Part shown: positions 1 through 64,000 of the stretch, one piece after another
How positions within the stretch are numbered: the stretch's first letter is position 1
How the letters are laid out: every line of letters begins with the position of its first letter
Virus record (IMG/VR): IMGVR_UViG_3300005973_000002
Direction: 5' to 3' (one strand)
DNA from: a virus
Lineage: Duplodnaviria > Caudoviricetes
DNA length: 64,000 nucleotides
Program-made: the position numbers and the translations under genes
The notes under the pieces: generated by a model
Databases searched by the model: none
What the model was told of the DNA's origin: nothing
The model's input: the letters and a program-made list of their open reading frames with translations, nothing else

Positions 1-209
1 TAACACTCATCATAGATAAAACTTTGAGTACCACCACAGCAGCAACCCCACTTGTCATAGTAGTTTTTGTCGGCTTTGGCATCATAAACAACCAACCTAA
101 CAAACATTCCACCTTGACCATCCGAGGGCAAGTCAGGATCATTTACTGGGAAATTGACAAAACCCGAAACTGCACTGGTTCGGCGCCTGCTTTTTTGTTT
201 GTTACTCAT
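1..209 (-). CDS. hypothetical protein, partial (runs off window start)
   Basis: Manual translation from ATG at 209 (MSNKQKSRRRTS...) is open to position 1; overlaps the stop of the 202..663 ORF. Confidence 0.55.
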   Translation of the reverse strand, partial: MSNKQKSRRRTSAVSGFVNFPVNDPDLPSDGQGGMFVRLVVYDAKADKNYYDKWGCCCGGTQSFIYDEC

Positions 210-663
210 ACACTTCCCCAGGCCAGTTTGCAATGTGCCAATTGTGTTCATCCATAATTTTAATCACTTTTTCTACAAAACTTCTCATGACGAGATTGCC
301 CTGAATTTTCGCAAAGATGACTTGTCCTTTTTTTGCTAAAACAGCATATCCGGCACAAGCCCAAAAATAATCTTGATTATATTCAACAATGCTATTTCCA
401 ACGTTTGCAATAAACGTGGAAAACGTAGTCGCATTCCTGCAAAGCTGAAAAAAATCTTTTCCTGTCATTGGCGGCCATGCAGATTCAAAATGAACACCAG
501 TATCTTTGTATTGACAAAGCTCGTGATTGCGAGCACAAGTATAACAAGGTTTTTCCCAATAGCCATGAGAATCCAACTTGCCACAACCAAAAGTAAGTCG
601 TCCACAGATTCCATAGGAAACCGAGCAATCGGGATTGTCACAGGCTTTTCCACGCAGAGTCAT
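202..663 (-). CDS. hypothetical Cys-rich protein
   Basis: 153-aa ORF, ATGA-coupled to the upstream gene; C-terminal Cys cluster (CDNPDC, CYTC). Confidence 0.65.
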   Translation of the reverse strand: MTLRGKACDNPDCSVSYGICGRLTFGCGKLDSHGYWEKPCYTCARNHELCQYKDTGVHFESAWPPMTGKDFFQLCRNATTFSTFIANVGNSIVEYNQDYFWACAGYAVLAKKGQVIFAKIQGNLVMRSFVEKVIKIMDEHNWHIANWPGEVYE

Positions 664-1022
664 TTGTTTACAATCTCCAATACTGGAAGCACGTCTTCAA
701 GTACCCAAACAAATCGATCCTCGTGAAGAAACTTTCCAGCATTTATTTTAATGTGCATGTCCGGCTTAGCCCTGGGAAAATTATGATAATATCTTGAACC
801 CAAATATTCTAAACGCAACTCAGTAAGCTCGTCCATTTCAACAAACAAAATGGGCGGTTTTTCTGTGGTCGCATAAAGATAGTAATGATGCAGTGGTCTT
901 TCTGGATTTTGGCTCGCCTGTGTAAATAAGATAATTGCCTCCCTGTTAGAGGGATATTTGGAGCTTTTAGGCCCAATTAAGCCTTCTTTGGGCTTGTATA
1001 GCTTTCCAGGAATTAATTTCAT
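660..1022 (-). CDS. small SH3/KOW-like family protein
   Basis: N-terminal LIPGKLYKP and C-terminal KFLHEDRFVWV fit the pattern shared by many small ORFs here. Confidence 0.6.
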   Translation of the reverse strand: MKLIPGKLYKPKEGLIGPKSSKYPSNREAIILFTQASQNPERPLHHYYLYATTEKPPILFVEMDELTELRLEYLGSRYYHNFPRAKPDMHIKINAGKFLHEDRFVWVLEDVLPVLEIVNK

Positions 1023-1035
1023 TTACTGACTTAAA

Positions 1036-1401
1036 CTAGGCCAACAACAAAAAAGCTAATCCTGCAACGCCTAGCAATAAAAGTGAAACGAGGATTTTTA
1101 GGAATGTGATGATAATTTTTTGAGACCAATTATTAGATTCTTCTTCTCTGAGTTCTTCTGTAATTGAAGCTCCGGGCCAAGGATAAAACTTTTCAGCTGC
1201 TCGGAAAGTAAGCCCGGCAAAACGCCCAAGTTCTTCGCACAGACTCATGTTTGAATCGTAAGTGTCGTCCCTGGGACGACTCCCGGCGCCAGAATGTTTC
1301 GCAAGATGACGAGAAGTCACCTTTTTATAGCATTCGCTTGCAGCATACAAAAGCGTTGCTTCTTGCGGTTCCAAAGAAAAATTATCGTTTCGCTTTACCA
1401 T
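1036..1401 (-). CDS. hypothetical protein with C-terminal transmembrane helix
   Basis: 121-aa ORF ending in a hydrophobic stretch. Confidence 0.6.
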   Translation of the reverse strand: MVKRNDNFSLEPQEATLLYAASECYKKVTSRHLAKHSGAGSRPRDDTYDSNMSLCEELGRFAGLTFRAAEKFYPWPGASITEELREEESNNWSQKIIITFLKILVSLLLLGVAGLAFLLLA

Positions 1402-1663
1402 TTGACCTCTCGATTACAGGCAGGTGCTCGCTTTTCTCCCATCGCACCAGCGTTTGTAGAGTTTTGCCTGCAAAATTTTTGATGCAACACCCAAGAATGC
1501 TTGCATTCTTTCGCCCTCTGCATCAATTTGAGCCCACCAACAACCACCTTCACACGGAGATTTTGAGCGTTCTGCCTGGTGTCGCCTTACAGAAATGTCT
1601 CAAGAATAGGTTCAGACACTTACTTGAGATCGCTCTTGCCCTGTTTCCAGGGGTAAATTTAGA

Positions 1664-1732
1664 TAGCACTAACGGATTTGAACCGTTAATCATGAGTTTT
1701 TAGAAGAAACCATGATATAACCAATGATGCTA
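1664..1732 (-). pseudogene. degenerate tRNA-like gene (Arg-TCT-like loop, damaged D arm)
   Basis: T arm AACGG-TTCAAAT-CCGTT; stem GGTTT/AAACT around CTTCTAA; acceptor TAGCATC/AGTGCTA; no recognisable D stem. Confidence 0.45.
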
Positions 1733-1737
1733 TCTTA

Positions 1738-1812
1738 GGAAACCAGCCCGGATTTGAACCGGAGTCTCCTCATAAAAATGAGGTATTTTTCCTGTTGTAA
1801 ACTACTGGCTTC
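1738..1812 (-). tRNA. tRNA-like gene, Lys(TTT)-like, with abnormal 6-nt anticodon loop (probably pseudo)
   Basis: Acceptor GAAGCCA/TGGTTTC, T arm CCGG-TTCAAAT-CCGG, anticodon stem CCTCA/TGAGG enclosing only TTTTTA; no CCA. Confidence 0.55.
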
Positions 1813-2236
1813 GATTTTATTTTAGTGGGGCTTCATAAGCATCAATAGAACCTTCACAGTAGAAACCCCACAGTAGGACTGCTCCGGTTTTTTATAAAAC
1901 AAAAAGAACATCTTAAGGCGAATCTCTTGCCATTTTCTTACTCGTTTAGTGTCTAAAATATTCAATGCTATTCCAAAATTAAATCACTCCAAGTCGGAAA
2001 ATAACTACTTCATTGCGATCGCCTTCCTTCATTATTATTTTGAGGATAACAGTTAGCATTACACTCTAATAGAGTGTCGCTGATTCAAGCGTTTCAATCT
2101 CAACCTCGTTTCGAGGACATGTTCAGTATAGCATTGACCAGAGACTCTCTGAACCGCTTATAAATTATTGTTACCTTGCTCGGATTCCTCCTCTTGCTTT
2201 GACCAGCGCATCTGTAGCGGAGCCTTTTTACCCATT

Positions 2237-2512
2237 TTATGTTACCTTTCTAAAGAAACGAGTGAATGAATCAGCCTTGCCGAATCGAAGGAGCCAAATC
2301 TTACCCTCGTGTAGAACCTTCACTCTATAAGGTCTATCATAATGCAAATGCGGAGCTGGTTTCAACTGGAATATGTCCAAAACCAAAAGAGGTGGCTCAG
2401 AAACAAAATAGGCTTTTTCTTCATAAGAATACTTGTCTTTGTGAACTAATCGAATTGAAATAAAATTGCGACTGTTCTTTTTTAGTTTTACTAAATCACC
2501 AACTCTAATCAT
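2237..2512 (-). CDS. small SH3/KOW-like family protein
   Basis: MIRVGDLVKLK ... KVLHEGKIWLL. Confidence 0.65.
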   Translation of the reverse strand: MIRVGDLVKLKKNSRNFISIRLVHKDKYSYEEKAYFVSEPPLLVLDIFQLKPAPHLHYDRPYRVKVLHEGKIWLLRFGKADSFTRFFRKVT

Positions 2513-2541
2513 TATTGCTCTATTTGTTTTTCATTTTAATT

Positions 2542-2688
2542 TTAGAAAGTTGCAAGCAAAGCAATTAGAGCAAAAGCTCCTAACGCAATTAGGCAAAAGC
2601 TGACGATTGAAAGTACAATAAGAACAATTCCCACCCAAAAGGCAACTTCGGCAACATTAGATAGAAAGTCAAGTATACGAACAAGCAT
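2542..2688 (-). CDS. 48-aa hydrophobic membrane protein
   Basis: Manual translation MLVRILDFLSNVAEVAFWVGIVLIVLSIVSFCLIALGAFALIALLATF; below ORF-track cutoff. Confidence 0.5.
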   Translation of the reverse strand: MLVRILDFLSNVAEVAFWVGIVLIVLSIVSFCLIALGAFALIALLATF

Positions 2689-2745
2689 TTTCTTTCCCAG
2701 GTCGGAGGGTTATTTATTTCGATTTCGATCCGCTTTGGCATATTC

Positions 2746-3135
2746 TTACAGGGGCATCAAATACTTGCAGCACTCTATTTCATTACCCCATAGTACATAA
2801 CTTGTTTTTTCTTCATTGAGAGTAAGCAGCATTTTCAGAAATCTATCTTTTTCAGTTTCGAAAACATCACCAAGAAATAGTAGCGTATCACCATAACGAG
2901 CATAGTGTGCGCTATTGCCTTCTTGTTCATAAGAACGAAAGTTACTAACATAGTAGCTTTTTGGGTTTGAAACAAACCTCAATATCCGTTCAAGCGGATC
3001 GTCATCAACAACTGTCCACAAACTTCCCTTGCCAGCCAAAATAATTGGATTGTTGAAAACTACTGTTATTGCTTTATGAAAGCATCCATTCTCGTCTAGA
3101 TATGCAACGCTTCCTATGTCTAGGGACAATGTCAC
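2746..3135 (-). CDS. hypothetical protein (possibly SH3-like family)
   Basis: 129-aa ORF coupled to the deaminase stop; LDIGSVAYL start. Confidence 0.6.
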   Translation of the reverse strand: MTLSLDIGSVAYLDENGCFHKAITVVFNNPIILAGKGSLWTVVDDDPLERILRFVSNPKSYYVSNFRSYEQEGNSAHYARYGDTLLFLGDVFETEKDRFLKMLLTLNEEKTSYVLWGNEIECCKYLMPL

Positions 3136-3557
3136 TGATACCTCTTTGCAGGATTGACAACCTTCATAACACCGTACTCGTTGTCATTGATCGAATAATA
3201 AGCACGACGGATGCCATAGTTGAAAAGTACATGTTCGCAAATTTCACACGGCTTTGCCATGCCAAGCCCACCAGAGGGCTTAATACGAACCACATAAATC
3301 TTGGTTCCCCGAAGATCAAGCTTGCCTCGTGCCCTCAAAACAGCATCCATCTCAGCATGGGTGGAGAGGCAGTAGTCACGCTCACCTCGAACGAGGTCTG
3401 CAAAATGCTCAACAAATCCATTGGTAGACTTCTTGTTGAAGCCAACACTCAAGATGTTGCCACCCTTTACGATAAGGGCACAGAGGTAATACCCCAACAA
3501 TTCATCATACTCGTGTTCAAGTGCAAGCTTTTCTGCGGACTTTAGATACTTTAACAT
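3132..3557 (-). CDS. cytidine/dCMP deaminase-family zinc enzyme
   Basis: HAE and PCEIC zinc-binding motifs. Confidence 0.85.
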   Translation of the reverse strand: MLKYLKSAEKLALEHEYDELLGYYLCALIVKGGNILSVGFNKKSTNGFVEHFADLVRGERDYCLSTHAEMDAVLRARGKLDLRGTKIYVVRIKPSGGLGMAKPCEICEHVLFNYGIRRAYYSINDNEYGVMKVVNPAKRYQ

Positions 3558-3876
3558 TTTGCTTCCATGTTTGGTTGATATAAAAGCCTAAACTTGTGCC
3601 CAAACTCACAAGAAAACATTACCACTTTGATAATTTTTTCCCCTGCTAGAAACCGATGAACCTTTTGGGAAGCACCTTTTGGGAAGCACCTTTCCCGAAA
3701 TATCTTCCCTTGAAGGGTCTTCCGAGCGATTTACCAACGCCCAAAAACAAGAATTTGGTATCATCTTCAAAACTTTGGTTTGTTCTAATTCCATCATCGG
3801 TCTTGATGTCCAAAGTCTGCCCTGTCCGCAGAATATACACCTTTCCTACTCTTTGGTCATGTTTCGGCGTCGGCAT
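3551..3876 (-). pseudogene. SH3-like family gene frameshifted by a 14-bp tandem duplication
   Basis: Removing one 14-bp copy gives a 103-aa ORF (MPTPKHDQRVGKVYIL...QKVHRFLAGEKIIKVV...EAKC*) whose stop overlaps the deaminase ATG. Confidence 0.65.
3660..3693. repeat. perfect 14-bp tandem repeat (accttttgggaagc x2 plus partial)
   Basis: Read directly from the sequence. Confidence 0.95.
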
Positions 3877-3949
3877 ACGTCTATGTTTTCTTTTGTATCC
3901 CACATGAAGAATATAACAAATAGTCAAGCCAGATTCAACCACAATAAAT

Positions 3950-3983
3950 AAAAACCCCCCCCGGAAACCGGAGGGGGTTTTTT
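3950..3983. terminator. Rho-independent terminator
   Basis: GC-rich inverted repeat aaaacccc..ccgg-aaa-ccgg..ggggttttt flanked by A/T runs. Confidence 0.8.
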
Positions 3984-4038
3984 GTCTTTATAGGCAAACT
4001 AAGGCTTGGCTATCAGGATAAAGAATAGGTAATAGCAC

Positions 4039-4389
4039 CTATCCAATGGTAGGCTGGGTCTTTCCCTCCACCCGGTCTTTAATTGCACCAATTAGCTGTT
4101 CCACGGAATCTTGATCAGGATTCTGCGTCCAAGCCGTGCGCCAAACATAGCCGAGAGCTTCATACTCGTTTGTTGCCAAAAAGGGAGAAAGCTGACGGTA
4201 GGTACCAGCAAGTTCAACCCAGCTATCATTTGAAAACCCACTAAGCACACCTTCCTGGAAGGAATCCAGGAGTTTGTGAATGTGCTTAATGGTACGCATT
4301 TTATTGCGTTCTGCCCGACGACGGCGCCTTGTTGTCTTATCACTATCTTTGGATTGACTATCGCTGTTTTTAACAGAATCCTTGCTCAT
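4039..4389 (-). CDS. hypothetical protein
   Basis: ORF 4039..4452; likely start MSKDSVKN; basic N-terminal tract. Confidence 0.6.
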   Translation of the reverse strand: MSKDSVKNSDSQSKDSDKTTRRRRRAERNKMRTIKHIHKLLDSFQEGVLSGFSNDSWVELAGTYRQLSPFLATNEYEALGYVWRTAWTQNPDQDSVEQLIGAIKDRVEGKTQPTIG

Positions 4390-4486
4390 TATATCACCAT
4401 GTAAATGTTTAGGGTTAGTTTTGTGGCTTGAGCCACTTAGGAAGAATATCATCCAAGCTAATGCTTGTAAACCAATTGAGGCTGCT

Positions 4487-4807
4487 CTATAATAAGATAT
4501 TAAAAATATTCAAGGGGTTGGTAGCGCAGAAAAAATATCTGACTTTGTCGGCGTCGAGCAAAGTGAATATAATTCGACCGGTGAGTCGGCATTCATAATA
4601 TTCTGGAGCGGAGGAAACCACCAAATAAATTCTTTCTTTGTTGATTTTAGTTTGTTCGTATGGCTCTTTTGGGGAATCCCAAAGATACGTTTCAGAAAAA
4701 TTCTGTATCTGTGTCGAACGTACTTTAAATTTGACTAGCGAACCATCGGGTATGGTATCCCACGATTGTAAGATTTTAGACATGCTCTGAATAGTCAACT
4801 GGTTCAA
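4487..4807 (-). CDS. small SH3/KOW-like family protein
   Basis: IPDGSLVKFK ... FTLLDADKVRYF. Confidence 0.6.
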   Translation of the reverse strand: MNQLTIQSMSKILQSWDTIPDGSLVKFKVRSTQIQNFSETYLWDSPKEPYEQTKINKERIYLVVSSAPEYYECRLTGRIIFTLLDADKVRYFFCATNPLNIFNILL

Positions 4808-5093
4808 TATACTCTTCTAGTCCAACCACGGTCACCATAAAACACAATGACTTACCTCGAAGGAATGTAACCATGTGTCTTTTTATTTGTGTACCATGCC
4901 CATATTGTAGAAAAAAAGTGTCTTCTGTTGGACTGTTCGTTATAAACAGTATTTCATTTTTCTTTATTCGAACATGTCTTAAAGTTTTTCGTTGATCCCT
5001 AGGAAGAGATTGTTCGACATGCCAATCAATAGAAATTTCACTAGCCTCAAAATCTGATTTCGCAAGTACCAGTTGGCCGGGCCGAATATCCAC
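4776..5093 (-). CDS. small SH3/KOW-like family protein
   Basis: IRPGQLVLAK ... VTFLRGKSLCFM. Confidence 0.6.
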   Translation of the reverse strand: MDIRPGQLVLAKSDFEASEISIDWHVEQSLPRDQRKTLRHVRIKKNEILFITNSPTEDTFFLQYGHGTQIKRHMVTFLRGKSLCFMVTVVGLEEYIEPVDYSEHV

Positions 5094-5162
5094 ATATACT
5101 AAATAGCCAAACGACCATGGACTTACGGTTGACAGACATTAATGATCCTAATTGCTAGTTTG

Positions 5163-5630
5163 TCAAATGATCATATCTCCAATGGCGAGATGCTGATAAT
5201 CAATTTCAATTGCCAATTCAGCGGGAGAAGGTCGCTCCTTAGCAACAAATCCAAAATCAACAGCTTGAATTCTGGCACCGACGAATCGCCAAGTGGATAA
5301 AACTTCCTTTTCATCGTCATCCAAGAAAGCGATTTCAAACTTCTTAAATCCTTTTTCAGCAGCCGTAAGAACCTTCACGAACAGATCATTTTTGTGATCA
5401 CTTGCAAACCCTAACAACAAAAGACCCTTTTCCTTGTACCCCACTCCTGGATTGAAGATAAATTTAGGAAGGACAATGCTTTTGGGTTGGATATCAATAT
5501 GATCGCACTTTAAACGATAATGATCGTAGAACGACTGCCGACCTTCTTCAACTGGCTCTGGCAGATGAAAAGTTTTGCCAGCCTCGATGGGAGTAAAAAA
5601 ATTTTCGGATGATTCGTGTTCTTCTGACAT
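5163..5630 (-). CDS. T4 gp19-like tail tube protein homolog
   Basis: C-terminal EIAFLDDDEKEVLSTWRFVGARIQAVDFG...LAIEIDY resembles the tail-tube pattern L.LLD..G....W.L.GA....V.FG.......LTLRYD. Confidence 0.6.
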   Translation of the reverse strand: MSEEHESSENFFTPIEAGKTFHLPEPVEEGRQSFYDHYRLKCDHIDIQPKSIVLPKFIFNPGVGYKEKGLLLLGFASDHKNDLFVKVLTAAEKGFKKFEIAFLDDDEKEVLSTWRFVGARIQAVDFGFVAKERPSPAELAIEIDYQHLAIGDMII

Positions 5631-5719
5631 ACGCTCATTCTGTTTGTAAAAGACAAGTTATAAAGGCTCATCAAACCAAATCTCGAACCTTTTTTAGGTT
5701 ATCGTAACCGTGTCGGAGT

Positions 5720-6280
5720 TTAAACTCTAGGGTTTTTAGCCAAGGCCCTTGCAGCTTCCTCGTGTGTAGAACCCCAATAATGATCTTCGCCTCGACAAAT
5801 CGCAGTTAGCTTATTGGCCAAACCTTTTCCTAGGTGACCCATCAAAATCCACCATAGCACACAAAAGAGCACAGACCAGCCACCCATTAAAACTAATGTA
5901 ATTGGTAAAAGAATGAGTGCTTGAACAAGCGAAAGCAGATTTGCACCTTCGGCCTGTTCTGTGTGTACATGTTCATGTATTTGTGTTGGGTGAGGAACTT
6001 CTCTTTCTTCTGGCCACAGATCAATTTGCCTGTATAGCATGGCATGAGCAGTTATGGTAAGACCACCCCACCACGAGCGCTTGTCAAGCCAACTGTCTTT
6101 TTTAAGTTTTGCTCGAAGAACTCCAGCTTCCCACTTTAAAGTCCCCTTTTCTCCCCAGAGAAGGTAAGCGCCCAAAACTGCAAGCCATCCAAAAATATCA
6201 TTTGAAATGCTCGCAACATACAGGACCAACCTGGTCCATTTCCACTCACTTAAAATTACCACGGCTTTTTCTTTTGTCAT
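5720..6280 (-). CDS. membrane protein with HExxH motif (zincin-like?)
   Basis: HEHVH..Q motif, two hydrophobic segments, late HEEAAR. Confidence 0.5.
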   Translation of the reverse strand: MTKEKAVVILSEWKWTRLVLYVASISNDIFGWLAVLGAYLLWGEKGTLKWEAGVLRAKLKKDSWLDKRSWWGGLTITAHAMLYRQIDLWPEEREVPHPTQIHEHVHTEQAEGANLLSLVQALILLPITLVLMGGWSVLFCVLWWILMGHLGKGLANKLTAICRGEDHYWGSTHEEAARALAKNPRV

Positions 6281-6293
6281 TTTATTTCCCTTC

Positions 6294-9200
6294 TTAGAAT
6301 GTTGTAACTTTAGATTCGGTACCATCATTCTTAACTTCAATTATTCTATCAGCCACTTCTTTAATTTGGGTAACATGAGAAATCACCAAAATTGTTTTAA
6401 AGTATCCCCTAAGAAACGTAAGCATTTCCATGGAACTTTGAATATTTTCTTCGTCTAAAGCGCCAAAACCTTCATCAATGATGAGGATGTCGGATTTTGG
6501 AAGTGAGGAAAGATTACTCAGGGCAACTCTCAGTGCAAGGCTTGCCAAAGTTTTTTCCATTCCAGAAGCCAATTCAATAATTCTTGAACTATGTCCGTCT
6601 TCAATATAGACGTCCATTACATTTGATTTAACATCAGTTTCCAGTGATATTTTGAATTCAACAATTCCTTCAAGAATTTTATTCAACTCTTGATTGATAG
6701 CGGGAAGTTGCGACTTCAAAACCATTGCAGGAATTCCTGTCTTCGAAAAAGCCGCTACAATAGAATCGTAAATCTTAAGCTTTTTGATAAGAGATTTGGT
6801 TTCCTCTTCTTCTAAAAGAAGCCGCTTCAATGATTCTTGTTGGCCGCCAAGCTCTCTAATAATGTCGGTTTTCTTAGACTCTAAGGAATGAATAGTATCT
6901 CTTATTCTGTCGAGCGATTCTTTCTTTCGTTCAAATTCTTTACCTTCAAGAATATCAACCGTCTTTTGGAGCCTGACAAGCTCTTTCTTGGTTTTCTTGA
7001 TTTCAGCTTTGATACTGGTAATTTGAGAGCGTATGTGATTTCGGTTATTTCGGGCAGACTCTAACTTAGAAGAAAGTTCAAATTCCTCCCGATCGAGCTT
7101 TCTGTACTCCTCAATGCTTTCCTTGATCCTTTTGGCGATGTACTCCTCAAAGGTAGCTTCAGCATTAGAATACTGTTCTGAAAGCTTGTTTACGGTTTCT
7201 GCTTGTTTGGCAACCTTTTTCTTATCTCGGTGACCATCACGAATATAATGACAATCTGGAAATTGATCGCCACAAGGTACAACGTTTAATTTTTTTACAT
7301 TCTTTTTCTGGTTTTCCAAAATTGCTTTCTGCGAATTCAACTCATGCTTTAACTCATGCATGGTTGCTTTTAAAGCTTCAAAGCTTTCGAGTTCAGCGTT
7401 CAGAACATCAATGTTGTACTTACGCTTGGCAGAAGTTGTTGTTTTCAAAGCTTTGCCTGTGTCTCGAACTGTTTTTCTCGTTTTTTCCAGTTCAGTTGAC
7501 TTGGCCATGTACTTATCTTCAAGTTCCTTGATTTTCTTTTCAAGTGCATCTATTTGTGCCAAATCAACTTCGGCTGCACTCTTCTCATGATGCATTAGCC
7601 AAAGCTTGATCTCATCCTTTTGTTCTCGATGCTTGAAAATTCTCTCTGTGAGAACCTCAATACTCTTCTCAAGGTCGCTAGCTCTTTTACGAGCCTTTTT
7701 GATTTGATTCACGATAGATTCAGGCGATAGATAACTGCCCTTTGAATTTAGGCTATTGTAATCATCTTTGCAAAGCGAATAAAGTTTTTCAAAAATGTCA
7801 AGTTCGAGGAATCTTGCTAGAATCTTTTTTCTGTCTGTCGGCCCCTCTTTGATAAACTTGTCAACTGAGCCTTGCGAAGAAAGAGCCGTCAGCAAAAAAT
7901 CATTCGATGTGCCAATAAGGTTTCTGATTTGCTTGTCGGTATCGTCTCTACTGATAGAGTTCTCAGAAATTTTCTTCTCAACACCATGCTCTTCATCCCA
8001 TTCAATCCGACAGAAATTCAAAGTAGTGGTTGTTTTGTCAGGGTCATATTTTCTCTTATTCCTCTTGGGAATGACTCTTTGACTTTGACGTTCAATTATA
8101 TAATCAGTGCCACCAACACTAATTCGTACCTTTGCTTTGCAGTAGTTTTTGTTTTTGTTGATTATGTGGGCAGTTTTCATTGGGCCACGATCAGTCGTAT
8201 TGTAAAGTGCGTACATAATGGCGCCCACTATCGAAGAATTGTGAGTTGGAACATAATTTCGACCAAACAAAAAAGAGTGGTCTGGGCTATCTACCACCAA
8301 ACATTGGACTGGAATCGAAGGAACCGGTTTAATGTCAACAACATAACGTCGCTTTGTTCTGTCTGCAAAAGCATTTTTTACTGCCCTAATTCTGTTTGCT
8401 TTTCTTGAAAGTCTGAAAGGACAAATATCATTTTTATGTGGCGTAAAGGAAACTCTATATCTTTTGCTGATTGTTTTGCCATAAAGCTTAGCGTCTTCAA
8501 CTCTGATGGTTGTTTTAAATCCTAGACTGCATGCTAGTTCTTTTACCTGATGAGCAAGTTTTTCGTCACATTGGCAAAATTCCACCAACCCTGACTTGGA
8601 ACAACTGCCATCTGTGTCCATAAGACCTTGCAATAAGGAAATTCTTTCAGGTACAGAAGCAATCATATACATACTGGGAATATGCTTGTTTCCAAGCACA
8701 CCTAGACTACGGAGGCGGGGTGACAACAACTTTACCGTAAATGAACCTGGTCGTTTCTTCTCAAGGATCGTTTCACCAGATTTTTTTATGTTTTCAAGAA
8801 TTTCTTCATCGAAACAAGTAATTTCTGAACTGTGCGAATGGCCATCACCAAGCCAGCAACCTAACACGTATGGATCAAGGGGTAAAAATCGTTTTGGGTA
8901 TTGTACTGGTGAACAATTTGTAATTGACCAATGGTTTACTTTGTTTTTACCCACAGAAAAGGTTTGAGACTCAAACATTTGTTTGGTGGTAACAACTTTT
9001 TTATGTGATTTTGTAAGTTTTCTCTGTTTGGCCATTGCCTTGTGATCATTAACGATCCATTGATGATCTGCATCAGCCACCACCTTAGTTCCATCTGAAA
9101 ATACAAGTTCATAGCATTTATGCTCTGTATAAATTGGACTTTTTGCAGTAACACGACATGGCCTACCATTAGAATCAAACACAAAATCGTTCGTAGTGAT

Positions 9201-10559
9201 CGACTCAATTGTTTTCCATCCATTTATTGTTGGTATGGGCGTATTAATGTCTAGTGCTTTTCCGATTCGATTAGGACCGAATACTCCAACCACGCCTTCA
9301 AGATCGTTGAAGTTAATCCTATTTCCTTCCCCATACCTGAAAATATTATCAAACTCAAGTGACTTGATTGACCAATTGCAATTCTTCGTAAGACTGTCAG
9401 CCTCTCTGACCATTAGCTTGGACATGTAGCCTCTAATCAAATTTTCAGCCTCATCTAGTTGGTCAATATCAAAATGATAGTTTTGAGCATGTGCTCTGAT
9501 ATAGTCAAGATAAAGACGAACTACTGCATCTGGGTCTTGCCTCAATCCCTTTTTGGAGATCTTCAGCGAGTTGGATTCAACATGATCCATCTTTGAAATG
9601 ATGTCATATTTGAAAGTTACTTCGCTTGCTTTTCTAACTTCTCTTAGATCATGTACTAACTTTCTAGCTTCGATAGAAGGGATAGCAAATGAAGAAGAAA
9701 CTCTAAAACGAGCGCCTGGCAAAAAAGCTTTTTCACCCCTGCTTTCAACAACCTTCTTGATTGTTTCGTCTACGGTTCCTTCCCAATGTATGGTAACAAA
9801 CGGGCTATAATTCTCCAATTTCTTAAAAGAAACATCCCAATCGTCTCGTGTGCGGATGTCCCAAACAAGATAACCTTTAGTCTCAGTTTCACCAAAGTTT
9901 TGTTGGATAAGAGAGCCAGGATAGCCCATCCATGGCTTTTCAACACCATTCTTATCTTTGCGTTTTGCCAAATACTGCTGTTTGTGAATGTCGCCCAGAA
10001 GCGCAAAATCAAACTTAGTAAAGTCCGAAACCTCAGCTTCGCAGTTTTCCCAAGGCAATGTCCAATTATTGTCCATTACCGAGCCCGCAACAGAACCGTG
10101 ATAAAGAGCTATGTTGATTGCTCCCTCTACTGGCTTTACACTTGGCCAACCTTTTTGGTCAAAGGGTGAAAAAGCTCCGATATAAACATCTTGATCTTTA
10201 AGATCATCGACTTTGTAAACGCCCGACTTACGAAGCAGATGTGCTTTGGGATGATCAATCGATTCATGAATCGGGGTAATAATGTCCTTACGATGCAAAT
10301 TAGTAAGGTTGCCATCATGGTTGCCAAGAAGGGTATATGTCGGAGCAATGTCCGCAAGAGAGCGAAACATCCAAGCAAGTCGTTCAATAATTTCAGGAGT
10401 GATGCCCTGAGTTTTGGTATGAAAAGTATCTCCAGTGTTAACGATTAGATCAACATTGAGTTCTCTCAATTGCCTGTAAAGTTCTTCAAAAGCTTTATTA
10501 TATTCCCTATGCCTTTGAATACCTCGCCAATGTATGTCCGAGATATGAATTATGCGCAT
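6294..10559 (-). CDS. sbcD-sbcC: fused SbcD/Mre11 nuclease + SbcC/Rad50 ATPase, intein-containing
   Basis: Phosphoesterase motifs SDIH, TGD, GNHD, LYHG, GDIH; Walker A GPNRIGK/SS split by an intein; coiled coil with CGDQFPDC hook; signature ASGMEK; Walker B IIDEGFG; ISH. Confidence 0.92.
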   Translation of the reverse strand: MRIIHISDIHWRGIQRHREYNKAFEELYRQLRELNVDLIVNTGDTFHTKTQGITPEIIERLAWMFRSLADIAPTYTLLGNHDGNLTNLHRKDIITPIHESIDHPKAHLLRKSGVYKVDDLKDQDVYIGAFSPFDQKGWPSVKPVEGAINIALYHGSVAGSVMDNNWTLPWENCEAEVSDFTKFDFALLGDIHKQQYLAKRKDKNGVEKPWMGYPGSLIQQNFGETETKGYLVWDIRTRDDWDVSFKKLENYSPFVTIHWEGTVDETIKKVVESRGEKAFLPGARFRVSSSFAIPSIEARKLVHDLREVRKASEVTFKYDIISKMDHVESNSLKISKKGLRQDPDAVVRLYLDYIRAHAQNYHFDIDQLDEAENLIRGYMSKLMVREADSLTKNCNWSIKSLEFDNIFRYGEGNRINFNDLEGVVGVFGPNRIGKALDINTPIPTINGWKTIESITTNDFVFDSNGRPCRVTAKSPIYTEHKCYELVFSDGTKVVADADHQWIVNDHKAMAKQRKLTKSHKKVVTTKQMFESQTFSVGKNKVNHWSITNCSPVQYPKRFLPLDPYVLGCWLGDGHSHSSEITCFDEEILENIKKSGETILEKKRPGSFTVKLLSPRLRSLGVLGNKHIPSMYMIASVPERISLLQGLMDTDGSCSKSGLVEFCQCDEKLAHQVKELACSLGFKTTIRVEDAKLYGKTISKRYRVSFTPHKNDICPFRLSRKANRIRAVKNAFADRTKRRYVVDIKPVPSIPVQCLVVDSPDHSFLFGRNYVPTHNSSIVGAIMYALYNTTDRGPMKTAHIINKNKNYCKAKVRISVGGTDYIIERQSQRVIPKRNKRKYDPDKTTTTLNFCRIEWDEEHGVEKKISENSISRDDTDKQIRNLIGTSNDFLLTALSSQGSVDKFIKEGPTDRKKILARFLELDIFEKLYSLCKDDYNSLNSKGSYLSPESIVNQIKKARKRASDLEKSIEVLTERIFKHREQKDEIKLWLMHHEKSAAEVDLAQIDALEKKIKELEDKYMAKSTELEKTRKTVRDTGKALKTTTSAKRKYNIDVLNAELESFEALKATMHELKHELNSQKAILENQKKNVKKLNVVPCGDQFPDCHYIRDGHRDKKKVAKQAETVNKLSEQYSNAEATFEEYIAKRIKESIEEYRKLDREEFELSSKLESARNNRNHIRSQITSIKAEIKKTKKELVRLQKTVDILEGKEFERKKESLDRIRDTIHSLESKKTDIIRELGGQQESLKRLLLEEEETKSLIKKLKIYDSIVAAFSKTGIPAMVLKSQLPAINQELNKILEGIVEFKISLETDVKSNVMDVYIEDGHSSRIIELASGMEKTLASLALRVALSNLSSLPKSDILIIDEGFGALDEENIQSSMEMLTFLRGYFKTILVISHVTQIKEVADRIIEVKNDGTESKVTTF
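8238..9257 (-). mobile_element. 340-aa intein with LAGLIDADG homing endonuclease, class 3-like (Ala1)
   Basis: Starts ALDINTPIPT, ends VPTHN followed by Ser; block B DHQW, block F VQCLVVD; WLGDG and LMDTDG motifs. Confidence 0.9.
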
Positions 10560-10591
10560 AATATGTTCCGTAAATCTTTCTCAAATAAACG

Positions 10592-11608
10592 TCATTGCAT
10601 TATCGATGCAATTTTCAGTCTAAGATGATAGTTTGTCGAATATGTCTTAGCAGAATTTAATAGATCGATAAACTCTGATTTCGATAGATCACCGACATCT
10701 TTGGTTTTATCCCTATGTTCAACAATTTTCACTGGTATATCAAATTCTAGAAATCGATTGGCTAATTCAAGTTGTTTACTCTGACCTTCTTTGTCGGGAT
10801 CAAAAGCTAAAATAACCGGCGTACGATTTTTGATAATCTTTTGAAGAAGTTCATATTCGAGCGTTAGTTCTGATCCTAAAACGCAAGTTGCATTTGCATT
10901 ACACTTCAAAAGATCAAATGGTCCTTCGACAATTGTGAGTGCTTCTTTCCAATCAATATTCAGTTCATTGAATATGACGTTTTTTCGGTTGCAGTATGGG
11001 TTATTGTATTTCTTGTTAGGGTTTCGGCGCCAGCTTCTGCCCGTCCAATAAGATAGTGTACCATCACAATCAAAAGATGGAATAATAATTCTATCCTTGC
11101 AGCCTTCTTTATAAAATGTTGTTATGCCAATTTTCCAATACCAAAGTTCGGCCTGAGTTTTAATTCCACGACTGTTGAGATATTCAATAGCCTTTTCAAA
11201 ATATCTTCTCTGATAGGTATCGAAAGAAGTCAAACGAGCTGAAGCGTCGGCCAACAAGGTAAACCCTTTTGGAAGGACTATTGGCTTATATGTTTGTGTG
11301 ACCTCAGCTTCGCTCGCTTTCAGCTCCTCAGCATCGAGGAACGAATCTTTATATTCTGACAAATGTTCAGGAGCCCACCTTGCTAACAATTTGTAGATGT
11401 TCCTATTTTTGTATCCACAGACCCAGCAATGAACAAAATGTGGCTTGGTAGTTTTTATAGCTAATTTTCTTTTTGAATAACTACCACCTTTTGCATTTCT
11501 ACAGAAAGGACAAACTAACTGTATATTGTTTTTACGACCATCTAATTTACCATCCCCAAAAGACCTTTGAATAAAAGATATAAATTGTCCTTCAGTATAA
11601 TGACTCAT
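10592..11608 (-). CDS. DNA primase (zinc finger + Toprim)
   Basis: CPFC...HCWVC zinc finger, RIIIP, IVEGPFD and AFDPD Toprim motifs. Confidence 0.85.
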   Translation of the reverse strand: MSHYTEGQFISFIQRSFGDGKLDGRKNNIQLVCPFCRNAKGGSYSKRKLAIKTTKPHFVHCWVCGYKNRNIYKLLARWAPEHLSEYKDSFLDAEELKASEAEVTQTYKPIVLPKGFTLLADASARLTSFDTYQRRYFEKAIEYLNSRGIKTQAELWYWKIGITTFYKEGCKDRIIIPSFDCDGTLSYWTGRSWRRNPNKKYNNPYCNRKNVIFNELNIDWKEALTIVEGPFDLLKCNANATCVLGSELTLEYELLQKIIKNRTPVILAFDPDKEGQSKQLELANRFLEFDIPVKIVEHRDKTKDVGDLSKSEFIDLLNSAKTYSTNYHLRLKIASIMQ

Positions 11609-12510
11609 CTATATCTCCAGCCTTTATATTCGGTTATTTCTTCACGTAACAACATACAAAATCTTGAGTATGATAATTTTTTTTGCTTTGAAAAGTCTCT
11701 AATATTTCGTATTTCTTCATAAGAAACACCCTGAGGAGAGAGTAACACTCTTTTTAGTTTATTTTTACCAACGTTACCTTGGTTTTTTAGGACGATATCA
11801 TAATTTTTTGACAAACACCAACGTTTATAATGTAATCTCTTGCCGTTGATTACTTTAGCAATGCCGCTTCTGGCAAGATTATATTCTTTGCAAAAATCGA
11901 CGATGCCATTTATTTTTACCAGCTTCCCATTGGGTGACATTAATTTTATTTGTTTTTTCCGCCAGGCACAAGATTTCTTAATCTTCTCTATGCGGTTTTT
12001 AGAATGTCTCCTCCCAGTCAAGGTTTGACTTATTTTCATTTTACTATACTCTGTTAAACAATTGCCCGGTCCTTCTGCATGCAATGTTAGATTGTACGTC
12101 TTTTTGCCATTCAATGGTTTCAATTTATTAAGATACTGTTGTTCGACAATAACCAATTTATCTTTGGGCACATGTTTTAGTAAAGCAAATTCAAAAACAT
12201 CCTCTCCGTATTTCCAATATTCTCTTTCAAGATATTTATTACGATATTTTTTAGCGAATAAATTAGACAAATGCCTCAAATATCTTCGTCGAAGGCATAC
12301 AGCTCGACCAATATAAATTTTATTATTTTTAGTATTAAAGTTGTCAGTTCTTATCACCAGTTTTTGTTTTTCATATCTGTCATTCTTAACAGATTTGCAC
12401 ATAGGGCAAACAACTGAGATGTTTTTTCCACCATTAGACAACCGCCCCTTGTCGAAAACTTTTTCGATAAAGGTAATGGCTTGCCCTTGTGTAAAAAACT
12501 TTGAACTCAT
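11605..12510 (-). CDS. GIY-YIG/NUMOD homing endonuclease fused to a primase-like N-terminus
   Basis: First ~58 aa align with the primase N-terminus; then NNKIYIG...R...H, EQQYL, YN, NUMOD3-like GRRHS..RIEKI and repeated SPxG units. Confidence 0.75.
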   Translation of the reverse strand: MSSKFFTQGQAITFIEKVFDKGRLSNGGKNISVVCPMCKSVKNDRYEKQKLVIRTDNFNTKNNKIYIGRAVCLRRRYLRHLSNLFAKKYRNKYLEREYWKYGEDVFEFALLKHVPKDKLVIVEQQYLNKLKPLNGKKTYNLTLHAEGPGNCLTEYSKMKISQTLTGRRHSKNRIEKIKKSCAWRKKQIKLMSPNGKLVKINGIVDFCKEYNLARSGIAKVINGKRLHYKRWCLSKNYDIVLKNQGNVGKNKLKRVLLSPQGVSYEEIRNIRDFSKQKKLSYSRFCMLLREEITEYKGWRYR

Positions 12511-12938
12511 AAGTCTACAGGATTACACTTATCATGACTAGCGATTACAAATTGATCATCAACAAGCAAGAAACAAGTTACTGATGGTGTTGCTTCTTCG
12601 GGCTTTTTAATGACGTTCTTCTCCAGGAGAGCTTTGATCTCTTTTTCAGTATGGCCCCAGTGGAAAGAAGCAAGCACAATAGCCATTTGACCATTGGTTA
12701 TCATAATTTCATTTCCCAGCTTGCCATCAACGCCATATTTTTCAACCAAATGACTAAAATCATCATTGGTAACGAGCTTCGCATGACATTTTATAAAGAA
12801 ATCAACAACGCCTTCTTGGGAATAAGAAACAACACTTACTTTTTTATTTCGGCGCCCATGTATTTTAGTGTTTTGCAAATAAACTGTTTGTCCAGCCTGT
12901 AACAAATATTGGTGTAGGTGCTCTTCGATATCTTTCAC
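12507..12938 (-). CDS. hypothetical protein
   Basis: 143-aa ORF, ATGA-coupled to the next gene. Confidence 0.65.
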   Translation of the reverse strand: MKDIEEHLHQYLLQAGQTVYLQNTKIHGRRNKKVSVVSYSQEGVVDFFIKCHAKLVTNDDFSHLVEKYGVDGKLGNEIMITNGQMAIVLASFHWGHTEKEIKALLEKNVIKKPEEATPSVTCFLLVDDQFVIASHDKCNPVDL

Positions 12939-13144
12939 GTGGCAACTCCTTCGTCTGAGACAGACTACATAGGTTGATTTGCGTCATAAACCCTATTCCG
13001 ACGGGAAAACAAACAAGTTTATCAATAATGTTTTTATTCATTTTGGCGTGCTAGATTATTTATCCATTCTTCATACATAGGTTGCGTTATACTTGAAACT
13101 TGGCACAACCTCTACTTATCAGAACAAACGGAGTCTTCGAATAA

Positions 13145-15613
13145 ATGCGAGCTTTACTCAAAAGAGATGCAAATATTATTGAGGTGCCTGACGATTTTGC
13201 AAGACTTGAATCCATCACTCAAGACGGTTATTTCATCTACAAAATTAGGTACAGGGTTGATCCTGTTAAGGCAGTAAGGTCTCGAGCCTTCATGACCGTT
13301 ATTTCCGCAACTGAAAAACCTCAAGTGCGAAGGCAGGTTAGAACTTTTACAAATTTCAATCCTGTTTTGATCAACAAACGACTTCGTATGAGAAGGGCGC
13401 TTACAAAAGATATTTTACGTCAAGAAGCAGCCGATAGAATTGTTACAATCATTAGTGACATTACTCGAAAAATCCCAAACAATCAAACAATTTCTTTGGC
13501 GAGAGCTACATTTACCTCGCCCCCAACAATAACAAGAGTTCAACGTGTCAGGCCGGCTTTGGTCAACACGATCAGACAGCAGAATTTAGCATTGCCGATT
13601 CTGGATAGGAATACTACCAGGATTCCAAGTATAGTACAGTCCGATACTTTGGCTGACGCCAAAAGAAGTGTGAGACTTCGTTCAAGTCGTCTTGCATTAG
13701 ATCGCAAAAGAGATCCAGCTTCATTTGTTGGTGCGAAAACAAATTCTATTGCGTCCGCCACAAGAGCTATCAACGGAACAGTGTCGCTGAAGTCACCAGC
13801 GGCTCAAACAAATATTAGACTTGGAACGCCCTTGGTATCAACACTGTTGAATCAAAAAAATTACGCCAATCAATTTCAACTTCGAAATTCTGCGTATTTC
13901 AATGTTCCTCTACGAGAAGAATCAACATGGATTGAAATCGAAGAAACGCTCAGGCTCCCAGTTGGAAGTCTTTTATCAGAAGAATTTTTCCTTACATTTG
14001 AGTTGAGAAACAATCGAGAGCTTGATGTTCAAACTCTAACTCGTTCAATTCCCCATAGTGAAAATATTGCAAAGTTACAAATTCCTACTGAACCTCCAGA
14101 GATTGTCGCCTTTTCTGTGGGGGCTCTGGGAAGAACGACACTTAGCGTCAAGCAAAAAGACCGAAATGCAACAAAAATAAGAATATTTCGACGAGAATTA
14201 AACAAGGGCAATCCAGCAATTGATGCGCAATATGACTTTGTTGGTGAGGTAGAAGCAGATTTTGGAGAAGACTTCAAGAAAATAGATGATTTGTACGCTT
14301 CCACAAACCCAATCATTTACAGAGCGGTTCCAGTGAACGGAGATGAAATTCTTGGAGCCGAATTTTCTTCTACGGTAATTGAACAAAAGTCACCACCTTT
14401 TAGCAGGGGTAAATTTAAAAGACAGCCGTATTTTGCAAGTTTAGATCATGAAGTACAAGGCAGAAGTGTTGTAATAACGATTAGAGATATTGCGCCCGGC
14501 CCTATTGCCATGCGTTTATTAAGAAAAGATTTGTCTATTAACCAACAAAATTTTTCTATTGTTCAACCAAGTGGCCAAGGAAGCGAAACTATACTAATTG
14601 AAGTTGATTCCAACGCTCCAATTGTTATTGAAGACAACCAGGTAAAAGAAGGAAGGATCTATGAATACAAGGCTTTATTCATTTTTGACAGTGGGACAGA
14701 AGAAATTGCAGCAAATAATGTCATTGTTGAGTTCTTGCCAGTTTCAGCAAACATTCTCGAACTAGAAATTGGAGAGCCGAATGTTGAACAATCAGGAGAT
14801 GAAATTGATGTAAGTTTTTCAATTGAAAAAAACATCATTCAAACTCAGGGCGATTTAATAAAGTCATTTTTAGAAGAACAAGGTATTACAACCGAATTCC
14901 AAGATCAACTTCTCGCCAACAGGGAACAATTGCAAAATTTGTTTGGGGTGAGAGTCACTAGAAGAAATCTTACCACCGGAGAGCTGGAAGACTTTGGGAT
15001 TATTTCAAGTCCAAATTTCTCAGACAAACGATTTGGAAGAGTAAGATCTGTAAAACCCTTACAAGGTGGACTTGACTACAAATATAACATTACCGCACAT
15101 GCGAGAGACACAGAGACCCTGTTTCCTACACTAAATAAGCTCGTCAACCCACGAACAAATGTAAGCTACAGCTTTTCACCTAGCCGTTGGCGACACCCGA
15201 TTACCCTTCTCAGGGGTAACGTGGTTACCAGCAGAACTTTGGTTAGAAATCATGCTAAAAGCACATTTACATTTGGTCGAGTCGTTGACAATCGGTCTCT
15301 AACAGTGTCTTTGGCAGACATACAACCTTCCTTGCTTTCTGGCAAAGCTGTTCGATTTGGGGAAAATAAAGTTTTAGTTCAGTGGAAAGTGCAAGGTGAT
15401 GTCAATAAAATTGACCACTTTATAGTTATTCTAGAGATTTTGGGGATGAGAACCATCGTTGGTAAATCACACAATATTACCAACTCAAATTACTTTCAGT
15501 TTATAGACAATCTAACAAATAAAGAAAGTGGCGAACTGACTTATTTTATTGTTCCGGTATTTTTTGACTATGGCCGTGGACCTGAACTTAAAACAAACTC
15601 GGTATTGATTTAA
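13145..15613 (+). CDS. large virion structural protein (beta-rich, FN3-like C-terminal segments)
   Basis: 822 aa; first gene of the + strand block; VLVQWK...HFIV...YFIVPV pattern. Confidence 0.6.
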   Translation: MRALLKRDANIIEVPDDFARLESITQDGYFIYKIRYRVDPVKAVRSRAFMTVISATEKPQVRRQVRTFTNFNPVLINKRLRMRRALTKDILRQEAADRIVTIISDITRKIPNNQTISLARATFTSPPTITRVQRVRPALVNTIRQQNLALPILDRNTTRIPSIVQSDTLADAKRSVRLRSSRLALDRKRDPASFVGAKTNSIASATRAINGTVSLKSPAAQTNIRLGTPLVSTLLNQKNYANQFQLRNSAYFNVPLREESTWIEIEETLRLPVGSLLSEEFFLTFELRNNRELDVQTLTRSIPHSENIAKLQIPTEPPEIVAFSVGALGRTTLSVKQKDRNATKIRIFRRELNKGNPAIDAQYDFVGEVEADFGEDFKKIDDLYASTNPIIYRAVPVNGDEILGAEFSSTVIEQKSPPFSRGKFKRQPYFASLDHEVQGRSVVITIRDIAPGPIAMRLLRKDLSINQQNFSIVQPSGQGSETILIEVDSNAPIVIEDNQVKEGRIYEYKALFIFDSGTEEIAANNVIVEFLPVSANILELEIGEPNVEQSGDEIDVSFSIEKNIIQTQGDLIKSFLEEQGITTEFQDQLLANREQLQNLFGVRVTRRNLTTGELEDFGIISSPNFSDKRFGRVRSVKPLQGGLDYKYNITAHARDTETLFPTLNKLVNPRTNVSYSFSPSRWRHPITLLRGNVVTSRTLVRNHAKSTFTFGRVVDNRSLTVSLADIQPSLLSGKAVRFGENKVLVQWKVQGDVNKIDHFIVILEILGMRTIVGKSHNITNSNYFQFIDNLTNKESGELTYFIVPVFFDYGRGPELKTNSVLI

Positions 15614-15614
15614 T

Positions 15615-18600
15615 ATGGCAACAAGAGTACGCAGATTAAGAAGAAGTGCCAACAGCAGTTGTAAAAGACTTGGAGGCTTGAGCGTTCAAGCGGTTCCGGT
15701 TACTTCCACTCAAAGGCGTACAGTCGTAACTGTAAACCCTTCTTCAAACAATCGAAGAAGGGTGGGACGCAGTGCCTCTGGTCGGGTGGTCATACGTACT
15801 GGCGGAACAACAAGAAGAGCTAAAAGAAGAGGAACAATTCAAGCTATAACGGCCGTCAGAAGCAATTCAGCACTGGCTGTTAGGGCGGCAAAACCAGTTC
15901 TTAAAGTTGCTGCCACACGAGTAAGGGTGCCGCTCACCACTACCATTACAAGAATTCGTGTGCCGCTCAGAGTGCAAATCCCGACTCCCAGAATTCGATT
16001 CCAAGTTCCGCTTATTATTCGCCCGCCGTCACAAAGGTATTCTGAAGACACGCTCGATGTTTCAGAAACTAAAATTCAAAACGACAGTTTTGTTCCGGTT
16101 GAAGCGGATGGCATTTCTTCTTTTGTACCTGAAGTTCTTCAAATAACAGACTTCCTTCCCATTTGGGGTAAAAATGTACAAAACCGTCGGTTTTTTCAGG
16201 ATTTTAATGCGACCGGTCGTTTAATTGACGTTCAGTACAACACCTTATTGCTCAGACGAGAAACCATAAATGACCTACTAACCAACATGGCTGAAAGCCG
16301 GAGAACAAATACTCAACGCAGAGGTCGGCAGGGTCGCTCACAGAGAGAATTGAACTTTCAAATTGATAAATTTGAGCAAAAAATTCTTAGCGAATTGCAA
16401 AGAACCGGCAGAACAGTCAATTATTATCAACAATTCATTGGGGCTGCTGAAGTATTCAAAACGTTGTTGGACCTAAAGAACATTCCCAAGGCTAGTTTTG
16501 ATCGACAGTTTCTTACATTAGAGGATTTTTTCCAGCGCAGAATGCAATACACATCAGAACAATTTAAAATCTTTTCTGATACTAAAATCATCCAACAGCT
16601 CCTTGCTGATTTCAAAGAAATTGCTGAAAACTATTCTACCAACCTACTTGGTTTAATTGACACTGATCGAGACACGGATGACAGTCCTGTCTTGCTCGAT
16701 AGAACCTATACGTTGAATGATGGTTTTACATTTACTATTGACCAAATCAGATCAAGTGATGCGGCTGTGAATGCAAGTGAACGTGCATTCTTTAATACGT
16801 TTTTGAATTCTTTGCCGAGTAATTCTGACGATAGAATTAAACTTCTCATTACGGTCTTAAGCAAAGAATATCGTGTTTCTAGAGGACTTGGTGTTCCAAG
16901 TAATCAAAAGCAACTTAGCGAAATTTTTGCAAGTGGAGATACGGGTTCTCCTTTTGACAACATTATTGGAGTTGTTGGAGATAATATTTTTGAATCGCCA
17001 CTTGGTCCAGAATCATTACTTTCGCTTACAACTTTGGGTATAGATGAAAACACATCAGTTCTTCCATTTGAGAGGAAATACGTTGATACTGATGATTATA
17101 AGAAAACATACGTCCCTGGTAGTTCATATTTCGTAGATAGCCTACTAAACATTACCAACAACGACTTTAACACCACTCCATTTGAAGAATATGCAAACCA
17201 ATTTGCTAGGAAATTTTCAACCGCCAATGGAGTTATTTACAACTTGTTTAGCCTTGGACGTGAGTCGGCAATCTCTCCTTCAACAATGAATGACAGATTT
17301 CTAGCATCGTTCAGAAACTCAATCGAAAACACAACCAACATTTTCTCTCTTAATAGAGACCAGGCTATTGTAGCTGCCATTTTTAAACTTGCAAACAATG
17401 ACAACGAACTAAAAAGCAAACTGTTTCAATTTTGCTTGTTGGTCGGCTTAGCTACAAACAGTTCTTCAGACTTAAAGCCAATATTTCGACAACTTGCGTC
17501 TGAACTTAGAACAATAAACAACTTGTCAGAAGTGCGAGTTTCACCAGGTTCAACACCCAGCTTGTTTGGGGGGTTGCAAACCTTAAGACCTTTCATTGAG
17601 CGCCTAGCTGCCGACATAGAAAATCGTGTACTTGCACTGACAACACCAACGCCCCGATTTTCTTTAGGTCTAACCCTTAGAGCAAATCCACAGTTTACCA
17701 GATTGCGAACAAGAACTAGTCAACGTACTGCTTCTGTATCGGCCTTTTCACGTTTAAGCGTTTCTGCATTAAGAAACAACCAAACAACAATTAATATCGA
17801 AAGGTTTGTTATTAGACGTGTATTGCTATCAAATATAGATCCAAGAAGCTCCTCTATTTCAAATTTCATCAAAGAATACGTAAATATTGCAAATGATTTT
17901 GCACAAGCTGCGGCCTATAATGGTGAAACCAATTACCTGCTGCCCGATCAGACAGGAAGAACTAGATACAATTTTATCAGTACCTCAACTCAACTTTTGA
18001 TTGTTTTTGAAATATTGTCAAGTTATGTTGCAAAGTATAGCTTTGCCAGCTTTGATCGTTCTCCCTCTATCTTCAATACTCTTATTACAATTGATGGTGA
18101 AAAAAATGACTTTGTAGAAAGTGTAATTGATGATATGATAGGAGAAAAATCTGTACCGGTTATTGTGCCAGCAGATTACGCAACAAGATTGGCAAGAACG
18201 GTTCCTAATATAGTCTACGGCAGACAAGCCACTGCTACAACCGCCATTCGTCAATCAACTTCTGCCGTTAATAACCTGCTTCGTCCTACTCGTATTACAG
18301 TTAGACGTTCTGGTGCGTCCACAAGATCTTCCAACCCAACATCTTTTGCTGGTGGTTTTCTAAGTCGAGTAAGAAATTCTAATGAAAGAACGCTCATACA
18401 AAACAATTTAGGTTCCGCATTCTTGGGCAATCAATCTATTCGTCGGATAGGCTTAACTCGTTTCACACCTCTATTTTTCAGCAAAACTTCAGTGAACCTA
18501 AGAAACGCATTGTTTGCAATTAGAAGCAAAATTTCAACCGAAGATGCGATCATTAATAACATTCTGAATATTCTTCAAGTTGTTGACCGACGAGTTAGAA

Positions 18601-19790
18601 ACGCAAAAACTAGATTGCTTAACGTTTACAACCAAAATACACTACAAGCGTTCTTGAGAGAGAATACATTAGATGATCTTGAAATTGTTCGCAACCCAGC
18701 CCAAGTTCGTGCAGCTGCGTTTGCAATTGAAAGTTTTGTGAACAGAACAAGGAATTTTGGTCGAGTTGGTCGAGCAAATTTCACCTATTTCTTGGATACA
18801 GAAATCATTCAACCACAAACCAGAACTGTTTTGTATTCTTATTTGTCGCAAAATGATTTCCTATTGCAAAATCAGGCCGACAAAAGAATTAAGCTTGTAT
18901 CTGTAGGTGTTCCTGCCGGGTTTTCAAGACAACTTTCGGATCGCATTCAGCAAAGTGCAATTAACGCAGACACATTCAAAACCAAACAAATAGATGTCGT
19001 ATCTGTCAATGTTTTTAAACGAGACCAACGTTTCGATGATATAATCTTTAAGCCACAGTCTTTCTTGTTTGATTTAAGTCTCTTTCAAGATGAAGACCGA
19101 ATTGATGCCACGCAACCAAGAGACAATGAATCCTATGACAGAATTGTCAATAGAATTTCCGCTAAAGATTACGAAAACATCAATAGTCCTAAAAAAGTTT
19201 CCTATCAAGACATTATAAACAATGACAAATATGACTTTTTAACAAATGAACAGAAAAGAAATCTAATAAGAAACATTACGTCCAGCAATTTAATTGAACT
19301 ATATCTCAGATTGTTAACTGGAATGAGAGTTGAAGAAAGCACTTTCGTCAAAAGAGAAATTAATCCAGGCACAGCTCTGGATGAAGAATTTACCAACATT
19401 GTCTTTACTTACATTAGAGATGTTTTGGATATAGACGTTCCTGAAAGACCGATTTTGGAACTTTTGGTGGACCCAGAAGTCGATGAAGAAGCCAAGGATA
19501 TTCTTAGACTGTTTATATTTGGTGATATTATTTTCGAACCAGAACGCTTGCGTAATCAAGTAACCAGTCCAAAACTTTTTGACAGAGTTTTCCACATTGC
19601 TCTGAATACCGAGGAATTTGAAATCGATGAAGAACTAACGAGGGAAACCGAAAGTGGGAAACTCGCACTTGAACAGTCATTTGTGCAAGAAAGGCTTGTT
19701 AGAATAGGCGACCGAGTTTTCTTTAGACCAAAACTCAGTAATGAACTTGTATTTGAAGATTATTTCGTAACCATAGAAAACGTAGTATGA
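15615..19790 (+). CDS. very large putative virion protein with Arg/Ser/Thr-rich N-terminus
   Basis: 1391-aa ORF within the structural block. Confidence 0.6.
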   Translation: MATRVRRLRRSANSSCKRLGGLSVQAVPVTSTQRRTVVTVNPSSNNRRRVGRSASGRVVIRTGGTTRRAKRRGTIQAITAVRSNSALAVRAAKPVLKVAATRVRVPLTTTITRIRVPLRVQIPTPRIRFQVPLIIRPPSQRYSEDTLDVSETKIQNDSFVPVEADGISSFVPEVLQITDFLPIWGKNVQNRRFFQDFNATGRLIDVQYNTLLLRRETINDLLTNMAESRRTNTQRRGRQGRSQRELNFQIDKFEQKILSELQRTGRTVNYYQQFIGAAEVFKTLLDLKNIPKASFDRQFLTLEDFFQRRMQYTSEQFKIFSDTKIIQQLLADFKEIAENYSTNLLGLIDTDRDTDDSPVLLDRTYTLNDGFTFTIDQIRSSDAAVNASERAFFNTFLNSLPSNSDDRIKLLITVLSKEYRVSRGLGVPSNQKQLSEIFASGDTGSPFDNIIGVVGDNIFESPLGPESLLSLTTLGIDENTSVLPFERKYVDTDDYKKTYVPGSSYFVDSLLNITNNDFNTTPFEEYANQFARKFSTANGVIYNLFSLGRESAISPSTMNDRFLASFRNSIENTTNIFSLNRDQAIVAAIFKLANNDNELKSKLFQFCLLVGLATNSSSDLKPIFRQLASELRTINNLSEVRVSPGSTPSLFGGLQTLRPFIERLAADIENRVLALTTPTPRFSLGLTLRANPQFTRLRTRTSQRTASVSAFSRLSVSALRNNQTTINIERFVIRRVLLSNIDPRSSSISNFIKEYVNIANDFAQAAAYNGETNYLLPDQTGRTRYNFISTSTQLLIVFEILSSYVAKYSFASFDRSPSIFNTLITIDGEKNDFVESVIDDMIGEKSVPVIVPADYATRLARTVPNIVYGRQATATTAIRQSTSAVNNLLRPTRITVRRSGASTRSSNPTSFAGGFLSRVRNSNERTLIQNNLGSAFLGNQSIRRIGLTRFTPLFFSKTSVNLRNALFAIRSKISTEDAIINNILNILQVVDRRVRNAKTRLLNVYNQNTLQAFLRENTLDDLEIVRNPAQVRAAAFAIESFVNRTRNFGRVGRANFTYFLDTEIIQPQTRTVLYSYLSQNDFLLQNQADKRIKLVSVGVPAGFSRQLSDRIQQSAINADTFKTKQIDVVSVNVFKRDQRFDDIIFKPQSFLFDLSLFQDEDRIDATQPRDNESYDRIVNRISAKDYENINSPKKVSYQDIINNDKYDFLTNEQKRNLIRNITSSNLIELYLRLLTGMRVEESTFVKREINPGTALDEEFTNIVFTYIRDVLDIDVPERPILELLVDPEVDEEAKDILRLFIFGDIIFEPERLRNQVTSPKLFDRVFHIALNTEEFEIDEELTRETESGKLALEQSFVQERLVRIGDRVFFRPKLSNELVFEDYFVTIENVV

Positions 19791-19799
19791 GGACCACCA

Positions 19800-21620
19800 A
19801 TGGCTGAATCCTTGCCATCAAAACGATTTGCAAACGTAGACGTACCAGAAGTAACTGAGTTTACTGCTAATTTCGATTACAACTTCTTTGTGCCAGACGA
19901 AAGAGAAAATGATTCAGGACTGGATTCGCCAAGATTTATTCAAAGAAGACCTGCCGATTCATTTGACAATTTCTTTATCGACTCTATTAATTTTCAACGC
20001 TTTGTACCAAGATTTGTGAGATTTGGTTGGAAACCAACTATAGATGAAGGTCGATCAGAATTTGTTAGCAATCCAGAAATCAATGCAATAAGCATTGGTG
20101 ACAATATAGACAAAATTCATAACGAACAAACATTTACAACCGACGATTTTACAAACATGTACTTCCAAAATAGCGATTCTGAAAAGAAACTTAATTTCTT
20201 TATTAAACGTATCTTGGAAGAAATACGTGAAGGGCAAGAGCCCGAGGAGGATGAATCTCCGCTTGATGTCATCAAATTTTTAACAAATAAATTTGGTCGA
20301 ACAAAAACTGGAAGTTCCATCGATCCCAGATTCCTCACAGAGGTCTTTCTTAATTTCACCAGAGAAGGATACCGTTTTCTTGACAGAGACGGCCAGCAGA
20401 TGCTTGTTGAATCTGTTTTAGATGAAATTTCAAATATTCGAGTCCGAACTCAAATTAATAATAAAGTTATTCAAAAAATGCTTAGGACTACATCTGAAAA
20501 CAGTCTTAACATTTACAATGATGAATCTTCTAGAATGCTTGAAAAGGCCAGGCAAATACAGGAAGAGGCTGTTGACGCCAAAAATTCTTCTCTTATTGAT
20601 GGCAGGGATTACGATTTTGAAGTTCTTGAATTCATCAATTTTAGAAAAGTAGATCCTAATGCTTTCGATTCTACAGTTCAAGTGATTGGGTACATAATTG
20701 ACAAATGGGAACTTAATGAAGAAGGAAATCTTCTTCCGATGGATCCTGTTGTTATTGAAAATCCAAGGGCTGACTCTGCTGTTGACTTACAAGTACGGTA
20801 TGGAACCAGGTATGTTTATTCAATTAGGTCAATTGCCTATGTTGAACTTCAAGTAGAAGACTCGGAAACAAACTCGGTCGTAGCATTGAGTTTTTTGGTT
20901 TCATCCAAACCAACAAAGCAAATCACAGTTCTAACAGAAGAATTTATTCCACCACCACCACCAGCAGACTTCAACGTTGATTGGTGCGTCATCAGTCAAG
21001 CTGCTAGGCTGATGTGGAATTTTCCTGTTAACACTCAGCGAGATATTAAACACTTCCAAGTTTTTAGGCGTTCATCAATCGACGAGCCTTTTCAATTAAT
21101 CAAAATGTTTAGTTTTGATAATAGCACAATCAAGACTCCATTTAATGAAACACCTGACCCTGAACTTGTTGAAAATCTGAGTTCACCCAGAAATTACTTT
21201 ATTGATAAAGAATTCACCAAGGATACTAGTTTCATTTATACTGTGGCCTGCTTAGATGCGCACGGATTTTCCTCCAACTACACAACGCAATTTCAAGTAT
21301 CATTCAATAGGTTTACCAATAAACTAGAAAAAAGATTGATATCCCTTCCAGGTGCTCCGAAACCTTATCCAAATGCATTCCTCGAAGAGGATACTTTTGT
21401 AGATACAATAAAGACATCAGGGCATAAAAAGGTAAAGGTGGTATTCAATCCTGAATTCTTAAAAGTTACCGATTCACAAAATAATGATTTACGCCTACTT
21501 AAAACGGACAATGGTTCAGAGTATCGATTACAGCTCATTAATATCGATATCCAAGACCAACAAGTAGTTAAGGTAAGACTGCAAGACAAAAGGACTACTT
21601 CACAAAAGAATAACGAGTAG
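19800..21620 (+). CDS. putative virion protein with fibronectin type III-like domain
   Basis: PPPPADF..W...LMWN...HFQVFR...YTVAC.D..GFSS is an FN3-like signature. Confidence 0.6.
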   Translation: MAESLPSKRFANVDVPEVTEFTANFDYNFFVPDERENDSGLDSPRFIQRRPADSFDNFFIDSINFQRFVPRFVRFGWKPTIDEGRSEFVSNPEINAISIGDNIDKIHNEQTFTTDDFTNMYFQNSDSEKKLNFFIKRILEEIREGQEPEEDESPLDVIKFLTNKFGRTKTGSSIDPRFLTEVFLNFTREGYRFLDRDGQQMLVESVLDEISNIRVRTQINNKVIQKMLRTTSENSLNIYNDESSRMLEKARQIQEEAVDAKNSSLIDGRDYDFEVLEFINFRKVDPNAFDSTVQVIGYIIDKWELNEEGNLLPMDPVVIENPRADSAVDLQVRYGTRYVYSIRSIAYVELQVEDSETNSVVALSFLVSSKPTKQITVLTEEFIPPPPPADFNVDWCVISQAARLMWNFPVNTQRDIKHFQVFRRSSIDEPFQLIKMFSFDNSTIKTPFNETPDPELVENLSSPRNYFIDKEFTKDTSFIYTVACLDAHGFSSNYTTQFQVSFNRFTNKLEKRLISLPGAPKPYPNAFLEEDTFVDTIKTSGHKKVKVVFNPEFLKVTDSQNNDLRLLKTDNGSEYRLQLINIDIQDQQVVKVRLQDKRTTSQKNNE

Positions 21621-21635
21621 TAAGAAGGTTTACAA

Positions 21636-22349
21636 ATGGGATTCCTGCAAGGAGACACAAACAATATTATTTTGGACGCCGTTTTGACAGACAAGGGAAG
21701 AGAATTCCTTTCTAGAAACGATGGCAGCTTTTCTATCGTTAAGTTTGCACCAGGCGACGATGAAATCGATTATACTATCATTCAGAAGTTTGGACGAACC
21801 GTTGGCAAAGAAAAGATCGAAAAGAATACTCCAGTATTCGAAGCACTTACAAACCAAAGCCTCGCTCAAAAGTATCGCCTTGTTTCTGTTTCAAACCCTA
21901 GTCTCATCAGGCTGCCCACTCTTGGCTTTAGTGGTGAAGGGGTTGACGCTGTTAACAACATTATATCAATTGGTAACACTACCCAGAAACAAAGAACTCT
22001 CACCATTTCTCAAACTATTCAGGATGAAACTTCTATTGATGTTGAACTTAGAGACCAAGCATTCATCGTTGAGATGAACAACCAGTTCATTCAGATTGTC
22101 GGTTCGTCTCCTGACGATATTGATGGTCAGCAACGTGCAACATACATCCTCACCAGAGATGCTGGCGAAACTTCTGTTGGTGGTTCACGCCTCACTTTTA
22201 CCATCGCAACAAAGGCTATCACCGAATCACAATTCCAAATCTTCGGTGCAACATTCAACAAGAGCCTTATTAGCACGTTTGTGAAAATCTCAGGCGTTCA
22301 ATCTGGCGCCGTTCTTGAGTTTGAAGTACAGATCAACAAGAACACATAA
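21636..22349 (+). CDS. conserved large-phage structural (tail/baseplate-region) protein
   Basis: MGFL...IILDAVLTDKGREFL...FSIVKFA.GDDEIDY is an N-terminal pattern recalled from large-phage virion genes. Confidence 0.6.
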   Translation: MGFLQGDTNNIILDAVLTDKGREFLSRNDGSFSIVKFAPGDDEIDYTIIQKFGRTVGKEKIEKNTPVFEALTNQSLAQKYRLVSVSNPSLIRLPTLGFSGEGVDAVNNIISIGNTTQKQRTLTISQTIQDETSIDVELRDQAFIVEMNNQFIQIVGSSPDDIDGQQRATYILTRDAGETSVGGSRLTFTIATKAITESQFQIFGATFNKSLISTFVKISGVQSGAVLEFEVQINKNT

Positions 22350-22366
22350 TTTAGGAATAAAGAATC

Positions 22367-23536
22367 ATGGCAACCTTTAAAGAATTCGCAGCAGAAGATA
22401 TCAAGACCTCTAGGTCTTTCCTTAATCAGTTGGTGGATATCATCAACACTGACATTTCCTCGCCTTCAACCAGACGTACTTATCAAGTATTCGTAACTGG
22501 TGGAGTTGGACCAGGTGTTACTAGTTCTTTATTCCAAACGGTATATGACCAGGACTTCACCTTGCAGACTGCTAACCCTGTTTTCGATATGACTTTTGGC
22601 CTTTCTACGGGTTCGGAGGTTGTTAGCAAGGCAGGTTTTACTATTGACGCCAATGGCAAGTATCTTTTCCCAACAGAAACTGTTATGATGAGGGAAAAAA
22701 TTGATATCTATCGGCTTATGGCCCAGAGCCTTTTAGGTGATGCTAATGCTATCTTCACAACACAGTCCGGTTCCAACGCATTCAACATCAACGAAGCAAT
22801 GTTTATTTGTTTTAAACGACTGTTTTCTCGTGACCAAATTAAAAGAGAGACATTCGCTATCAAATATTTTCCAACAGCTTCAGCCGTAGAGGGGGCCACT
22901 GGTCCAAATATTAATAAGGCACCAGATTCAACTACTAAGATTCTTACTGATATTAATTCAACTGTAAATAAACAATTTACTTTTGGTGGACAAGTTTCAA
23001 CTATAGTTGATTCAGCCAACACAAACAATCCTCTTGGATTGCTGTTTATAGACAAGGGTGTTTTGGTTCTTGATTTGTCAAGAAGTTTCGATCAGTCGGT
23101 AAAAATTACTGGCTCTATTGATGCGGTTACTACGACTGGTTTAACCAATGTAAGCGCCACTCTTGATTTCTTCATGATGTCAGCTTCCATTGATGATTTT
23201 ATTGACCACATGGCGAGCACCCGCTTCCTTTCGGGAACCGCAGACCAAACTGCAATCACGTTCCAAAATATTACCAACATTAATAGTTCACTACTGTTTG
23301 CAAGACTAGCAGCTGATGAATTCAATTACTCTTCAAACCCAACATATCTTGATTCAGATGGTCGAATTGTGGTCATCGACGAAGGCCAAGAAGAAACTCA
23401 GAGAAGTTTTACGTTTGTTACGAGCGTTGGTTTATATGATGCTTTTGATAATTTATTAGCTGTTGCTAAACTTAGTCGTCCTGTTTTAAAGGACGACGAA
23501 CGTGATATTACTTTTAAAGTAAGATTAGATTATTAG
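22367..23536 (+). CDS. putative baseplate/tail-collar-type structural protein
   Basis: C-terminal TSVGLYD..DNLLAVAKLSRPV.K...FKVRLDY, similar to tail-collar domains. Confidence 0.6.
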   Translation: MATFKEFAAEDIKTSRSFLNQLVDIINTDISSPSTRRTYQVFVTGGVGPGVTSSLFQTVYDQDFTLQTANPVFDMTFGLSTGSEVVSKAGFTIDANGKYLFPTETVMMREKIDIYRLMAQSLLGDANAIFTTQSGSNAFNINEAMFICFKRLFSRDQIKRETFAIKYFPTASAVEGATGPNINKAPDSTTKILTDINSTVNKQFTFGGQVSTIVDSANTNNPLGLLFIDKGVLVLDLSRSFDQSVKITGSIDAVTTTGLTNVSATLDFFMMSASIDDFIDHMASTRFLSGTADQTAITFQNITNINSSLLFARLAADEFNYSSNPTYLDSDGRIVVIDEGQEETQRSFTFVTSVGLYDAFDNLLAVAKLSRPVLKDDERDITFKVRLDY

Positions 23537-23599
23537 CGGTAACTAAACTATACAGCCCTATAGAACCTTGCTATACTATTTAGTATCTGGCGAGGTTTT

Positions 23600-25453
23600 A
23601 TGATTAAAAGACTAACATTCGAAGATATTAAAAAACGATTTATTGATCAAGGTCGAACGGACATAGAAATTTGTGAAGATGACTTTCAAGGTTGGAAGAA
23701 GAAATCCAAGTTTTTTGATAAAGTCCAAGGTGAATATTTTTGGTCTATTCCGTATAGGGTTTGGAAAGAAGAGATAGTTCATCCAAAAAGAGTCGCAAAA
23801 AAAAGAGAAGAAACTCTTCTAAAAAGATATGGTGTCAAACACCAATCACAACTCAAAGAAGTTAAAGACAAAATAAGCAAATCTCATTTGGAAAATTTTG
23901 CGGATCCAGAAAAGGCAGAAGAAATTATAAAGAAGAGAAGGGAAGGTTGTATTAAAAAATACGGCGTTGACAATGCCTCGAAAGCCGAAGAAGTTAGGGA
24001 GAAAGTCGTAAAGACAAATTTAAAACGATATGGTGCGCCTGTTCCAGCACAATCAAAAGATGTTCAGGAAAAAATTAAAAAAACTAATATTGAAAAATAT
24101 GGTGTAAACAATGTCATGAAGTCTCCCGAAATTCAAGCCAGATTGAAAAAAACAGTAAATCAAAAATATGGGGTTGAATGCATCGGAGCCTCAGAAGTCG
24201 TACGGGAAAAAATTCAGCACTCATTTCAAAAAAAATACGGCGTTAACCATCCTTCAAACCTACAGGAGATTAGAGACAAAATAAGTAAATCACATTTGGC
24301 TAATTTTGCGGATCCTCAGAAAGCTAAGGCTATTAAAGAAAAACGAAAAAAGACATGCAACAAACGTTATGGCGCCAAGTCTCCTTTGGAAGCAAAAGTT
24401 GTAAAGACGAAAATTAAAAAAACACTTGTGAGTAGATATGGTTCAGTAAACCCATCAGAAAATTTGATTAAATATCGGGTTAAAGAAACAAACGAGTCTG
24501 TTGTTTCGTGGTTGGGAAGACAGACGGAGCCAAAGCCATCAAAACTTACTTTGCAAAGATACTGTCAATCATACAAAGATCAGACTTATTTTCAAGAAGC
24601 AGACTTGTTTGATATAGTACATTCTTGGAAGGAGCAACAAACAATGCTTGAAATTGCATGTGAGAAATTATTTAAGACAGCTCATTTCAATGAAAAACCA
24701 AAGCAAATCGGTAAATATTATCGACCAGATTTTAAGTTATCATCCCAAATTTTTCTTAATGTAGATGGTTTGTATTGGCATTCTGATCAACAAAAGAATA
24801 AACGTTATCATTTTAACCTAAGAAAAGAATTTGAAGAACACAATCTCAGGATTTTTCAATTTAGAGAAGATGAGTTAAGAGATAAACCTTTGATTATTAA
24901 ATCTATTATCAACAACTCTCTTGGAAAAACCAAAAACAAGGTCTTTGCACGAAAGTGTAAAGTCCAAATTGTTAAACAGGCAGAAGCTACAGATTTTCTT
25001 AAAGAAAATCATTTGATGGGTTACACAAACGCAAAGCATTTGGGGCTTTATCATGACAACAAGCTTGTCTGCTTGTTGTCTTATAAGCAAAGAAAACATG
25101 TTTGCAAAATTGAAAGATTTTGCTCTATCTTGGACACCAACGTAGTTGGTGGATTTTCTAAATTGTTGTCTCACTTAGAGAAAAACTATCTAAAGCCAGA
25201 AATAACGGAAATCCACAATTGGGTAGACCTACGTTATGGCACAGGTAAGCACTTACTTGATAAGAAATTCGTCGCCAAAAAAGAAACCTTGGGTTGGAAG
25301 TGGACGGATTTTAATCAAACTTACAACAGATTAAAGTGCAAAGCAAATATGGACAACAGGAACCTAACTCAACAACAACATGCAGATGAGTTAGGTTGGT
25401 TTAAAATTTACGACGCAGGCCAGCGACTTTATGTGAAAACTAAACTTAATTAG
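23600..25453 (+). CDS. Hef-like homing endonuclease (KYGV repeats + PD-(D/E)XK/Vsr-like + GNAT-like domain)
   Basis: Many K[YR]G[VA] repeats; RPDFK...NVDGLYWH; FLKENHLMG...IERFC...VVGGFSKLL...DLRYG. Confidence 0.75.
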   Translation: MIKRLTFEDIKKRFIDQGRTDIEICEDDFQGWKKKSKFFDKVQGEYFWSIPYRVWKEEIVHPKRVAKKREETLLKRYGVKHQSQLKEVKDKISKSHLENFADPEKAEEIIKKRREGCIKKYGVDNASKAEEVREKVVKTNLKRYGAPVPAQSKDVQEKIKKTNIEKYGVNNVMKSPEIQARLKKTVNQKYGVECIGASEVVREKIQHSFQKKYGVNHPSNLQEIRDKISKSHLANFADPQKAKAIKEKRKKTCNKRYGAKSPLEAKVVKTKIKKTLVSRYGSVNPSENLIKYRVKETNESVVSWLGRQTEPKPSKLTLQRYCQSYKDQTYFQEADLFDIVHSWKEQQTMLEIACEKLFKTAHFNEKPKQIGKYYRPDFKLSSQIFLNVDGLYWHSDQQKNKRYHFNLRKEFEEHNLRIFQFREDELRDKPLIIKSIINNSLGKTKNKVFARKCKVQIVKQAEATDFLKENHLMGYTNAKHLGLYHDNKLVCLLSYKQRKHVCKIERFCSILDTNVVGGFSKLLSHLEKNYLKPEITEIHNWVDLRYGTGKHLLDKKFVAKKETLGWKWTDFNQTYNRLKCKANMDNRNLTQQQHADELGWFKIYDAGQRLYVKTKLN

Positions 25454-25479
25454 TCAAATGTCATAACATATCTAATGTT

Positions 25480-25800
25480 ATGGTTTCAATAAGAAGAGTG
25501 AGAGGTCAACCCAAACTTAAAAAAGAAAAGTGCGAAATTTGCGGTCTAAAAGAGCCCGGTGCACTTGAAGAACATCATATTATTCCACGGAATGATCCAA
25601 GAAGTCATAACAACAATGGTAACTTGGCAATTCTTTGCGGTTCATGCCATAATTTGATTCACTCAGGCGAAATTATTGTTCTAGGTGTCTATAAAAGCAC
25701 AGGTGGGCGCATTGTTATGCATCATCGCAAAGACGAATTACCACCTTTGGAAGAACAGTTTTGGCTAATAAAAAATAACAAAAAAGTTAAGACTCGTTGA
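25480..25800 (+). CDS. HNH endonuclease
   Basis: CEICG, EHHIIP, NLAILCGSCHNLIH. Confidence 0.85.
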   Translation: MVSIRRVRGQPKLKKEKCEICGLKEPGALEEHHIIPRNDPRSHNNNGNLAILCGSCHNLIHSGEIIVLGVYKSTGGRIVMHHRKDELPPLEEQFWLIKNNKKVKTR

Positions 25801-25858
25801 ACGCACTGTGAGACGAATGCATAAATTATGCATTGTTCTACTTACATTAGGAAAGTAA

Positions 25859-28195
25859 ATGATTACACGACTCACGCCAGACAACTTCGAGTTTTTTACT
25901 TTGGTAACCAACCCAGAAAGAACCTTTGTATCAAGCTCTACAGGGCTTACAGGAGTCGTTAATGTTTTCCCTAGACGCTCTGACTTTGAAAAAGAAGTTC
26001 AGCCCCTGTCGCTTTTTAGTGAATCTTTTTACAGAGATGAAAATCTTGATGAGCTTAGAACAATTGCGGTAAATTCAACCCAATCAAATATAAGAGCAAA
26101 CGTAGAAGCTTACATTAATGGAGTAAATAATCAACAACCTTCTGTAAGGAAAAGGCAAACTCAAGAAGTAATTCGATTTACCCCAAGTTTTAGATTTACT
26201 TCTAACACTCTTAGAAAGAATGTAGTTAGGCAAACGCTTATGCCGTACTACAGAACAGTGTATCCAAGAGCACAGTTCAACTATGCAAACTATCATTGTT
26301 TGAATTTCTTTTCAAGCAGCCAAAACCCTACTGGCTCTGCCATTCTTTACCCAAACTCAGCTTCAATTACAAGCTTCGTTTCACAGTCGGCTTACGAACT
26401 TTCTGGGGCGTTTTCTTTCGACTTCTGGATGAAGCCAAGATATGTACAAGATTCACCCGAACTTGATTACAAGCCTGGGACTTTGATGCAACTCAGCGGT
26501 GCCTATGCTATTTCGCTTCACACTGGTTCAAGAAAAGACATAAATGGATTCCCGTCTGGGTTTAGAGTAGCTCTTGCGCTTTCTTCGTCGGCAAATATCC
26601 CCCCGAGTCAGCTTACTACTAGTGATCCGTATACGTTCTGGACAGCAGACAATGCACTTGACAGAAACAGGTGGCATCACATCACCTTTAGATGGGGAGG
26701 AGAAAACTACAACTTTGGTTCTGGTTCCATAATAGTAGATGGCCAAACTAGCACGACATTTACAATTACTGAATCTTTATTGCTTGGACGTAGAGACCCA
26801 GGGCCTGGCGACCCATCAGTTCTGGTGGTTGGAAACTATTATGAAGGTAGCAACACCAGTCTGGACGCAATGGATCGTTTCTTTGCATCCGATACAGCAA
26901 CTCGTGAGGGGTTGATTGAATTAAACGGGACACCTGGTGTATTTGGTCCAACAAACTTTGATTTCACCCACCCATTAAATTCCGAGGTTCATGACATCAA
27001 ATTCTATGATAAGTACCTGACTCTTGATGAAATAGGCGAACTTAGCGGCTCTGGACCACGATCCCTGAGCAATCTGAAATTCTATCTTCCACCATTTTTT
27101 ACTCACGAAAGCCCATTCAGAAGATTTTTGAATGGGTTTGGTGGAATATTAGTTACACCTTTCTTTACTCGTGATGGTGAAACTTTTACACCGTTTGCGG
27201 CTGAAATGGCATTCGGTGCTGGAGGTCACTATATCAATTTGGAAAACTATGTTCGTGATTTTGCTACCGGTAACTTCCCAAGACTTTGGGAGTTGACTGG
27301 TTCTACCTTTGAGCCACCTCCTACGACAGAACTTAGCGCCAATGCGTTTCTATACGGAACCGGTTCTGTTCGCCAGCGATTGTTTACAGTGTGGCCCTGT
27401 GACAATGGCAAATTCTTACCTAACTTTGATCTACTTGCCCCACTGTCAGGAACAAATTTCGTTGATGACCTGGGCGCAAGAGAATTAGGTGTTGTTACTC
27501 TAAACAACATCATTACCGAAAGTCTGAAAACCAGGGGAATAGTGACCTCAGGCTCATTACTTGATGATCTTCTGGGCACTCAGCCAGAATCCGGAAGTAT
27601 TACCGCACTTCCAGGCGATAGTTTGGCTGTTCTGCACCGCACAAGCGATCCATCATCTAACCAGGTTGTTTTCTTCGATATTTCGAATCTTTACTACGGC
27701 AATCGAATCAAGCCAGGTTCATTCAAACTTGTTGATACTGCACTTACCTATTCTGGTGGCAAAGTTGGCATCACTCTCAGAGATGACTCACGTGGAAACC
27801 TTTATAGGGCAGATGTAAGTGGTTCACACGCAACTTGGGCTTCTGTTGGAAACATCTTTTACGATGAAGGCATTGTGCTTGTAAAGCATCCACAATTGTT
27901 CTTTTTGGGCGAGCGTGAATATGAAGTCTCCTTCAGAGGAGAACAGAATGTGCATGTACTAACAATTAATGCTTTTGCAAAAGCATTGAAAGAAACATCA
28001 TCTTCAAATCCTTCATATATGCCATTCAATACAACTGGGTCGTTGGCAAACGTAACGGATCCGAAATCGGTATGGATTACTGGTATCAACATTCATGATG
28101 ACAACCTGAACGTCATCGCAAGAACAAATTTTGCGCAGCCTATTCTCAAGAGATCGGGTGACAAATTCTTGTTCAAATTTAAGTTGGACTTCTAA
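25859..28195 (+). CDS. virion protein with LamG/concanavalin-like domain and tail-collar-type C-terminus
   Basis: FSFDFWMKP, WHHITFRW, LVVGNY, IHDIKFYD (LamG-like); C-terminus parallels that of 22367..23536. Confidence 0.65.
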   Translation: MITRLTPDNFEFFTLVTNPERTFVSSSTGLTGVVNVFPRRSDFEKEVQPLSLFSESFYRDENLDELRTIAVNSTQSNIRANVEAYINGVNNQQPSVRKRQTQEVIRFTPSFRFTSNTLRKNVVRQTLMPYYRTVYPRAQFNYANYHCLNFFSSSQNPTGSAILYPNSASITSFVSQSAYELSGAFSFDFWMKPRYVQDSPELDYKPGTLMQLSGAYAISLHTGSRKDINGFPSGFRVALALSSSANIPPSQLTTSDPYTFWTADNALDRNRWHHITFRWGGENYNFGSGSIIVDGQTSTTFTITESLLLGRRDPGPGDPSVLVVGNYYEGSNTSLDAMDRFFASDTATREGLIELNGTPGVFGPTNFDFTHPLNSEVHDIKFYDKYLTLDEIGELSGSGPRSLSNLKFYLPPFFTHESPFRRFLNGFGGILVTPFFTRDGETFTPFAAEMAFGAGGHYINLENYVRDFATGNFPRLWELTGSTFEPPPTTELSANAFLYGTGSVRQRLFTVWPCDNGKFLPNFDLLAPLSGTNFVDDLGARELGVVTLNNIITESLKTRGIVTSGSLLDDLLGTQPESGSITALPGDSLAVLHRTSDPSSNQVVFFDISNLYYGNRIKPGSFKLVDTALTYSGGKVGITLRDDSRGNLYRADVSGSHATWASVGNIFYDEGIVLVKHPQLFFLGEREYEVSFRGEQNVHVLTINAFAKALKETSSSNPSYMPFNTTGSLANVTDPKSVWITGINIHDDNLNVIARTNFAQPILKRSGDKFLFKFKLDF

Positions 28196-28563
28196 TCTTC
28201 AAGCTTGTCGATTACCACCTCGTTAAAATCCTTGATGCGTTGACAATCAACCGGATCGCCTTCTGGCGTAACGATACATCCGTTCAACGTAGAAACAAGT
28301 CCATTCAGAATTGATGACATGATAACATTGTCTTTCACCATATCAGGATCATCCAAGAACTGCTTGAGGGTCATTGCATAATATGCGGCGTTGTCGCCAC
28401 GAATGAATACACCTGGCCAATCATCACCAAAAGCCATAGGTCCGGTCTCTGCTCGTCTGTGTTTTTTACTCATTTCTGTTTTGTTTTGTTCCATGTCCTG
28501 ATACCCATGTATGTCAACACAACCATCAGTATAGGCCAAGGCAGCAAAGCAATTAAACCCCAT
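28192..28563 (-). CDS. hypothetical protein
   Basis: TGPMAFGDDWPGVFIRGDNA; true start probably at an internal Met. Confidence 0.6.
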   Translation of the reverse strand: MGFNCFAALAYTDGCVDIHGYQDMEQNKTEMSKKHRRAETGPMAFGDDWPGVFIRGDNAAYYAMTLKQFLDDPDMVKDNVIMSSILNGLVSTLNGCIVTPEGDPVDCQRIKDFNEVVIDKLED

Positions 28564-28651
28564 TTGGTTAAAGCTGCCTTGCTCAAGAAAACTTTGCTAA
28601 ACAGCTTAACCTTAATATTCACAACTGTTAATTAGTTTGCGTCATCAATCA

Positions 28652-29557
28652 TTAATTGATAAACCATTCATTTTGCCATTTACCCAAGGAAGCAGAATAG
28701 GTTTGACGTACTTCACTAGCTGTGAATACCTTGTCGGTGTAAATTCTAACAAAAATCAAATCCCCTTCCCAATTGTCACTAATTGTTCCGTTGCCGCCAA
28801 CATAAAATGTTTGACTGCCGCTGAAAGGCCCGCCGGCAATTTGGTACTTGCCTTCAGCGTCAAACTGACCATTGATATAAATGGACTGAGTAATGAAAAC
28901 CGAAGAAGCGGCTGTTACCTCACGGGTGCAAACCACATGGAACCATTGTTCAAGAGGCAAAGATGACGAACTGTTAGTAGCAAGGTTTGTACCTGCATCA
29001 TCATCAAAATCAAACCTAATCCTGTTAGGGGCACCACTTCCTTGCTTCCAAATTCTAAAACAGGCATCATCGTAATTGCCAACCAAAAAATCCCACGTTG
29101 CGGCAAGACTGAGATCATGCTTTGCGATAAATTCAACGGTCATACTACCGGTGATAATAATAGAATTAGAACCAGATGCAATAAACTTCCTACCGTTGTT
29201 AGCTTTAAAGCTAAATTGTGAAAGCGATGGTGCTCCACCCCCTCCAATACTTCCTGTGCTAACTCTTAGCAGCGGTGCCCAGCCGTCGGCCACTTGTGAA
29301 CCGCCATTTATCACGAAGCCGGAAACAGAATCGGTAACGTTTGTAATTGTCCTTGCTATGCCCTGTGTAAAATCAAAAGCATGAGAAAGTCCGTCTGTAA
29401 TAACTGGTGTAAGCGAGCTAGAAAAATTTATGGTTGTGCCAGCCGCAGCTCCAGCCACCTGAGTAACAAAAGATATTCCTGCTGGCACAGGATCGCCAGT
29501 TGACCAAAAGGCCCAAGAACCACTTGCCGCAATAAATCCACGAAAGGTAGCCATCAC
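28652..29557 (-). CDS. LamG/concanavalin-like domain protein (putative virion adhesin)
   Basis: MTVEFI, QWFHVVCT, IYING, FYVGG, WEGDLIFVRIY. Confidence 0.7.
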   Translation of the reverse strand: MMATFRGFIAASGSWAFWSTGDPVPAGISFVTQVAGAAAGTTINFSSSLTPVITDGLSHAFDFTQGIARTITNVTDSVSGFVINGGSQVADGWAPLLRVSTGSIGGGGAPSLSQFSFKANNGRKFIASGSNSIIITGSMTVEFIAKHDLSLAATWDFLVGNYDDACFRIWKQGSGAPNRIRFDFDDDAGTNLATNSSSSLPLEQWFHVVCTREVTAASSVFITQSIYINGQFDAEGKYQIAGGPFSGSQTFYVGGNGTISDNWEGDLIFVRIYTDKVFTASEVRQTYSASLGKWQNEWFIN

Positions 29558-29625
29558 CTATAAATATGACCTAGGCTACCTTTTAAAGGTAGCCATCACC
29601 TATAAATATGACCTAGGCTACCTTT
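29543..29625. repeat. tandem duplication of a 41-bp unit (42-bp period), each unit bounded by 10-bp inverted repeats
   Basis: aaaggtagccatcacctataaatatgacctaggctaccttt at 29543-29583 and 29585-29625. Confidence 0.95.
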
Positions 29626-30719
29626 ACAAAATTTCGCTTTCCGATTTTGATGATTGTTCCAGGCTCAGGCCAAAACAGGGGGTCTAAAACCTTTTCGCCG
29701 GCGATGGTGACTCCACCTTGTCTAACAAGCTTTCGAGCCCTGTTGTTGCTTACTTCACGGACAAGTGCCACTATCTTCAGCAGAAGATCAGCCTCGATTA
29801 CTTGAATTTCATCTGGTGTTTCCTTGCGTTGGACAAGTGATTCAAAATGAACTTGTGCTTCGTCTGCCTTGTCGGAACCGTGAAATTGATTTACAATATC
29901 CCAAGCAAGCTTCTTCTTTTTTACCATAGGATGACCTGGAAGATCAATTAAATCAGTCAATAGTGAAATCCACTCATCGGTCACATCATCCGGGATAGAC
30001 ATCACCTTTCCAAACATCTCCTCTGGAGGCTCGTCCAGCCAGATGGTGTTGTTGAAGGTTTTACTCATCTTTCGTCCATCGGTGCCCCTAATGATGGGAG
30101 TCATAATGCAAACTTCGGGTGACTGTCCTTCTGATTCCTGAAGACTGCGTGCCACCTGAAAGTTGAACAACTGGTCTGTTCCACCAATTTCAACGTCAGA
30201 ATCAAGCACTACAGAATCCCAACCTTGCAGCAGGGGAACCAAAAACTCATGTAATGAAATTGGTGCGCCTGCTTCATGACGCTTGCGAAAGCCATCACGT
30301 GCAAGCATATTTGCAACCGTAAACTTGCTAGCAAGATTAGCAAGAAAGAATGGAATAGACATACCGTTGACAAAGTCACGGTTTTTATGAACCTTGAACC
30401 CAGGAAGCAATACTTTGCTTGCTTGTGCAAGCAGTTGTTCTGCGTTTTCCTCGACCTCTTCTTCCGAAAGGATAGGACGAGTTTTGTCCTGTCCACTCGG
30501 ATCACCAAGCTGGGCTGTCAGAGTTCCAAGAATGAGATCAAGATGATGTCCTTGTTCTTGGAGTTTTCTACAAACTCTTAGAGGGACAAAGTGTCCCAAA
30601 TGAAGACGATTTCTTGTTGGATCAATACCAAACTTTATTTTTAGTGACTTTACTGATTCCTTTACAAAAGATTCTGTTCGTTCAGGAAAACAGGTAAAGA
30701 CACCTCCACTGTAGATCAT
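29613..30719 (-). CDS. tyrS: tyrosyl-tRNA synthetase
   Basis: GIDPT..RLHLGH (HIGH), PLLQGWD, EIGGTDQLFN, KMSKT (KMSKS), C-terminal S4-like domain. Confidence 0.92.
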   Translation of the reverse strand: MIYSGGVFTCFPERTESFVKESVKSLKIKFGIDPTRNRLHLGHFVPLRVCRKLQEQGHHLDLILGTLTAQLGDPSGQDKTRPILSEEEVEENAEQLLAQASKVLLPGFKVHKNRDFVNGMSIPFFLANLASKFTVANMLARDGFRKRHEAGAPISLHEFLVPLLQGWDSVVLDSDVEIGGTDQLFNFQVARSLQESEGQSPEVCIMTPIIRGTDGRKMSKTFNNTIWLDEPPEEMFGKVMSIPDDVTDEWISLLTDLIDLPGHPMVKKKKLAWDIVNQFHGSDKADEAQVHFESLVQRKETPDEIQVIEADLLLKIVALVREVSNNRARKLVRQGGVTIAGEKVLDPLFWPEPGTIIKIGKRNFVKVA

Positions 30720-30753
30720 TCTTCAACATCTTTATTCTCCAAACAAAGGTTAG

Positions 30754-30826
30754 CATCCCCGGTAGGATTCGAACCTACACCCGGTCGGGTAGAAGCCGAC
30801 TGCTCTTCCAATTGAGCTTCGGGGAC
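30754..30826 (-). tRNA. tRNA-Arg (TCT)
   Basis: Full cloverleaf; GTCGG-CTTCTAC-CCGAC anticodon arm; GGTTCGAATCC; 3' CTA instead of CCA. Confidence 0.9.
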
Positions 30827-30829
30827 ATT

Positions 30830-30904
30830 TGGCAGACCCACCAGGACTCGAACCTGGAATAAGAGCTTAGGAGGCTCCTGTGATGTCCCTTTCACCATGG
30901 GTCC
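30830..30904 (-). tRNA. tRNA-Arg (CCT)
   Basis: Acceptor GGACCCA/TGGGTCT, GGAGC-CTCCTAA-GCTCT, GGTTCGAGTCC, encoded CCA. Confidence 0.9.
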
Positions 30905-30928
30905 ATTCACACTTTACAAACTATGCTC

Positions 30929-30957
30929 ACTATAGCATATAGCTTCTAAGTTGTAAA
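30929..30957 (-). promoter_or_regulatory. sigma70-like promoter for the tRNA-Arg/tRNA-Arg/tyrS unit
   Basis: TTTACA-N17-TATAGT on the - strand. Confidence 0.65.
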
Positions 30958-30960
30958 CCT

Positions 30961-31176
30961 TTAAAATGTTCCGGTCATCAACACCACGGCAACCAATAAA
31001 CTTAGCACAAAAAGCCCAAGACAAACGAGCTGAACTCTTCGGTACCATTTTTGAGCTTTTGAACCTTTCCAATCTTTTTTAACTTTCGAAACAATAAGAT
31101 CAACAGGAACCGAAAGAATCAAAAGTGGAAGCAAAATGGTAACAATCCAACTAAATACTGCGAGTACAATTTCCAT
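30961..31176 (-). CDS. small membrane protein
   Basis: Two hydrophobic helices. Confidence 0.6.
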   Translation of the reverse strand: MEIVLAVFSWIVTILLPLLILSVPVDLIVSKVKKDWKGSKAQKWYRRVQLVCLGLFVLSLLVAVVLMTGTF

Positions 31177-31207
31177 AACAATAACCCTCTAAGGCTTAAG
31201 TAGCCTG

Positions 31208-31558
31208 TCAATCCAGTCTTTGGCTTGCTTTAACCGCTCTTTCATAACTAGAGCCTATTTTAGAATAAAGTTCTACCGGAGAAAAACCTTCGTGAAGCGT
31301 GGATCCTTGGAGATATTCTTCAGCTTTTAGGTGACAAACATCTTTACAGAGAGAAATACCGTTTTCTTTAACGTATCCACCGTTTTCTATTTCATTTCTA
31401 TTTGTTATGTGATGGCAATCTAATATTTCGCTAACAAAATTATATTTTTGAGGGTTTTGTTTTAAAACCAAATCTCGCTTGCCGCAAATTCTGCAAGAAA
31501 AATTATCACGCACAAAAACCTCTTTCCGAAAATTGTATCTTATAGATTTTTTTGACAT
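31208..31558 (-). CDS. HNH endonuclease-family protein
   Basis: VFVRDNFSCRICG, LDCHHI, NGISLC...CH. Confidence 0.8.
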   Translation of the reverse strand: MSKKSIRYNFRKEVFVRDNFSCRICGKRDLVLKQNPQKYNFVSEILDCHHITNRNEIENGGYVKENGISLCKDVCHLKAEEYLQGSTLHEGFSPVELYSKIGSSYERAVKASQRLD

Positions 31559-31754
31559 TGCACCACCTTGTCACATAAAGTTAAAAATCTCTCTAAAGGC
31601 AAATCAAATTTCATCTTATTGACATCTTTATGTACCCACCAAACATTTCCTTCTAAATATCCTTTAGTGTTATCAAATTGGTAGAAAGCTCATTTTTTAT
31701 ATGAGAAATAGAGCATCCGTCTAAGTATAATTTAATAATTTGTTCTTCTTTCAT
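31540..31754 (-). pseudogene. internally deleted homing endonuclease remnant
   Basis: N-terminal MKEEQIIKLYLDGCSISHIKNEL joined out of frame to FDNTKGYLEGNVWWVHKDVNKMK..., a His-Asn endonuclease C-terminus. Confidence 0.6.
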
Positions 31755-31848
31755 TAGAAAATGATAGCTAGTTTGTACTCCAATGCCTAATAGCTTAGGC
31801 TAACTTTCTCATTGAAATCAAATATCATTCACATTTAAAACAGCCGAT

Positions 31849-32115
31849 CTAAAATTTGATCTTATTTGTTTCTTTTTGTGATTCACGGCTAAACACAGTT
31901 CTAATTGCAAACAAAAAAAGCTCATAGAGAGTTTTGCACAACAACAAGAAAAATATGAACGAATATATTGCTACGATAAGCAGTCCAGCGGCAAATATGA
32001 ATACAATAGAAAAGAAAAGAAGAAAGATTTTTTCAGGTAAGGTTTCTTTCCTCTGTTCTATGTTCACATGGATAAATAGACTATCCCACCTCCTGGACTG
32101 TACCAAAAAGATCAA
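31849..32115 (-). CDS. small membrane protein
   Basis: Long hydrophobic stretch; start uncertain. Confidence 0.45.
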   Translation of the reverse strand: MIFLVQSRRWDSLFIHVNIEQRKETLPEKIFLLFFSIVFIFAAGLLIVAIYSFIFFLLLCKTLYELFLFAIRTVFSRESQKETNKIKF

Positions 32116-32455
32116 ATGGATCAGTTAGCAGCTCCCAATCCTTTAAATTGTTGCTCATAAACGGCTTACCACCCCCAGCTCGATTTACCGCAACCGTCAC
32201 GTGGGGTCTTTCATTCTTACTGGGGACGTCAGAGGTGACCCCGACGGCCAAAACTTTATCATCGGCTGCAACTGACACCACGGTTAATTCAGCCGGCGTA
32301 CCGAGCAAACTAGGGTCTGCTGGTCCCTTACCAATCGGGCCCATGTTGATGGTCATGTGATGAGCAATAACGTCCCACCCTGCTGGGACCAGATGAATAA
32401 AACGATTTATGAGCCGCTTTCTACTTTCTTCGTCGAGAACTATTGCAGTGTACAT
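32081..32455 (-). CDS. 2H phosphoesterase
   Basis: Two HxT motifs (HHMTI, PHVTV) in 124 aa. Confidence 0.8.
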   Translation of the reverse strand: MYTAIVLDEESRKRLINRFIHLVPAGWDVIAHHMTINMGPIGKGPADPSLLGTPAELTVVSVAADDKVLAVGVTSDVPSKNERPHVTVAVNRAGGGKPFMSNNLKDWELLTDPFDLFGTVQEVG

Positions 32456-32458
32456 ATA

Positions 32459-32796
32459 TCACCTTCGGTTTGAGAGATTGCCATTGTTATCCGACTCTTC
32501 CCAGATAACTTTCTCGAAGAATTCACAAAGTTTATCTTCACCAAATACGCCGACTCGACCTCCGTCGGGGTAATGGTGCCATATAGTTGACCACCCTCTC
32601 ACTTGAAGCGTTTCAGATTTCTTTGGATCTTTAACAGTAAGGATGTAATCAGCAATACCCTTCTTTTCCCAAGAAACCAGCTCCCATTTAGGAGCAACAA
32701 GAGTTCACCTGCAACCATTCGCAAAACAAAGTATGCAGGAATCGCAAATATGCCAAATGCTACGCAAAATGTTACCAAAAACACAATAACTTCCAT
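32459..32796 (-). pseudogene. frameshifted membrane-anchored protein
   Basis: TM N-terminus (MEVIVF...VAG) continues plausibly in another frame (TLVAPKWELVSWEKK...RGWSTIWHHYPDGG...) ending just before the 2H gene; break near 32700. Confidence 0.5.
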
Positions 32797-32888
32797 ACCA
32801 ACTCCAAAACAATCGGAGCCAATCTAACATGTTGGCCTGATGCATTCAACCTGTTTACTTTCTAAAATGTGGATGACATCATCATCTT

Positions 32889-33287
32889 ATGGACAAAGAC
32901 AAACCTAATGTATGGAATGCCATAAAAAGATGGCGCCAAAACCGGCTGCCATCCAAATTCCAAAACATTAAAGATATGAAAGTTCTGCCAATGTATTCGA
33001 TTAAGTTCTCAGCAAAGCTTAGAGGCAGACTGTTTCAGGTTTGTTCAACCTATAGTCATATGGACTACGTTCACCTTCATTTCTTTAAAAGAGAAGTCGG
33101 AAGGCTTGGAACCTATAAAAAAACAATACCCGTCGGCGAAAATGTATTTGCCACGGGTAGAGTTGCTGATTTCAGAATCAAAGAAGAACGATCGAAACAA
33201 AACGCAATTGAAGTATTCACCACAAGAGGCATTGGTTACGTTTTCTGGAACGAATTAAAGGAATTGCAGCCGTCAGTTGACGTTTGA
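32889..33287 (+). CDS. hypothetical protein
   Basis: 132-aa ORF on the + strand between - strand genes. Confidence 0.55.
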   Translation: MDKDKPNVWNAIKRWRQNRLPSKFQNIKDMKVLPMYSIKFSAKLRGRLFQVCSTYSHMDYVHLHFFKREVGRLGTYKKTIPVGENVFATGRVADFRIKEERSKQNAIEVFTTRGIGYVFWNELKELQPSVDV

Positions 33288-33545
33288 CTCAGAGTCATCT
33301 GCAACCTTTTCTTGCATCTTCTGTTGTACCTCTTCTGCTTTTCGTGTAAGCTCTTCAATCTGAGCATTGTAAGCGTTTACATATTCCTCTGTTGGATACA
33401 CAGCGCCATCAACAAGTTCAAGGCGGATGGCACGCATGTGGTCAACAATGTTCGTGCCAGTTAGAATTGAAAGCTGTACGAGTTCTCTTACAAGAGCAAT
33501 CGCATCATCGCTAAGCCTTAGATTTTTTTTGTTTTCTTCACTCAT
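33273..33545 (-). CDS. hypothetical coiled-coil protein
   Basis: Likely start MSEENKK. Confidence 0.65.
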   Translation of the reverse strand: MSEENKKNLRLSDDAIALVRELVQLSILTGTNIVDHMRAIRLELVDGAVYPTEEYVNAYNAQIEELTRKAEEVQQKMQEKVADDSESNVN

Positions 33546-33618
33546 TTCATACCTCTTTAGCTGACAAATAAAGCATGTAGAGATATTACTCGGTTGTCCA
33601 AAGAAGAACAAAGTTTCT

Positions 33619-34902
33619 TCAGCTTAATTGCTCAATATCCAGCCAAAATCTCGTTCCTTCAAATTTTGGAATATTGATCGAGCCAGCTTTGGCCATCTTT
33701 GGCAACAGGTGTTTGGCCTTGTTGTGAACATCTAATATTAGAGCATCGTGCAATACAAACAGTGGCCTAACATAAGAAAAGCCATCCGATGCCATCAGTC
33801 TTTCTATTATGTTCGAAAAGCCATTTAGAGCAACGTCAACCGCTGTCGATTGAATGAAGTAATTCACAAGCACGTATGGTGGTGTTGATTCTGCAAATAT
33901 TGGACGTCTGTACATATTGTAGATGAACTTGCCGTTATTTTTTTTGTACTCTTCTTGTAGCTTTTTGCGAAGTTCTTCTACACCAAAATGCTCCTTAATG
34001 GAGTTTACGAATTGTTCAGGGTAATCAATTTTATCTCTGAGCTTTTTGATTAACTCATCATCACTAGCACCATAAATCATGGAAATGATAGCGGTCTTAA
34101 TCGATTTTCGATCGACATCTTCATCAAGACCCATTTCTTCAGCCACAAACATGTAAAGGTCTTTGGGCGCTTTGAGCTTATCGTCTTTGAGTGCAAGCAA
34201 TATTCTTGGTTCTAATGATTTAAAATCAACATAATATATCCCACCTTCATCACCCCATTGAGATGTAAGGACTTGGCGGTAGTCCTTGCGGAGATGTAAT
34301 ATGCCTGGACCATTCTTAACAGTCAAACGACCTGTTATCGATGAAAATCGATCATAGTTGATTTTTGAAGCAAAGTAAATACCCTTGTGCTGCTTGGCAG
34401 GCGCAAAGCTTTGTAAAACGACCTTGCTGGAACTTTCATTCCCATCGGAAACAAATTCTTCGTATTTTTTTACATCGACTGCTGTACGTCCCAGGGACTT
34501 AAAAATGACAGAATGTCTTTTAAAGGGACCGAAGTAATAACTCAGATCTAAGTTTTGATAGTCGTCCCAAAGTTCTTGGACGACTGCTTGAAGTTCCTTT
34601 TTATAGATGTTTGGTGGCATCACCATGCGCCACGGAAAATTTTTTGGAAGGTAGAAACCCTTTTCATCCTCCGGGTTTAGAACCTTTTCATAAGCTCTTC
34701 TGAATGGAGCTGGTGGAAAACGTCTGTAAGGTCGTCGATAAAGCTGGCAAATTTCCCAATAGTCGCTACTAGGAATAACAATTCGCTCCTGCGATGTTTT
34801 TCCTACAAATGTAGAACGACGCTTTTCAAACTCTCCTGGGCTCTTTACCAGAAGGTCAAAATTGTTGACACCGAGAAAACGCCTCTGTAATAAAAGCTCC
34901 AC
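33619..34902 (-). CDS. short family A DNA polymerase (polymerase domain only)
   Basis: Motif A VDFKSLEPRIL, motif B RKSIKTAIISMIYG, NYFIQSTA, motif C LHDALI; no exonuclease motifs seen. Confidence 0.85.
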   Translation of the reverse strand: MELLLQRRFLGVNNFDLLVKSPGEFEKRRSTFVGKTSQERIVIPSSDYWEICQLYRRPYRRFPPAPFRRAYEKVLNPEDEKGFYLPKNFPWRMVMPPNIYKKELQAVVQELWDDYQNLDLSYYFGPFKRHSVIFKSLGRTAVDVKKYEEFVSDGNESSSKVVLQSFAPAKQHKGIYFASKINYDRFSSITGRLTVKNGPGILHLRKDYRQVLTSQWGDEGGIYYVDFKSLEPRILLALKDDKLKAPKDLYMFVAEEMGLDEDVDRKSIKTAIISMIYGASDDELIKKLRDKIDYPEQFVNSIKEHFGVEELRKKLQEEYKKNNGKFIYNMYRRPIFAESTPPYVLVNYFIQSTAVDVALNGFSNIIERLMASDGFSYVRPLFVLHDALILDVHNKAKHLLPKMAKAGSINIPKFEGTRFWLDIEQLS

Positions 34903-34908
34903 TAGACA

Positions 34909-34937
34909 AGTATAGGGCTTGTTGGTTTATGTTTCAA
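34909..34937 (-). promoter_or_regulatory. sigma70-like promoter of the polymerase gene
   Basis: TTGAAA-N17-TATACT on the - strand. Confidence 0.7.
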
Positions 34938-35111
34938 CCTTATCGGTCAGTCTCAACATGCTGAGGATATACCATTGCCTCAATTTATTAGGGACAACTT
35001 CTTGGAACATCCAATGTGAATCTGATTGCACGTGATTAGCACGAATGCGTGGTAAACCAGTATGTTTATCGTTTGAACATGATTCTTTCGTTAGTAGCCA
35101 TATTCATACAC

Positions 35112-36041
35112 ATGAAATATCAGGAGCCAATATGTGAGTCTTGCAATTCTACCATTAAGATAAATCGTCCACGAGATAGATTTAAAAGATTTTGTAATCG
35201 CAAGTGTGCATCATATATTCGAACTCAAAAACGAAGAACTGATAGAATGTGTTTGCATTGCAATCAAGAGTTCCAACCACGATACTCAGCACAAAAATAT
35301 TGCTCCCGAAGTTGTTCAAATAGATTCAGAAAAAAACAACATGTACGCTACTGCAATTCTTGCAAACATAAATTTATATTAAAAAATATTGCGTATGAAA
35401 ATAGGGGCAACGGCAAATTTTGTTCGGTATCATGTGCGCAACGGCAATATCCTATTAACAATGCCTTCTTTGACATCATTGACTCAGAAATACAAGCCTA
35501 TTGGTTAGGCTTTTTGTTTGGAGATGGATATCAAAACGGGTACGAATTAGTTGTGAACCTTGCAGTTAAAGATTACAATCACTTATTTTCATTGAAAAGG
35601 GCACTTGATTCAAAACATCCCATCAAAATTATTGATGGCTCAATAGCTTCAATAAGAATTGGAAGTAAGCATTTGTGCAAAGCTCTAACGAAGTTAGGAT
35701 GCGTTCAAGCCAAAAGCAAAACACTCAAATGGCCCAAAACATTAAAACCGCATCTTCAACGACATTTCATAAGAGGGGTATTTGATGCGGATGGCTGTTT
35801 TTATAAGCAAAAGTCTGGACGGACTAAACGTTGGTCTATATATTCAGGGTCCCCAGAATTTTTAGAAGTTATGGCTCAAGTCCTCGCTGGGCATGGTATG
35901 CCGACATCAATTAATCAATGTACAATCAATATTACTAAGCAAAAAGTTTTACAGCACATTTATGCTTTTTTATATAAAAAAAGCACTATATATCTACCAA
36001 GAAAAAAAGAAAAGTTTGCAACATATATCAACTCTCTTTAA
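35112..36041 (+). CDS. free-standing LAGLIDADG homing endonuclease with N-terminal CxxC zinc-finger repeats
   Basis: YWLGFLFGDGY and FIRGVFDADGC; repeated CxxC...FCxxxC units. Confidence 0.85.
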   Translation: MKYQEPICESCNSTIKINRPRDRFKRFCNRKCASYIRTQKRRTDRMCLHCNQEFQPRYSAQKYCSRSCSNRFRKKQHVRYCNSCKHKFILKNIAYENRGNGKFCSVSCAQRQYPINNAFFDIIDSEIQAYWLGFLFGDGYQNGYELVVNLAVKDYNHLFSLKRALDSKHPIKIIDGSIASIRIGSKHLCKALTKLGCVQAKSKTLKWPKTLKPHLQRHFIRGVFDADGCFYKQKSGRTKRWSIYSGSPEFLEVMAQVLAGHGMPTSINQCTINITKQKVLQHIYAFLYKKSTIYLPRKKEKFATYINSL

Positions 36042-36657
36042 GAGAATTGGGAGTCCAATTTCGTTCCCATCTTTCGTCGGTAGTTACATGATTAGCACGA
36101 ACATACTTTGCTACAGATTCCCTAAAATCGTCATAAGCGAAGGAATCATAAAGTCTGATGACGTACCCTTCAGAATTTTCTTCGCCATTCTGGGGCGACC
36201 AAGATGCTCTGATAGCCTCTTCATCATAGAGCCCCACATACAAAACCGGAACATGTTCAATTTCGAGTAGTTGACACCACTCAACCGTAGAACCCCAATC
36301 TAAGCAGATGTTTTCTTCGTTCCAGATCGAGAATGCAAGGAAATATGAGTTGAGTCTTTCATAGGCAATTGAATGTCTGGCAAAGAGATTTTCTCCGCAG
36401 ATTCGCCATCCTTCGGGTATATGATGAGATAGACGCCCTTGGAGTGCCTTAACCCAGTTTCGACTGGGGTGGTTCGTCGAAGATGTTGTTCTTGCGTGAA
36501 TATGGTCTTTATACATGGTTGTGTTTTCGCCATCCATTTTCTCCGTTACTACTACCTTTTTGCCAACAAAATGATCCATCGACTCAAGAATGCGGTCGTC
36601 CCGAGTCCCCCCAGGACTCCAGGGGCAATGATATGTCCGAGGGTATTTGTAATACAT
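36028..36657 (-). CDS. RNA ligase-family protein (adenylation domain)
   Basis: KYPRTYH, motif I TEKMDGEN, ICGEN, EGYVIR, KYVR. Confidence 0.85.
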   Translation of the reverse strand: MYYKYPRTYHCPWSPGGTRDDRILESMDHFVGKKVVVTEKMDGENTTMYKDHIHARTTSSTNHPSRNWVKALQGRLSHHIPEGWRICGENLFARHSIAYERLNSYFLAFSIWNEENICLDWGSTVEWCQLLEIEHVPVLYVGLYDEEAIRASWSPQNGEENSEGYVIRLYDSFAYDDFRESVAKYVRANHVTTDERWERNWTPNSLKES

Positions 36658-36734
36658 GACATTACTCCAGTGATATCAGTTTATACCACACGAAAATCGG
36701 AAAATCAACCGAATAATGCATATTTGATCAAAAT

Positions 36735-37760
36735 TTATAGTAGTAGATTTTTTACGGTATTTTTAGCATTGGCAGCAGTTTGAAAGATTTTATCTCTGGC
36801 TTTTATTGCTATTTCTGTATCTGCTTTTTCAAATTTTTTATTGTTCAAGACACTGTCCATCTTAGAAATAAAATTATTTGCTACCGCAACAACAAATTCT
36901 TCAGAAGAATTGTATTGCAATGTCCCGCCATCAAAAATGCCGGCCTTTTCCAAGGCATCCCCGAGAGACTTTATTCCTTGAATGATCCCTTCAACAGATA
37001 AGTTATCGACATTTACTCCAGGAATTTTTGCACTAACTGTTTTGTCTTTGATGGTTCCATATTTTGCCTGAATAAAGAAATTGACAATATCCTGAAATAG
37101 GCTTTCAAAATTCAGTGATGCGACCTTTTCTTCAGTATGTTTACGAACTCTATAAGGAACTAGAACACCCTTTTGAAGCTTTGCACGAGCGCCTCTATCT
37201 CCAATGCTCATCATTAAAGCTTCTGCGAGTGCCGCATAAAGCCCACCAGACACAAAACCTTTTACGTTTCTAATTGGAGTGAATCTGGATTTAGCCCAAT
37301 TGGAATACTTTTTGTGTGTGACAAAAAAATCAATTTGCACATACTTCCCTGGTTCAATTTCAGCAATTATCACAGGAGTCGTCGCCGCATCACCTTTTGA
37401 TTCTTCAATGTCGACGCCTCGGGGTTTGATTTCTCTGAAAAATTCAAACAACTTTTTATTGTAGAACTTTGCAGATATTACTTCATTTTTTCGCTCATCA
37501 TCGGAGTATTCAATCACTGGATATTCAATTAGATAATCAATGTCCCCATAAACATTATTGGGGTTTTCTTCAATATCTTCTTCATAATAATTGCCAGAGC
37601 CAATTGGTCGAATGGGGTTTATTTCAGGCAACCCTTGATGTTTTAGTTGCAACCATTGATTAAAATCTGCAAGCAGATTTTTGGTGAAGATATCCGCACT
37701 TTTTACCAAAAGTGGCGTAAGAAGAACATCTTGTGTCTTAAGTGACGTCCAACCACCCAT
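36735..37760 (-). CDS. Pol-beta superfamily nucleotidyltransferase-like protein
   Basis: IGSG...GDID and VQIDF acidic triad. Confidence 0.7.
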   Translation of the reverse strand: MGGWTSLKTQDVLLTPLLVKSADIFTKNLLADFNQWLQLKHQGLPEINPIRPIGSGNYYEEDIEENPNNVYGDIDYLIEYPVIEYSDDERKNEVISAKFYNKKLFEFFREIKPRGVDIEESKGDAATTPVIIAEIEPGKYVQIDFFVTHKKYSNWAKSRFTPIRNVKGFVSGGLYAALAEALMMSIGDRGARAKLQKGVLVPYRVRKHTEEKVASLNFESLFQDIVNFFIQAKYGTIKDKTVSAKIPGVNVDNLSVEGIIQGIKSLGDALEKAGIFDGGTLQYNSSEEFVVAVANNFISKMDSVLNNKKFEKADTEIAIKARDKIFQTAANAKNTVKNLLL

Positions 37761-37872
37761 TATAATTTGCCCAAACCCAAGTGAAACAATCTCATTCAGT
37801 GTTACAGCTTCATTTTACAGGATAAACAGCAAACAATAAATCAAGTTTGACCAAGTGTTGATATTTATCCTC

Positions 37873-38592
37873 GTGAGTATCGACATCAAAAGCCTTTCAG
37901 TTAAAGAAAAACTGAATGACGATATCTGGACGAAGGATAAGAAACTAAAGCCTGAAATTAGAGAAAGGCTTCTTACCCTTGCTGAAGATTTTTATAAAGA
38001 GCTTGACATTCCATGGGCAGAGCTTGAAGATATTAGGTTTACCGGCTCTCTTGCCAACTACAATTGGTCAAAATACAGTGATGTCGATCTTCATCTCGTT
38101 ATCGACTACACCCTTGTTGATGAAAACGTTGATCTTGTTGAAGAATATTTCAAAGCAAGAAAAAGTTTGTGGAATGATTATCACGACATCACCATCCATG
38201 GTTTTGACGTCGAAATATATGTTGAAGATGCTCAAGGAGAGCATTTTTCCTCTGGCGTGTACTCTGTACTGATGGATGAATGGGTAATCGAACCAAAACC
38301 GCAAAGTCCAAACATCGACAAAATGGCGATAAAAAATAAAGCAAAAGTAATCATGAGGTTGATCGACGATCTTGTTGTTGACAAACTTAAAGAAGGGGAT
38401 TACGACGGTGCTATTAAAGCCGCAGAATTAATGTCGGAAAAAATTAAGAAGATGAGACAGGGTGGTCTTGAATCTGGCGGCGAATACTCAGTAGAAAATC
38501 TAACGTTCAAGATACTCAGACGAAACGGAACTCTTGATAAGTTGTACGCAACCAAATTGGATGCATACGATAAAATGATGTCAATTGAATAA
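37873..38592 (+). CDS. Pol-beta superfamily nucleotidyltransferase
   Basis: FTGSLANYNWSKYSDVDLHL, VEIY; likely GTG start. Confidence 0.8.
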   Translation: MSIDIKSLSVKEKLNDDIWTKDKKLKPEIRERLLTLAEDFYKELDIPWAELEDIRFTGSLANYNWSKYSDVDLHLVIDYTLVDENVDLVEEYFKARKSLWNDYHDITIHGFDVEIYVEDAQGEHFSSGVYSVLMDEWVIEPKPQSPNIDKMAIKNKAKVIMRLIDDLVVDKLKEGDYDGAIKAAELMSEKIKKMRQGGLESGGEYSVENLTFKILRRNGTLDKLYATKLDAYDKMMSIE

Positions 38593-38643
38593 ACTTATTT
38601 GATTTGTTTGGTTTTCTCAAGTTTGAAGCTATAATCTCTAGAT

Positions 38644-39057
38644 TCAAACTGCCTCACAAAACAAATTTTTAATTTCATCTTCTATTTCATTTTTATGAAT
38701 TTTGCTTGGTATTGGAAAATAAACAACCTTGTCATTGACGATGAATTTAAAACAATAAAGCCAGTATGTTCTTTTCTCAAGTTCATCATACCAACGAAGT
38801 AAAACATAATCAACAAAGAAAAAAATGTCGCCGGGTGAAGACACCATAGTAAAAGAAGTTTTGTCAAGGCTGCGTTGACCCATCCACTCTGGATTCGTCA
38901 CATCTCCATAAACCCATACTAGGGACCTGTTCGAGGTATAAATCCTACCCTGTCTTAGACCCATACATTGCAAAATTTCTTCAACCTTTTTTTCTTGATT
39001 GCGCTTTGGCTTCTTTTTGTAAGGTGCTATTCTAGAAAATATATCATCAAAAGACAA
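38644..39057 (-). CDS. small SH3/KOW-like family protein
   Basis: LRQGRIYT ... FKFIVNDKVVYF. Confidence 0.55.
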   Translation of the reverse strand: MSFDDIFSRIAPYKKKPKRNQEKKVEEILQCMGLRQGRIYTSNRSLVWVYGDVTNPEWMGQRSLDKTSFTMVSSPGDIFFFVDYVLLRWYDELEKRTYWLYCFKFIVNDKVVYFPIPSKIHKNEIEDEIKNLFCEAV

Positions 39058-39083
39058 GTTGTTTCTCCGAGTGCAGCTTCATT

Positions 39084-39398
39084 CTACTGTTCTTTGCTAT
39101 CAAAATCTTCAAACCTAACAATGAACACTTTTCCGTAAAGAGTTTTACGCTCGACCCAAGTTTTCGACCAGGTTTTCTTTTCTTTTTCAATCTTGACCCA
39201 GCCTTCTTGGTCATCCGCCTCAACTGCATCTGGCTCAATTTTGCCATTTAATTCAACTTTATAGTTTTCAAATTTAGGATCATCAGCTTTGTATCTCATA
39301 ACTCTCTCCAGAGACATATTCCCAATAATTGGTCCAATCAAATTGAACAACCACAACCCCTGTGTTGTTTTTTCCGGGCGGTATCGGCACTTCTTCAT
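39084..39398 (-). CDS. hypothetical protein
   Basis: ORF track; true start probably MSLERV. Confidence 0.55.
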   Translation of the reverse strand: MKKCRYRPEKTTQGLWLFNLIGPIIGNMSLERVMRYKADDPKFENYKVELNGKIEPDAVEADDQEGWVKIEKEKKTWSKTWVERKTLYGKVFIVRFEDFDSKEQ

Positions 39399-39651
39399 AC
39401 CATCTTAGACTTACCGGTTCTCCACCTACAAAGAAGTGAAAAAGCCATAGCTCATTATCGATATTTTTATCTTTATGCCAAGGTGGACCACATAGTGCAG
39501 CCTTTTCAGAAAAGAGAAAAAGCACATACGAACCAATATCCATAACATGGTTATGATCAAAAGGATACTTCTGGATAACTCTTAGTAATTTTCCAGGAGT
39601 TGGAAGAGAAACATTAGGACTCTTCGCTGTGTCGTCTCTCCATTTCCACAT
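39283..39651 (-). CDS. small SH3/KOW-like family protein
   Basis: PTPGKLLRV ... FHFFVGGEPV. Confidence 0.5.
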   Translation of the reverse strand: MWKWRDDTAKSPNVSLPTPGKLLRVIQKYPFDHNHVMDIGSYVLFLFSEKAALCGPPWHKDKNIDNELWLFHFFVGGEPVSLRWYEEVPIPPGKNNTGVVVVQFDWTNYWEYVSGESYEIQS

Positions 39652-40042
39652 GTTGTTTAGGATAATCTACCGCTGCAAGCTTTTTCAAAAGCTTTTTGAA
39701 ATGTTTGATTTCATCAACAGCTTCACGATCCCACGTTTCCAGTTTTTCATATTCTTCGTTGGAAACTTCATCCAATCCTTCGTCAAAATATAGGATTTTC
39801 TCAATCGCTGCCTTAGCTCCGCAGATGGCCATCTTGAGATGAAACTCAACTGTTTCTTTCCAGTTTGCACCCTGACTACCTGTTCCTGACGTGGGATGCC
39901 AATTATGGCGGGTGGTGGCCATGACAGCTTCTACCATGTGAAGCTCTGCAAATCTATTACAATATTCGATAAAATCTTTCTTGGTGAGATTGCCGTCTGC
40001 AAAATCTTTTTTCAGCATGTTCATACAAGTTTTTGCGGACAT
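39614..40042 (-). CDS. hypothetical helical protein
   Basis: 142-aa ORF. Confidence 0.6.
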   Translation of the reverse strand: MSAKTCMNMLKKDFADGNLTKKDFIEYCNRFAELHMVEAVMATTRHNWHPTSGTGSQGANWKETVEFHLKMAICGAKAAIEKILYFDEGLDEVSNEEYEKLETWDREAVDEIKHFKKLLKKLAAVDYPKQHVEMERRHSEES

Positions 40043-40137
40043 GTCATGTCCCTGGCCCGCATACGATTCGGAAGCACGGTCTTGAACGATGCTTCATACA
40101 GTTTCATTCTGTCGCCTAATGTTGTTTTGTCGGTCAT
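40021..40137 (-). pseudogene. truncated tRNA-His guanylyltransferase (Thg1-like) N-terminus
   Basis: MTDKTTLGDRMKLYEASFKTVLPNRM matches the Thg1-like start LGDRMK.YE......LP.R, then diverges and stops at 38 aa. Confidence 0.6.
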
Positions 40138-40406
40138 AGCAGTTTTCCAGTAAACAAAATTCTAAGTCTCTTACCTAGGCCATGAACACAATCTCTTTCT
40201 TCTATGTCGTGTCTTAGCTTATCAAAACAGGTCTTGCATAAAACCAATTTTCCTGGACTATTAAACTTGTAATCGTTCATCCAGCGTCCAACCCCTAATG
40301 TATTTTCTTCGCTATCACAATTTGCGCAACGACACGGTGCTGTACGATAACTGTCTCTTCTCGGAGTTGAGGGTGGTGTTCGCCAAGGGTAAGGTGTTTT
40401 AATCAT
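40134..40406 (-). CDS. hypothetical zinc-ribbon protein
   Basis: CANC ... CKTC. Confidence 0.55.
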   Translation of the reverse strand: MIKTPYPWRTPPSTPRRDSYRTAPCRCANCDSEENTLGVGRWMNDYKFNSPGKLVLCKTCFDKLRHDIEERDCVHGLGKRLRILFTGKLL

Positions 40407-40414
40407 AAATCTTT

Positions 40415-40942
40415 CTATACGTAAATTTTTCTATAATATGTTTCAAGCTTTGGCCATTTTGGACCTGGGTGACCGTTCATTCTATGGGTTCCAGAGATAA
40501 ACCCCATTGTCTGCCGAAGGTATGTTTTTGCTCGCCTATGTTTTTTTCTTTTGGAGAATCGACCATAGACTCGTCGAGCTTCATCCAAAGTAAAAAACGC
40601 ATCATCACCAATATAAGCAGCGTGTCCAATGGGCCAATCAACCCAAGGGAGTATATTATAAATAAATGTTCCCTTTAGAGCCTCCAAATCAATTGATCTG
40701 TTTGTTTCGGGATTTTCATCCCAAATGATCCAGGTACTATTTTTCCGCTCTCCAATGAAATCAGGGAAATTGTGAACGTAGGTCACATCTTGCACTTTAG
40801 CCTTCACATAGAAGGAAGAACAAAATACAAACAATTCATCACCAGGTCGAACAATCCTTCTGACCGGGCACGATTCTGAAATTGGATAATTTTCTGGGTT
40901 GTATTCGGTCATCTGTATGGTCCTGAAAAACGAGATTGACAT
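40415..40942 (-). CDS. hypothetical protein
   Basis: 175-aa ORF. Confidence 0.6.
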   Translation of the reverse strand: MSISFFRTIQMTEYNPENYPISESCPVRRIVRPGDELFVFCSSFYVKAKVQDVTYVHNFPDFIGERKNSTWIIWDENPETNRSIDLEALKGTFIYNILPWVDWPIGHAAYIGDDAFFTLDEARRVYGRFSKRKKHRRAKTYLRQTMGFISGTHRMNGHPGPKWPKLETYYRKIYV

Positions 40943-40947
40943 TCTTC

Positions 40948-41424
40948 TTATTCTCCAATCACTTGGACTTCGGTCTCATCAATATCATTGATGTCAATCG
41001 TAACAACTCGTCCTGAGCCAGTGCAAACAATTCGGCCGTCACTACTAATACCACGAGAAGTAGAGATTTTGGTTATGCCAGTAAAAGTAAGTCCAAGTGC
41101 TTCACAAGAAGGCGAATATTGTTCTCGTTCAGCCGCAGCACTTTGCTCCCTTAGGTCCATGTGAAGATTTTCACATCCTTTGAAAGTTGTAAAAATGATT
41201 AAGACCAAGATTGCAAGACCTAGTAGAACAAATGAACCTATTCCAAAAATTTCCCAGCCTCCCCATTGAATAATGGATTGAAAACATTGTTTCACGAGAA
41301 CCCAAAACGGTGGCACTAAATGAGCACCTTCGAGACGTCTGCGCAAGCGGTCAATTTGTTCTCGGGCTTCTTTGTCGATGAAATTTTCTGTTTGAAATTC
41401 ACCAGACTCTTCTGATTTGCTCAT
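40948..41424 (-). CDS. membrane protein
   Basis: Central TM helix. Confidence 0.6.
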   Translation of the reverse strand: MSKSEESGEFQTENFIDKEAREQIDRLRRRLEGAHLVPPFWVLVKQCFQSIIQWGGWEIFGIGSFVLLGLAILVLIIFTTFKGCENLHMDLREQSAAAEREQYSPSCEALGLTFTGITKISTSRGISSDGRIVCTGSGRVVTIDINDIDETEVQVIGE

Positions 41425-41477
41425 TTTACACTCCGTGGATAGTTCTTAGTATCTGAACTTATCTCTACGGTAGCATA

Positions 41478-41515
41478 TAAAAAAATCCGGATAAACTCAA
41501 AAGGCTATCCGGATT
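41478..41515 (-). terminator. Rho-independent terminator
   Basis: aatccggata / tatccggatt 10-bp inverted repeat followed by a T run on the - strand. Confidence 0.6.
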
Positions 41516-41548
41516 ATACATTTATTTTTTGACACTTTGTAGTATGGG

Positions 41549-41797
41549 CTATTTAGATGATTTAAGCTCTTTTTCTTTCTTTTGGAGCTTTGCATACAAT
41601 TGCTTTACTTTATCTTTTTTTTCTTGCAATGCTTTAAGCTGCTTACGGGCTCTCACCCTTTTTGCTTTACTCTCATTCAAACGACGATTTTGTGTTTTTT
41701 TGGCTTCATTGATCTTGTGATCAAGTTCTTCTTCAAGAACTTCGTAAATTGTATCTCTGATAGTTTCAAGCAATTGTTCTTTGTTTAGCTTTGTCAT
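41549..41797 (-). CDS. small coiled-coil protein
   Basis: GGAG RBS; basic coiled coil. Confidence 0.65.
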   Translation of the reverse strand: MTKLNKEQLLETIRDTIYEVLEEELDHKINEAKKTQNRRLNESKAKRVRARKQLKALQEKKDKVKQLYAKLQKKEKELKSSK

Positions 41798-41856
41798 TGT
41801 TTACTCCAACTTGCGCAAGTCATGAAATAAATATGGCGAAGATGAAGCTTTTTCAA

Positions 41857-42258
41857 CTAAATATCAGAACAATAATCTTGTAAAAAGCTTTCAGAGGGAC
41901 CCTCGTACCCATAATTTACATATCGATGTTTGGTTGAATATTTTTTAATCCAGCCCTTATCGTCCTTTTTTATGGCCTGAGCGTGTTTAAGCTTCCAACG
42001 AGCCCTGATCTTTTTCTGCCGGTTCTTTTCCTTGCCCTCAATTGAAATTGGCCTTAGAAGCTTTGACAGACCTTGGATTGTCACTCCAATATCGATACAC
42101 TCATCGGCGATGTCCTCGTTAAACTCCCTACCCGAATTGATTATACGAATAATTTCGTCAATTCGGTCTCTGTAGTCTCTAAGTTTTCTCCCAGCTTTAA
42201 TGAGATTTTTCGTTCGATGGACCTGTTCTGCTATTTTCTTTTCTTTCGTTGTGCCCAT
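41857..42258 (-). CDS. basic helical hypothetical protein
   Basis: 133-aa ORF overlapping the end of the upstream gene. Confidence 0.55.
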   Translation of the reverse strand: MGTTKEKKIAEQVHRTKNLIKAGRKLRDYRDRIDEIIRIINSGREFNEDIADECIDIGVTIQGLSKLLRPISIEGKEKNRQKKIRARWKLKHAQAIKKDDKGWIKKYSTKHRYVNYGYEGPSESFLQDYCSDI

Positions 42259-42884
42259 GTTTCCAAATACCTTGTAACTTGGTCAATCTTATGAAGTCGA
42301 TCGTTGAGATAGCGTAGATTTAATTCCGTTCCATCCAGTAATTGCTCCTGAAGAAGATTGGCAACTTCAAGCAAGTCCTTTAGGGCGGCAGCCAATTTCA
42401 TTTTTTTGTTTGTTTGTGCCGCCACTTTTGCAGCCTTTTCGTCTTGCTTTTTGGCTTTCCTATTTTCTTTCCTCTTGACAGAAAGACGTGCTTTATAGTC
42501 TTTCAGGGATAGTCCAGCTTTTTTTGCTCCCTTTTTTAGTTTTTCTCGGCGCTCTTGGGCCATTGCACGGTTGTGAGCCTTAATTGCTTCACTTTGAGCT
42601 TTTTCTACTTCCAAAAGAAGTTCTTTATAGTACGGCTTTTTATAGTCTTGGAGGTTGTCAATTTCAACCCAAGTTTTGCCTTTATCTCTACTATAAAAAC
42701 CAATAGTTTTGCTGCCATAGTGGCCACTCACAAACTCCCACTTGAGCCAAAATTTGTTAAATTTTCTTATTTCACCTGGCGTTTTTGGAAACTCTTGCCA
42801 GATGCTCGTCTGTCTGGATTTATCCCAAAGTTTTGGGATGGAATAGTAGCTTCCGTCTTTAATAACATAACTCATATTTGCCAT
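42231..42884 (-). CDS. basic hypothetical protein (paralog of the upstream gene)
   Basis: S.D.G.TW motif and Lys/Arg-rich helix shared with 42872..43537. Confidence 0.65.
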   Translation of the reverse strand: MANMSYVIKDGSYYSIPKLWDKSRQTSIWQEFPKTPGEIRKFNKFWLKWEFVSGHYGSKTIGFYSRDKGKTWVEIDNLQDYKKPYYKELLLEVEKAQSEAIKAHNRAMAQERREKLKKGAKKAGLSLKDYKARLSVKRKENRKAKKQDEKAAKVAAQTNKKMKLAAALKDLLEVANLLQEQLLDGTELNLRYLNDRLHKIDQVTRYLETWAQRKKRK

Positions 42885-43537
42885 TCCTTTAGGATGTCAA
42901 CAGCAGTTTGCAGCCTGCTCGTATAGCGGCTAACATGCGTAATTTTAACTTGGCCCGAATCGAGCTTCTCCATGACTCAATTGATTTCATCTTGGAGTTC
43001 TTTTAGAACAGGACCAACCTGAATCTTTCTGTTCAACAGTTCTACGTCTTTTTTGGTAGCCTGGCTCTTTCGAGCTTTTTTCTTTCTAGCCTTAAGCTCT
43101 TGAATAGTAATGCCTTTTTTATCGGCCTCTCTCTTTAATTCAGCCCGACGATTTCTTGCTCGTTCACGAGCACGCTGCCTTGCTCTTTCTTTTTTGCTAA
43201 TTTGAATAGCTTCTTCAAGCAACTCAACAAGCTTTCTATCAGAGGAGGAACGAACAGCCTCCCGTTCATATCTTTTGGTGTGGTTATCTTCCCGCCAGGT
43301 AAGACCATCATCCAAAGAAAACTTCTTTGTGAGTTTTATAGCGTAAGCGCCACGAACATTATTCCTTTCACGAATATGTGAAGTACGAATCTTTTCTACT
43401 GTCCATTTAAATAAAATTTTGTCGTGTTTTACGACCAAGTCTGGGGATTCTGGCCAGACTTTGAAGATGGCAGTATCAGCCCAATGCCTTGGTCGAAGTG
43501 ACTCAATTTTGTTTGTGGTTTCGTAGTAGTAAGCCAT
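42872..43537 (-). pseudogene. basic hypothetical protein interrupted by in-frame TGA at 42977-42979
   Basis: 34 in-frame codons after the TGA align with the paralog C-terminus and end overlapping the next start. Confidence 0.55.
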
Positions 43538-43674
43538 GAAGGCACTATACCAAATTGTCAGCTGGAATTCAAGACAAATAAAAAACCCGAAGCGATTGCT
43601 GACCAACCAATTTTTCAATCTTGGTTATAAGAACCGTATGACACTGATTAACATTTGCTTAAAAAGCAAATACT

Positions 43675-43748
43675 TGGCTGCGGGTGTAGGAGTCGAACCC
43701 ACATTAACCGATCCAGAGTCGGTTGTCTTGCCATTAGACGAACCCGCA
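43675..43748 (-). tRNA. tRNA-Gln (CTG)
   Basis: Acceptor TGCGGGT/ACCCGCA, ACCGA-CTCTGGA-TCGGT, GGTTCGACTCC, encoded CCA. Confidence 0.92.
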
Positions 43749-43859
43749 ATCAAGAGAATGGTTTAATGATAAACCTACCAATGTACCCGGCGTTTTACCA
43801 TTATACTATTCCCAAATGGTGGCTCTTTTCGAGCCTTGACTCTTCATGAGTTCTGTTAA

Positions 43860-44042
43860 TTATTTGTTAACTTTGCTTTTTACAAACTTAACAAGCTTTG
43901 GAACACCCCAGGAAAGCACCAATCCACCGCCAACAAGCAATGCTGCGACTGCGAGATTTGGAACGCCCCAGACTGCTAGATGCAAACAAAGAAGTGCTGC
44001 CGCTGGCCCACCCCAAAGTGCTACTGTCTTAAGTTTATCCAT
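43860..44042 (-). CDS. small membrane protein
   Basis: Two hydrophobic segments. Confidence 0.55.
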   Translation of the reverse strand: MDKLKTVALWGGPAAALLCLHLAVWGVPNLAVAALLVGGGLVLSWGVPKLVKFVKSKVNK

Positions 44043-44130
44043 CTTTCTCTACCTTTCTGAGGAAACATTCCTCAAATAACAAGTAGAGTATACAACGAAC
44101 AGTATCCACATTGATAAGTGACTTTTATTT

Positions 44131-44505
44131 TCAGTTTTTGAGCTTATTTCTCCAATAGGTTCTACCCTCTTCTTCGTTGAGATGAAACATGAAATATACG
44201 CCCAAATTTATCAAAACCCAAACAACTATTGCCAAAGCAATCCATTTACCAAACAAACCAAGAGACATTGCAACTATTGCAGGTAACATACCACCATAAA
44301 GAAGAATCGCATTAATCATTGGCAGAGCCAAATCCCCACCAGATTTATCTACTTCATACCAACCCCATTTAATCATACCAGAAAGAGCCCAAAACCATAG
44401 CCAAATTAGATATTTGAATGGCCTGATAGGCGAAAAATGTTTCGGTTTCTTGGGTGGCATTGGAATAAAATCCCTCCCATGAGGATCAGACATGTTTTTC
44501 TCCAT
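44131..44505 (-). CDS. membrane protein
   Basis: Three hydrophobic segments. Confidence 0.6.
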   Translation of the reverse strand: MEKNMSDPHGRDFIPMPPKKPKHFSPIRPFKYLIWLWFWALSGMIKWGWYEVDKSGGDLALPMINAILLYGGMLPAIVAMSLGLFGKWIALAIVVWVLINLGVYFMFHLNEEEGRTYWRNKLKN

Positions 44506-44860
44506 CGGTAGCGGTTGTCAAATGCTCAGATGCAATCCAATATAATCGTTCTTGCAATAAGACTTTATAATACCAAGTTCCAGCTCCGTGCTTCTGCTCA
44601 AAGCAGAAATTTAGAACCATTCCACAACCTTCTTGTGGCGGGTTCGACAGTGGTCCAAGAGTAATATCCAAAATTCCAGGCTCGCTTGGATCAATACTCT
44701 CTGCTGCCCATTTCTTGTCTTCGGTTACCGAAGAAGATTTGGAAGTAGCCAAAAAGATACGTTGCCCATATCCACGAGTCATTAACTTTAATGGATGGGT
44801 AAAATAAACAATTTGCCCAGATTCAAATTGCTTCTTCTTTGGCAGGCTTTTGTTCATCAT
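44486..44860 (-). CDS. small SH3/KOW-like family protein
   Basis: FESGQIVYF ... YKVLLQERLYWI. Confidence 0.65.
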   Translation of the reverse strand: MMNKSLPKKKQFESGQIVYFTHPLKLMTRGYGQRIFLATSKSSSVTEDKKWAAESIDPSEPGILDITLGPLSNPPQEGCGMVLNFCFEQKHGAGTWYYKVLLQERLYWIASEHLTTATDGEKHV

Positions 44861-45134
44861 ACACTAACACAAATGCAAGATTGTTTATATTCGTATCAAA
44901 GATGCCTTTTCGTGAAAGAATTCTCATACACCAAGGATTGCAAAATCCAAGTAGTAAAACTGGCTGTCCAGCCTTTGACTCAGGAATCCACTGCCAACCA
45001 TTTTTGGCACTGGCTACTGGATGACAATTCCCTTGCTTGTCATCACATAAATCAGTTTGTCCCTTGATACCAACCAAGGAACCGGGAAGAGGGCACCATT
45101 TTTTATATTCGATCCTCAAAAGCTTATAATTCAT
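44823..45134 (-). CDS. small SH3/KOW-like family protein
   Basis: PLPGSLVGIK ... MRILSRKGIF. Confidence 0.55.
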   Translation of the reverse strand: MNYKLLRIEYKKWCPLPGSLVGIKGQTDLCDDKQGNCHPVASAKNGWQWIPESKAGQPVLLLGFCNPWCMRILSRKGIFDTNINNLAFVLVYDEQKPAKEEAI

Positions 45135-45648
45135 ATACGTTTATAGTAATATTTGTGTCCTTAACGGCCTTTTCCATAAGTTTTTTAACCAAGCCCTTGT
45201 CAAGGGCACCAAGACCACAACCAATCCATGGCATTGCCACTGTTTTCAGTTCAGAGTTGGATTTGGCTCTTTCTAAGTTGATCTCCTGTAAAGATCGTAC
45301 CATGTTTTTGAGACTGCTTTCGACTGCGCTATACGTTGCCGGAAGTCGCCAATGTGATTTGATGGCAAGATTATACACCCAGGTAGAGACAGCCTCTTTT
45401 TCTTCAATTCTACCAAGAGAATTATGAAAAAGAATCGTCTCATAGTCTTCAAAAAGCCAAGCCATTCCAGGAATTATCCTGCCTTCTTTACATTCATGAC
45501 GGTAAGCTTCGTACATTTGCGGAAACCGTCTTTTGAATTCGACAGCGATGCCTTTGCCCATGGCACCGGCACAATTTACCCCGTGAGCCAAAACCCGCTG
45601 CTCCATGACAGCATCGAACAAATTTCCCCTAAAAACTTTCACTGACAT
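45124..45648 (-). CDS. macrodomain (DarG-like ADP-ribose glycohydrolase family)
   Basis: GNLF, HGVNCAGAMGKGIAVEFKRRFP, AMPWIGCGLG. Confidence 0.88.
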   Translation of the reverse strand: MSVKVFRGNLFDAVMEQRVLAHGVNCAGAMGKGIAVEFKRRFPQMYEAYRHECKEGRIIPGMAWLFEDYETILFHNSLGRIEEKEAVSTWVYNLAIKSHWRLPATYSAVESSLKNMVRSLQEINLERAKSNSELKTVAMPWIGCGLGALDKGLVKKLMEKAVKDTNITINVYEL

Positions 45649-45925
45649 TGATTTTATTCAAAGCCTTTCTTTTTATGAAGACGACTCTTTCATCCCAAAG
45701 ACATCGGATGCGATCTGATTCAAAAAACGGAGCAACAGAGCCTTCAAGTGCGAGTACGATTGAGCCATGAGGAATACGCACAAAATTACCGCCACCTTTA
45801 ACATAAGCGGTTACAAAGGCTGGTTCAGCGAAGCCGGCAAACTCAAGCTTGTTAAAATACTTCTCATGAATATCATCATAAAAAGCATTTACAATGAGCA
45901 TTTCTCCTGCTTTGCACCAATACAT
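45629..45925 (-). CDS. small SH3/KOW-like family protein
   Basis: KAGEMLIV ... RCLWDERVVFI. Confidence 0.6.
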   Translation of the reverse strand: MYWCKAGEMLIVNAFYDDIHEKYFNKLEFAGFAEPAFVTAYVKGGGNFVRIPHGSIVLALEGSVAPFFESDRIRCLWDERVVFIKRKALNKINVSESF

Positions 45926-46200
45926 GATTCTCTCGCTACGTTATTGGAATTTGCTACCCACACTTCGCCTTCATACAAAACTCTTATCAAGGCTTGATCA
46001 CCATCCTGGGGTTTAGAATCCAAAGCCATCAAAACAGTCCCGGCAGGAATTGTCGAATTAGATTCGATACAAGAACCGCTTTCTGTCTTAAAAAAGACTT
46101 TTGGCCAAACGCCATCTGGATCACCTTTAGAGAGATAATGCTCTCTGGTAATTTTTACCAGGTCTCCTGCCACCCAATCATTTAGACGTTTATTGATCAT
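45889..46200 (-). CDS. small SH3/KOW-like family protein
   Basis: WVAGDLVKI ... RVLYEGEVWV. Confidence 0.65.
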   Translation of the reverse strand: MINKRLNDWVAGDLVKITREHYLSKGDPDGVWPKVFFKTESGSCIESNSTIPAGTVLMALDSKPQDGDQALIRVLYEGEVWVANSNNVARESCIGAKQEKCSL

Positions 46201-46966
46201 CCCCTACAATTTGATACTTCTTCCAGCATTTCTTAGCTTTTACACTTTTGAAAACACCTTGAGGGTTCTCTGGGGTAAGTATGATGCAAGATAAGCGTCC
46301 CCCAAAACATGAACCAGTATCTAGTCCGATCATTCGTGCTCCTTTTTTATTGTAATCAACAACAGGAGCATCAAAAGACCGTACATCGTGGCCGTAAATG
46401 ATGTCAATGTGCCCATCATAAACTTCAGTCCAATGGACTGAATTTTCTGGTTTGGTAAACCCAGGCCCAAGGCTCAATTGCTGATAAGAATCTTTGTCGA
46501 TATATCGAGTAAAGATGTACTCCTCACGGTCACGTTTGTCCCAAGGCTCATCTTTCGGCAAAACACCAGCATGAACCACCAAAGCATTATATTCCCAAAT
46601 AGGGACACAATATTTGCCGGCTTCAAGGTAGTCAAGATTTTTATCGGTTAATGATTGCCAAACTTCTTGCTTGTGTCCATAGAGCGATATGGGGTTGCGA
46701 TAATGCTTGCGGCCCACATGGGTTTTCTTCTGTTCGTGACGACGATAGCGGATATACTTGTCATCATGATTGCCGATGCAAATTTCAGCTCCAAGCTCCT
46801 CGGCATAGCTGACAACTTCTGCCGACTTGGGCCCACGATCGACAAGGTCGCCTGCGAAAATCAGGCGATCCTTATCCTTGTTATACTCGCATAGTTCAAT
46901 GAGTTCTACCAACTCATCGAGCATTCCGTGAATATCCCCACATACAATGACCTTTTTTCTTACCAT
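46190..46966 (-). CDS. metallophosphoesterase (ApaH/PrpA/Pnkp-phosphatase-like)
   Basis: GDIHG, GDLVDRG, GNHD, HAG, YGH, LDTG. Confidence 0.88.
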   Translation of the reverse strand: MVRKKVIVCGDIHGMLDELVELIELCEYNKDKDRLIFAGDLVDRGPKSAEVVSYAEELGAEICIGNHDDKYIRYRRHEQKKTHVGRKHYRNPISLYGHKQEVWQSLTDKNLDYLEAGKYCVPIWEYNALVVHAGVLPKDEPWDKRDREEYIFTRYIDKDSYQQLSLGPGFTKPENSVHWTEVYDGHIDIIYGHDVRSFDAPVVDYNKKGARMIGLDTGSCFGGRLSCIILTPENPQGVFKSVKAKKCWKKYQIVGDDQ

Positions 46967-47000
46967 GATAAAACCATATCACCTTGAAGGAAAAGTTTGA

Positions 47001-47720
47001 ATGTATAAACTATATTGTTTATTTGAATCAGAAACAGGTCAAGTGTTTTACATAGGAATTACTCGGAGAACTTTAAAGGAAAGACTTCAGTCGCATACTT
47101 GGAATTCGCATTGTAAAATAAACAGAAGATGAAAATCAACAACTCCTAAATCAAATTATATTCGTGAATTAAAAACTAAAAAGAAAAAATTTGAAATTGT
47201 TGGTTTGTTGGAATCTGCTGACAAAACCTATATTGAAAATGCCGAACGTCGCTATATCGCTTTTGCAAAAAGAATGAAATTTAATTTAACTAATGCCACT
47301 TCGGGCGGCCAAGGAATACAGGAATATAAACATAAACCAGAAACAATAGAAAGGTTACGCAAACTAAATTCTGGCAAAAACAATCCTCAGTGGGGCAAAA
47401 CTCCTTCAAAGGAAACTAGAGCAAAACAACGTAAAGCTCTTAAAGGCAAGCCTAGACCACGTCCAAAAGATTATAAAGGATGGAAACGTCGAATTTCAAA
47501 AAATCATGCTGATGTCTCTGGTAAAAATAATCCAATGTTTGGTAAACCTGCTCCAACACGAAAAAGAACTATTCAATATGATTTGAATGGCAATAAAATT
47601 GCCGAATTTGCAAGTGCTACGGCTGCTGCCAAAGCTATTAATTTATCCCGAGTAACAATTTCTAATTGTGCTTCTGGTTATTCATCAACAGCTGGTGGGT
47701 TTGTTTGGAAGTACGAATAA
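47001..47720 (+). pseudogene. GIY-YIG/NUMOD3/NUMOD1 homing endonuclease with in-frame TGA at codon 44
   Basis: ATG at 47001 gives MYKLYC...FYIGIT.R.L.ERL..H; TGA at 47130-47132; the same frame continues into the 47205..47720 ORF. Confidence 0.75.
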
Positions 47721-47788
47721 TTGTTTTAACACGTGCCATGACTCACCTTATCAAGTTTTTGGCGATTTGTAAACCGGGAAAGTTTTAT

Positions 47789-48418
47789 TTAGCCAAACTT
47801 CCAATCCACAGTAACGTTTACCTTCATTGAAGGAATTCTTTTGTGGTTTGCAAGATTATGCTGTAAACATTCATCCGGAGTAATGAACCAATCTGCGCCT
47901 CTCTTTTGAGTGACAATATCATAGAAATAATTTTCATCATCGTGACCGCAGTTACTGGCCATCTTTCTATAGATAAGTTTATTCAACCTCGTTGTTTCTT
48001 CGGCCGAAGCTTTAACCTCGGGTTCTTTGCCCCAAGAAAATGAAGAAACATCATGGATAAGCACTGTAGCGTGTGGGCCCACATAACGATGTCCTTCCGC
48101 ACCACATGTGAAAAGAACTGCTCCACAAGACATTGCTTTTCCTTCAACAATGGTTGCAACAGGAATTTTACAATGATCAATAGAATCTATCATTGATAGA
48201 AGCGCATAAACAGAGCCACCATAAGAATCAATAACAATTGGAATAATATCCTGTTTAGACTTCATCGCATGTGATTCTGCGATTTCAAGTTCATGCCGAA
48301 ATCTTTTAGCGCTTTCTTCACTAAATTCTCCGCTAAAAACTATATAAACTGGAAGATCAAGTTGTTCTTCTGGTTTTTCAATTTTGATTCTTGAATCTAA
48401 GTCGACAAGATATCTCAT
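47789..48418 (-). CDS. ClpP-like serine protease
   Basis: IDSYGGSV, AMSCG (catalytic Ser), VLIHD (catalytic His). Confidence 0.85.
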   Translation of the reverse strand: MRYLVDLDSRIKIEKPEEQLDLPVYIVFSGEFSEESAKRFRHELEIAESHAMKSKQDIIPIVIDSYGGSVYALLSMIDSIDHCKIPVATIVEGKAMSCGAVLFTCGAEGHRYVGPHATVLIHDVSSFSWGKEPEVKASAEETTRLNKLIYRKMASNCGHDDENYFYDIVTQKRGADWFITPDECLQHNLANHKRIPSMKVNVTVDWKFG

Positions 48419-48436
48419 AAATCTCCTTTGTTGAAA

Positions 48437-49027
48437 TCAGTATACGGGCGCACCATCCACAAGTCCAATAAGTTTTTTAAGGATTTTGAGAGTAAGCTTT
48501 GCATCAAATTCTGCATCGTGTGCTTTAGAATAATCAAAGCCAAAATAGGTAGCAAGACTTTGAAGGCTGCAATCAAGAGTGTCAGGTAATTTACCTGTCA
48601 AAATCATATAGTGGGCGATTGTTGCTGTATCCAATCTACGGTAAGAATAAAATCTCCCCCAGCAATCACCCTCGGAATTATCCGTTTTCAGGAAATGTTT
48701 TTTCACAAAGCGGATATCCAACGACAAATTGTGTCCAGCCGGGATCATCTTTGTAACTCCAAGCGAATGCTTGCAGGAGAAATCGTAGAATTCTTTGGCT
48801 GCTTGCTCTTCTGGAACGGCAACTTTGTCATGTGCGACAAGATCAATATTGTGAACAGAAAGCGCTTCAGCAGTCAAGCTATAAAGCCCATTATTGGGCT
48901 TTATTTTTAAATCAATTGCGTCAAGTATTTCGAGCTGGTCATTCAAGACCATTCCATAAAGCGTCAACAAGCTGGTTTTCGGGTTCTTGCCGCCGGTTTC
49001 CACATCAAACAGAAAAAACTTCCTCAT
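48437..49027 (-). CDS. DEDDh 3'-5' exonuclease
   Basis: FDVETGG, GHNLSLD, AHDAEFDA. Confidence 0.85.
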   Translation of the reverse strand: MRKFFLFDVETGGKNPKTSLLTLYGMVLNDQLEILDAIDLKIKPNNGLYSLTAEALSVHNIDLVAHDKVAVPEEQAAKEFYDFSCKHSLGVTKMIPAGHNLSLDIRFVKKHFLKTDNSEGDCWGRFYSYRRLDTATIAHYMILTGKLPDTLDCSLQSLATYFGFDYSKAHDAEFDAKLTLKILKKLIGLVDGAPVY

Positions 49028-49034
49028 TTTACCC

Positions 49035-49583
49035 TCATAAAAATAAAAAAACCATTCCAAAAACCACCAACCCAACCAAAAGAACAACACACGTCCACGC
49101 AACAAAACGCAGACAAAAGTTGGCTATTGCGTCAACAGTTTTCCTTTGCTCGACTTTGTCAACAAGCTGCGTTTTCAGCCTCTTGTTTTCTTCCTCAAGA
49201 TTTGCCACATAATCACGAAATGATTCACCACGAAAATCGACATCATGCTTTGGGTGCGGGTCGTCCTTGCGCTTATTTTTATTCCAATATTTTTTGGCCA
49301 ACTCTTTGTTGACCGACGCCTTCTTCTCCTCTTTTTGAGAGGAATTATTTTCCCCTTGCTTTACTGTCTTTTTTGCATTATCAAAGTTTTTTCTTACCCT
49401 TTTGTGGGCAAGTTTTGTATCGAACCTCAAATCACCCAAAACTTTAGAAGCATCATTCCAAATTTTTTCCATGTCGTGGCAAAGCTTTTCTACATCGTTT
49501 TCAGCAAATTCAACATGGTCGAAAGTCTTTTTCATTTCATTGAAAAGACGCTTTCTTCTGGTAAGTTTTCGACTTCTGCTCAT
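49035..49583 (-). CDS. coiled-coil protein with C-terminal TM helix
   Basis: Likely start MSRSRK. Confidence 0.6.
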   Translation of the reverse strand: MSRSRKLTRRKRLFNEMKKTFDHVEFAENDVEKLCHDMEKIWNDASKVLGDLRFDTKLAHKRVRKNFDNAKKTVKQGENNSSQKEEKKASVNKELAKKYWNKNKRKDDPHPKHDVDFRGESFRDYVANLEEENKRLKTQLVDKVEQRKTVDAIANFCLRFVAWTCVVLLVGLVVFGMVFLFL

Positions 49584-49674
49584 GGGAATGACTCTATAGC
49601 AAAGAGAAAAATGAATAAACCACCAAAACAAAACACGGACCGAAGCCCGTGTTTTGTTTGTACACATGTATTTC

Positions 49675-49986
49675 TTACATGAAGACTGATTTTTTCCAAG
49701 ATTCCATAAAAGAAATGATGTTCTTGGCCCCAACTGGATTTTCACTGTGTACCACATATTTGGGAATTTTATCCGGGTCTGCGCCCATGGTTTCCCAAAT
49801 GTGATGAAGCTCTTTCAGAAACCTCATTGTATCATCTTTTTCACCAAGATCATGGTCAAGACTCATCAATTCAGGCAGCTCGTTACGTTCAACACAACGA
49901 ACAACTGCCATGACAGAAGATCGAACAACGGTCCAGCCAGCCTGGGTCGGGTTTCTTTCATCATCAAGATATAATTTCCAAGTCAT
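49675..49986 (-). CDS. stand-alone cyclic-phosphate-processing receiver-like (cREC) domain
   Basis: LYLDDER.P, SLDHDLG, VHSENPVG. Confidence 0.75.
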   Translation of the reverse strand: MTWKLYLDDERNPTQAGWTVVRSSVMAVVRCVERNELPELMSLDHDLGEKDDTMRFLKELHHIWETMGADPDKIPKYVVHSENPVGAKNIISFMESWKKSVFM

Positions 49987-49993
49987 TTTTCCT

Positions 49994-50311
49994 CTACTGC
50001 TTTCTCGCAAGCTCCAGGAGCTGTTGAAATTTTTTATAATTGTTTGTTGGATCTACACGATTCCAGATGATTTTTCCTTGTCTGACAAGGTCGCAGGCAC
50101 TTAAAACAATAGACAGCTCAACCTCTCGCTGTATCACCTGTTCTCGATGTAAGAAACTATATTTAAACTGGCGTATTTGGCCAGGTTTTACCCAAATCTC
50201 TTCGGGGTCAGAAATCAAGAGAAGAATCCGTGAGAAATTCTCATCAACTCCCTGAAATCCCCAATATATAAAAATATCACCAGCTTTAGGCGATGGCAGC
50301 TTCATTTTCAA
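49994..50311 (-). CDS. small SH3/KOW-like family protein
   Basis: PKAGDIFIY ... YSFLHREQVI. Confidence 0.55.
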   Translation of the reverse strand: MKMKLPSPKAGDIFIYWGFQGVDENFSRILLLISDPEEIWVKPGQIRQFKYSFLHREQVIQREVELSIVLSACDLVRQGKIIWNRVDPTNNYKKFQQLLELARKQ

Positions 50312-50588
50312 ACAATCTTTTTAGATTAGTTTCACGGATTCGAACCATTCTTTCTTCAAGAAGAATGTCATACCAATTATTGCCACAGCGATCAATTTTT
50401 CGGGTAACAACGAAAGCGCTTGAACCAGTTTTGGCTCCATCAGAATCCCAACCCCAAAACTTGCTTTCATCACCTGGGTCAGGTCGGCAAACGACAACAT
50501 ATTTCGGAGCCCGTTTTTTCCCACCTTTTCTCGCTTTGTGTGGCGGTGAATAAATCTTCACCAAGTCTCCAGGAGAGAAATCAGCCAT
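50286..50588 (-). CDS. small SH3/KOW-like family protein
   Basis: FSPGDLVKI ... YDILLEERMVRI. Confidence 0.65.
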   Translation of the reverse strand: MADFSPGDLVKIYSPPHKARKGGKKRAPKYVVVCRPDPGDESKFWGWDSDGAKTGSSAFVVTRKIDRCGNNWYDILLEERMVRIRETNLKRLFENEAAIA

Positions 50589-51012
50589 GATACTGCCCCT
50601 TCAAGTCACTTCTAAGAACCCACCAAAGTTGTTCGTCAACAAGCACCTGACAAAGATCCGCATATGTTGTTCGTTCCGTTTTGATCAACATTGCAACGCT
50701 GTCAAATAAATCTTGCCTTTTGACATATTCGATCTCTCTTCGTTTTTCGGTAAATTTTGATGAGAAGGCTGGATGGAGTTCTTCGGCTGTATATTTCCCA
50801 GGCCACAGTCTAATACCTCGACTAAAAACCCATTCGTTGGGCCTGATATTATTAGATGGATCTCCCACAAATTGTACAAGCATTCCGGCTTTTAGGGCTG
50901 GCCGCTTTTTGATTATACGACGATTATTTCTAACTTGCAATTTCTTGCACAGTTTTGCTTTTCGCCTATTCTTAGCCTTTTTCTGTTTTTTCTTTTTGCT
51001 CATCGTTCTCAA
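50581..51012 (-). CDS. small SH3/KOW-like family protein with basic N-terminus
   Basis: LKAGMLVQF ... QVLVDEQLWWV. Confidence 0.65.
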   Translation of the reverse strand: MRTMSKKKKQKKAKNRRKAKLCKKLQVRNNRRIIKKRPALKAGMLVQFVGDPSNNIRPNEWVFSRGIRLWPGKYTAEELHPAFSSKFTEKRREIEYVKRQDLFDSVAMLIKTERTTYADLCQVLVDEQLWWVLRSDLKGQYHG

Positions 51013-51014
51013 AC

Positions 51015-51046
51015 AAAGCCGACTAGAGAAAGCTCTAGTCGGCTTT
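51015..51046 (-). terminator. Rho-independent terminator
   Basis: Perfect 14-bp stem aaagccgactagag / ctctagtcggcttt with 4-nt loop. Confidence 0.8.
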
Positions 51047-51073
51047 TAAAAGAAAGAAGTTTTCTACGGAGGC

Positions 51074-52129
51074 TCAGTGTCGTCGTGTATATCGACGCTT
51101 GTGACGGGGGCTATTACGACCCTTCCTGGGCTTATATAGGTCATTCGGCGTCGGAAGCTCAGTTTCTTCTTCGACCGCATCATCGAAAACTTTTGCAACT
51201 TGCGCTCGAACGTGTTCAAGGTGCTTCAACTTGAAGCTCCATGACTTAGTATCAGGATTGTACTTTCGATCGTCATATGGAACTTGCTTAAGTCCGTTAA
51301 TCAAGCCATACATATTTTCACCCTTCTTCCAAGGAAAGGAAAGGGTAAAATCTTCAGAGCGTAAACGAATTCGGGCGGTTGCCTTCTTTTGTGGAGGCGG
51401 AACCGTTTGCACCATCTGCATCACCTGCTGAGGGTTTTTACTCTTCCAAGTATCAACCTGGTCCATAAGGTTTTCAAGGTCAGTATCGTAAAAAGGCCAA
51501 AACTTTCGGACAATTTCAAAAAACTGCTCTGCTTCAGTAGCAGGTGCCGAATAGGGCGTTTTATCTCCACGATATCGTGGCGTGATAATGCCAGGAATCT
51601 TCTTCATTTGGAAGAAACCGGGCTTACAGGCGGTTCCAACAAGCCAAACACGTCCATTCTCAAACCAAACCCTTGCCTCGGATTTAGAGGCATCACCAGC
51701 AAGAACACCGGCAAGACCAATGTAACCAAGAGCTTCTACAATCTTGATCAGTCGCTCTCTGAGCGTATCGCTCATCATGTAGCTAAGAAAATAGTCTAGC
51801 TCACGGACTTCATCACGATAATCTGAGCCAGCCAACTTCATTGCCATAATGTCATCATTGGCCTTTTGTACTTGCTCGGACTTCTTCAAAAAAGAAGCCT
51901 TAAACGATTCAAAACGTTCCTGTAGTTCTACAGGAAGCTGATCAGCATGAGTGCCGAGAATTAGAGCGCCAGCAACGGGCAAATTCGCCTGAATGGTCTT
52001 GGCATAAAGATGATTATCCTTATTGCGACAAATCGGCCCAACACCACACTCCCGTGAAGCAGGGTCGGTCAATTCTTTGCGACAACGAGAACAGTGACGA
52101 AGCGTGATATCAGTAACAAGTCGAGGCAT
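51074..52129 (-). CDS. DUF6011-like zinc-finger protein with C-terminal HARP-like segment
   Basis: CSRC..ELTDPAS...GVGPIC; FPW...LKQVP...KYNPDTKSWSF. Confidence 0.6.
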   Translation of the reverse strand: MPRLVTDITLRHCSRCRKELTDPASRECGVGPICRNKDNHLYAKTIQANLPVAGALILGTHADQLPVELQERFESFKASFLKKSEQVQKANDDIMAMKLAGSDYRDEVRELDYFLSYMMSDTLRERLIKIVEALGYIGLAGVLAGDASKSEARVWFENGRVWLVGTACKPGFFQMKKIPGIITPRYRGDKTPYSAPATEAEQFFEIVRKFWPFYDTDLENLMDQVDTWKSKNPQQVMQMVQTVPPPQKKATARIRLRSEDFTLSFPWKKGENMYGLINGLKQVPYDDRKYNPDTKSWSFKLKHLEHVRAQVAKVFDDAVEEETELPTPNDLYKPRKGRNSPRHKRRYTRRH

Positions 52130-52223
52130 CCGAACACTCCTTTTCTGGGTTTAGGTTAACACACGCACCCCAAGGAGTAAACCAAATGTCCGATAAACGT
52201 ATTTGTTTATCTATTAACTTAGT

Positions 52224-52604
52224 TCATTCGAAAATTTGGTATACAACCCAGGCAGAAATACCAAGAAAAGCTAGAAACAAAAATTTATATGATACGGCGG
52301 GACCCATGATGACATTAAAAAGACCAAATAGTGCTGGCATGGCAATTAACCCAAGAATGATCCAGGCGCCGACCTTCATCCAATCCTTAGGATTGTGTGC
52401 AATTTTTGGTTCGACACTCGGGGCATCGTGAGTGAATTTTTTTGTTTGAGCTTTATTTTTATTTGCCCTAAGATTTGCGCCACTTTTCTTTTGTCTTAAT
52501 TCGTCTTCAAGTTCAAGGACTCGCTGTATGGCAGCAGCCTTTTCTTCACGCATTTCATCCAATTTCTTAAGCAACTGTTCATGGGAAAATTCACGGTAGA
52601 TCAT
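52224..52604 (-). CDS. coiled-coil membrane protein
   Basis: Two C-terminal TM helices. Confidence 0.6.
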   Translation of the reverse strand: MIYREFSHEQLLKKLDEMREEKAAAIQRVLELEDELRQKKSGANLRANKNKAQTKKFTHDAPSVEPKIAHNPKDWMKVGAWIILGLIAMPALFGLFNVIMGPAVSYKFLFLAFLGISAWVVYQIFE

Positions 52605-52984
52605 TCTTCACTCTCCAGAGTTGGGTTGCATAACTTTACCAGATGTTGCCGTTGAGTCCAAACCGTTTTTTTATCTATTAGAACTTTGTGCCAAAGATTT
52701 TCTTTACCTACCCAACAATCAACAATTATGCCTCGGGTGGCAAAGCGAAGACTCATCCAGCGACCTGTTTCGGCTTCAACTTTATCCTCGTGCTTATCGG
52801 CCTTTTTCACCGATTCGAAATCAAGGTATACTACTAAACTTTCAAGCCAATTGATTATATCTGTGGGGTTGTGACCAATTTCAAAATCTGATGGTTCATT
52901 TAATTCGTAAAGGTCGGCATAATGATCCAAATATTCATCTTGAAATACAAAACGAACCAAAGTCCCATTTTCCAACTTATTCAT
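52601..52984 (-). CDS. small SH3/KOW-like family protein
   Basis: LENGTLVRF ... HKVLIDKKTVWT. Confidence 0.6.
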   Translation of the reverse strand: MNKLENGTLVRFVFQDEYLDHYADLYELNEPSDFEIGHNPTDIINWLESLVVYLDFESVKKADKHEDKVEAETGRWMSLRFATRGIIVDCWVGKENLWHKVLIDKKTVWTQRQHLVKLCNPTLESEE

Positions 52985-53264
52985 TTTTATCCAACACTAA
53001 GGCTTCTACTGAAACAGTATATAATTTCTCCTCGATAAGAATAACCGCATCCCATGAGGGAATTGGGCCGGTAATATCCCTAACGACGTCAATAACCAAC
53101 ACTCTTTCTGTTTGTTTGATGATTAAAGGAATGGGGTTTGAAGCGACCCAGGTACGTCCAAATCCCTTTAAACGATATTCACGGATAACACCAAAATTCT
53201 TCTGGATTTGGAAGGGTGACTGGATGAACAACTTGGCAAATTTTTCCCAAAAAGGCTGCTTCAA
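52977..53264 (-). CDS. small SH3/KOW-like family protein
   Basis: ... AVILIEEKLYTV. Confidence 0.5.
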   Translation of the reverse strand: MKQPFWEKFAKLFIQSPFQIQKNFGVIREYRLKGFGRTWVASNPIPLIIKQTERVLVIDVVRDITGPIPSWDAVILIEEKLYTVSVEALVLDKNE

Positions 53265-53500
53265 TCGTTTCCCTTGGAAGATCCTTCATTTTGCTCTCTT
53301 TCAACTTCTTCCACCTGTTTCTGAAACTTATACGTAAAAGAAACAAAGTCCGCAATGAAGTATGCCAGCGTTACAGCAATAATTGACGCCACAAGTTCAG
53401 GCAAAAATATCACAAAAAACCCCTGAAGTAAGAGCATCAAGGGAATCATCATAAATAAAAGATAGAAAACTCTAAATAGAGCATTTTTGAGTTTGATCAT
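53261..53500 (-). CDS. small membrane protein
   Basis: Likely start MIKLKN; two TM helices. Confidence 0.55.
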   Translation of the reverse strand: MIKLKNALFRVFYLLFMMIPLMLLLQGFFVIFLPELVASIIAVTLAYFIADFVSFTYKFQKQVEEVEREQNEGSSKGND

Positions 53501-53540
53501 TGTTGTCGTTTCAAACAAGAACAACCGAAGCTTTTCAGCC

Positions 53541-54764
53541 TCAGTTTTCAAGGTGTTGCAAAACCGTATCGAGGAAGCTGTTTGACCAACCACCATCAAC
53601 ATGCCGCTTTGACTGAATCCAATCGACAAGACCGCTTACACGGCCCTGGTACTGCTCCATCATCGGCGCCATCCATCCCTTTCGGGCCTGAACAGCAAGC
53701 GCAAACATCTTACGATGCTCCTTGGAGCCCTTCTCATGGATCCAACCCCGACTTTCGTTCCATGCTGCAACCTCTGCAAGACAAGCCTCGTAAACATCAC
53801 GATAGTTTGCCACCAGGTCACGGAATGATGCCTGCAACTTGTGTGCCCGATCCACAACGTGGTCCGGGAATAGCGGCAGTGCATCGTCGAGCTTCTCCAA
53901 AAGAAGCAACTCCACGAGTCCCCGAGGAGACTTCAATACCGAGTCACGAACCTTGTTCAGGGCAAGATAGCCGGCATTCTTAATCTTGATACGGCGAAAA
54001 TGCTGGTCGCAGACCACAATTCCTTCGTGCTTTATCGGATCACATGAAGAAACAAAATCAACAAGTTCAGAAACTGAACCAAAACGATAACGCTCTGCTG
54101 TTGGCGTCTTCACCTGAGCTTGAACAAAGGCCGGACGAAGTTCCTTACCTGTTGCCGTTTTGCGAGCAGCAAGCAAAGTAATGCTGTGTCCTTCATATTC
54201 AACAACGATACGATTCGCAGGACTGGTTAATTCAAACATGTAAGTTGTGTCACGAAATAGTTGTGCTGATGTCCACGATTCAAAATCTTTGCCGACAGTT
54301 TCTTCTAATGCTTTCTCAAAAAGGGTGCGAAAAGTATATTCACCAGATCCATCCACTGGAAGGTTTGCTTCTGGCAATGAGCGAGTTGCAACATGCCATT
54401 CATTCTTCACATCATCATAATAAACGATACAAAGCGTTCCGTCCATCTTTTCATAGAAGGAAGTTGCCGGATGATTAAAATCAACTTCGGCAGCCGCAGA
54501 CTGTCCATAGTTGAAAAAACGATCAAATGATCGAGCCAATATAACTGTATCACCAATTGGACGAGTCAAATCAATCAACTCTTGAATTTTGGTTGGTCGA
54601 AGAATAAGACCACGGCACTGCTGTGCCAGTAAGTCATCTTCACGAGATTCAATATGGTCATAGTTCAATGAAAACTTGTACTCGTGCACACGAGCTTTGA
54701 CGCCATGCTCACGCTCCAAGTCTTCAAGAGACTTGGTTTTCAAATACTCACGAACAAAAACCAT
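53541..54764 (-). CDS. T4 Rnl1-like RNA ligase
   Basis: QCRGLIL, FDRFFNYG, motif I YEKMDGT, FELTSP.NRIV, EGIVV, RIKIKN. Confidence 0.88.
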   Translation of the reverse strand: MVFVREYLKTKSLEDLEREHGVKARVHEYKFSLNYDHIESREDDLLAQQCRGLILRPTKIQELIDLTRPIGDTVILARSFDRFFNYGQSAAAEVDFNHPATSFYEKMDGTLCIVYYDDVKNEWHVATRSLPEANLPVDGSGEYTFRTLFEKALEETVGKDFESWTSAQLFRDTTYMFELTSPANRIVVEYEGHSITLLAARKTATGKELRPAFVQAQVKTPTAERYRFGSVSELVDFVSSCDPIKHEGIVVCDQHFRRIKIKNAGYLALNKVRDSVLKSPRGLVELLLLEKLDDALPLFPDHVVDRAHKLQASFRDLVANYRDVYEACLAEVAAWNESRGWIHEKGSKEHRKMFALAVQARKGWMAPMMEQYQGRVSGLVDWIQSKRHVDGGWSNSFLDTVLQHLEN

Positions 54765-54849
54765 CTATTAGTTTCCTTAAGGTTGATCAAAAATTATAGG
54801 GCTCATTTTGAGCCCTATACCAAGCTTTTTTACTTAGAAAGAATTTGTA

Positions 54850-55077
54850 TTACGATACCATGTTTTCTGTCAAATCCTGAACAGGTCCCAAGTTAAAGCC
54901 TGCCGGGATCAGCAGCTTCTTTCCGGTCAAGACTCGACTCAATTCCAAACGAATTACATTACAACGAACATAATCCTTGCGGTCGCAAGCATTGATATAC
55001 GCCTCATTAAGACCATCAATTTGATGGTTGATAGACTCGGGTACATTCCACATATTTTGCTCCAGGTTAGAAGTCAA
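54850..55077 (-). CDS. hypothetical protein
   Basis: 75-aa ORF. Confidence 0.45.
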   Translation of the reverse strand: MTSNLEQNMWNVPESINHQIDGLNEAYINACDRKDYVRCNVIRLELSRVLTGKKLLIPAGFNLGPVQDLTENMVS

Positions 55078-55115
55078 CTAGTACACATCATACAATATCA
55101 TACCCAGCGTTTGGT

Positions 55116-55364
55116 TTAAACCGTTTGGTAAAACTCCTCAGCAACACAACAATATTGAAAAAATGTTCTTCTGCAAAAGTAGTGGTTTTTAATTTCCTTC
55201 CCCGTCAGGAAAAAACCATCAAATCCATTACCGTCATCATCCCAACAAACATGAGTAAAAAGCACGGGCTCATTGTTGAACCTTCCTGGCAAAACCAGAA
55301 GTTTGCCAATGAACCTACACGGGTTATCATGAAGTGGATTGCTAGTTTGAGACTTGAGTGCCAT
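55116..55364 (-). CDS. hypothetical protein
   Basis: 82-aa ORF coupled to the upstream stop. Confidence 0.5.
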   Translation of the reverse strand: MALKSQTSNPLHDNPCRFIGKLLVLPGRFNNEPVLFTHVCWDDDGNGFDGFFLTGKEIKNHYFCRRTFFQYCCVAEEFYQTV

Positions 55365-56212
55365 TAATCAATCTCAAAAATTTTGTCAATTGCCGGATGA
55401 CGATATCGAGCCCTGCCTGTTACACATCGAATATTTGGTGTAATTTGATTATCTGCGCCACCATGTGAGTGACCACAGAGAACTGTGATATTTTTATGCT
55501 GATATTTATCAGCCACTGCTAAAAGCATGTCGCCCATGTGCCTGGACGAAAAATGAGGCATCCAATCATCATCGGATATTTTGCCGTCATAAGTAGAGTT
55601 TTCTCTAAATGGTGGAACGTGTGTTGCCACAAACACATGATCAAACTTTTTGAAAGCCTCATGAAGTTGCTCTTCAATATACTCGGCAGCCTCTTTTGCC
55701 AATTCGTTAATTTTAGCAAAACGAAGCTCTTTGGTTGGACAAGCACTATCTGCAAGTTCTTTAATGAGCAAATAATCATTCAAATATACTCTACTTTTAA
55801 ACCAGTTGGCGTATTGCCCATCATACCAACCATCGTGACCAACCAATGCAATTTTTTCCGTGAGAGGAATTACACCAGAAGTATTGAGCCAGCCAAGACG
55901 AGCCTCCAAAATCATCTTGGAGGTTTCATCATAGGTAAAAAGCCTGCCCATTGTTTCACGGACGTTCTCAATGGAGCCGTTATAATAATCGTGATTTCCC
56001 AAAACAAAGAAAATAGGGCATCTGTGCTCTAGGTTGTAATCCATGAAACCAAGATAATCTACAAGTGATGGTGCTTCGGCAATATCGCCAGTGATGACGA
56101 TGGCCGAAGGTTCCTGAGCTTTTATCTTTCGACAAAAGGACTTAATCCCTTCCTCATGAACAAAATTCAAATGGATATCAGTCGCAAAAAGGAGCTTGAA
56201 ATTGTCAGTCAT
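55364..56212 (-). CDS. calcineurin-like metallophosphoesterase (CpdA/Icc-like)
   Basis: TDIH, TGDIAE, GNHD, THVPP, GHSH. Confidence 0.85.
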   Translation of the reverse strand: MTDNFKLLFATDIHLNFVHEEGIKSFCRKIKAQEPSAIVITGDIAEAPSLVDYLGFMDYNLEHRCPIFFVLGNHDYYNGSIENVRETMGRLFTYDETSKMILEARLGWLNTSGVIPLTEKIALVGHDGWYDGQYANWFKSRVYLNDYLLIKELADSACPTKELRFAKINELAKEAAEYIEEQLHEAFKKFDHVFVATHVPPFRENSTYDGKISDDDWMPHFSSRHMGDMLLAVADKYQHKNITVLCGHSHGGADNQITPNIRCVTGRARYRHPAIDKIFEID

Positions 56213-56221
56213 AGTACGTGT

Positions 56222-56250
56222 ACTATAGCCTAAACTTTTTAAGTTTTAAA
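56222..56250 (-). promoter_or_regulatory. sigma70-like promoter
   Basis: TTTAAA-N17-TATAGT on the - strand, just upstream of the phosphoesterase. Confidence 0.5.
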
Positions 56251-56330
56251 GTCTTTTGCAATGAAACAAAATTTCATAGAAATCTGCAATTTTGCATTTC
56301 TATTTTAGTTGAAGTAATATGTGCAATACC

Positions 56331-56801
56331 TTAGGTATTAATTGGAATCCCTGCTTTGATTAGTCTTTCGAATAATTTCATATTGTAGTGCTTATAGGAA
56401 CACTCATCCCTAAGTAAAGCTTGGGCATTTACCCACATTGGCAACCCTTCACGGGTCATGCAATGCAATTTGCCGCCAACAATTTTTTGTGCAAAAAAAG
56501 TAAAAGATATCATTGTCCGACCAAGTCCAACATACAGAGGAATGAGAGAACTTTTTTCTACTAAAATACCAGTCTCTTCAAAACACTCTCGAACAGCAGC
56601 ATCTTTTGCGGTTTCTTTTACTTCTAAATCTATTTTGCCGCCCGGCAATCCAATGTTTTCAAATTCTTTTCTTTTTGTTATTGCAAGTATGGAACCGTCC
56701 CCACTTGGATTTAGAACCAAAACACAGGCTGACTTTGCGTTAATGAGACCTTCATCAATTTCATTTTCGGTCATAAATGTATTGATATTTAATCTATTCA
56801 C
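56331..56801 (-). CDS. Nudix hydrolase
   Basis: GLPGGKID...ETAKDAAVRECFEETG Nudix box. Confidence 0.88.
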   Translation of the reverse strand: MNRLNINTFMTENEIDEGLINAKSACVLVLNPSGDGSILAITKRKEFENIGLPGGKIDLEVKETAKDAAVRECFEETGILVEKSSLIPLYVGLGRTMISFTFFAQKIVGGKLHCMTREGLPMWVNAQALLRDECSYKHYNMKLFERLIKAGIPINT

Positions 56802-57021
56802 CGTCTTCCCCTAAACTTTTATTGATTATGTTTTGGTGTTTTTTGTTGGTTTTTTCAACCAAACCTTCAAGAAGTAAGCCCAGAGGAGCTGAAATGAACC
56901 CCACCAGTATAACAAATGCAAGCGAAGCAGTGCTAAAATTAAGCAAAGTAGCGACTGTCGCTGCAACTATTGCACAAATGATTATGACCGAAATAAAAAC
57001 AAAATTTCCAATGTTTGACAT
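56794..57021 (-). CDS. small membrane protein
   Basis: Two TM helices. Confidence 0.6.
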   Translation of the reverse strand: MSNIGNFVFISVIIICAIVAATVATLLNFSTASLAFVILVGFISAPLGLLLEGLVEKTNKKHQNIINKSLGEDGE

Positions 57022-57033
57022 AAATTTCCTTTA

Positions 57034-58008
57034 TTATAACCTACAGTTTTTCTTTTTCATCAAGAAGTCAATAAGGTTTTCACCCTCTTGATTTAAGAAA
57101 TTGCGGTAATAAGCATTAGGATGAGAATTTTGCAAAGCAAGAATCGCCGCATCAATTCTTTTTGGGTGAAGCAAATTTGCCCAATAGCCTTTGATTGTAA
57201 ACAGAAACGAATTTATTTCTGGGAACGGTATAACCGTCTGTCGTTCAAAGCGAAGATAAACTTGTTGATCGTCATTCCAAGTCCATTTGTTTTCTACAAA
57301 TTTATTTGGATGCAAATTCAAAACCCTGTCAGAACGAAAAGAGATAGCACCAACCCTTTGAACTGGTGTACCCATGCGAATTATTCCATTTACCATAGCG
57401 GATGGATTTTTAATGATTGGACGTCCGTCAACCTTCGTTACACGCTCATGAATCTGAGCAAAGGATTTGCCCACAACAGTCGAAGCACTCCAGCCAGCGG
57501 GCGACATTAAATGAGCGGTAGAAACAAAATCATTCCCGTCTGAATTTACCGAGCAAATAACAAGATCTTCTGGGACTTGCATAGCCAATGCATCTAAAGC
57601 ATCAGCATAGTCGGGCTTGTTTCCAAATAAATCTTCAGCACCGATAAGTTCGTAATCTTTATCAAACTGAATAAACTCCAACTTAAACGCAACCCAAAGC
57701 TTGTTGTTGTTTTCATGCCATTTGAACAAATGAGGATAATCAGTACAAAGCCGATCAATAATGAACCTGATAATTGGTGCTCGATTTATAGCTCCCGCAA
57801 ACTGATAATAACTAGATAAATCTTCTTTATGAGATTTGTTTTTGTTATCCATGAACCAAGAGTGAAATTCATCAATTTGAAAGATGTTTCTGTGTTTTTG
57901 TGGAACTGCTGCAAGTTTTGTCATCACAGCAGAAGAAGGTGGAAGGCTCCCACCCTTTAGGGGGTAATAATCTAAAACATCAGTATCTTCCAACATAGGA
58001 ATCCTCAT
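57034..58008 (-). CDS. DUF3445 / heme-dependent oxidative N-demethylase alpha-subunit-like protein
   Basis: LAMQVPEDLVI, SPAGWS....GKSFAQIHERV, LRFERQTVIPFPE...LFTI. Confidence 0.75.
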   Translation of the reverse strand: MRIPMLEDTDVLDYYPLKGGSLPPSSAVMTKLAAVPQKHRNIFQIDEFHSWFMDNKNKSHKEDLSSYYQFAGAINRAPIIRFIIDRLCTDYPHLFKWHENNNKLWVAFKLEFIQFDKDYELIGAEDLFGNKPDYADALDALAMQVPEDLVICSVNSDGNDFVSTAHLMSPAGWSASTVVGKSFAQIHERVTKVDGRPIIKNPSAMVNGIIRMGTPVQRVGAISFRSDRVLNLHPNKFVENKWTWNDDQQVYLRFERQTVIPFPEINSFLFTIKGYWANLLHPKRIDAAILALQNSHPNAYYRNFLNQEGENLIDFLMKKKNCRL

Positions 58009-58559
58009 TTGTTCATGTTTTCCGTTTTGGTTCTAAGGCCAATGAGTTTATGTTTCACGAATTTCTTATGACTTTTCAATGCCTGAGAAAATCTTGGTTC
58101 AGCAAGCCCTGTTCCATAACTCCAGGAAAGTGTGTTGTATTTTGCATTATTCCAAACTCGATTGCCGTATGAGCCGATTTCTATGTCGTCAACTTTCCAA
58201 TCGAATCCGATTTCCGTTTCTTCTGCGGTCAAAGAAACACCTTCGCTGACAAAAAAATCCCCAGCCAAAGCCATTATTTCATCTGCTTTACAGTAAGGAT
58301 CTTCTGAATAAAGCTCCACCTTCATGAACCAAGGCTGGTGTAAATCATCCTTGGGTTGATGGTCTCTAAAACATGGAGTGACAGCTACAAGTTTTTTGCT
58401 GGTGTATTTACCATATCCACCATTTACAAATGCTAGAAATGATTGCTCAGCTGAGCCAACCAAAGTGCCCATTGAAGTTTGGAAACAGTTGTCCTGCGGA
58501 GAGTCATCTGGATACGTTATTTGAACAAATCTATCGTCAACAATCCATGGAACTTCCAC
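58005..58559 (-). CDS. minimal class II aaRS (SerRS-like) catalytic core
   Basis: LVGSAEQSF, motif 2 TPCFRD...HQPWFMKVELY, IEIGSYG, motif 3 YGTGLAEPR; no tRNA-binding arm. Confidence 0.75.
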   Translation of the reverse strand: MEVPWIVDDRFVQITYPDDSPQDNCFQTSMGTLVGSAEQSFLAFVNGGYGKYTSKKLVAVTPCFRDHQPKDDLHQPWFMKVELYSEDPYCKADEIMALAGDFFVSEGVSLTAEETEIGFDWKVDDIEIGSYGNRVWNNAKYNTLSWSYGTGLAEPRFSQALKSHKKFVKHKLIGLRTKTENMNK

Positions 58560-58613
58560 ATACCCAAACCTTTACTTTCATAAAAGGAAACGGCACGGGC
58601 AATCCTCCCCCAA

Positions 58614-58904
58614 TCAATCTTCTTCGTCCTGATCGGATGATTCATCTGCTTCCCTTTCTACTCTATTGCCATCCTTGAAAGCTTCAGCTGTACGTTCATT
58701 CATCAAACGAAGATCTTCCATGGTAATACTTGGATGGTGCTTTTCCAAATAACCTTTAATTGCTCCATAAAGATCGGAAAGTTCTGTTAGAAGCATGATT
58801 TCCACACCTTGTTCTTTGGCATCCAGTGCTTCTATCATCTCTTCTTTGATTTTAGAGAAGTCGCCGTATTTGCCACGAGGTATTTTTCTTTTATGATACC
58901 CCAT
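58614..58904 (-). CDS. MazG-like all-alpha nucleotide pyrophosphohydrolase-like protein
   Basis: SKIKEEMIEALDA...LTELSDLYGAI (EExxE...ELxD pattern). Confidence 0.6.
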   Translation of the reverse strand: MGYHKRKIPRGKYGDFSKIKEEMIEALDAKEQGVEIMLLTELSDLYGAIKGYLEKHHPSITMEDLRLMNERTAEAFKDGNRVEREADESSDQDEED

Positions 58905-59225
58905 TTATCCACCCATTTTCTCGTATTCGGACCAGTATGCCTCCTCAATCGGATCAGGAATGGCAGTTGAACCTTGCTCATATCCGTTTTCGTTGAGCCA
59001 TTTTTCTACTCTACTCCACTCGTCAAGTTTAATTAAACCATCAAATTTTCCACCACCAACCCGGTTGGTTATGAATTTAATTTTATTGTCAATCATCCAC
59101 TGGTAAAAGAGCGTGCAATCTTGATGATGTTGTTTGTTAACCTTATATGGGTCCCGCTCTGGAGAAGCTACTGTAATCCAAATATAGGCACCAGCCTCCC
59201 ACTTAACACTTTTCTTTTCACTCAT
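58905..59225 (-). CDS. hypothetical protein
   Basis: 106-aa ORF abutting both neighbours. Confidence 0.6.
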   Translation of the reverse strand: MSEKKSVKWEAGAYIWITVASPERDPYKVNKQHHQDCTLFYQWMIDNKIKFITNRVGGGKFDGLIKLDEWSRVEKWLNENGYEQGSTAIPDPIEEAYWSEYEKMGG

Positions 59226-59628
59226 TTTTGAATCCTGTAGCGTGCTTCATCTTGCGGTAAATTTTTGATTCAATGCGGTCACCTTCAACAAGGTAATACC
59301 ATGGTTTGGCACGGCCCCAGGTGAAAAACAGTGCCTTAACCGGTCCTTCAACAATTTCTTGAATTTTGTGAAAATTATTTCTTGTCATTAATGACACAGT
59401 TCCTGGGGATTTGCGAAAGAGACCCTTCAGCCCTTTTGAAATATATGAGCCCCGCAGAACAACAGTAATGAAGTTCCAAGGATGGCTGTGTAAATGAAAA
59501 TCTTGATCGGCTTTATGTATGGTGTGAACATAAAGGCCAAAAAATGTAGTTTGAATAATTGCATATCTTTCGAAATGCAATTCGCCTTTCCTACTTCGTA
59601 TCTCTTTAACTTTTTGGAAAATTTTCAT
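59218..59628 (-). CDS. cupin-superfamily protein
   Basis: HLHSHPWNFITVVLRGSY ... FHKI. Confidence 0.7.
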   Translation of the reverse strand: MKIFQKVKEIRSRKGELHFERYAIIQTTFFGLYVHTIHKADQDFHLHSHPWNFITVVLRGSYISKGLKGLFRKSPGTVSLMTRNNFHKIQEIVEGPVKALFFTWGRAKPWYYLVEGDRIESKIYRKMKHATGFKNE

Positions 59629-59637
59629 AATGTTTAG

Positions 59638-59712
59638 CCAGACCTGCGGGATTTGAACCTATGTTCTCTGATTTGAAAGGTCGTTGCGTTAGTCTTCTAT
59701 ACTACGGGACTG
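59638..59712 (-). pseudogene. degenerate tRNA-Glu(TTC)-like gene
   Basis: GGTTCAAATCC T loop and CTTTCAA anticodon loop, but mispaired anticodon, T and acceptor stems. Confidence 0.55.
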
Positions 59713-59743
59713 TATTTAATTTTCATTCAAATGATGATGGTTG

Positions 59744-60328
59744 TTACATATCATCATCAAATTCCTCATCATCTTGTTCAAAGTCATCGTAATCCTCAAT
59801 GAAATCCTCGATACGGATAAATACAACCTTGACACCGACGATTTGTCCACTGTTGTCTCGTGATACATAGCAATCATATGCACCGTCGCCGAACCCCGAT
59901 GAAGAAACAACTCCACCATCTAAGACGCCGGCGCCAAGAGCTGATAAAGTAGTCTCACAGGCATTATCATACCAACCACCATCGCCATATTCGTCTTGCC
60001 CACCACCAAATTTAGCTACATCATAGATGCCAGCTTGACCCGAGTCAACGCCAACAGTAATATCGGTTTTTTCTGAAAAACCCATGTTTTGTGAATAATG
60101 ATCAAGGTGAACAGCTTGTACAGACCAGCAGCGATTGCCCCAATCTGTCTTGCCTTTCTGAACAAAACCTTTCCAAATTCCGTTCTTAACATTACCCAAA
60201 GCGCCTGCACACCAAGTACCTGGCGAATAACAAGGATCGGAAACAACAAGCTTTCCTGAGTCGACATTAAACGTCCCAAGCTCAATTGTTTTTTCGGGGA
60301 AATATCGTGGATGTGTAGTATAGACCAT
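59744..60328 (-). CDS. DUF4241-like protein with acidic tail
   Basis: SGKLVVSDPCY, VGVDSGQAGIYD, SSSGFGDG.Y. Confidence 0.7.
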   Translation of the reverse strand: MVYTTHPRYFPEKTIELGTFNVDSGKLVVSDPCYSPGTWCAGALGNVKNGIWKGFVQKGKTDWGNRCWSVQAVHLDHYSQNMGFSEKTDITVGVDSGQAGIYDVAKFGGGQDEYGDGGWYDNACETTLSALGAGVLDGGVVSSSGFGDGAYDCYVSRDNSGQIVGVKVVFIRIEDFIEDYDDFEQDDEEFDDDM

Positions 60329-60330
60329 TT

Positions 60331-60765
60331 TCATTCTCCAACAGGAAAGATTGTTCCTACAGGGGCAGGCTGCCGCCAAGGCGGCTCGTCGCTGTCTTTA
60401 AACAGCCAAACCTCCTCTCCAAACTCATTTGTGAGCGGGAAATTAAATTCACATTCCATTAATGTTTGGATTTTTTGAAGGACATAATCTTGCCAAAAAC
60501 TTACGATAATTTCTCGACTTTCGAGAAGCTCTTTAGTTTCCAAAGTAGGCTCAATGTGATATTCACCATATTCGTCTAGCTTCAGAATCCATTTTGCATT
60601 AAATGCAATATCTGGCACATATTCGCTTTGAACATAATTTAATTCGCAAATTTGAACATAGGCACGGTCATAATATGACTCTGTGAAATCTTCACAGTTG
60701 CCCAGGGCGTTTGAGACACGGCCGTCCAAGTTGACAAAATCACATTTTCCAATCTTGTATCCCAT
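60331..60765 (-). CDS. hypothetical protein
   Basis: 144-aa ORF. Confidence 0.6.
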   Translation of the reverse strand: MGYKIGKCDFVNLDGRVSNALGNCEDFTESYYDRAYVQICELNYVQSEYVPDIAFNAKWILKLDEYGEYHIEPTLETKELLESREIIVSFWQDYVLQKIQTLMECEFNFPLTNEFGEEVWLFKDSDEPPWRQPAPVGTIFPVGE

Positions 60766-60794
60766 AACAACATCCTATCATCAACGGATAAAGT

Positions 60795-61106
60795 CTAAAC
60801 TGGCTCCCAACGGATATTGGCAATTTCATCTCTAATAATGTCATCAAAAACAAGTTGACCTTCCGGGGTCAGAAAAAACAATCTATAGTAATTTCTACTA
60901 CCGCTGTACTCGCCGTCTTCAATAATTGGTTTTCGTACTATATCAACACAACAATAAATGCTATGAGGCTCAGGCCAGTGACGTACAAATCCCTTGTCGG
61001 TCTTTTCACACAAAAGCGATGATGCCCATTGGCGTGTTCCATACAAATCGGGGTCATCGATTTTCCACCTGTATAACTTTCCACGCTTAAAAAAGAGATA
61101 GGTCAT
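60795..61106 (-). CDS. small SH3/KOW-like family protein
   Basis: FKRGKLYRW ... FFLTPEGQLVFD; paralog of the adjacent gene. Confidence 0.6.
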   Translation of the reverse strand: MTYLFFKRGKLYRWKIDDPDLYGTRQWASSLLCEKTDKGFVRHWPEPHSIYCCVDIVRKPIIEDGEYSGSRNYYRLFFLTPEGQLVFDDIIRDEIANIRWEPV

Positions 61107-61432
61107 TCTTCCTCAAAATATTTTGGATGCGGATGCCAGCGGTCAACAATTCGCCTTGAAAAACGACCAAATATGTCGAAAACAATCTTTTCATCAGGCG
61201 AAAGAAACACTATACATGTTACAGTCATCGGCTTGCCTTTTGAGCGATTAACTGTTTTTCTTGTGACTCTGACGCACATGAAAGTTTCACCAATTTTGGG
61301 ATAATATTCTTTGCTGCCATTAAGATCCCAAAGGTGCGTTCTTGGGGTAATGCCTTTGAAATCAAACCGCTCATCAAAACCGCCAAAGATATAAAGCTTG
61401 CCAGAAAGAAAATAATCCTCAGGTTCCATCAA
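61103..61432 (-). CDS. small SH3/KOW-like family protein
   Basis: FLSGKLYIF ... VFLSPDEKIVFD. Confidence 0.6.
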   Translation of the reverse strand: MMEPEDYFLSGKLYIFGGFDERFDFKGITPRTHLWDLNGSKEYYPKIGETFMCVRVTRKTVNRSKGKPMTVTCIVFLSPDEKIVFDIFGRFSRRIVDRWHPHPKYFEEE

Positions 61433-61928
61433 GAGCCTCTTTTAGCAAATCAGTTGGATCTAATAGATTTTTTGGGACTGGACATTCTTTGTGCCACCAA
61501 ACAGTTTCCTTGGTGCCGTGTTCGTAAAGTTCAAAGTGAAGCATAAACCTTGAATGGTCAGGGACATCAGCCCTTTCTTTATTTTTTTTTAGAACTGGAG
61601 AAACGCAAGCAAGGATCTGTCCTTGTTCAATAACATCCCCAACTTTCAGTTTGACAGTAGAAACTTCGCCATAGCAGACCACTCCTGACGGTCCTTCAAT
61701 CAAAATAGCTTGCGTAGGAAGCCACCAAGGCGAGCCGGCTTTTGGACCAGTAAACTCTTCTATTGCTACTACAATACCTGGCTCCACGGCATAAACAAGG
61801 CAAGGCTCGGGCACGTAAAGATCAACGCCTGTATGAATGTCGTATTTCCTTACGGCTGCAAAAGCACCTGGGTGATCTCCAGTTGGGATCTCGCCTTTCC
61901 ATGCAAACAATGGAAATAACCAGGACAT
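61419..61928 (-). CDS. M23-family metallopeptidase
   Basis: HTGVDL, VYAVEPGIV, VKLKVGDVIEQGQIL, LHFELY. Confidence 0.82.
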   Translation of the reverse strand: MSWLFPLFAWKGEIPTGDHPGAFAAVRKYDIHTGVDLYVPEPCLVYAVEPGIVVAIEEFTGPKAGSPWWLPTQAILIEGPSGVVCYGEVSTVKLKVGDVIEQGQILACVSPVLKKNKERADVPDHSRFMLHFELYEHGTKETVWWHKECPVPKNLLDPTDLLKEALDGT

Positions 61929-61933
61929 AACCC

Positions 61934-62248
61934 CTACCTCGGAAGACCATATTCTACACGACAAGAGACGTTGTTTAACTGTATTCGTCTACGTTCCTGG
62001 TTGTAGAAAACGATTCCTTCACCATTGTGTTTCACAAGATAGCGAAACCGACCATTGTGACAGCGAACATCTTCATCATTTTGGCTACAGTAAGTGGCCT
62101 CAGACTCAATGGGTTGACATATCACCGTTCCAGCGTTGCTGGGGTCTTCCATGTGATCATACCTAATGGTATGAAAAATTGCAATAGCAAAAACTATGAA
62201 AATGTTTACCAGAAAAATAGAAACAAAATACTTTTTCACGAACTTCAT
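61934..62248 (-). CDS. membrane-anchored hypothetical protein
   Basis: N-terminal TM helix, Cys-containing ectodomain. Confidence 0.55.
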   Translation of the reverse strand: MKFVKKYFVSIFLVNIFIVFAIAIFHTIRYDHMEDPSNAGTVICQPIESEATYCSQNDEDVRCHNGRFRYLVKHNGEGIVFYNQERRRIQLNNVSCRVEYGLPR

Positions 62249-62442
62249 TCCTGACCCAATTCTTCGATAAAGTCTGGTCCTAATACCAGTACCTTGTAGA
62301 TTTCCTCAAAACCTTCTGACAACCCTTCTAACTTTGCAGCTCTTATGGGGTCGGCACAAATATCAGCCGTCTCACGGACTCGCACAGAGCGTTTGCGCAG
62401 CCATCTACGCAGCAGTTTCACTTGTTTGTCGGTCAGTGCCAT
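62245..62442 (-). CDS. hypothetical protein
   Basis: 65-aa ORF coupled to the next gene. Confidence 0.55.
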   Translation of the reverse strand: MALTDKQVKLLRRWLRKRSVRVRETADICADPIRAAKLEGLSEGFEEIYKVLVLGPDFIEELGQE

Positions 62443-62465
62443 AGAATATAAAACGTTATTAACTT

Positions 62466-62804
62466 TTAGTCGTCCAATTTAATCTTAAAAACACTGGCCA
62501 TTGCATAAATGACGCTCTGTTTGATGATGACATCTTCGTTGTCAATGCCAGAGTTAACCTTTTCAAGAGAAAGTCTGAGTGTTGTTGGACGTTGCTCAGC
62601 AGGAACCATAAGGATAGAGTATATACTAAAAGAATACATCGGAAAGACAACAATTGGCGTGAGCAAGAAGCTCAACGGAGAAAAAGAACGCCAAATGGCG
62701 TTTGTGGCACCCAACTTCTTCATATATCGAAGAGATTGGATATGCACTATCAGTCCTGGCAAAAGGAACAGCAAAGCAAAAAATACCAAAGCCGAAATCA
62801 GCAT
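62466..62804 (-). CDS. membrane protein
   Basis: Hydrophobic segments. Confidence 0.55.
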   Translation of the reverse strand: MLISALVFFALLFLLPGLIVHIQSLRYMKKLGATNAIWRSFSPLSFLLTPIVVFPMYSFSIYSILMVPAEQRPTTLRLSLEKVNSGIDNEDVIIKQSVIYAMASVFKIKLDD

Positions 62805-62813
62805 AATAACCTC

Positions 62814-63446
62814 CTAACAATAACACTCATACATTGGTTTACGACACCTGTTACAGGTTCTGGAATTCTTCCTTTTGAAGATTTCCCAGCAAACTTTGCA
62901 ATAAGTTCCTGCAAAATGACGACCTACCGGTGGATTAGGAAGTTCTTTTTTGCAGGTCGAGCAAATATACAAGTCTTCTTTGGCGAACTTAATCAAGTTA
63001 AATAGCGTTACCACGAAAAGAGGGGCTCCTTCTTCAACCAAATTATCAAAACTGGAAATGCCAAAGGGACCTTCCTTACCCAAGGCTGACATGCCATCGT
63101 CCGCCCAACGGTCAAAGACTATTGTGGTGTTTGGAAAACCTTCTTTATTCTCACAAGATACAGAAACCATTATAGTAACATAATTTTTTTTATCCCCCCC
63201 AGGTGGTTTTTCTCTACCAACACATTCACCAGTAACAACATTGTAGGAAAGTGTGCGATTGACAGTGACAGAACGATATTTGGCGGGGTGATACGGGTTT
63301 TCCCTTAAAGAAAGGATTTTTTCCTTGGCCTGACTCATTACCCAAATTGATGGGCTTTGATCACCAATCATGCATCGTGTACATAATTCGTATTCGCCAT
63401 AACCTGACCAACATTGGTTTTCACAATTTTTGCAAATATTTGGCAT
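62814..63446 (-). CDS. multi-zinc-finger hypothetical protein
   Basis: Five CxxC pairs. Confidence 0.65.
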   Translation of the reverse strand: MPNICKNCENQCWSGYGEYELCTRCMIGDQSPSIWVMSQAKEKILSLRENPYHPAKYRSVTVNRTLSYNVVTGECVGREKPPGGDKKNYVTIMVSVSCENKEGFPNTTIVFDRWADDGMSALGKEGPFGISSFDNLVEEGAPLFVVTLFNLIKFAKEDLYICSTCKKELPNPPVGRHFAGTYCKVCWEIFKRKNSRTCNRCRKPMYECYC

Positions 63447-63482
63447 TTAGTTTTCTAACATCAAAGATTTTATAAAATCTTG

Positions 63483-63989
63483 TCAAAACTCAACTGGTTT
63501 AGTTGCCTTTTCAGTTTTCTCCATAAGTGGCTGTGACGCTTTTTCAAAAACAGAGACAGTGCGAGGATTGTGCTTCAATCTATCATAGAAATTGAGTATA
63601 GGTGTGAAGATAATTCCAAGGAAAATAAACACAACCATGATAGTATAAATAGGCAAAGCAATAATGGCAGATGGTAGTATCAGCAATGCGTGATGCCATT
63701 CTACCAAATAAAATTTATCGTTCATTAATTTGGCTACTGTTTCGTTTGTAAATTTACAACAAAAACTCGCAGACCAAAGAATGCCAGCCAAGCCCCCAAT
63801 AAAGCCAATGACGGCACTCATGAACCAAATTAGCATCATGGCGTTAGCCATTGATTTGCCAACCAAGGCGAAAAGCAGACTTGATTTGAATCCAGTGCCC
63901 AGCACAAAGACCCAAGATACGGGGATTGCTGACAATACTGTTGCCAAAATAACCAGCAACAAAGCTCTAACAATGTTCAGTCGGTACAT
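63483..63989 (-). CDS. polytopic membrane protein
   Basis: Several TM helices. Confidence 0.6.
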   Translation of the reverse strand: MYRLNIVRALLLVILATVLSAIPVSWVFVLGTGFKSSLLFALVGKSMANAMMLIWFMSAVIGFIGGLAGILWSASFCCKFTNETVAKLMNDKFYLVEWHHALLILPSAIIALPIYTIMVVFIFLGIIFTPILNFYDRLKHNPRTVSVFEKASQPLMEKTEKATKPVEF

Positions 63990-64000
63990 ATTATCTTTAC

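Follow-up and report, generated by a model that had tools for sequence, protein, structure and literature searches.

A viral gene pair encoding a minimal seryl-tRNA synthetase-like core and a MazG/HisE-like protein

Introduction

Paralogs of aminoacyl-tRNA synthetases (aaRS) that act independently of tRNA, among them the amino acid:[carrier protein] ligases, EpmA, AsnA and HisZ, have repeatedly been a source of new chemistry. Seryl-tRNA synthetase (SerRS) itself is a class II enzyme of ~430 aa with motifs 1-3 and an N-terminal coiled-coil tRNA arm. The amino acid:[carrier protein] ligases (Bll0957, PDB 3mey) have a SerRS-type class II core of the methanogen type without a tRNA-binding domain, are about 300 aa long, use an adjacent phosphopantetheinyl carrier protein and provide a precedent for a non-tRNA acceptor. 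HisZ, a HisRS paralog, is generally known as the regulator of its partner HisG, another nucleotide-handling enzyme. A MazG-type (d)NTP pyrophosphohydrolase beside an enzyme using the resulting (d)NMP is found in MazZ-PurZ of the Z-genome phages and in gp56-gp42 of T4, and the cupin plus MetRS-like hydrazine synthetases of the Spb40/FzmP type combine an aaRS-like adenylating domain with a cupin in small-molecule biosynthesis.

The gene pair described here lies in a DNA stretch of 64,000 nucleotides from a giant phage linked to hypersaline-lake samples (Caudoviricetes; IMG/VR record IMGVR_UViG_3300005973_000002), which is called the window below. In the original prediction, a SerRS-like catalytic core and a MazG-like protein had been proposed to form an uncharacterised two-gene system, in which serine or an analog would be adenylated and handed to a non-tRNA acceptor while the MazG-like protein supplies or clears the nucleotide. 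Literature searches on the function of the pair gave annotation-level mentions only, and no functional study was found.

Results

Both predicted ORFs were found on the minus strand (Table 1). The 184-aa ORF matched phrog_4806 (E 7e-37). With a threshold of E<=1e-3, a profile of 101 core homologs retrieved 13 chains from the PDB sequences, every one of them SerRS (best 3e-6), and HisRS and HisZ were absent at E<=10. E. coli SerRS matched the core profile with 94% probability (E 1e-7); in this alignment its TAE paired with SAE and its TPCFRSE...HQFDKVE with TPCFRD...H..FMKVE. The T-x-E loop, T-P-C-F-R, F-x-K-V-E, E-I-x-S and G-(S/T)-G-L-A-x-x-R all aligned between SerRS and the phage core, bearing out the substrate loop, motif 2, E-I-x-S strand and motif 3 of the original prediction.

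Table 1. Features of the module and its surroundings in the window
Feature	Position	Strand	Remarks
DUF3445 / HODM_asu-like haem-protein gene	57034..58008	(-)	Pfam PF11927, E 1.7e-24
SerRS-derived minimal class II aaRS core	58005..58559	(-)	184-aa ORF from GTG; profile and predicted fold
Elements in the 184-aa ORF			End of motif 1 V-E-V-P-W, S-A-E loop, motif 2, E-I-G-S strand, motif 3 G-T-G-L-A-E-P-R
Frameshift site	58562..58568	(-)	1-nt deletion relative to L007, L008, L012 and L013 (DNA alignment)
True N-terminal segment of SerRS-like gene	58562..58645	(-)	ATG at 58645; frame differs from that of the core
Motif-1 helix I-D-W-G-R-I-A-R-A-V-S-F-Y-E-S-K-G	within 58562..58645	(-)	Part of 42-aa ORF 58517-58645
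MazG/HisE-like all-alpha NTP pyrophosphohydrolase gene (predicted)	58614..58904	(-)	96 aa; phrog_6408, E 3e-32
106-aa ORF	58905..59225	(-)	Between cupin and MazG-like gene, abuts both
CDO-like cupin gene	59218..59628	(-)	136 aa; phrog_4786 'cysteine dioxygenase', E 1.8e-19

S65-A66-E67 was conserved at 97-100% in the core family and aligned with the T-A-E found in the SerRS enzymes of E. coli, A. aeolicus and P. horikoshii, T-x-E being the serine-binding motif of SerRS (bioRxiv 10.1101/586255). In motif 2, R94 was present in 99% and F107, K109 and E111 in 100% of the homologs, and in motif 3 G178-T179-G180...R185 in 90-100%; the residues conserved at >=90% included S65, A66, E67, R94, E111, E156, S159, T179 and R185. 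All 41 positions conserved at this level (41/41) were retained in the window copy. The acidic residue following the motif-2 arginine was mostly D and not E (F-R-D versus F-R-x-E of SerRS), and the motif-2 loop of E. coli SerRS was longer by six residues. The family motif 1 is G-F-x-Y-(I/V)-E-V-P-W (P33 in 97%) and aligned with G-Y-S-E-N-Y-V-P-Y of E. coli. The homologs start ~10 residues ahead of motif 1, and the coiled-coil tRNA-binding arm is lacking, as had been predicted. The serS equivalog model TIGR00414 gave 14.5 bits with the core, below its cut-off of 301.65, and a serS model search of phage CR8 yielded no match. Given the near-invariance of the residues for catalysis and serine binding, adenylation of serine by the core is likely.

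The intact homolog P0006 was used for structure prediction with AF2 and gave a class II antiparallel beta-sheet fold (pLDDT 92.4). SerRS cores superposed on this model in VIA-align with Z 17.7-19.3 over about 199 residues, within a range of Z 14-19 covered by SerRS, PylRS, HisRS, SepRS and PheRS. HisRS (Z about 17) and HisZ (15-17) ranked under SerRS (19.3), and the amino acid:[carrier protein] ligase likewise scored lower (Z 16.1) than true SerRS and was missed by the phage sequence profile. PylRS cores were matched by Foldseek at E 1e-10. The class II fold, proposed as a check on the original prediction, was thus recovered, and by both sequence profiles and predicted fold the closest relative of the core ORF is SerRS.

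The upstream 96-aa gene had been called MazG-like, in agreement with its PHROG match (Table 1) and with the invariance of E21, E22, E25, D28, E41 and D44 in 87 MazG-like homologs, which form an E-E-x-x-E ... E-x-x-D signature. PRA-PH was the Pfam match in 59 of the 87 (best E 2.3e-5) and MazG in nine; the window's protein itself gave no Pfam match. The protein starts with a conserved G-Y-H-K region, and its C-terminal tail is acidic. In the AF2 model (three helices, pLDDT 88) the metal-binding signature is located on helices 1 and 2. The top Foldseek rows were HisE (2a7w, 1yvw) and E. coli MazG, with weak E values of 0.2-1, and VIA-align gave Z 6.4 or less, which is non-discriminating for a helical hairpin. 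HisE is the closest named relative, and the protein is a predicted MazG/HisE-type pyrophosphohydrolase with an intact acidic metal-binding motif. The pI was about 5.2 for both the SerRS-like and the MazG-like protein, which is uninformative. An RF-1 domain considered for the extension of the MazG-like protein in locus L094 was dropped; the match was weak and a G-G-Q motif was not seen.

A clear motif 1 had been reported as lacking in the 184-aa protein. This was incorrect, as motif 1 is present, split over two frames by a 1-nt deletion, and the frameshift had been overlooked. The 184-aa ORF is without the first 24 positions of the PHROG profile, and the first 27 residues of the SerRS-like protein sit in the 42-aa ORF listed in Table 1. 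The N-terminal segment aligned with the N-termini of the intact homologs P0006, P0007 and CcrPW gp446 and retained the conserved A18, Y22 and G26. Intact homologs carry K-G-F-x-Y-V-E-V-P-W in one frame, whereas in the window copy it is distributed over two. The sequence left at the site of the deletion, T TTG GGT (U UUG GGU), is formally an X XXY YYZ -1 slippery heptamer, and a -1 slip on it regains the family register as K-G-L-G-Y-V-E. An RNA fold 3' of the heptamer was not significant (z -1.7). An A-A-G-G stretch was found 9 nt ahead of the GTG of the core. The deletion allele was identical in four JGI contigs from four metagenomes, and it was the sole allele seen in at least four independently assembled runs (12-59x), a comparison at the level of contigs, in which rare variants of the site may go unseen. 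The deletion in the SerRS-like gene of the window is real.

Full-length SerRS-like protein would here require a -1 slip at the heptamer; otherwise only the GTG-initiated core would be made, with the motif-1 helix missing. The gene might be a recent pseudogene, the module then being non-functional in this phage whatever its role elsewhere, and the split relative to four relatives, the recurrence of the deletion in independent assemblies and the insignificance of a stimulatory RNA structure downstream are in line with this. We regard this explanation as possible but rather unlikely. The deletion is the sole lesion and all 41 conserved positions are kept over both frames; the break coincides with a heptamer on which a slip restores the register, no other allele was seen in the runs and metagenomes, and the A-A-G-G stretch is placed 5' of the GTG.

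The two families comprised 276 and 269 records in isolate phages, with the same taxon spread and about 270 genomes carrying both, and the genes were adjacent in every isolate-phage record compared. Both were present in 79 of 80 IMG/VR loci, where they invariably shared a strand, and in 15 of 17 genome loci; conservation of the pair across phages, another of the proposed checks, was thereby confirmed. The family is essentially viral, these 17 being the loci obtained from 185,579 species genomes. Natural single-chain fusions were represented by gp131 of Microcystis phage Ma-LMM01 and by loci L050 and L082, and at least seven fusion clusters occurred among 248 sequences (representatives plus earlier matches); fused forms longer than 376 aa were not found. 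The module spans about 1,700 sequence clusters and is carried by phi92 and phAPEC8-like, rV5-like and phiCbK-like phages, Acinetobacter Twarogvirinae and Microcystis Ma-LMM01. A third universal partner was not found, no other family occurring in more than 18 of the 80 IMG/VR loci. The two genes are a tightly linked phage module, a near-obligate pair that is occasionally fused. The SerRS-like class II fold, the near-exceptionless co-occurrence and the fusions give good support to its designation as an uncharacterised two-gene system. Neither megablast with the region as query against the phage collection nor tblastn with the Pol A-like ORF of the window gave a match, indicating that close relatives of this phage are lacking among cultured ones.

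Other neighbours were restricted to certain lineages. The ATG of the DUF3445 gene overlaps the stop codon of the SerRS-like gene (ATGA); this gene was found downstream in close relatives only (L003-L008, L012, L013, L017/18) and was absent from this position in L014, L015 and isolate phages. The CDO-like cupin gene, which lies two positions upstream within the same string of genes, belongs to a recurrent, non-universal companion family, a cupin being present in about 10-15% of phage loci. A related cupin domain (phrog_4784), which shares an H-x-H...F..V-x-R-G-S motif with phrog_4786, was fused to the MazG-like domain in seven IMG/VR loci and was located between the SerRS-like and MazG-like genes in L081. 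The 106-aa ORF gave no Pfam, PHROG or NCBIfam match and had homologs in the closest relatives only. Directly downstream of the phi92 module, which consists of gp196 and gp197, and at no other locus, lies a gene for a YqeY-like, GatB-type tRNA-binding-domain protein. In alphaproteobacterial phages an RNAP alpha-CTD (HhH) domain is fused N-terminally to the core, at the position of the tRNA-binding arm of SerRS, and a PTH2 gene was found near the module in L039. Nucleotide-metabolism genes were neighbours in MP1 (frd/td/nrd), RXM (dNMP kinase/ThyX/RNR) and L015 (OMP decarboxylase, dCMP deaminase). The window also encodes Rnl1, a class I Trp/Tyr-type aaRS and tRNAs. PADLOC gave no match with five genes of the cluster.

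Discussion

The phage core shares with SerRS the class II fold and motifs 1-3, SerRS being its best structural match and the sole PDB family retrieved by sequence, but at ~210 aa it is about half as long, is devoid of the arm and, unlike SerRS, occurs almost invariably beside or fused to a MazG-like protein and is essentially confined to viruses. It resembles the amino acid:[carrier protein] ligases in lacking a tRNA-binding domain; those enzymes are larger, and a carrier-protein gene was not found beside the phage module in the Pfam scan of the window neighbours or among recurrent families of the 80 loci. With HisZ it has in common that a class II aaRS paralog partners another nucleotide-handling enzyme. 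Nevertheless, a histidine-pathway reading based on HisZ and HisE was rejected, as the core is SerRS-like by sequence and HisG is absent; the HisZ/HisE resemblance is the probable origin of the label 'histidyl tRNA synthetase' in PHROG. The partners of MazZ and gp56 are PurA-like or thymidylate-synthase-like, whereas that of the phage pyrophosphohydrolase is an aaRS-type adenylating enzyme. The likeness to the Spb40/FzmP type consists in the CDO-like cupin fused to or near the module in some lineages, but the aaRS-like domain of that type is class I and the phage core is class II, and the cupin accompanies only a minority of the phage loci.

These comparisons demonstrate a class II fold with conserved residues, as well as genes that are linked almost without exception and at times fused. 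At roughly even odds, we interpret the module as a phage-specific two-protein enzyme unit, in which a serine-adenylating core would serve an acceptor other than tRNA-Ser and a pyrophosphohydrolase would act in the same pathway or complex. One part is the SerRS-derived core with motifs 1-3, S/T-x-E loop, K-V-E glutamate, E-x-x-S metal/ATP strand and motif-3 arginine, the other the predicted MazG/HisE-type enzyme of 80-96 aa with its complete acidic metal-binding site. The core would bind ATP together with L-serine or a closely related analog and form the aminoacyl-adenylate, from which the aminoacyl group would pass to the acceptor, most likely a nucleotide. This chemistry, part of it already suggested in the original prediction, is deduced from conserved residues and gene context. 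The pyrophosphohydrolase may produce an NMP acceptor from NTP, like MazZ for PurZ and gp56 for gp42, or alternatively may turn a modified NTP product into its NMP form, as HisE does with PR-ATP. The nucleotide-metabolism surroundings in MP1, RXM and L015 count in favour of such an enzyme unit. The predominance of D in motif 2, the tRNA-pointing contexts and the frameshifted, possibly inactive window copy count against it, as does the fact that we know of no modified nucleotide or DNA base in carriers that are well studied, e.g. phi92, rV5-like and phiCbK-like phages or Ma-LMM01.

These tRNA-pointing contexts bear on the idea that the core is a minimal tRNA-directed SerRS, with trans-acting or fused RNA-binding modules replacing the coiled coil, which would sustain translation during infection while the MazG-like partner clears an inhibitory nucleotide, e.g. 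an alarmone. The conserved serine-recognition and catalytic residues would fit this role, and so would the YqeY-like protein of phi92, the alpha-CTD/HhH fusion and the PTH2 gene of L039; moreover, the phages carrying the module are large and encode tRNAs as well as tRNA repair, Rnl1, the class I aaRS and the tRNAs of the window being examples. Yet the absent arm, the shortened motif-2 loop and the serS equivalog score far below cut-off argue against it, each tRNA-linked neighbour is limited to one lineage, and the near-obligate pairing or fusion with a pyrophosphohydrolase would be left unexplained, and we consider a tRNA-directed function unlikely. Tight pairing and fusions, together with the frequent nucleotide-metabolism neighbourhoods, would also be compatible with a core that, following the precedent of HisZ and HisG, is a non-catalytic sensor of serine, ATP or adenylate and switches the MazG-like protein, which would then be the only real enzyme and control the dNTP/NTP pool. 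HisZ structures do superpose on the core model, as given above, but the sequence profile retrieved SerRS and not HisRS or HisZ. A purely regulatory role of the HisZ type is improbable, because catalytic and not merely binding residues (motif-2 and motif-3 arginines, E/S metal strand) are near-invariant in the phage core.

Within the two-protein enzyme unit, a more specific scheme can be offered only tentatively and with a low expectation of being right. The module would make a novel aminoacyl-nucleotide, the core attaching serine to an NTP or NMP that takes the place of the 3' adenosine of tRNA, or to a base amine, and the HisE-like partner converting the modified NTP to NMP or supplying the NMP acceptor. 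What results would be a phage-made metabolite or a DNA/RNA precursor for host takeover or counter-defence, which the cupin and haem oxygenases might tailor further, depending on the lineage.

To our knowledge, the phage core is the smallest SerRS-type core. The SerRS-like/MazG-like pair adds to the theme of tRNA-independent aaRS paralogs, and it is present in tractable and therapeutically used phages. The database labels 'histidyl tRNA synthetase' and 'seryl-tRNA synthetase' have been echoed in papers as a translation function (PMC8953757). Correction of these labels and definition of the product could reveal a new phage pathway for nucleotide or amino-acid conjugates.

Co-occurrence of the core and the MazG-like protein

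The SerRS-like class II synthetase core and the small MazG-like protein form one unit. Searching phage records by tblastn detected the core in 276 and the small protein in 269; their taxonomic spread was the same, and in every record common to both tables they lay on one strand, no more than about 600 bp apart. Carriers of both were the Escherichia phi92/phAPEC8/rV5-like phages and Acinetobacter T4-like phages, and also Caulobacter and Brevundimonas giant siphoviruses, phages of Pectobacterium and Cronobacter, and several jumbo phages. The two-gene pairing of the original prediction held in 79 of 80 IMG/VR loci picked up with the core as query, where a MazG-like domain was adjacent upstream (43), upstream with small inserted ORFs (23), downstream (11) or fused (2); no third gene family was shared by more than 18 of these 80. 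Among 185,579 species genomes just 17 core loci were detected, mostly on MAG contigs, 15 of them with the partner gene. The gp131 protein of Microcystis phage Ma-LMM01 is a natural fusion (core, E 1.4e-42; MazG-like domain, probability 98%, E 8e-14), and seven more fusion clusters were observed among 248 sequences (representatives and earlier hits). At 50% identity the family divides into about 1,700 clusters.

Both predicted ORFs were present at 58005-58904 on the minus strand, separated by 54 nt, and a Pfam scan matched neither of them. The window derives from an uncultured giant phage of hypersaline-lake metagenomes, with identical contigs of up to 461 kb, and also carries tRNAs, Rnl1, a family A polymerase and a class I Trp/Tyr-type synthetase. 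The latter gene is complete and adjoins two tRNA-Arg genes; the phage thus has a conventional synthetase too. One tRNA may be unusual or intron-containing, and a LAGLIDADG domain within a 1421-aa ORF is a possible intein.

Features of the window
Feature	Position	Strand	Remarks
tRNA	1738-1811	-	ARAGORN; undetermined two-base anticodon '(tt)'
1421-aa ORF	6294-10559	-	Mre11-like phosphoesterase, LAGLIDADG and Rad50/SbcC Walker B region in a single frame
Class I Trp/Tyr-type synthetase	29613-30904	-	full gene; Pfam tRNA-synt_1b, E 1e-52
DUF3445/HODM-like, haem-dependent N-demethylase-like gene	57034-58008	-	ATG overlaps stop of SerRS-like ORF (ATGA)
SerRS-like core, 184 aa	58005-58559	-	GTG start; phrog_4806 (E 7e-37), whose PHROG label is 'histidyl tRNA synthetase'
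42-aa ORF	58517-58645	-	N-terminal part of core family sequence
T TTG GGT (U UUG GGU)	58568-58562	-	formal X XXY YYZ slippery heptamer left after deletion
MazG-like protein, 96 aa	58614-58904	-	phrog_6408, family without assigned function, E 3e-32
CDO-like cupin	59218-59628		two genes upstream of the pair; phrog_4784/4786 type

The small protein

The 87 homologs of the small protein shared the pattern M-G-Y-H-K..I..G..G-E-F-S-K-I-K-E-E-x-x-E-x-x-D ... E-L-S-D-L, with Y3, H4, G11, K18, E21, E22, E25, D28, E41, D44, T72 and G79 invariant. Pfam assigned PRA-PH (HisE) to 59 of the 87 and MazG to nine. The predicted model is a three-helix unit, for which HisE and MazG were the best Foldseek rows, with weak E-values. 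The MazG-like label is thus probably good at the superfamily level. MazG-like domains with a C-terminal extension of 120-150 aa, showing no recognisable family, were observed in Acinetobacter phage AM101 (orf118; L009 3995-4618) and at L094 5330-6013.

SerRS ancestry of the core

Sequence and predicted structure indicate that the core, which the original prediction had described as SerRS-like, is derived from SerRS. An AF2 model (pLDDT 92.4) was made on the intact homolog P0006 with 101 homologs. Foldseek matched it to PylRS catalytic domains (E 1e-10, TM 0.64), and exhaustive VIA-align placed SerRS on top (7u2a, Z 19.3; 2dq0, 18.5; 1ser, 17.7; about 199 residues aligned each), followed by PylRS (17.3), HisRS/HisZ (about 17), SepRS (16.2) and the aa:CP ligase Bll0957 (16.1). 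The family profile matched 13 SerRS chains among PDB sequences (best E 3e-6) and nothing outside SerRS below E 0.8; hhalign against E. coli SerRS gave a probability of 94% (E 1e-7).

SerRS I-P-T-A-E-V-P-L, containing the serine-binding T-x-E motif (bioRxiv 10.1101/586255), aligned with phage V-G-S-A-E-Q-S-F. A further 28 SerRS residues aligned with T-P-C-F-R-D-H-Q-P-D-(6-residue gap)-D-E-F-H-Q-P-W-F-M-K-V-E, and by eye Y-R-E-I-S-S-C-S-N and G-S-G-L-A-V-G-R corresponded to D-I-E-I-G-S-Y-G-N and G-T-G-L-A-E-P-R in the C-terminal half. The K-V-E glutamate, the motif 3 Thr/Ser and the E-x-x-S strand were 100% conserved in the phage family; from T. thermophilus SerRS-adenylate structures, we take the first two to contact the serine hydroxyl and the strand to bind Mg-ATP. 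The core differs from SerRS in lacking the coiled-coil arm, as predicted, and scored 14.5 bits with the serS equivalog model against a cut-off of 301.

A single-base deletion and motif 1

The PHROG match of the 184-aa ORF begins at profile position 25, so this ORF lacks the family N-terminus. P0006 (214 aa, 78% identity), P0007 and CcrPW gp446 carry ...I-D-W-x-R-I-A-R-A-V-x-F-Y-x-S-K-G-F-x-Y-V-E-V-P-W... in a single frame, whereas in the window the beginning of this stretch is found in the 42-aa ORF and the remainder in the 184-aa ORF. Compared with the DNA of four relatives, the window has one base deleted in A-A-A-G-G-[ ]-T-T-T-G-G-G. The apparent absence of a clear motif 1 is explained by this frameshift. 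Four JGI metagenome contigs, and likewise four runs assembled independently of one another (12-59x), have the identical sequence here, so the allele is real and an assembly error is ruled out. A -1 slip at the heptamer would yield K-G-L-G-Y-V-E, the family register; the RNA fold downstream was not significant (z -1.7), and programmed recoding is thus a candidate only. Conceptual read-through kept 41 of 41 positions with at least 90% family conservation, so the lesion is recent or else tolerated. The deletion may mean that the gene is recoded, is split, or has newly become a pseudogene.

Lineage-specific companions

Coupling of the DUF3445/HODM-like gene to the core was confined to the window's clade of closest relatives, and no reductase partner for it was visible. 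Alphaproteobacterial phages showed an RNAP alpha-CTD domain fused at the core N-terminus, phi92 a YqeY-like protein downstream of the pair, and MP1, RXM and L015 surrounding nucleotide-metabolism genes. P0007 (65% identity) is carried on contig L008, where, in the region 1-2650, TonB, DUF179 (YqgE-like) and truncated RuvX genes lie directly 5' of a MazG-like gene truncated to 60 aa; this region may mark a site of integration into a bacterial chromosome, or the contig may be chimeric. The CDO-like cupin was joined to the MazG-like domain in seven IMG/VR loci and lay between the two genes in L081. CDO/ADO-like cupins (phrog_4784/4786) recurred beside or fused to this domain (L026, L029, L043, L045, L047, L051, L075, L081 and the window), and certain forms of the module may accordingly include an oxygenase step.

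Possible function

A literature search found no functional study of any family member, publications merely repeating the annotation. That the core is an ordinary SerRS is disfavoured by the lost tRNA arm, the shortened motif-2 loop and the near-obligate tie to a pyrophosphohydrolase. A tRNA-directed role is an unlikely rival. A regulatory, HisZ-like sensor is still less probable than that: the catalytic and serine-binding residues are retained, favouring an active adenylating enzyme. Taken together, these residues, the lost arm, the short loop and the partner favour, at about even odds, a nucleotide-linked two-step pathway in which the core would activate serine alongside the pyrophosphohydrolase.
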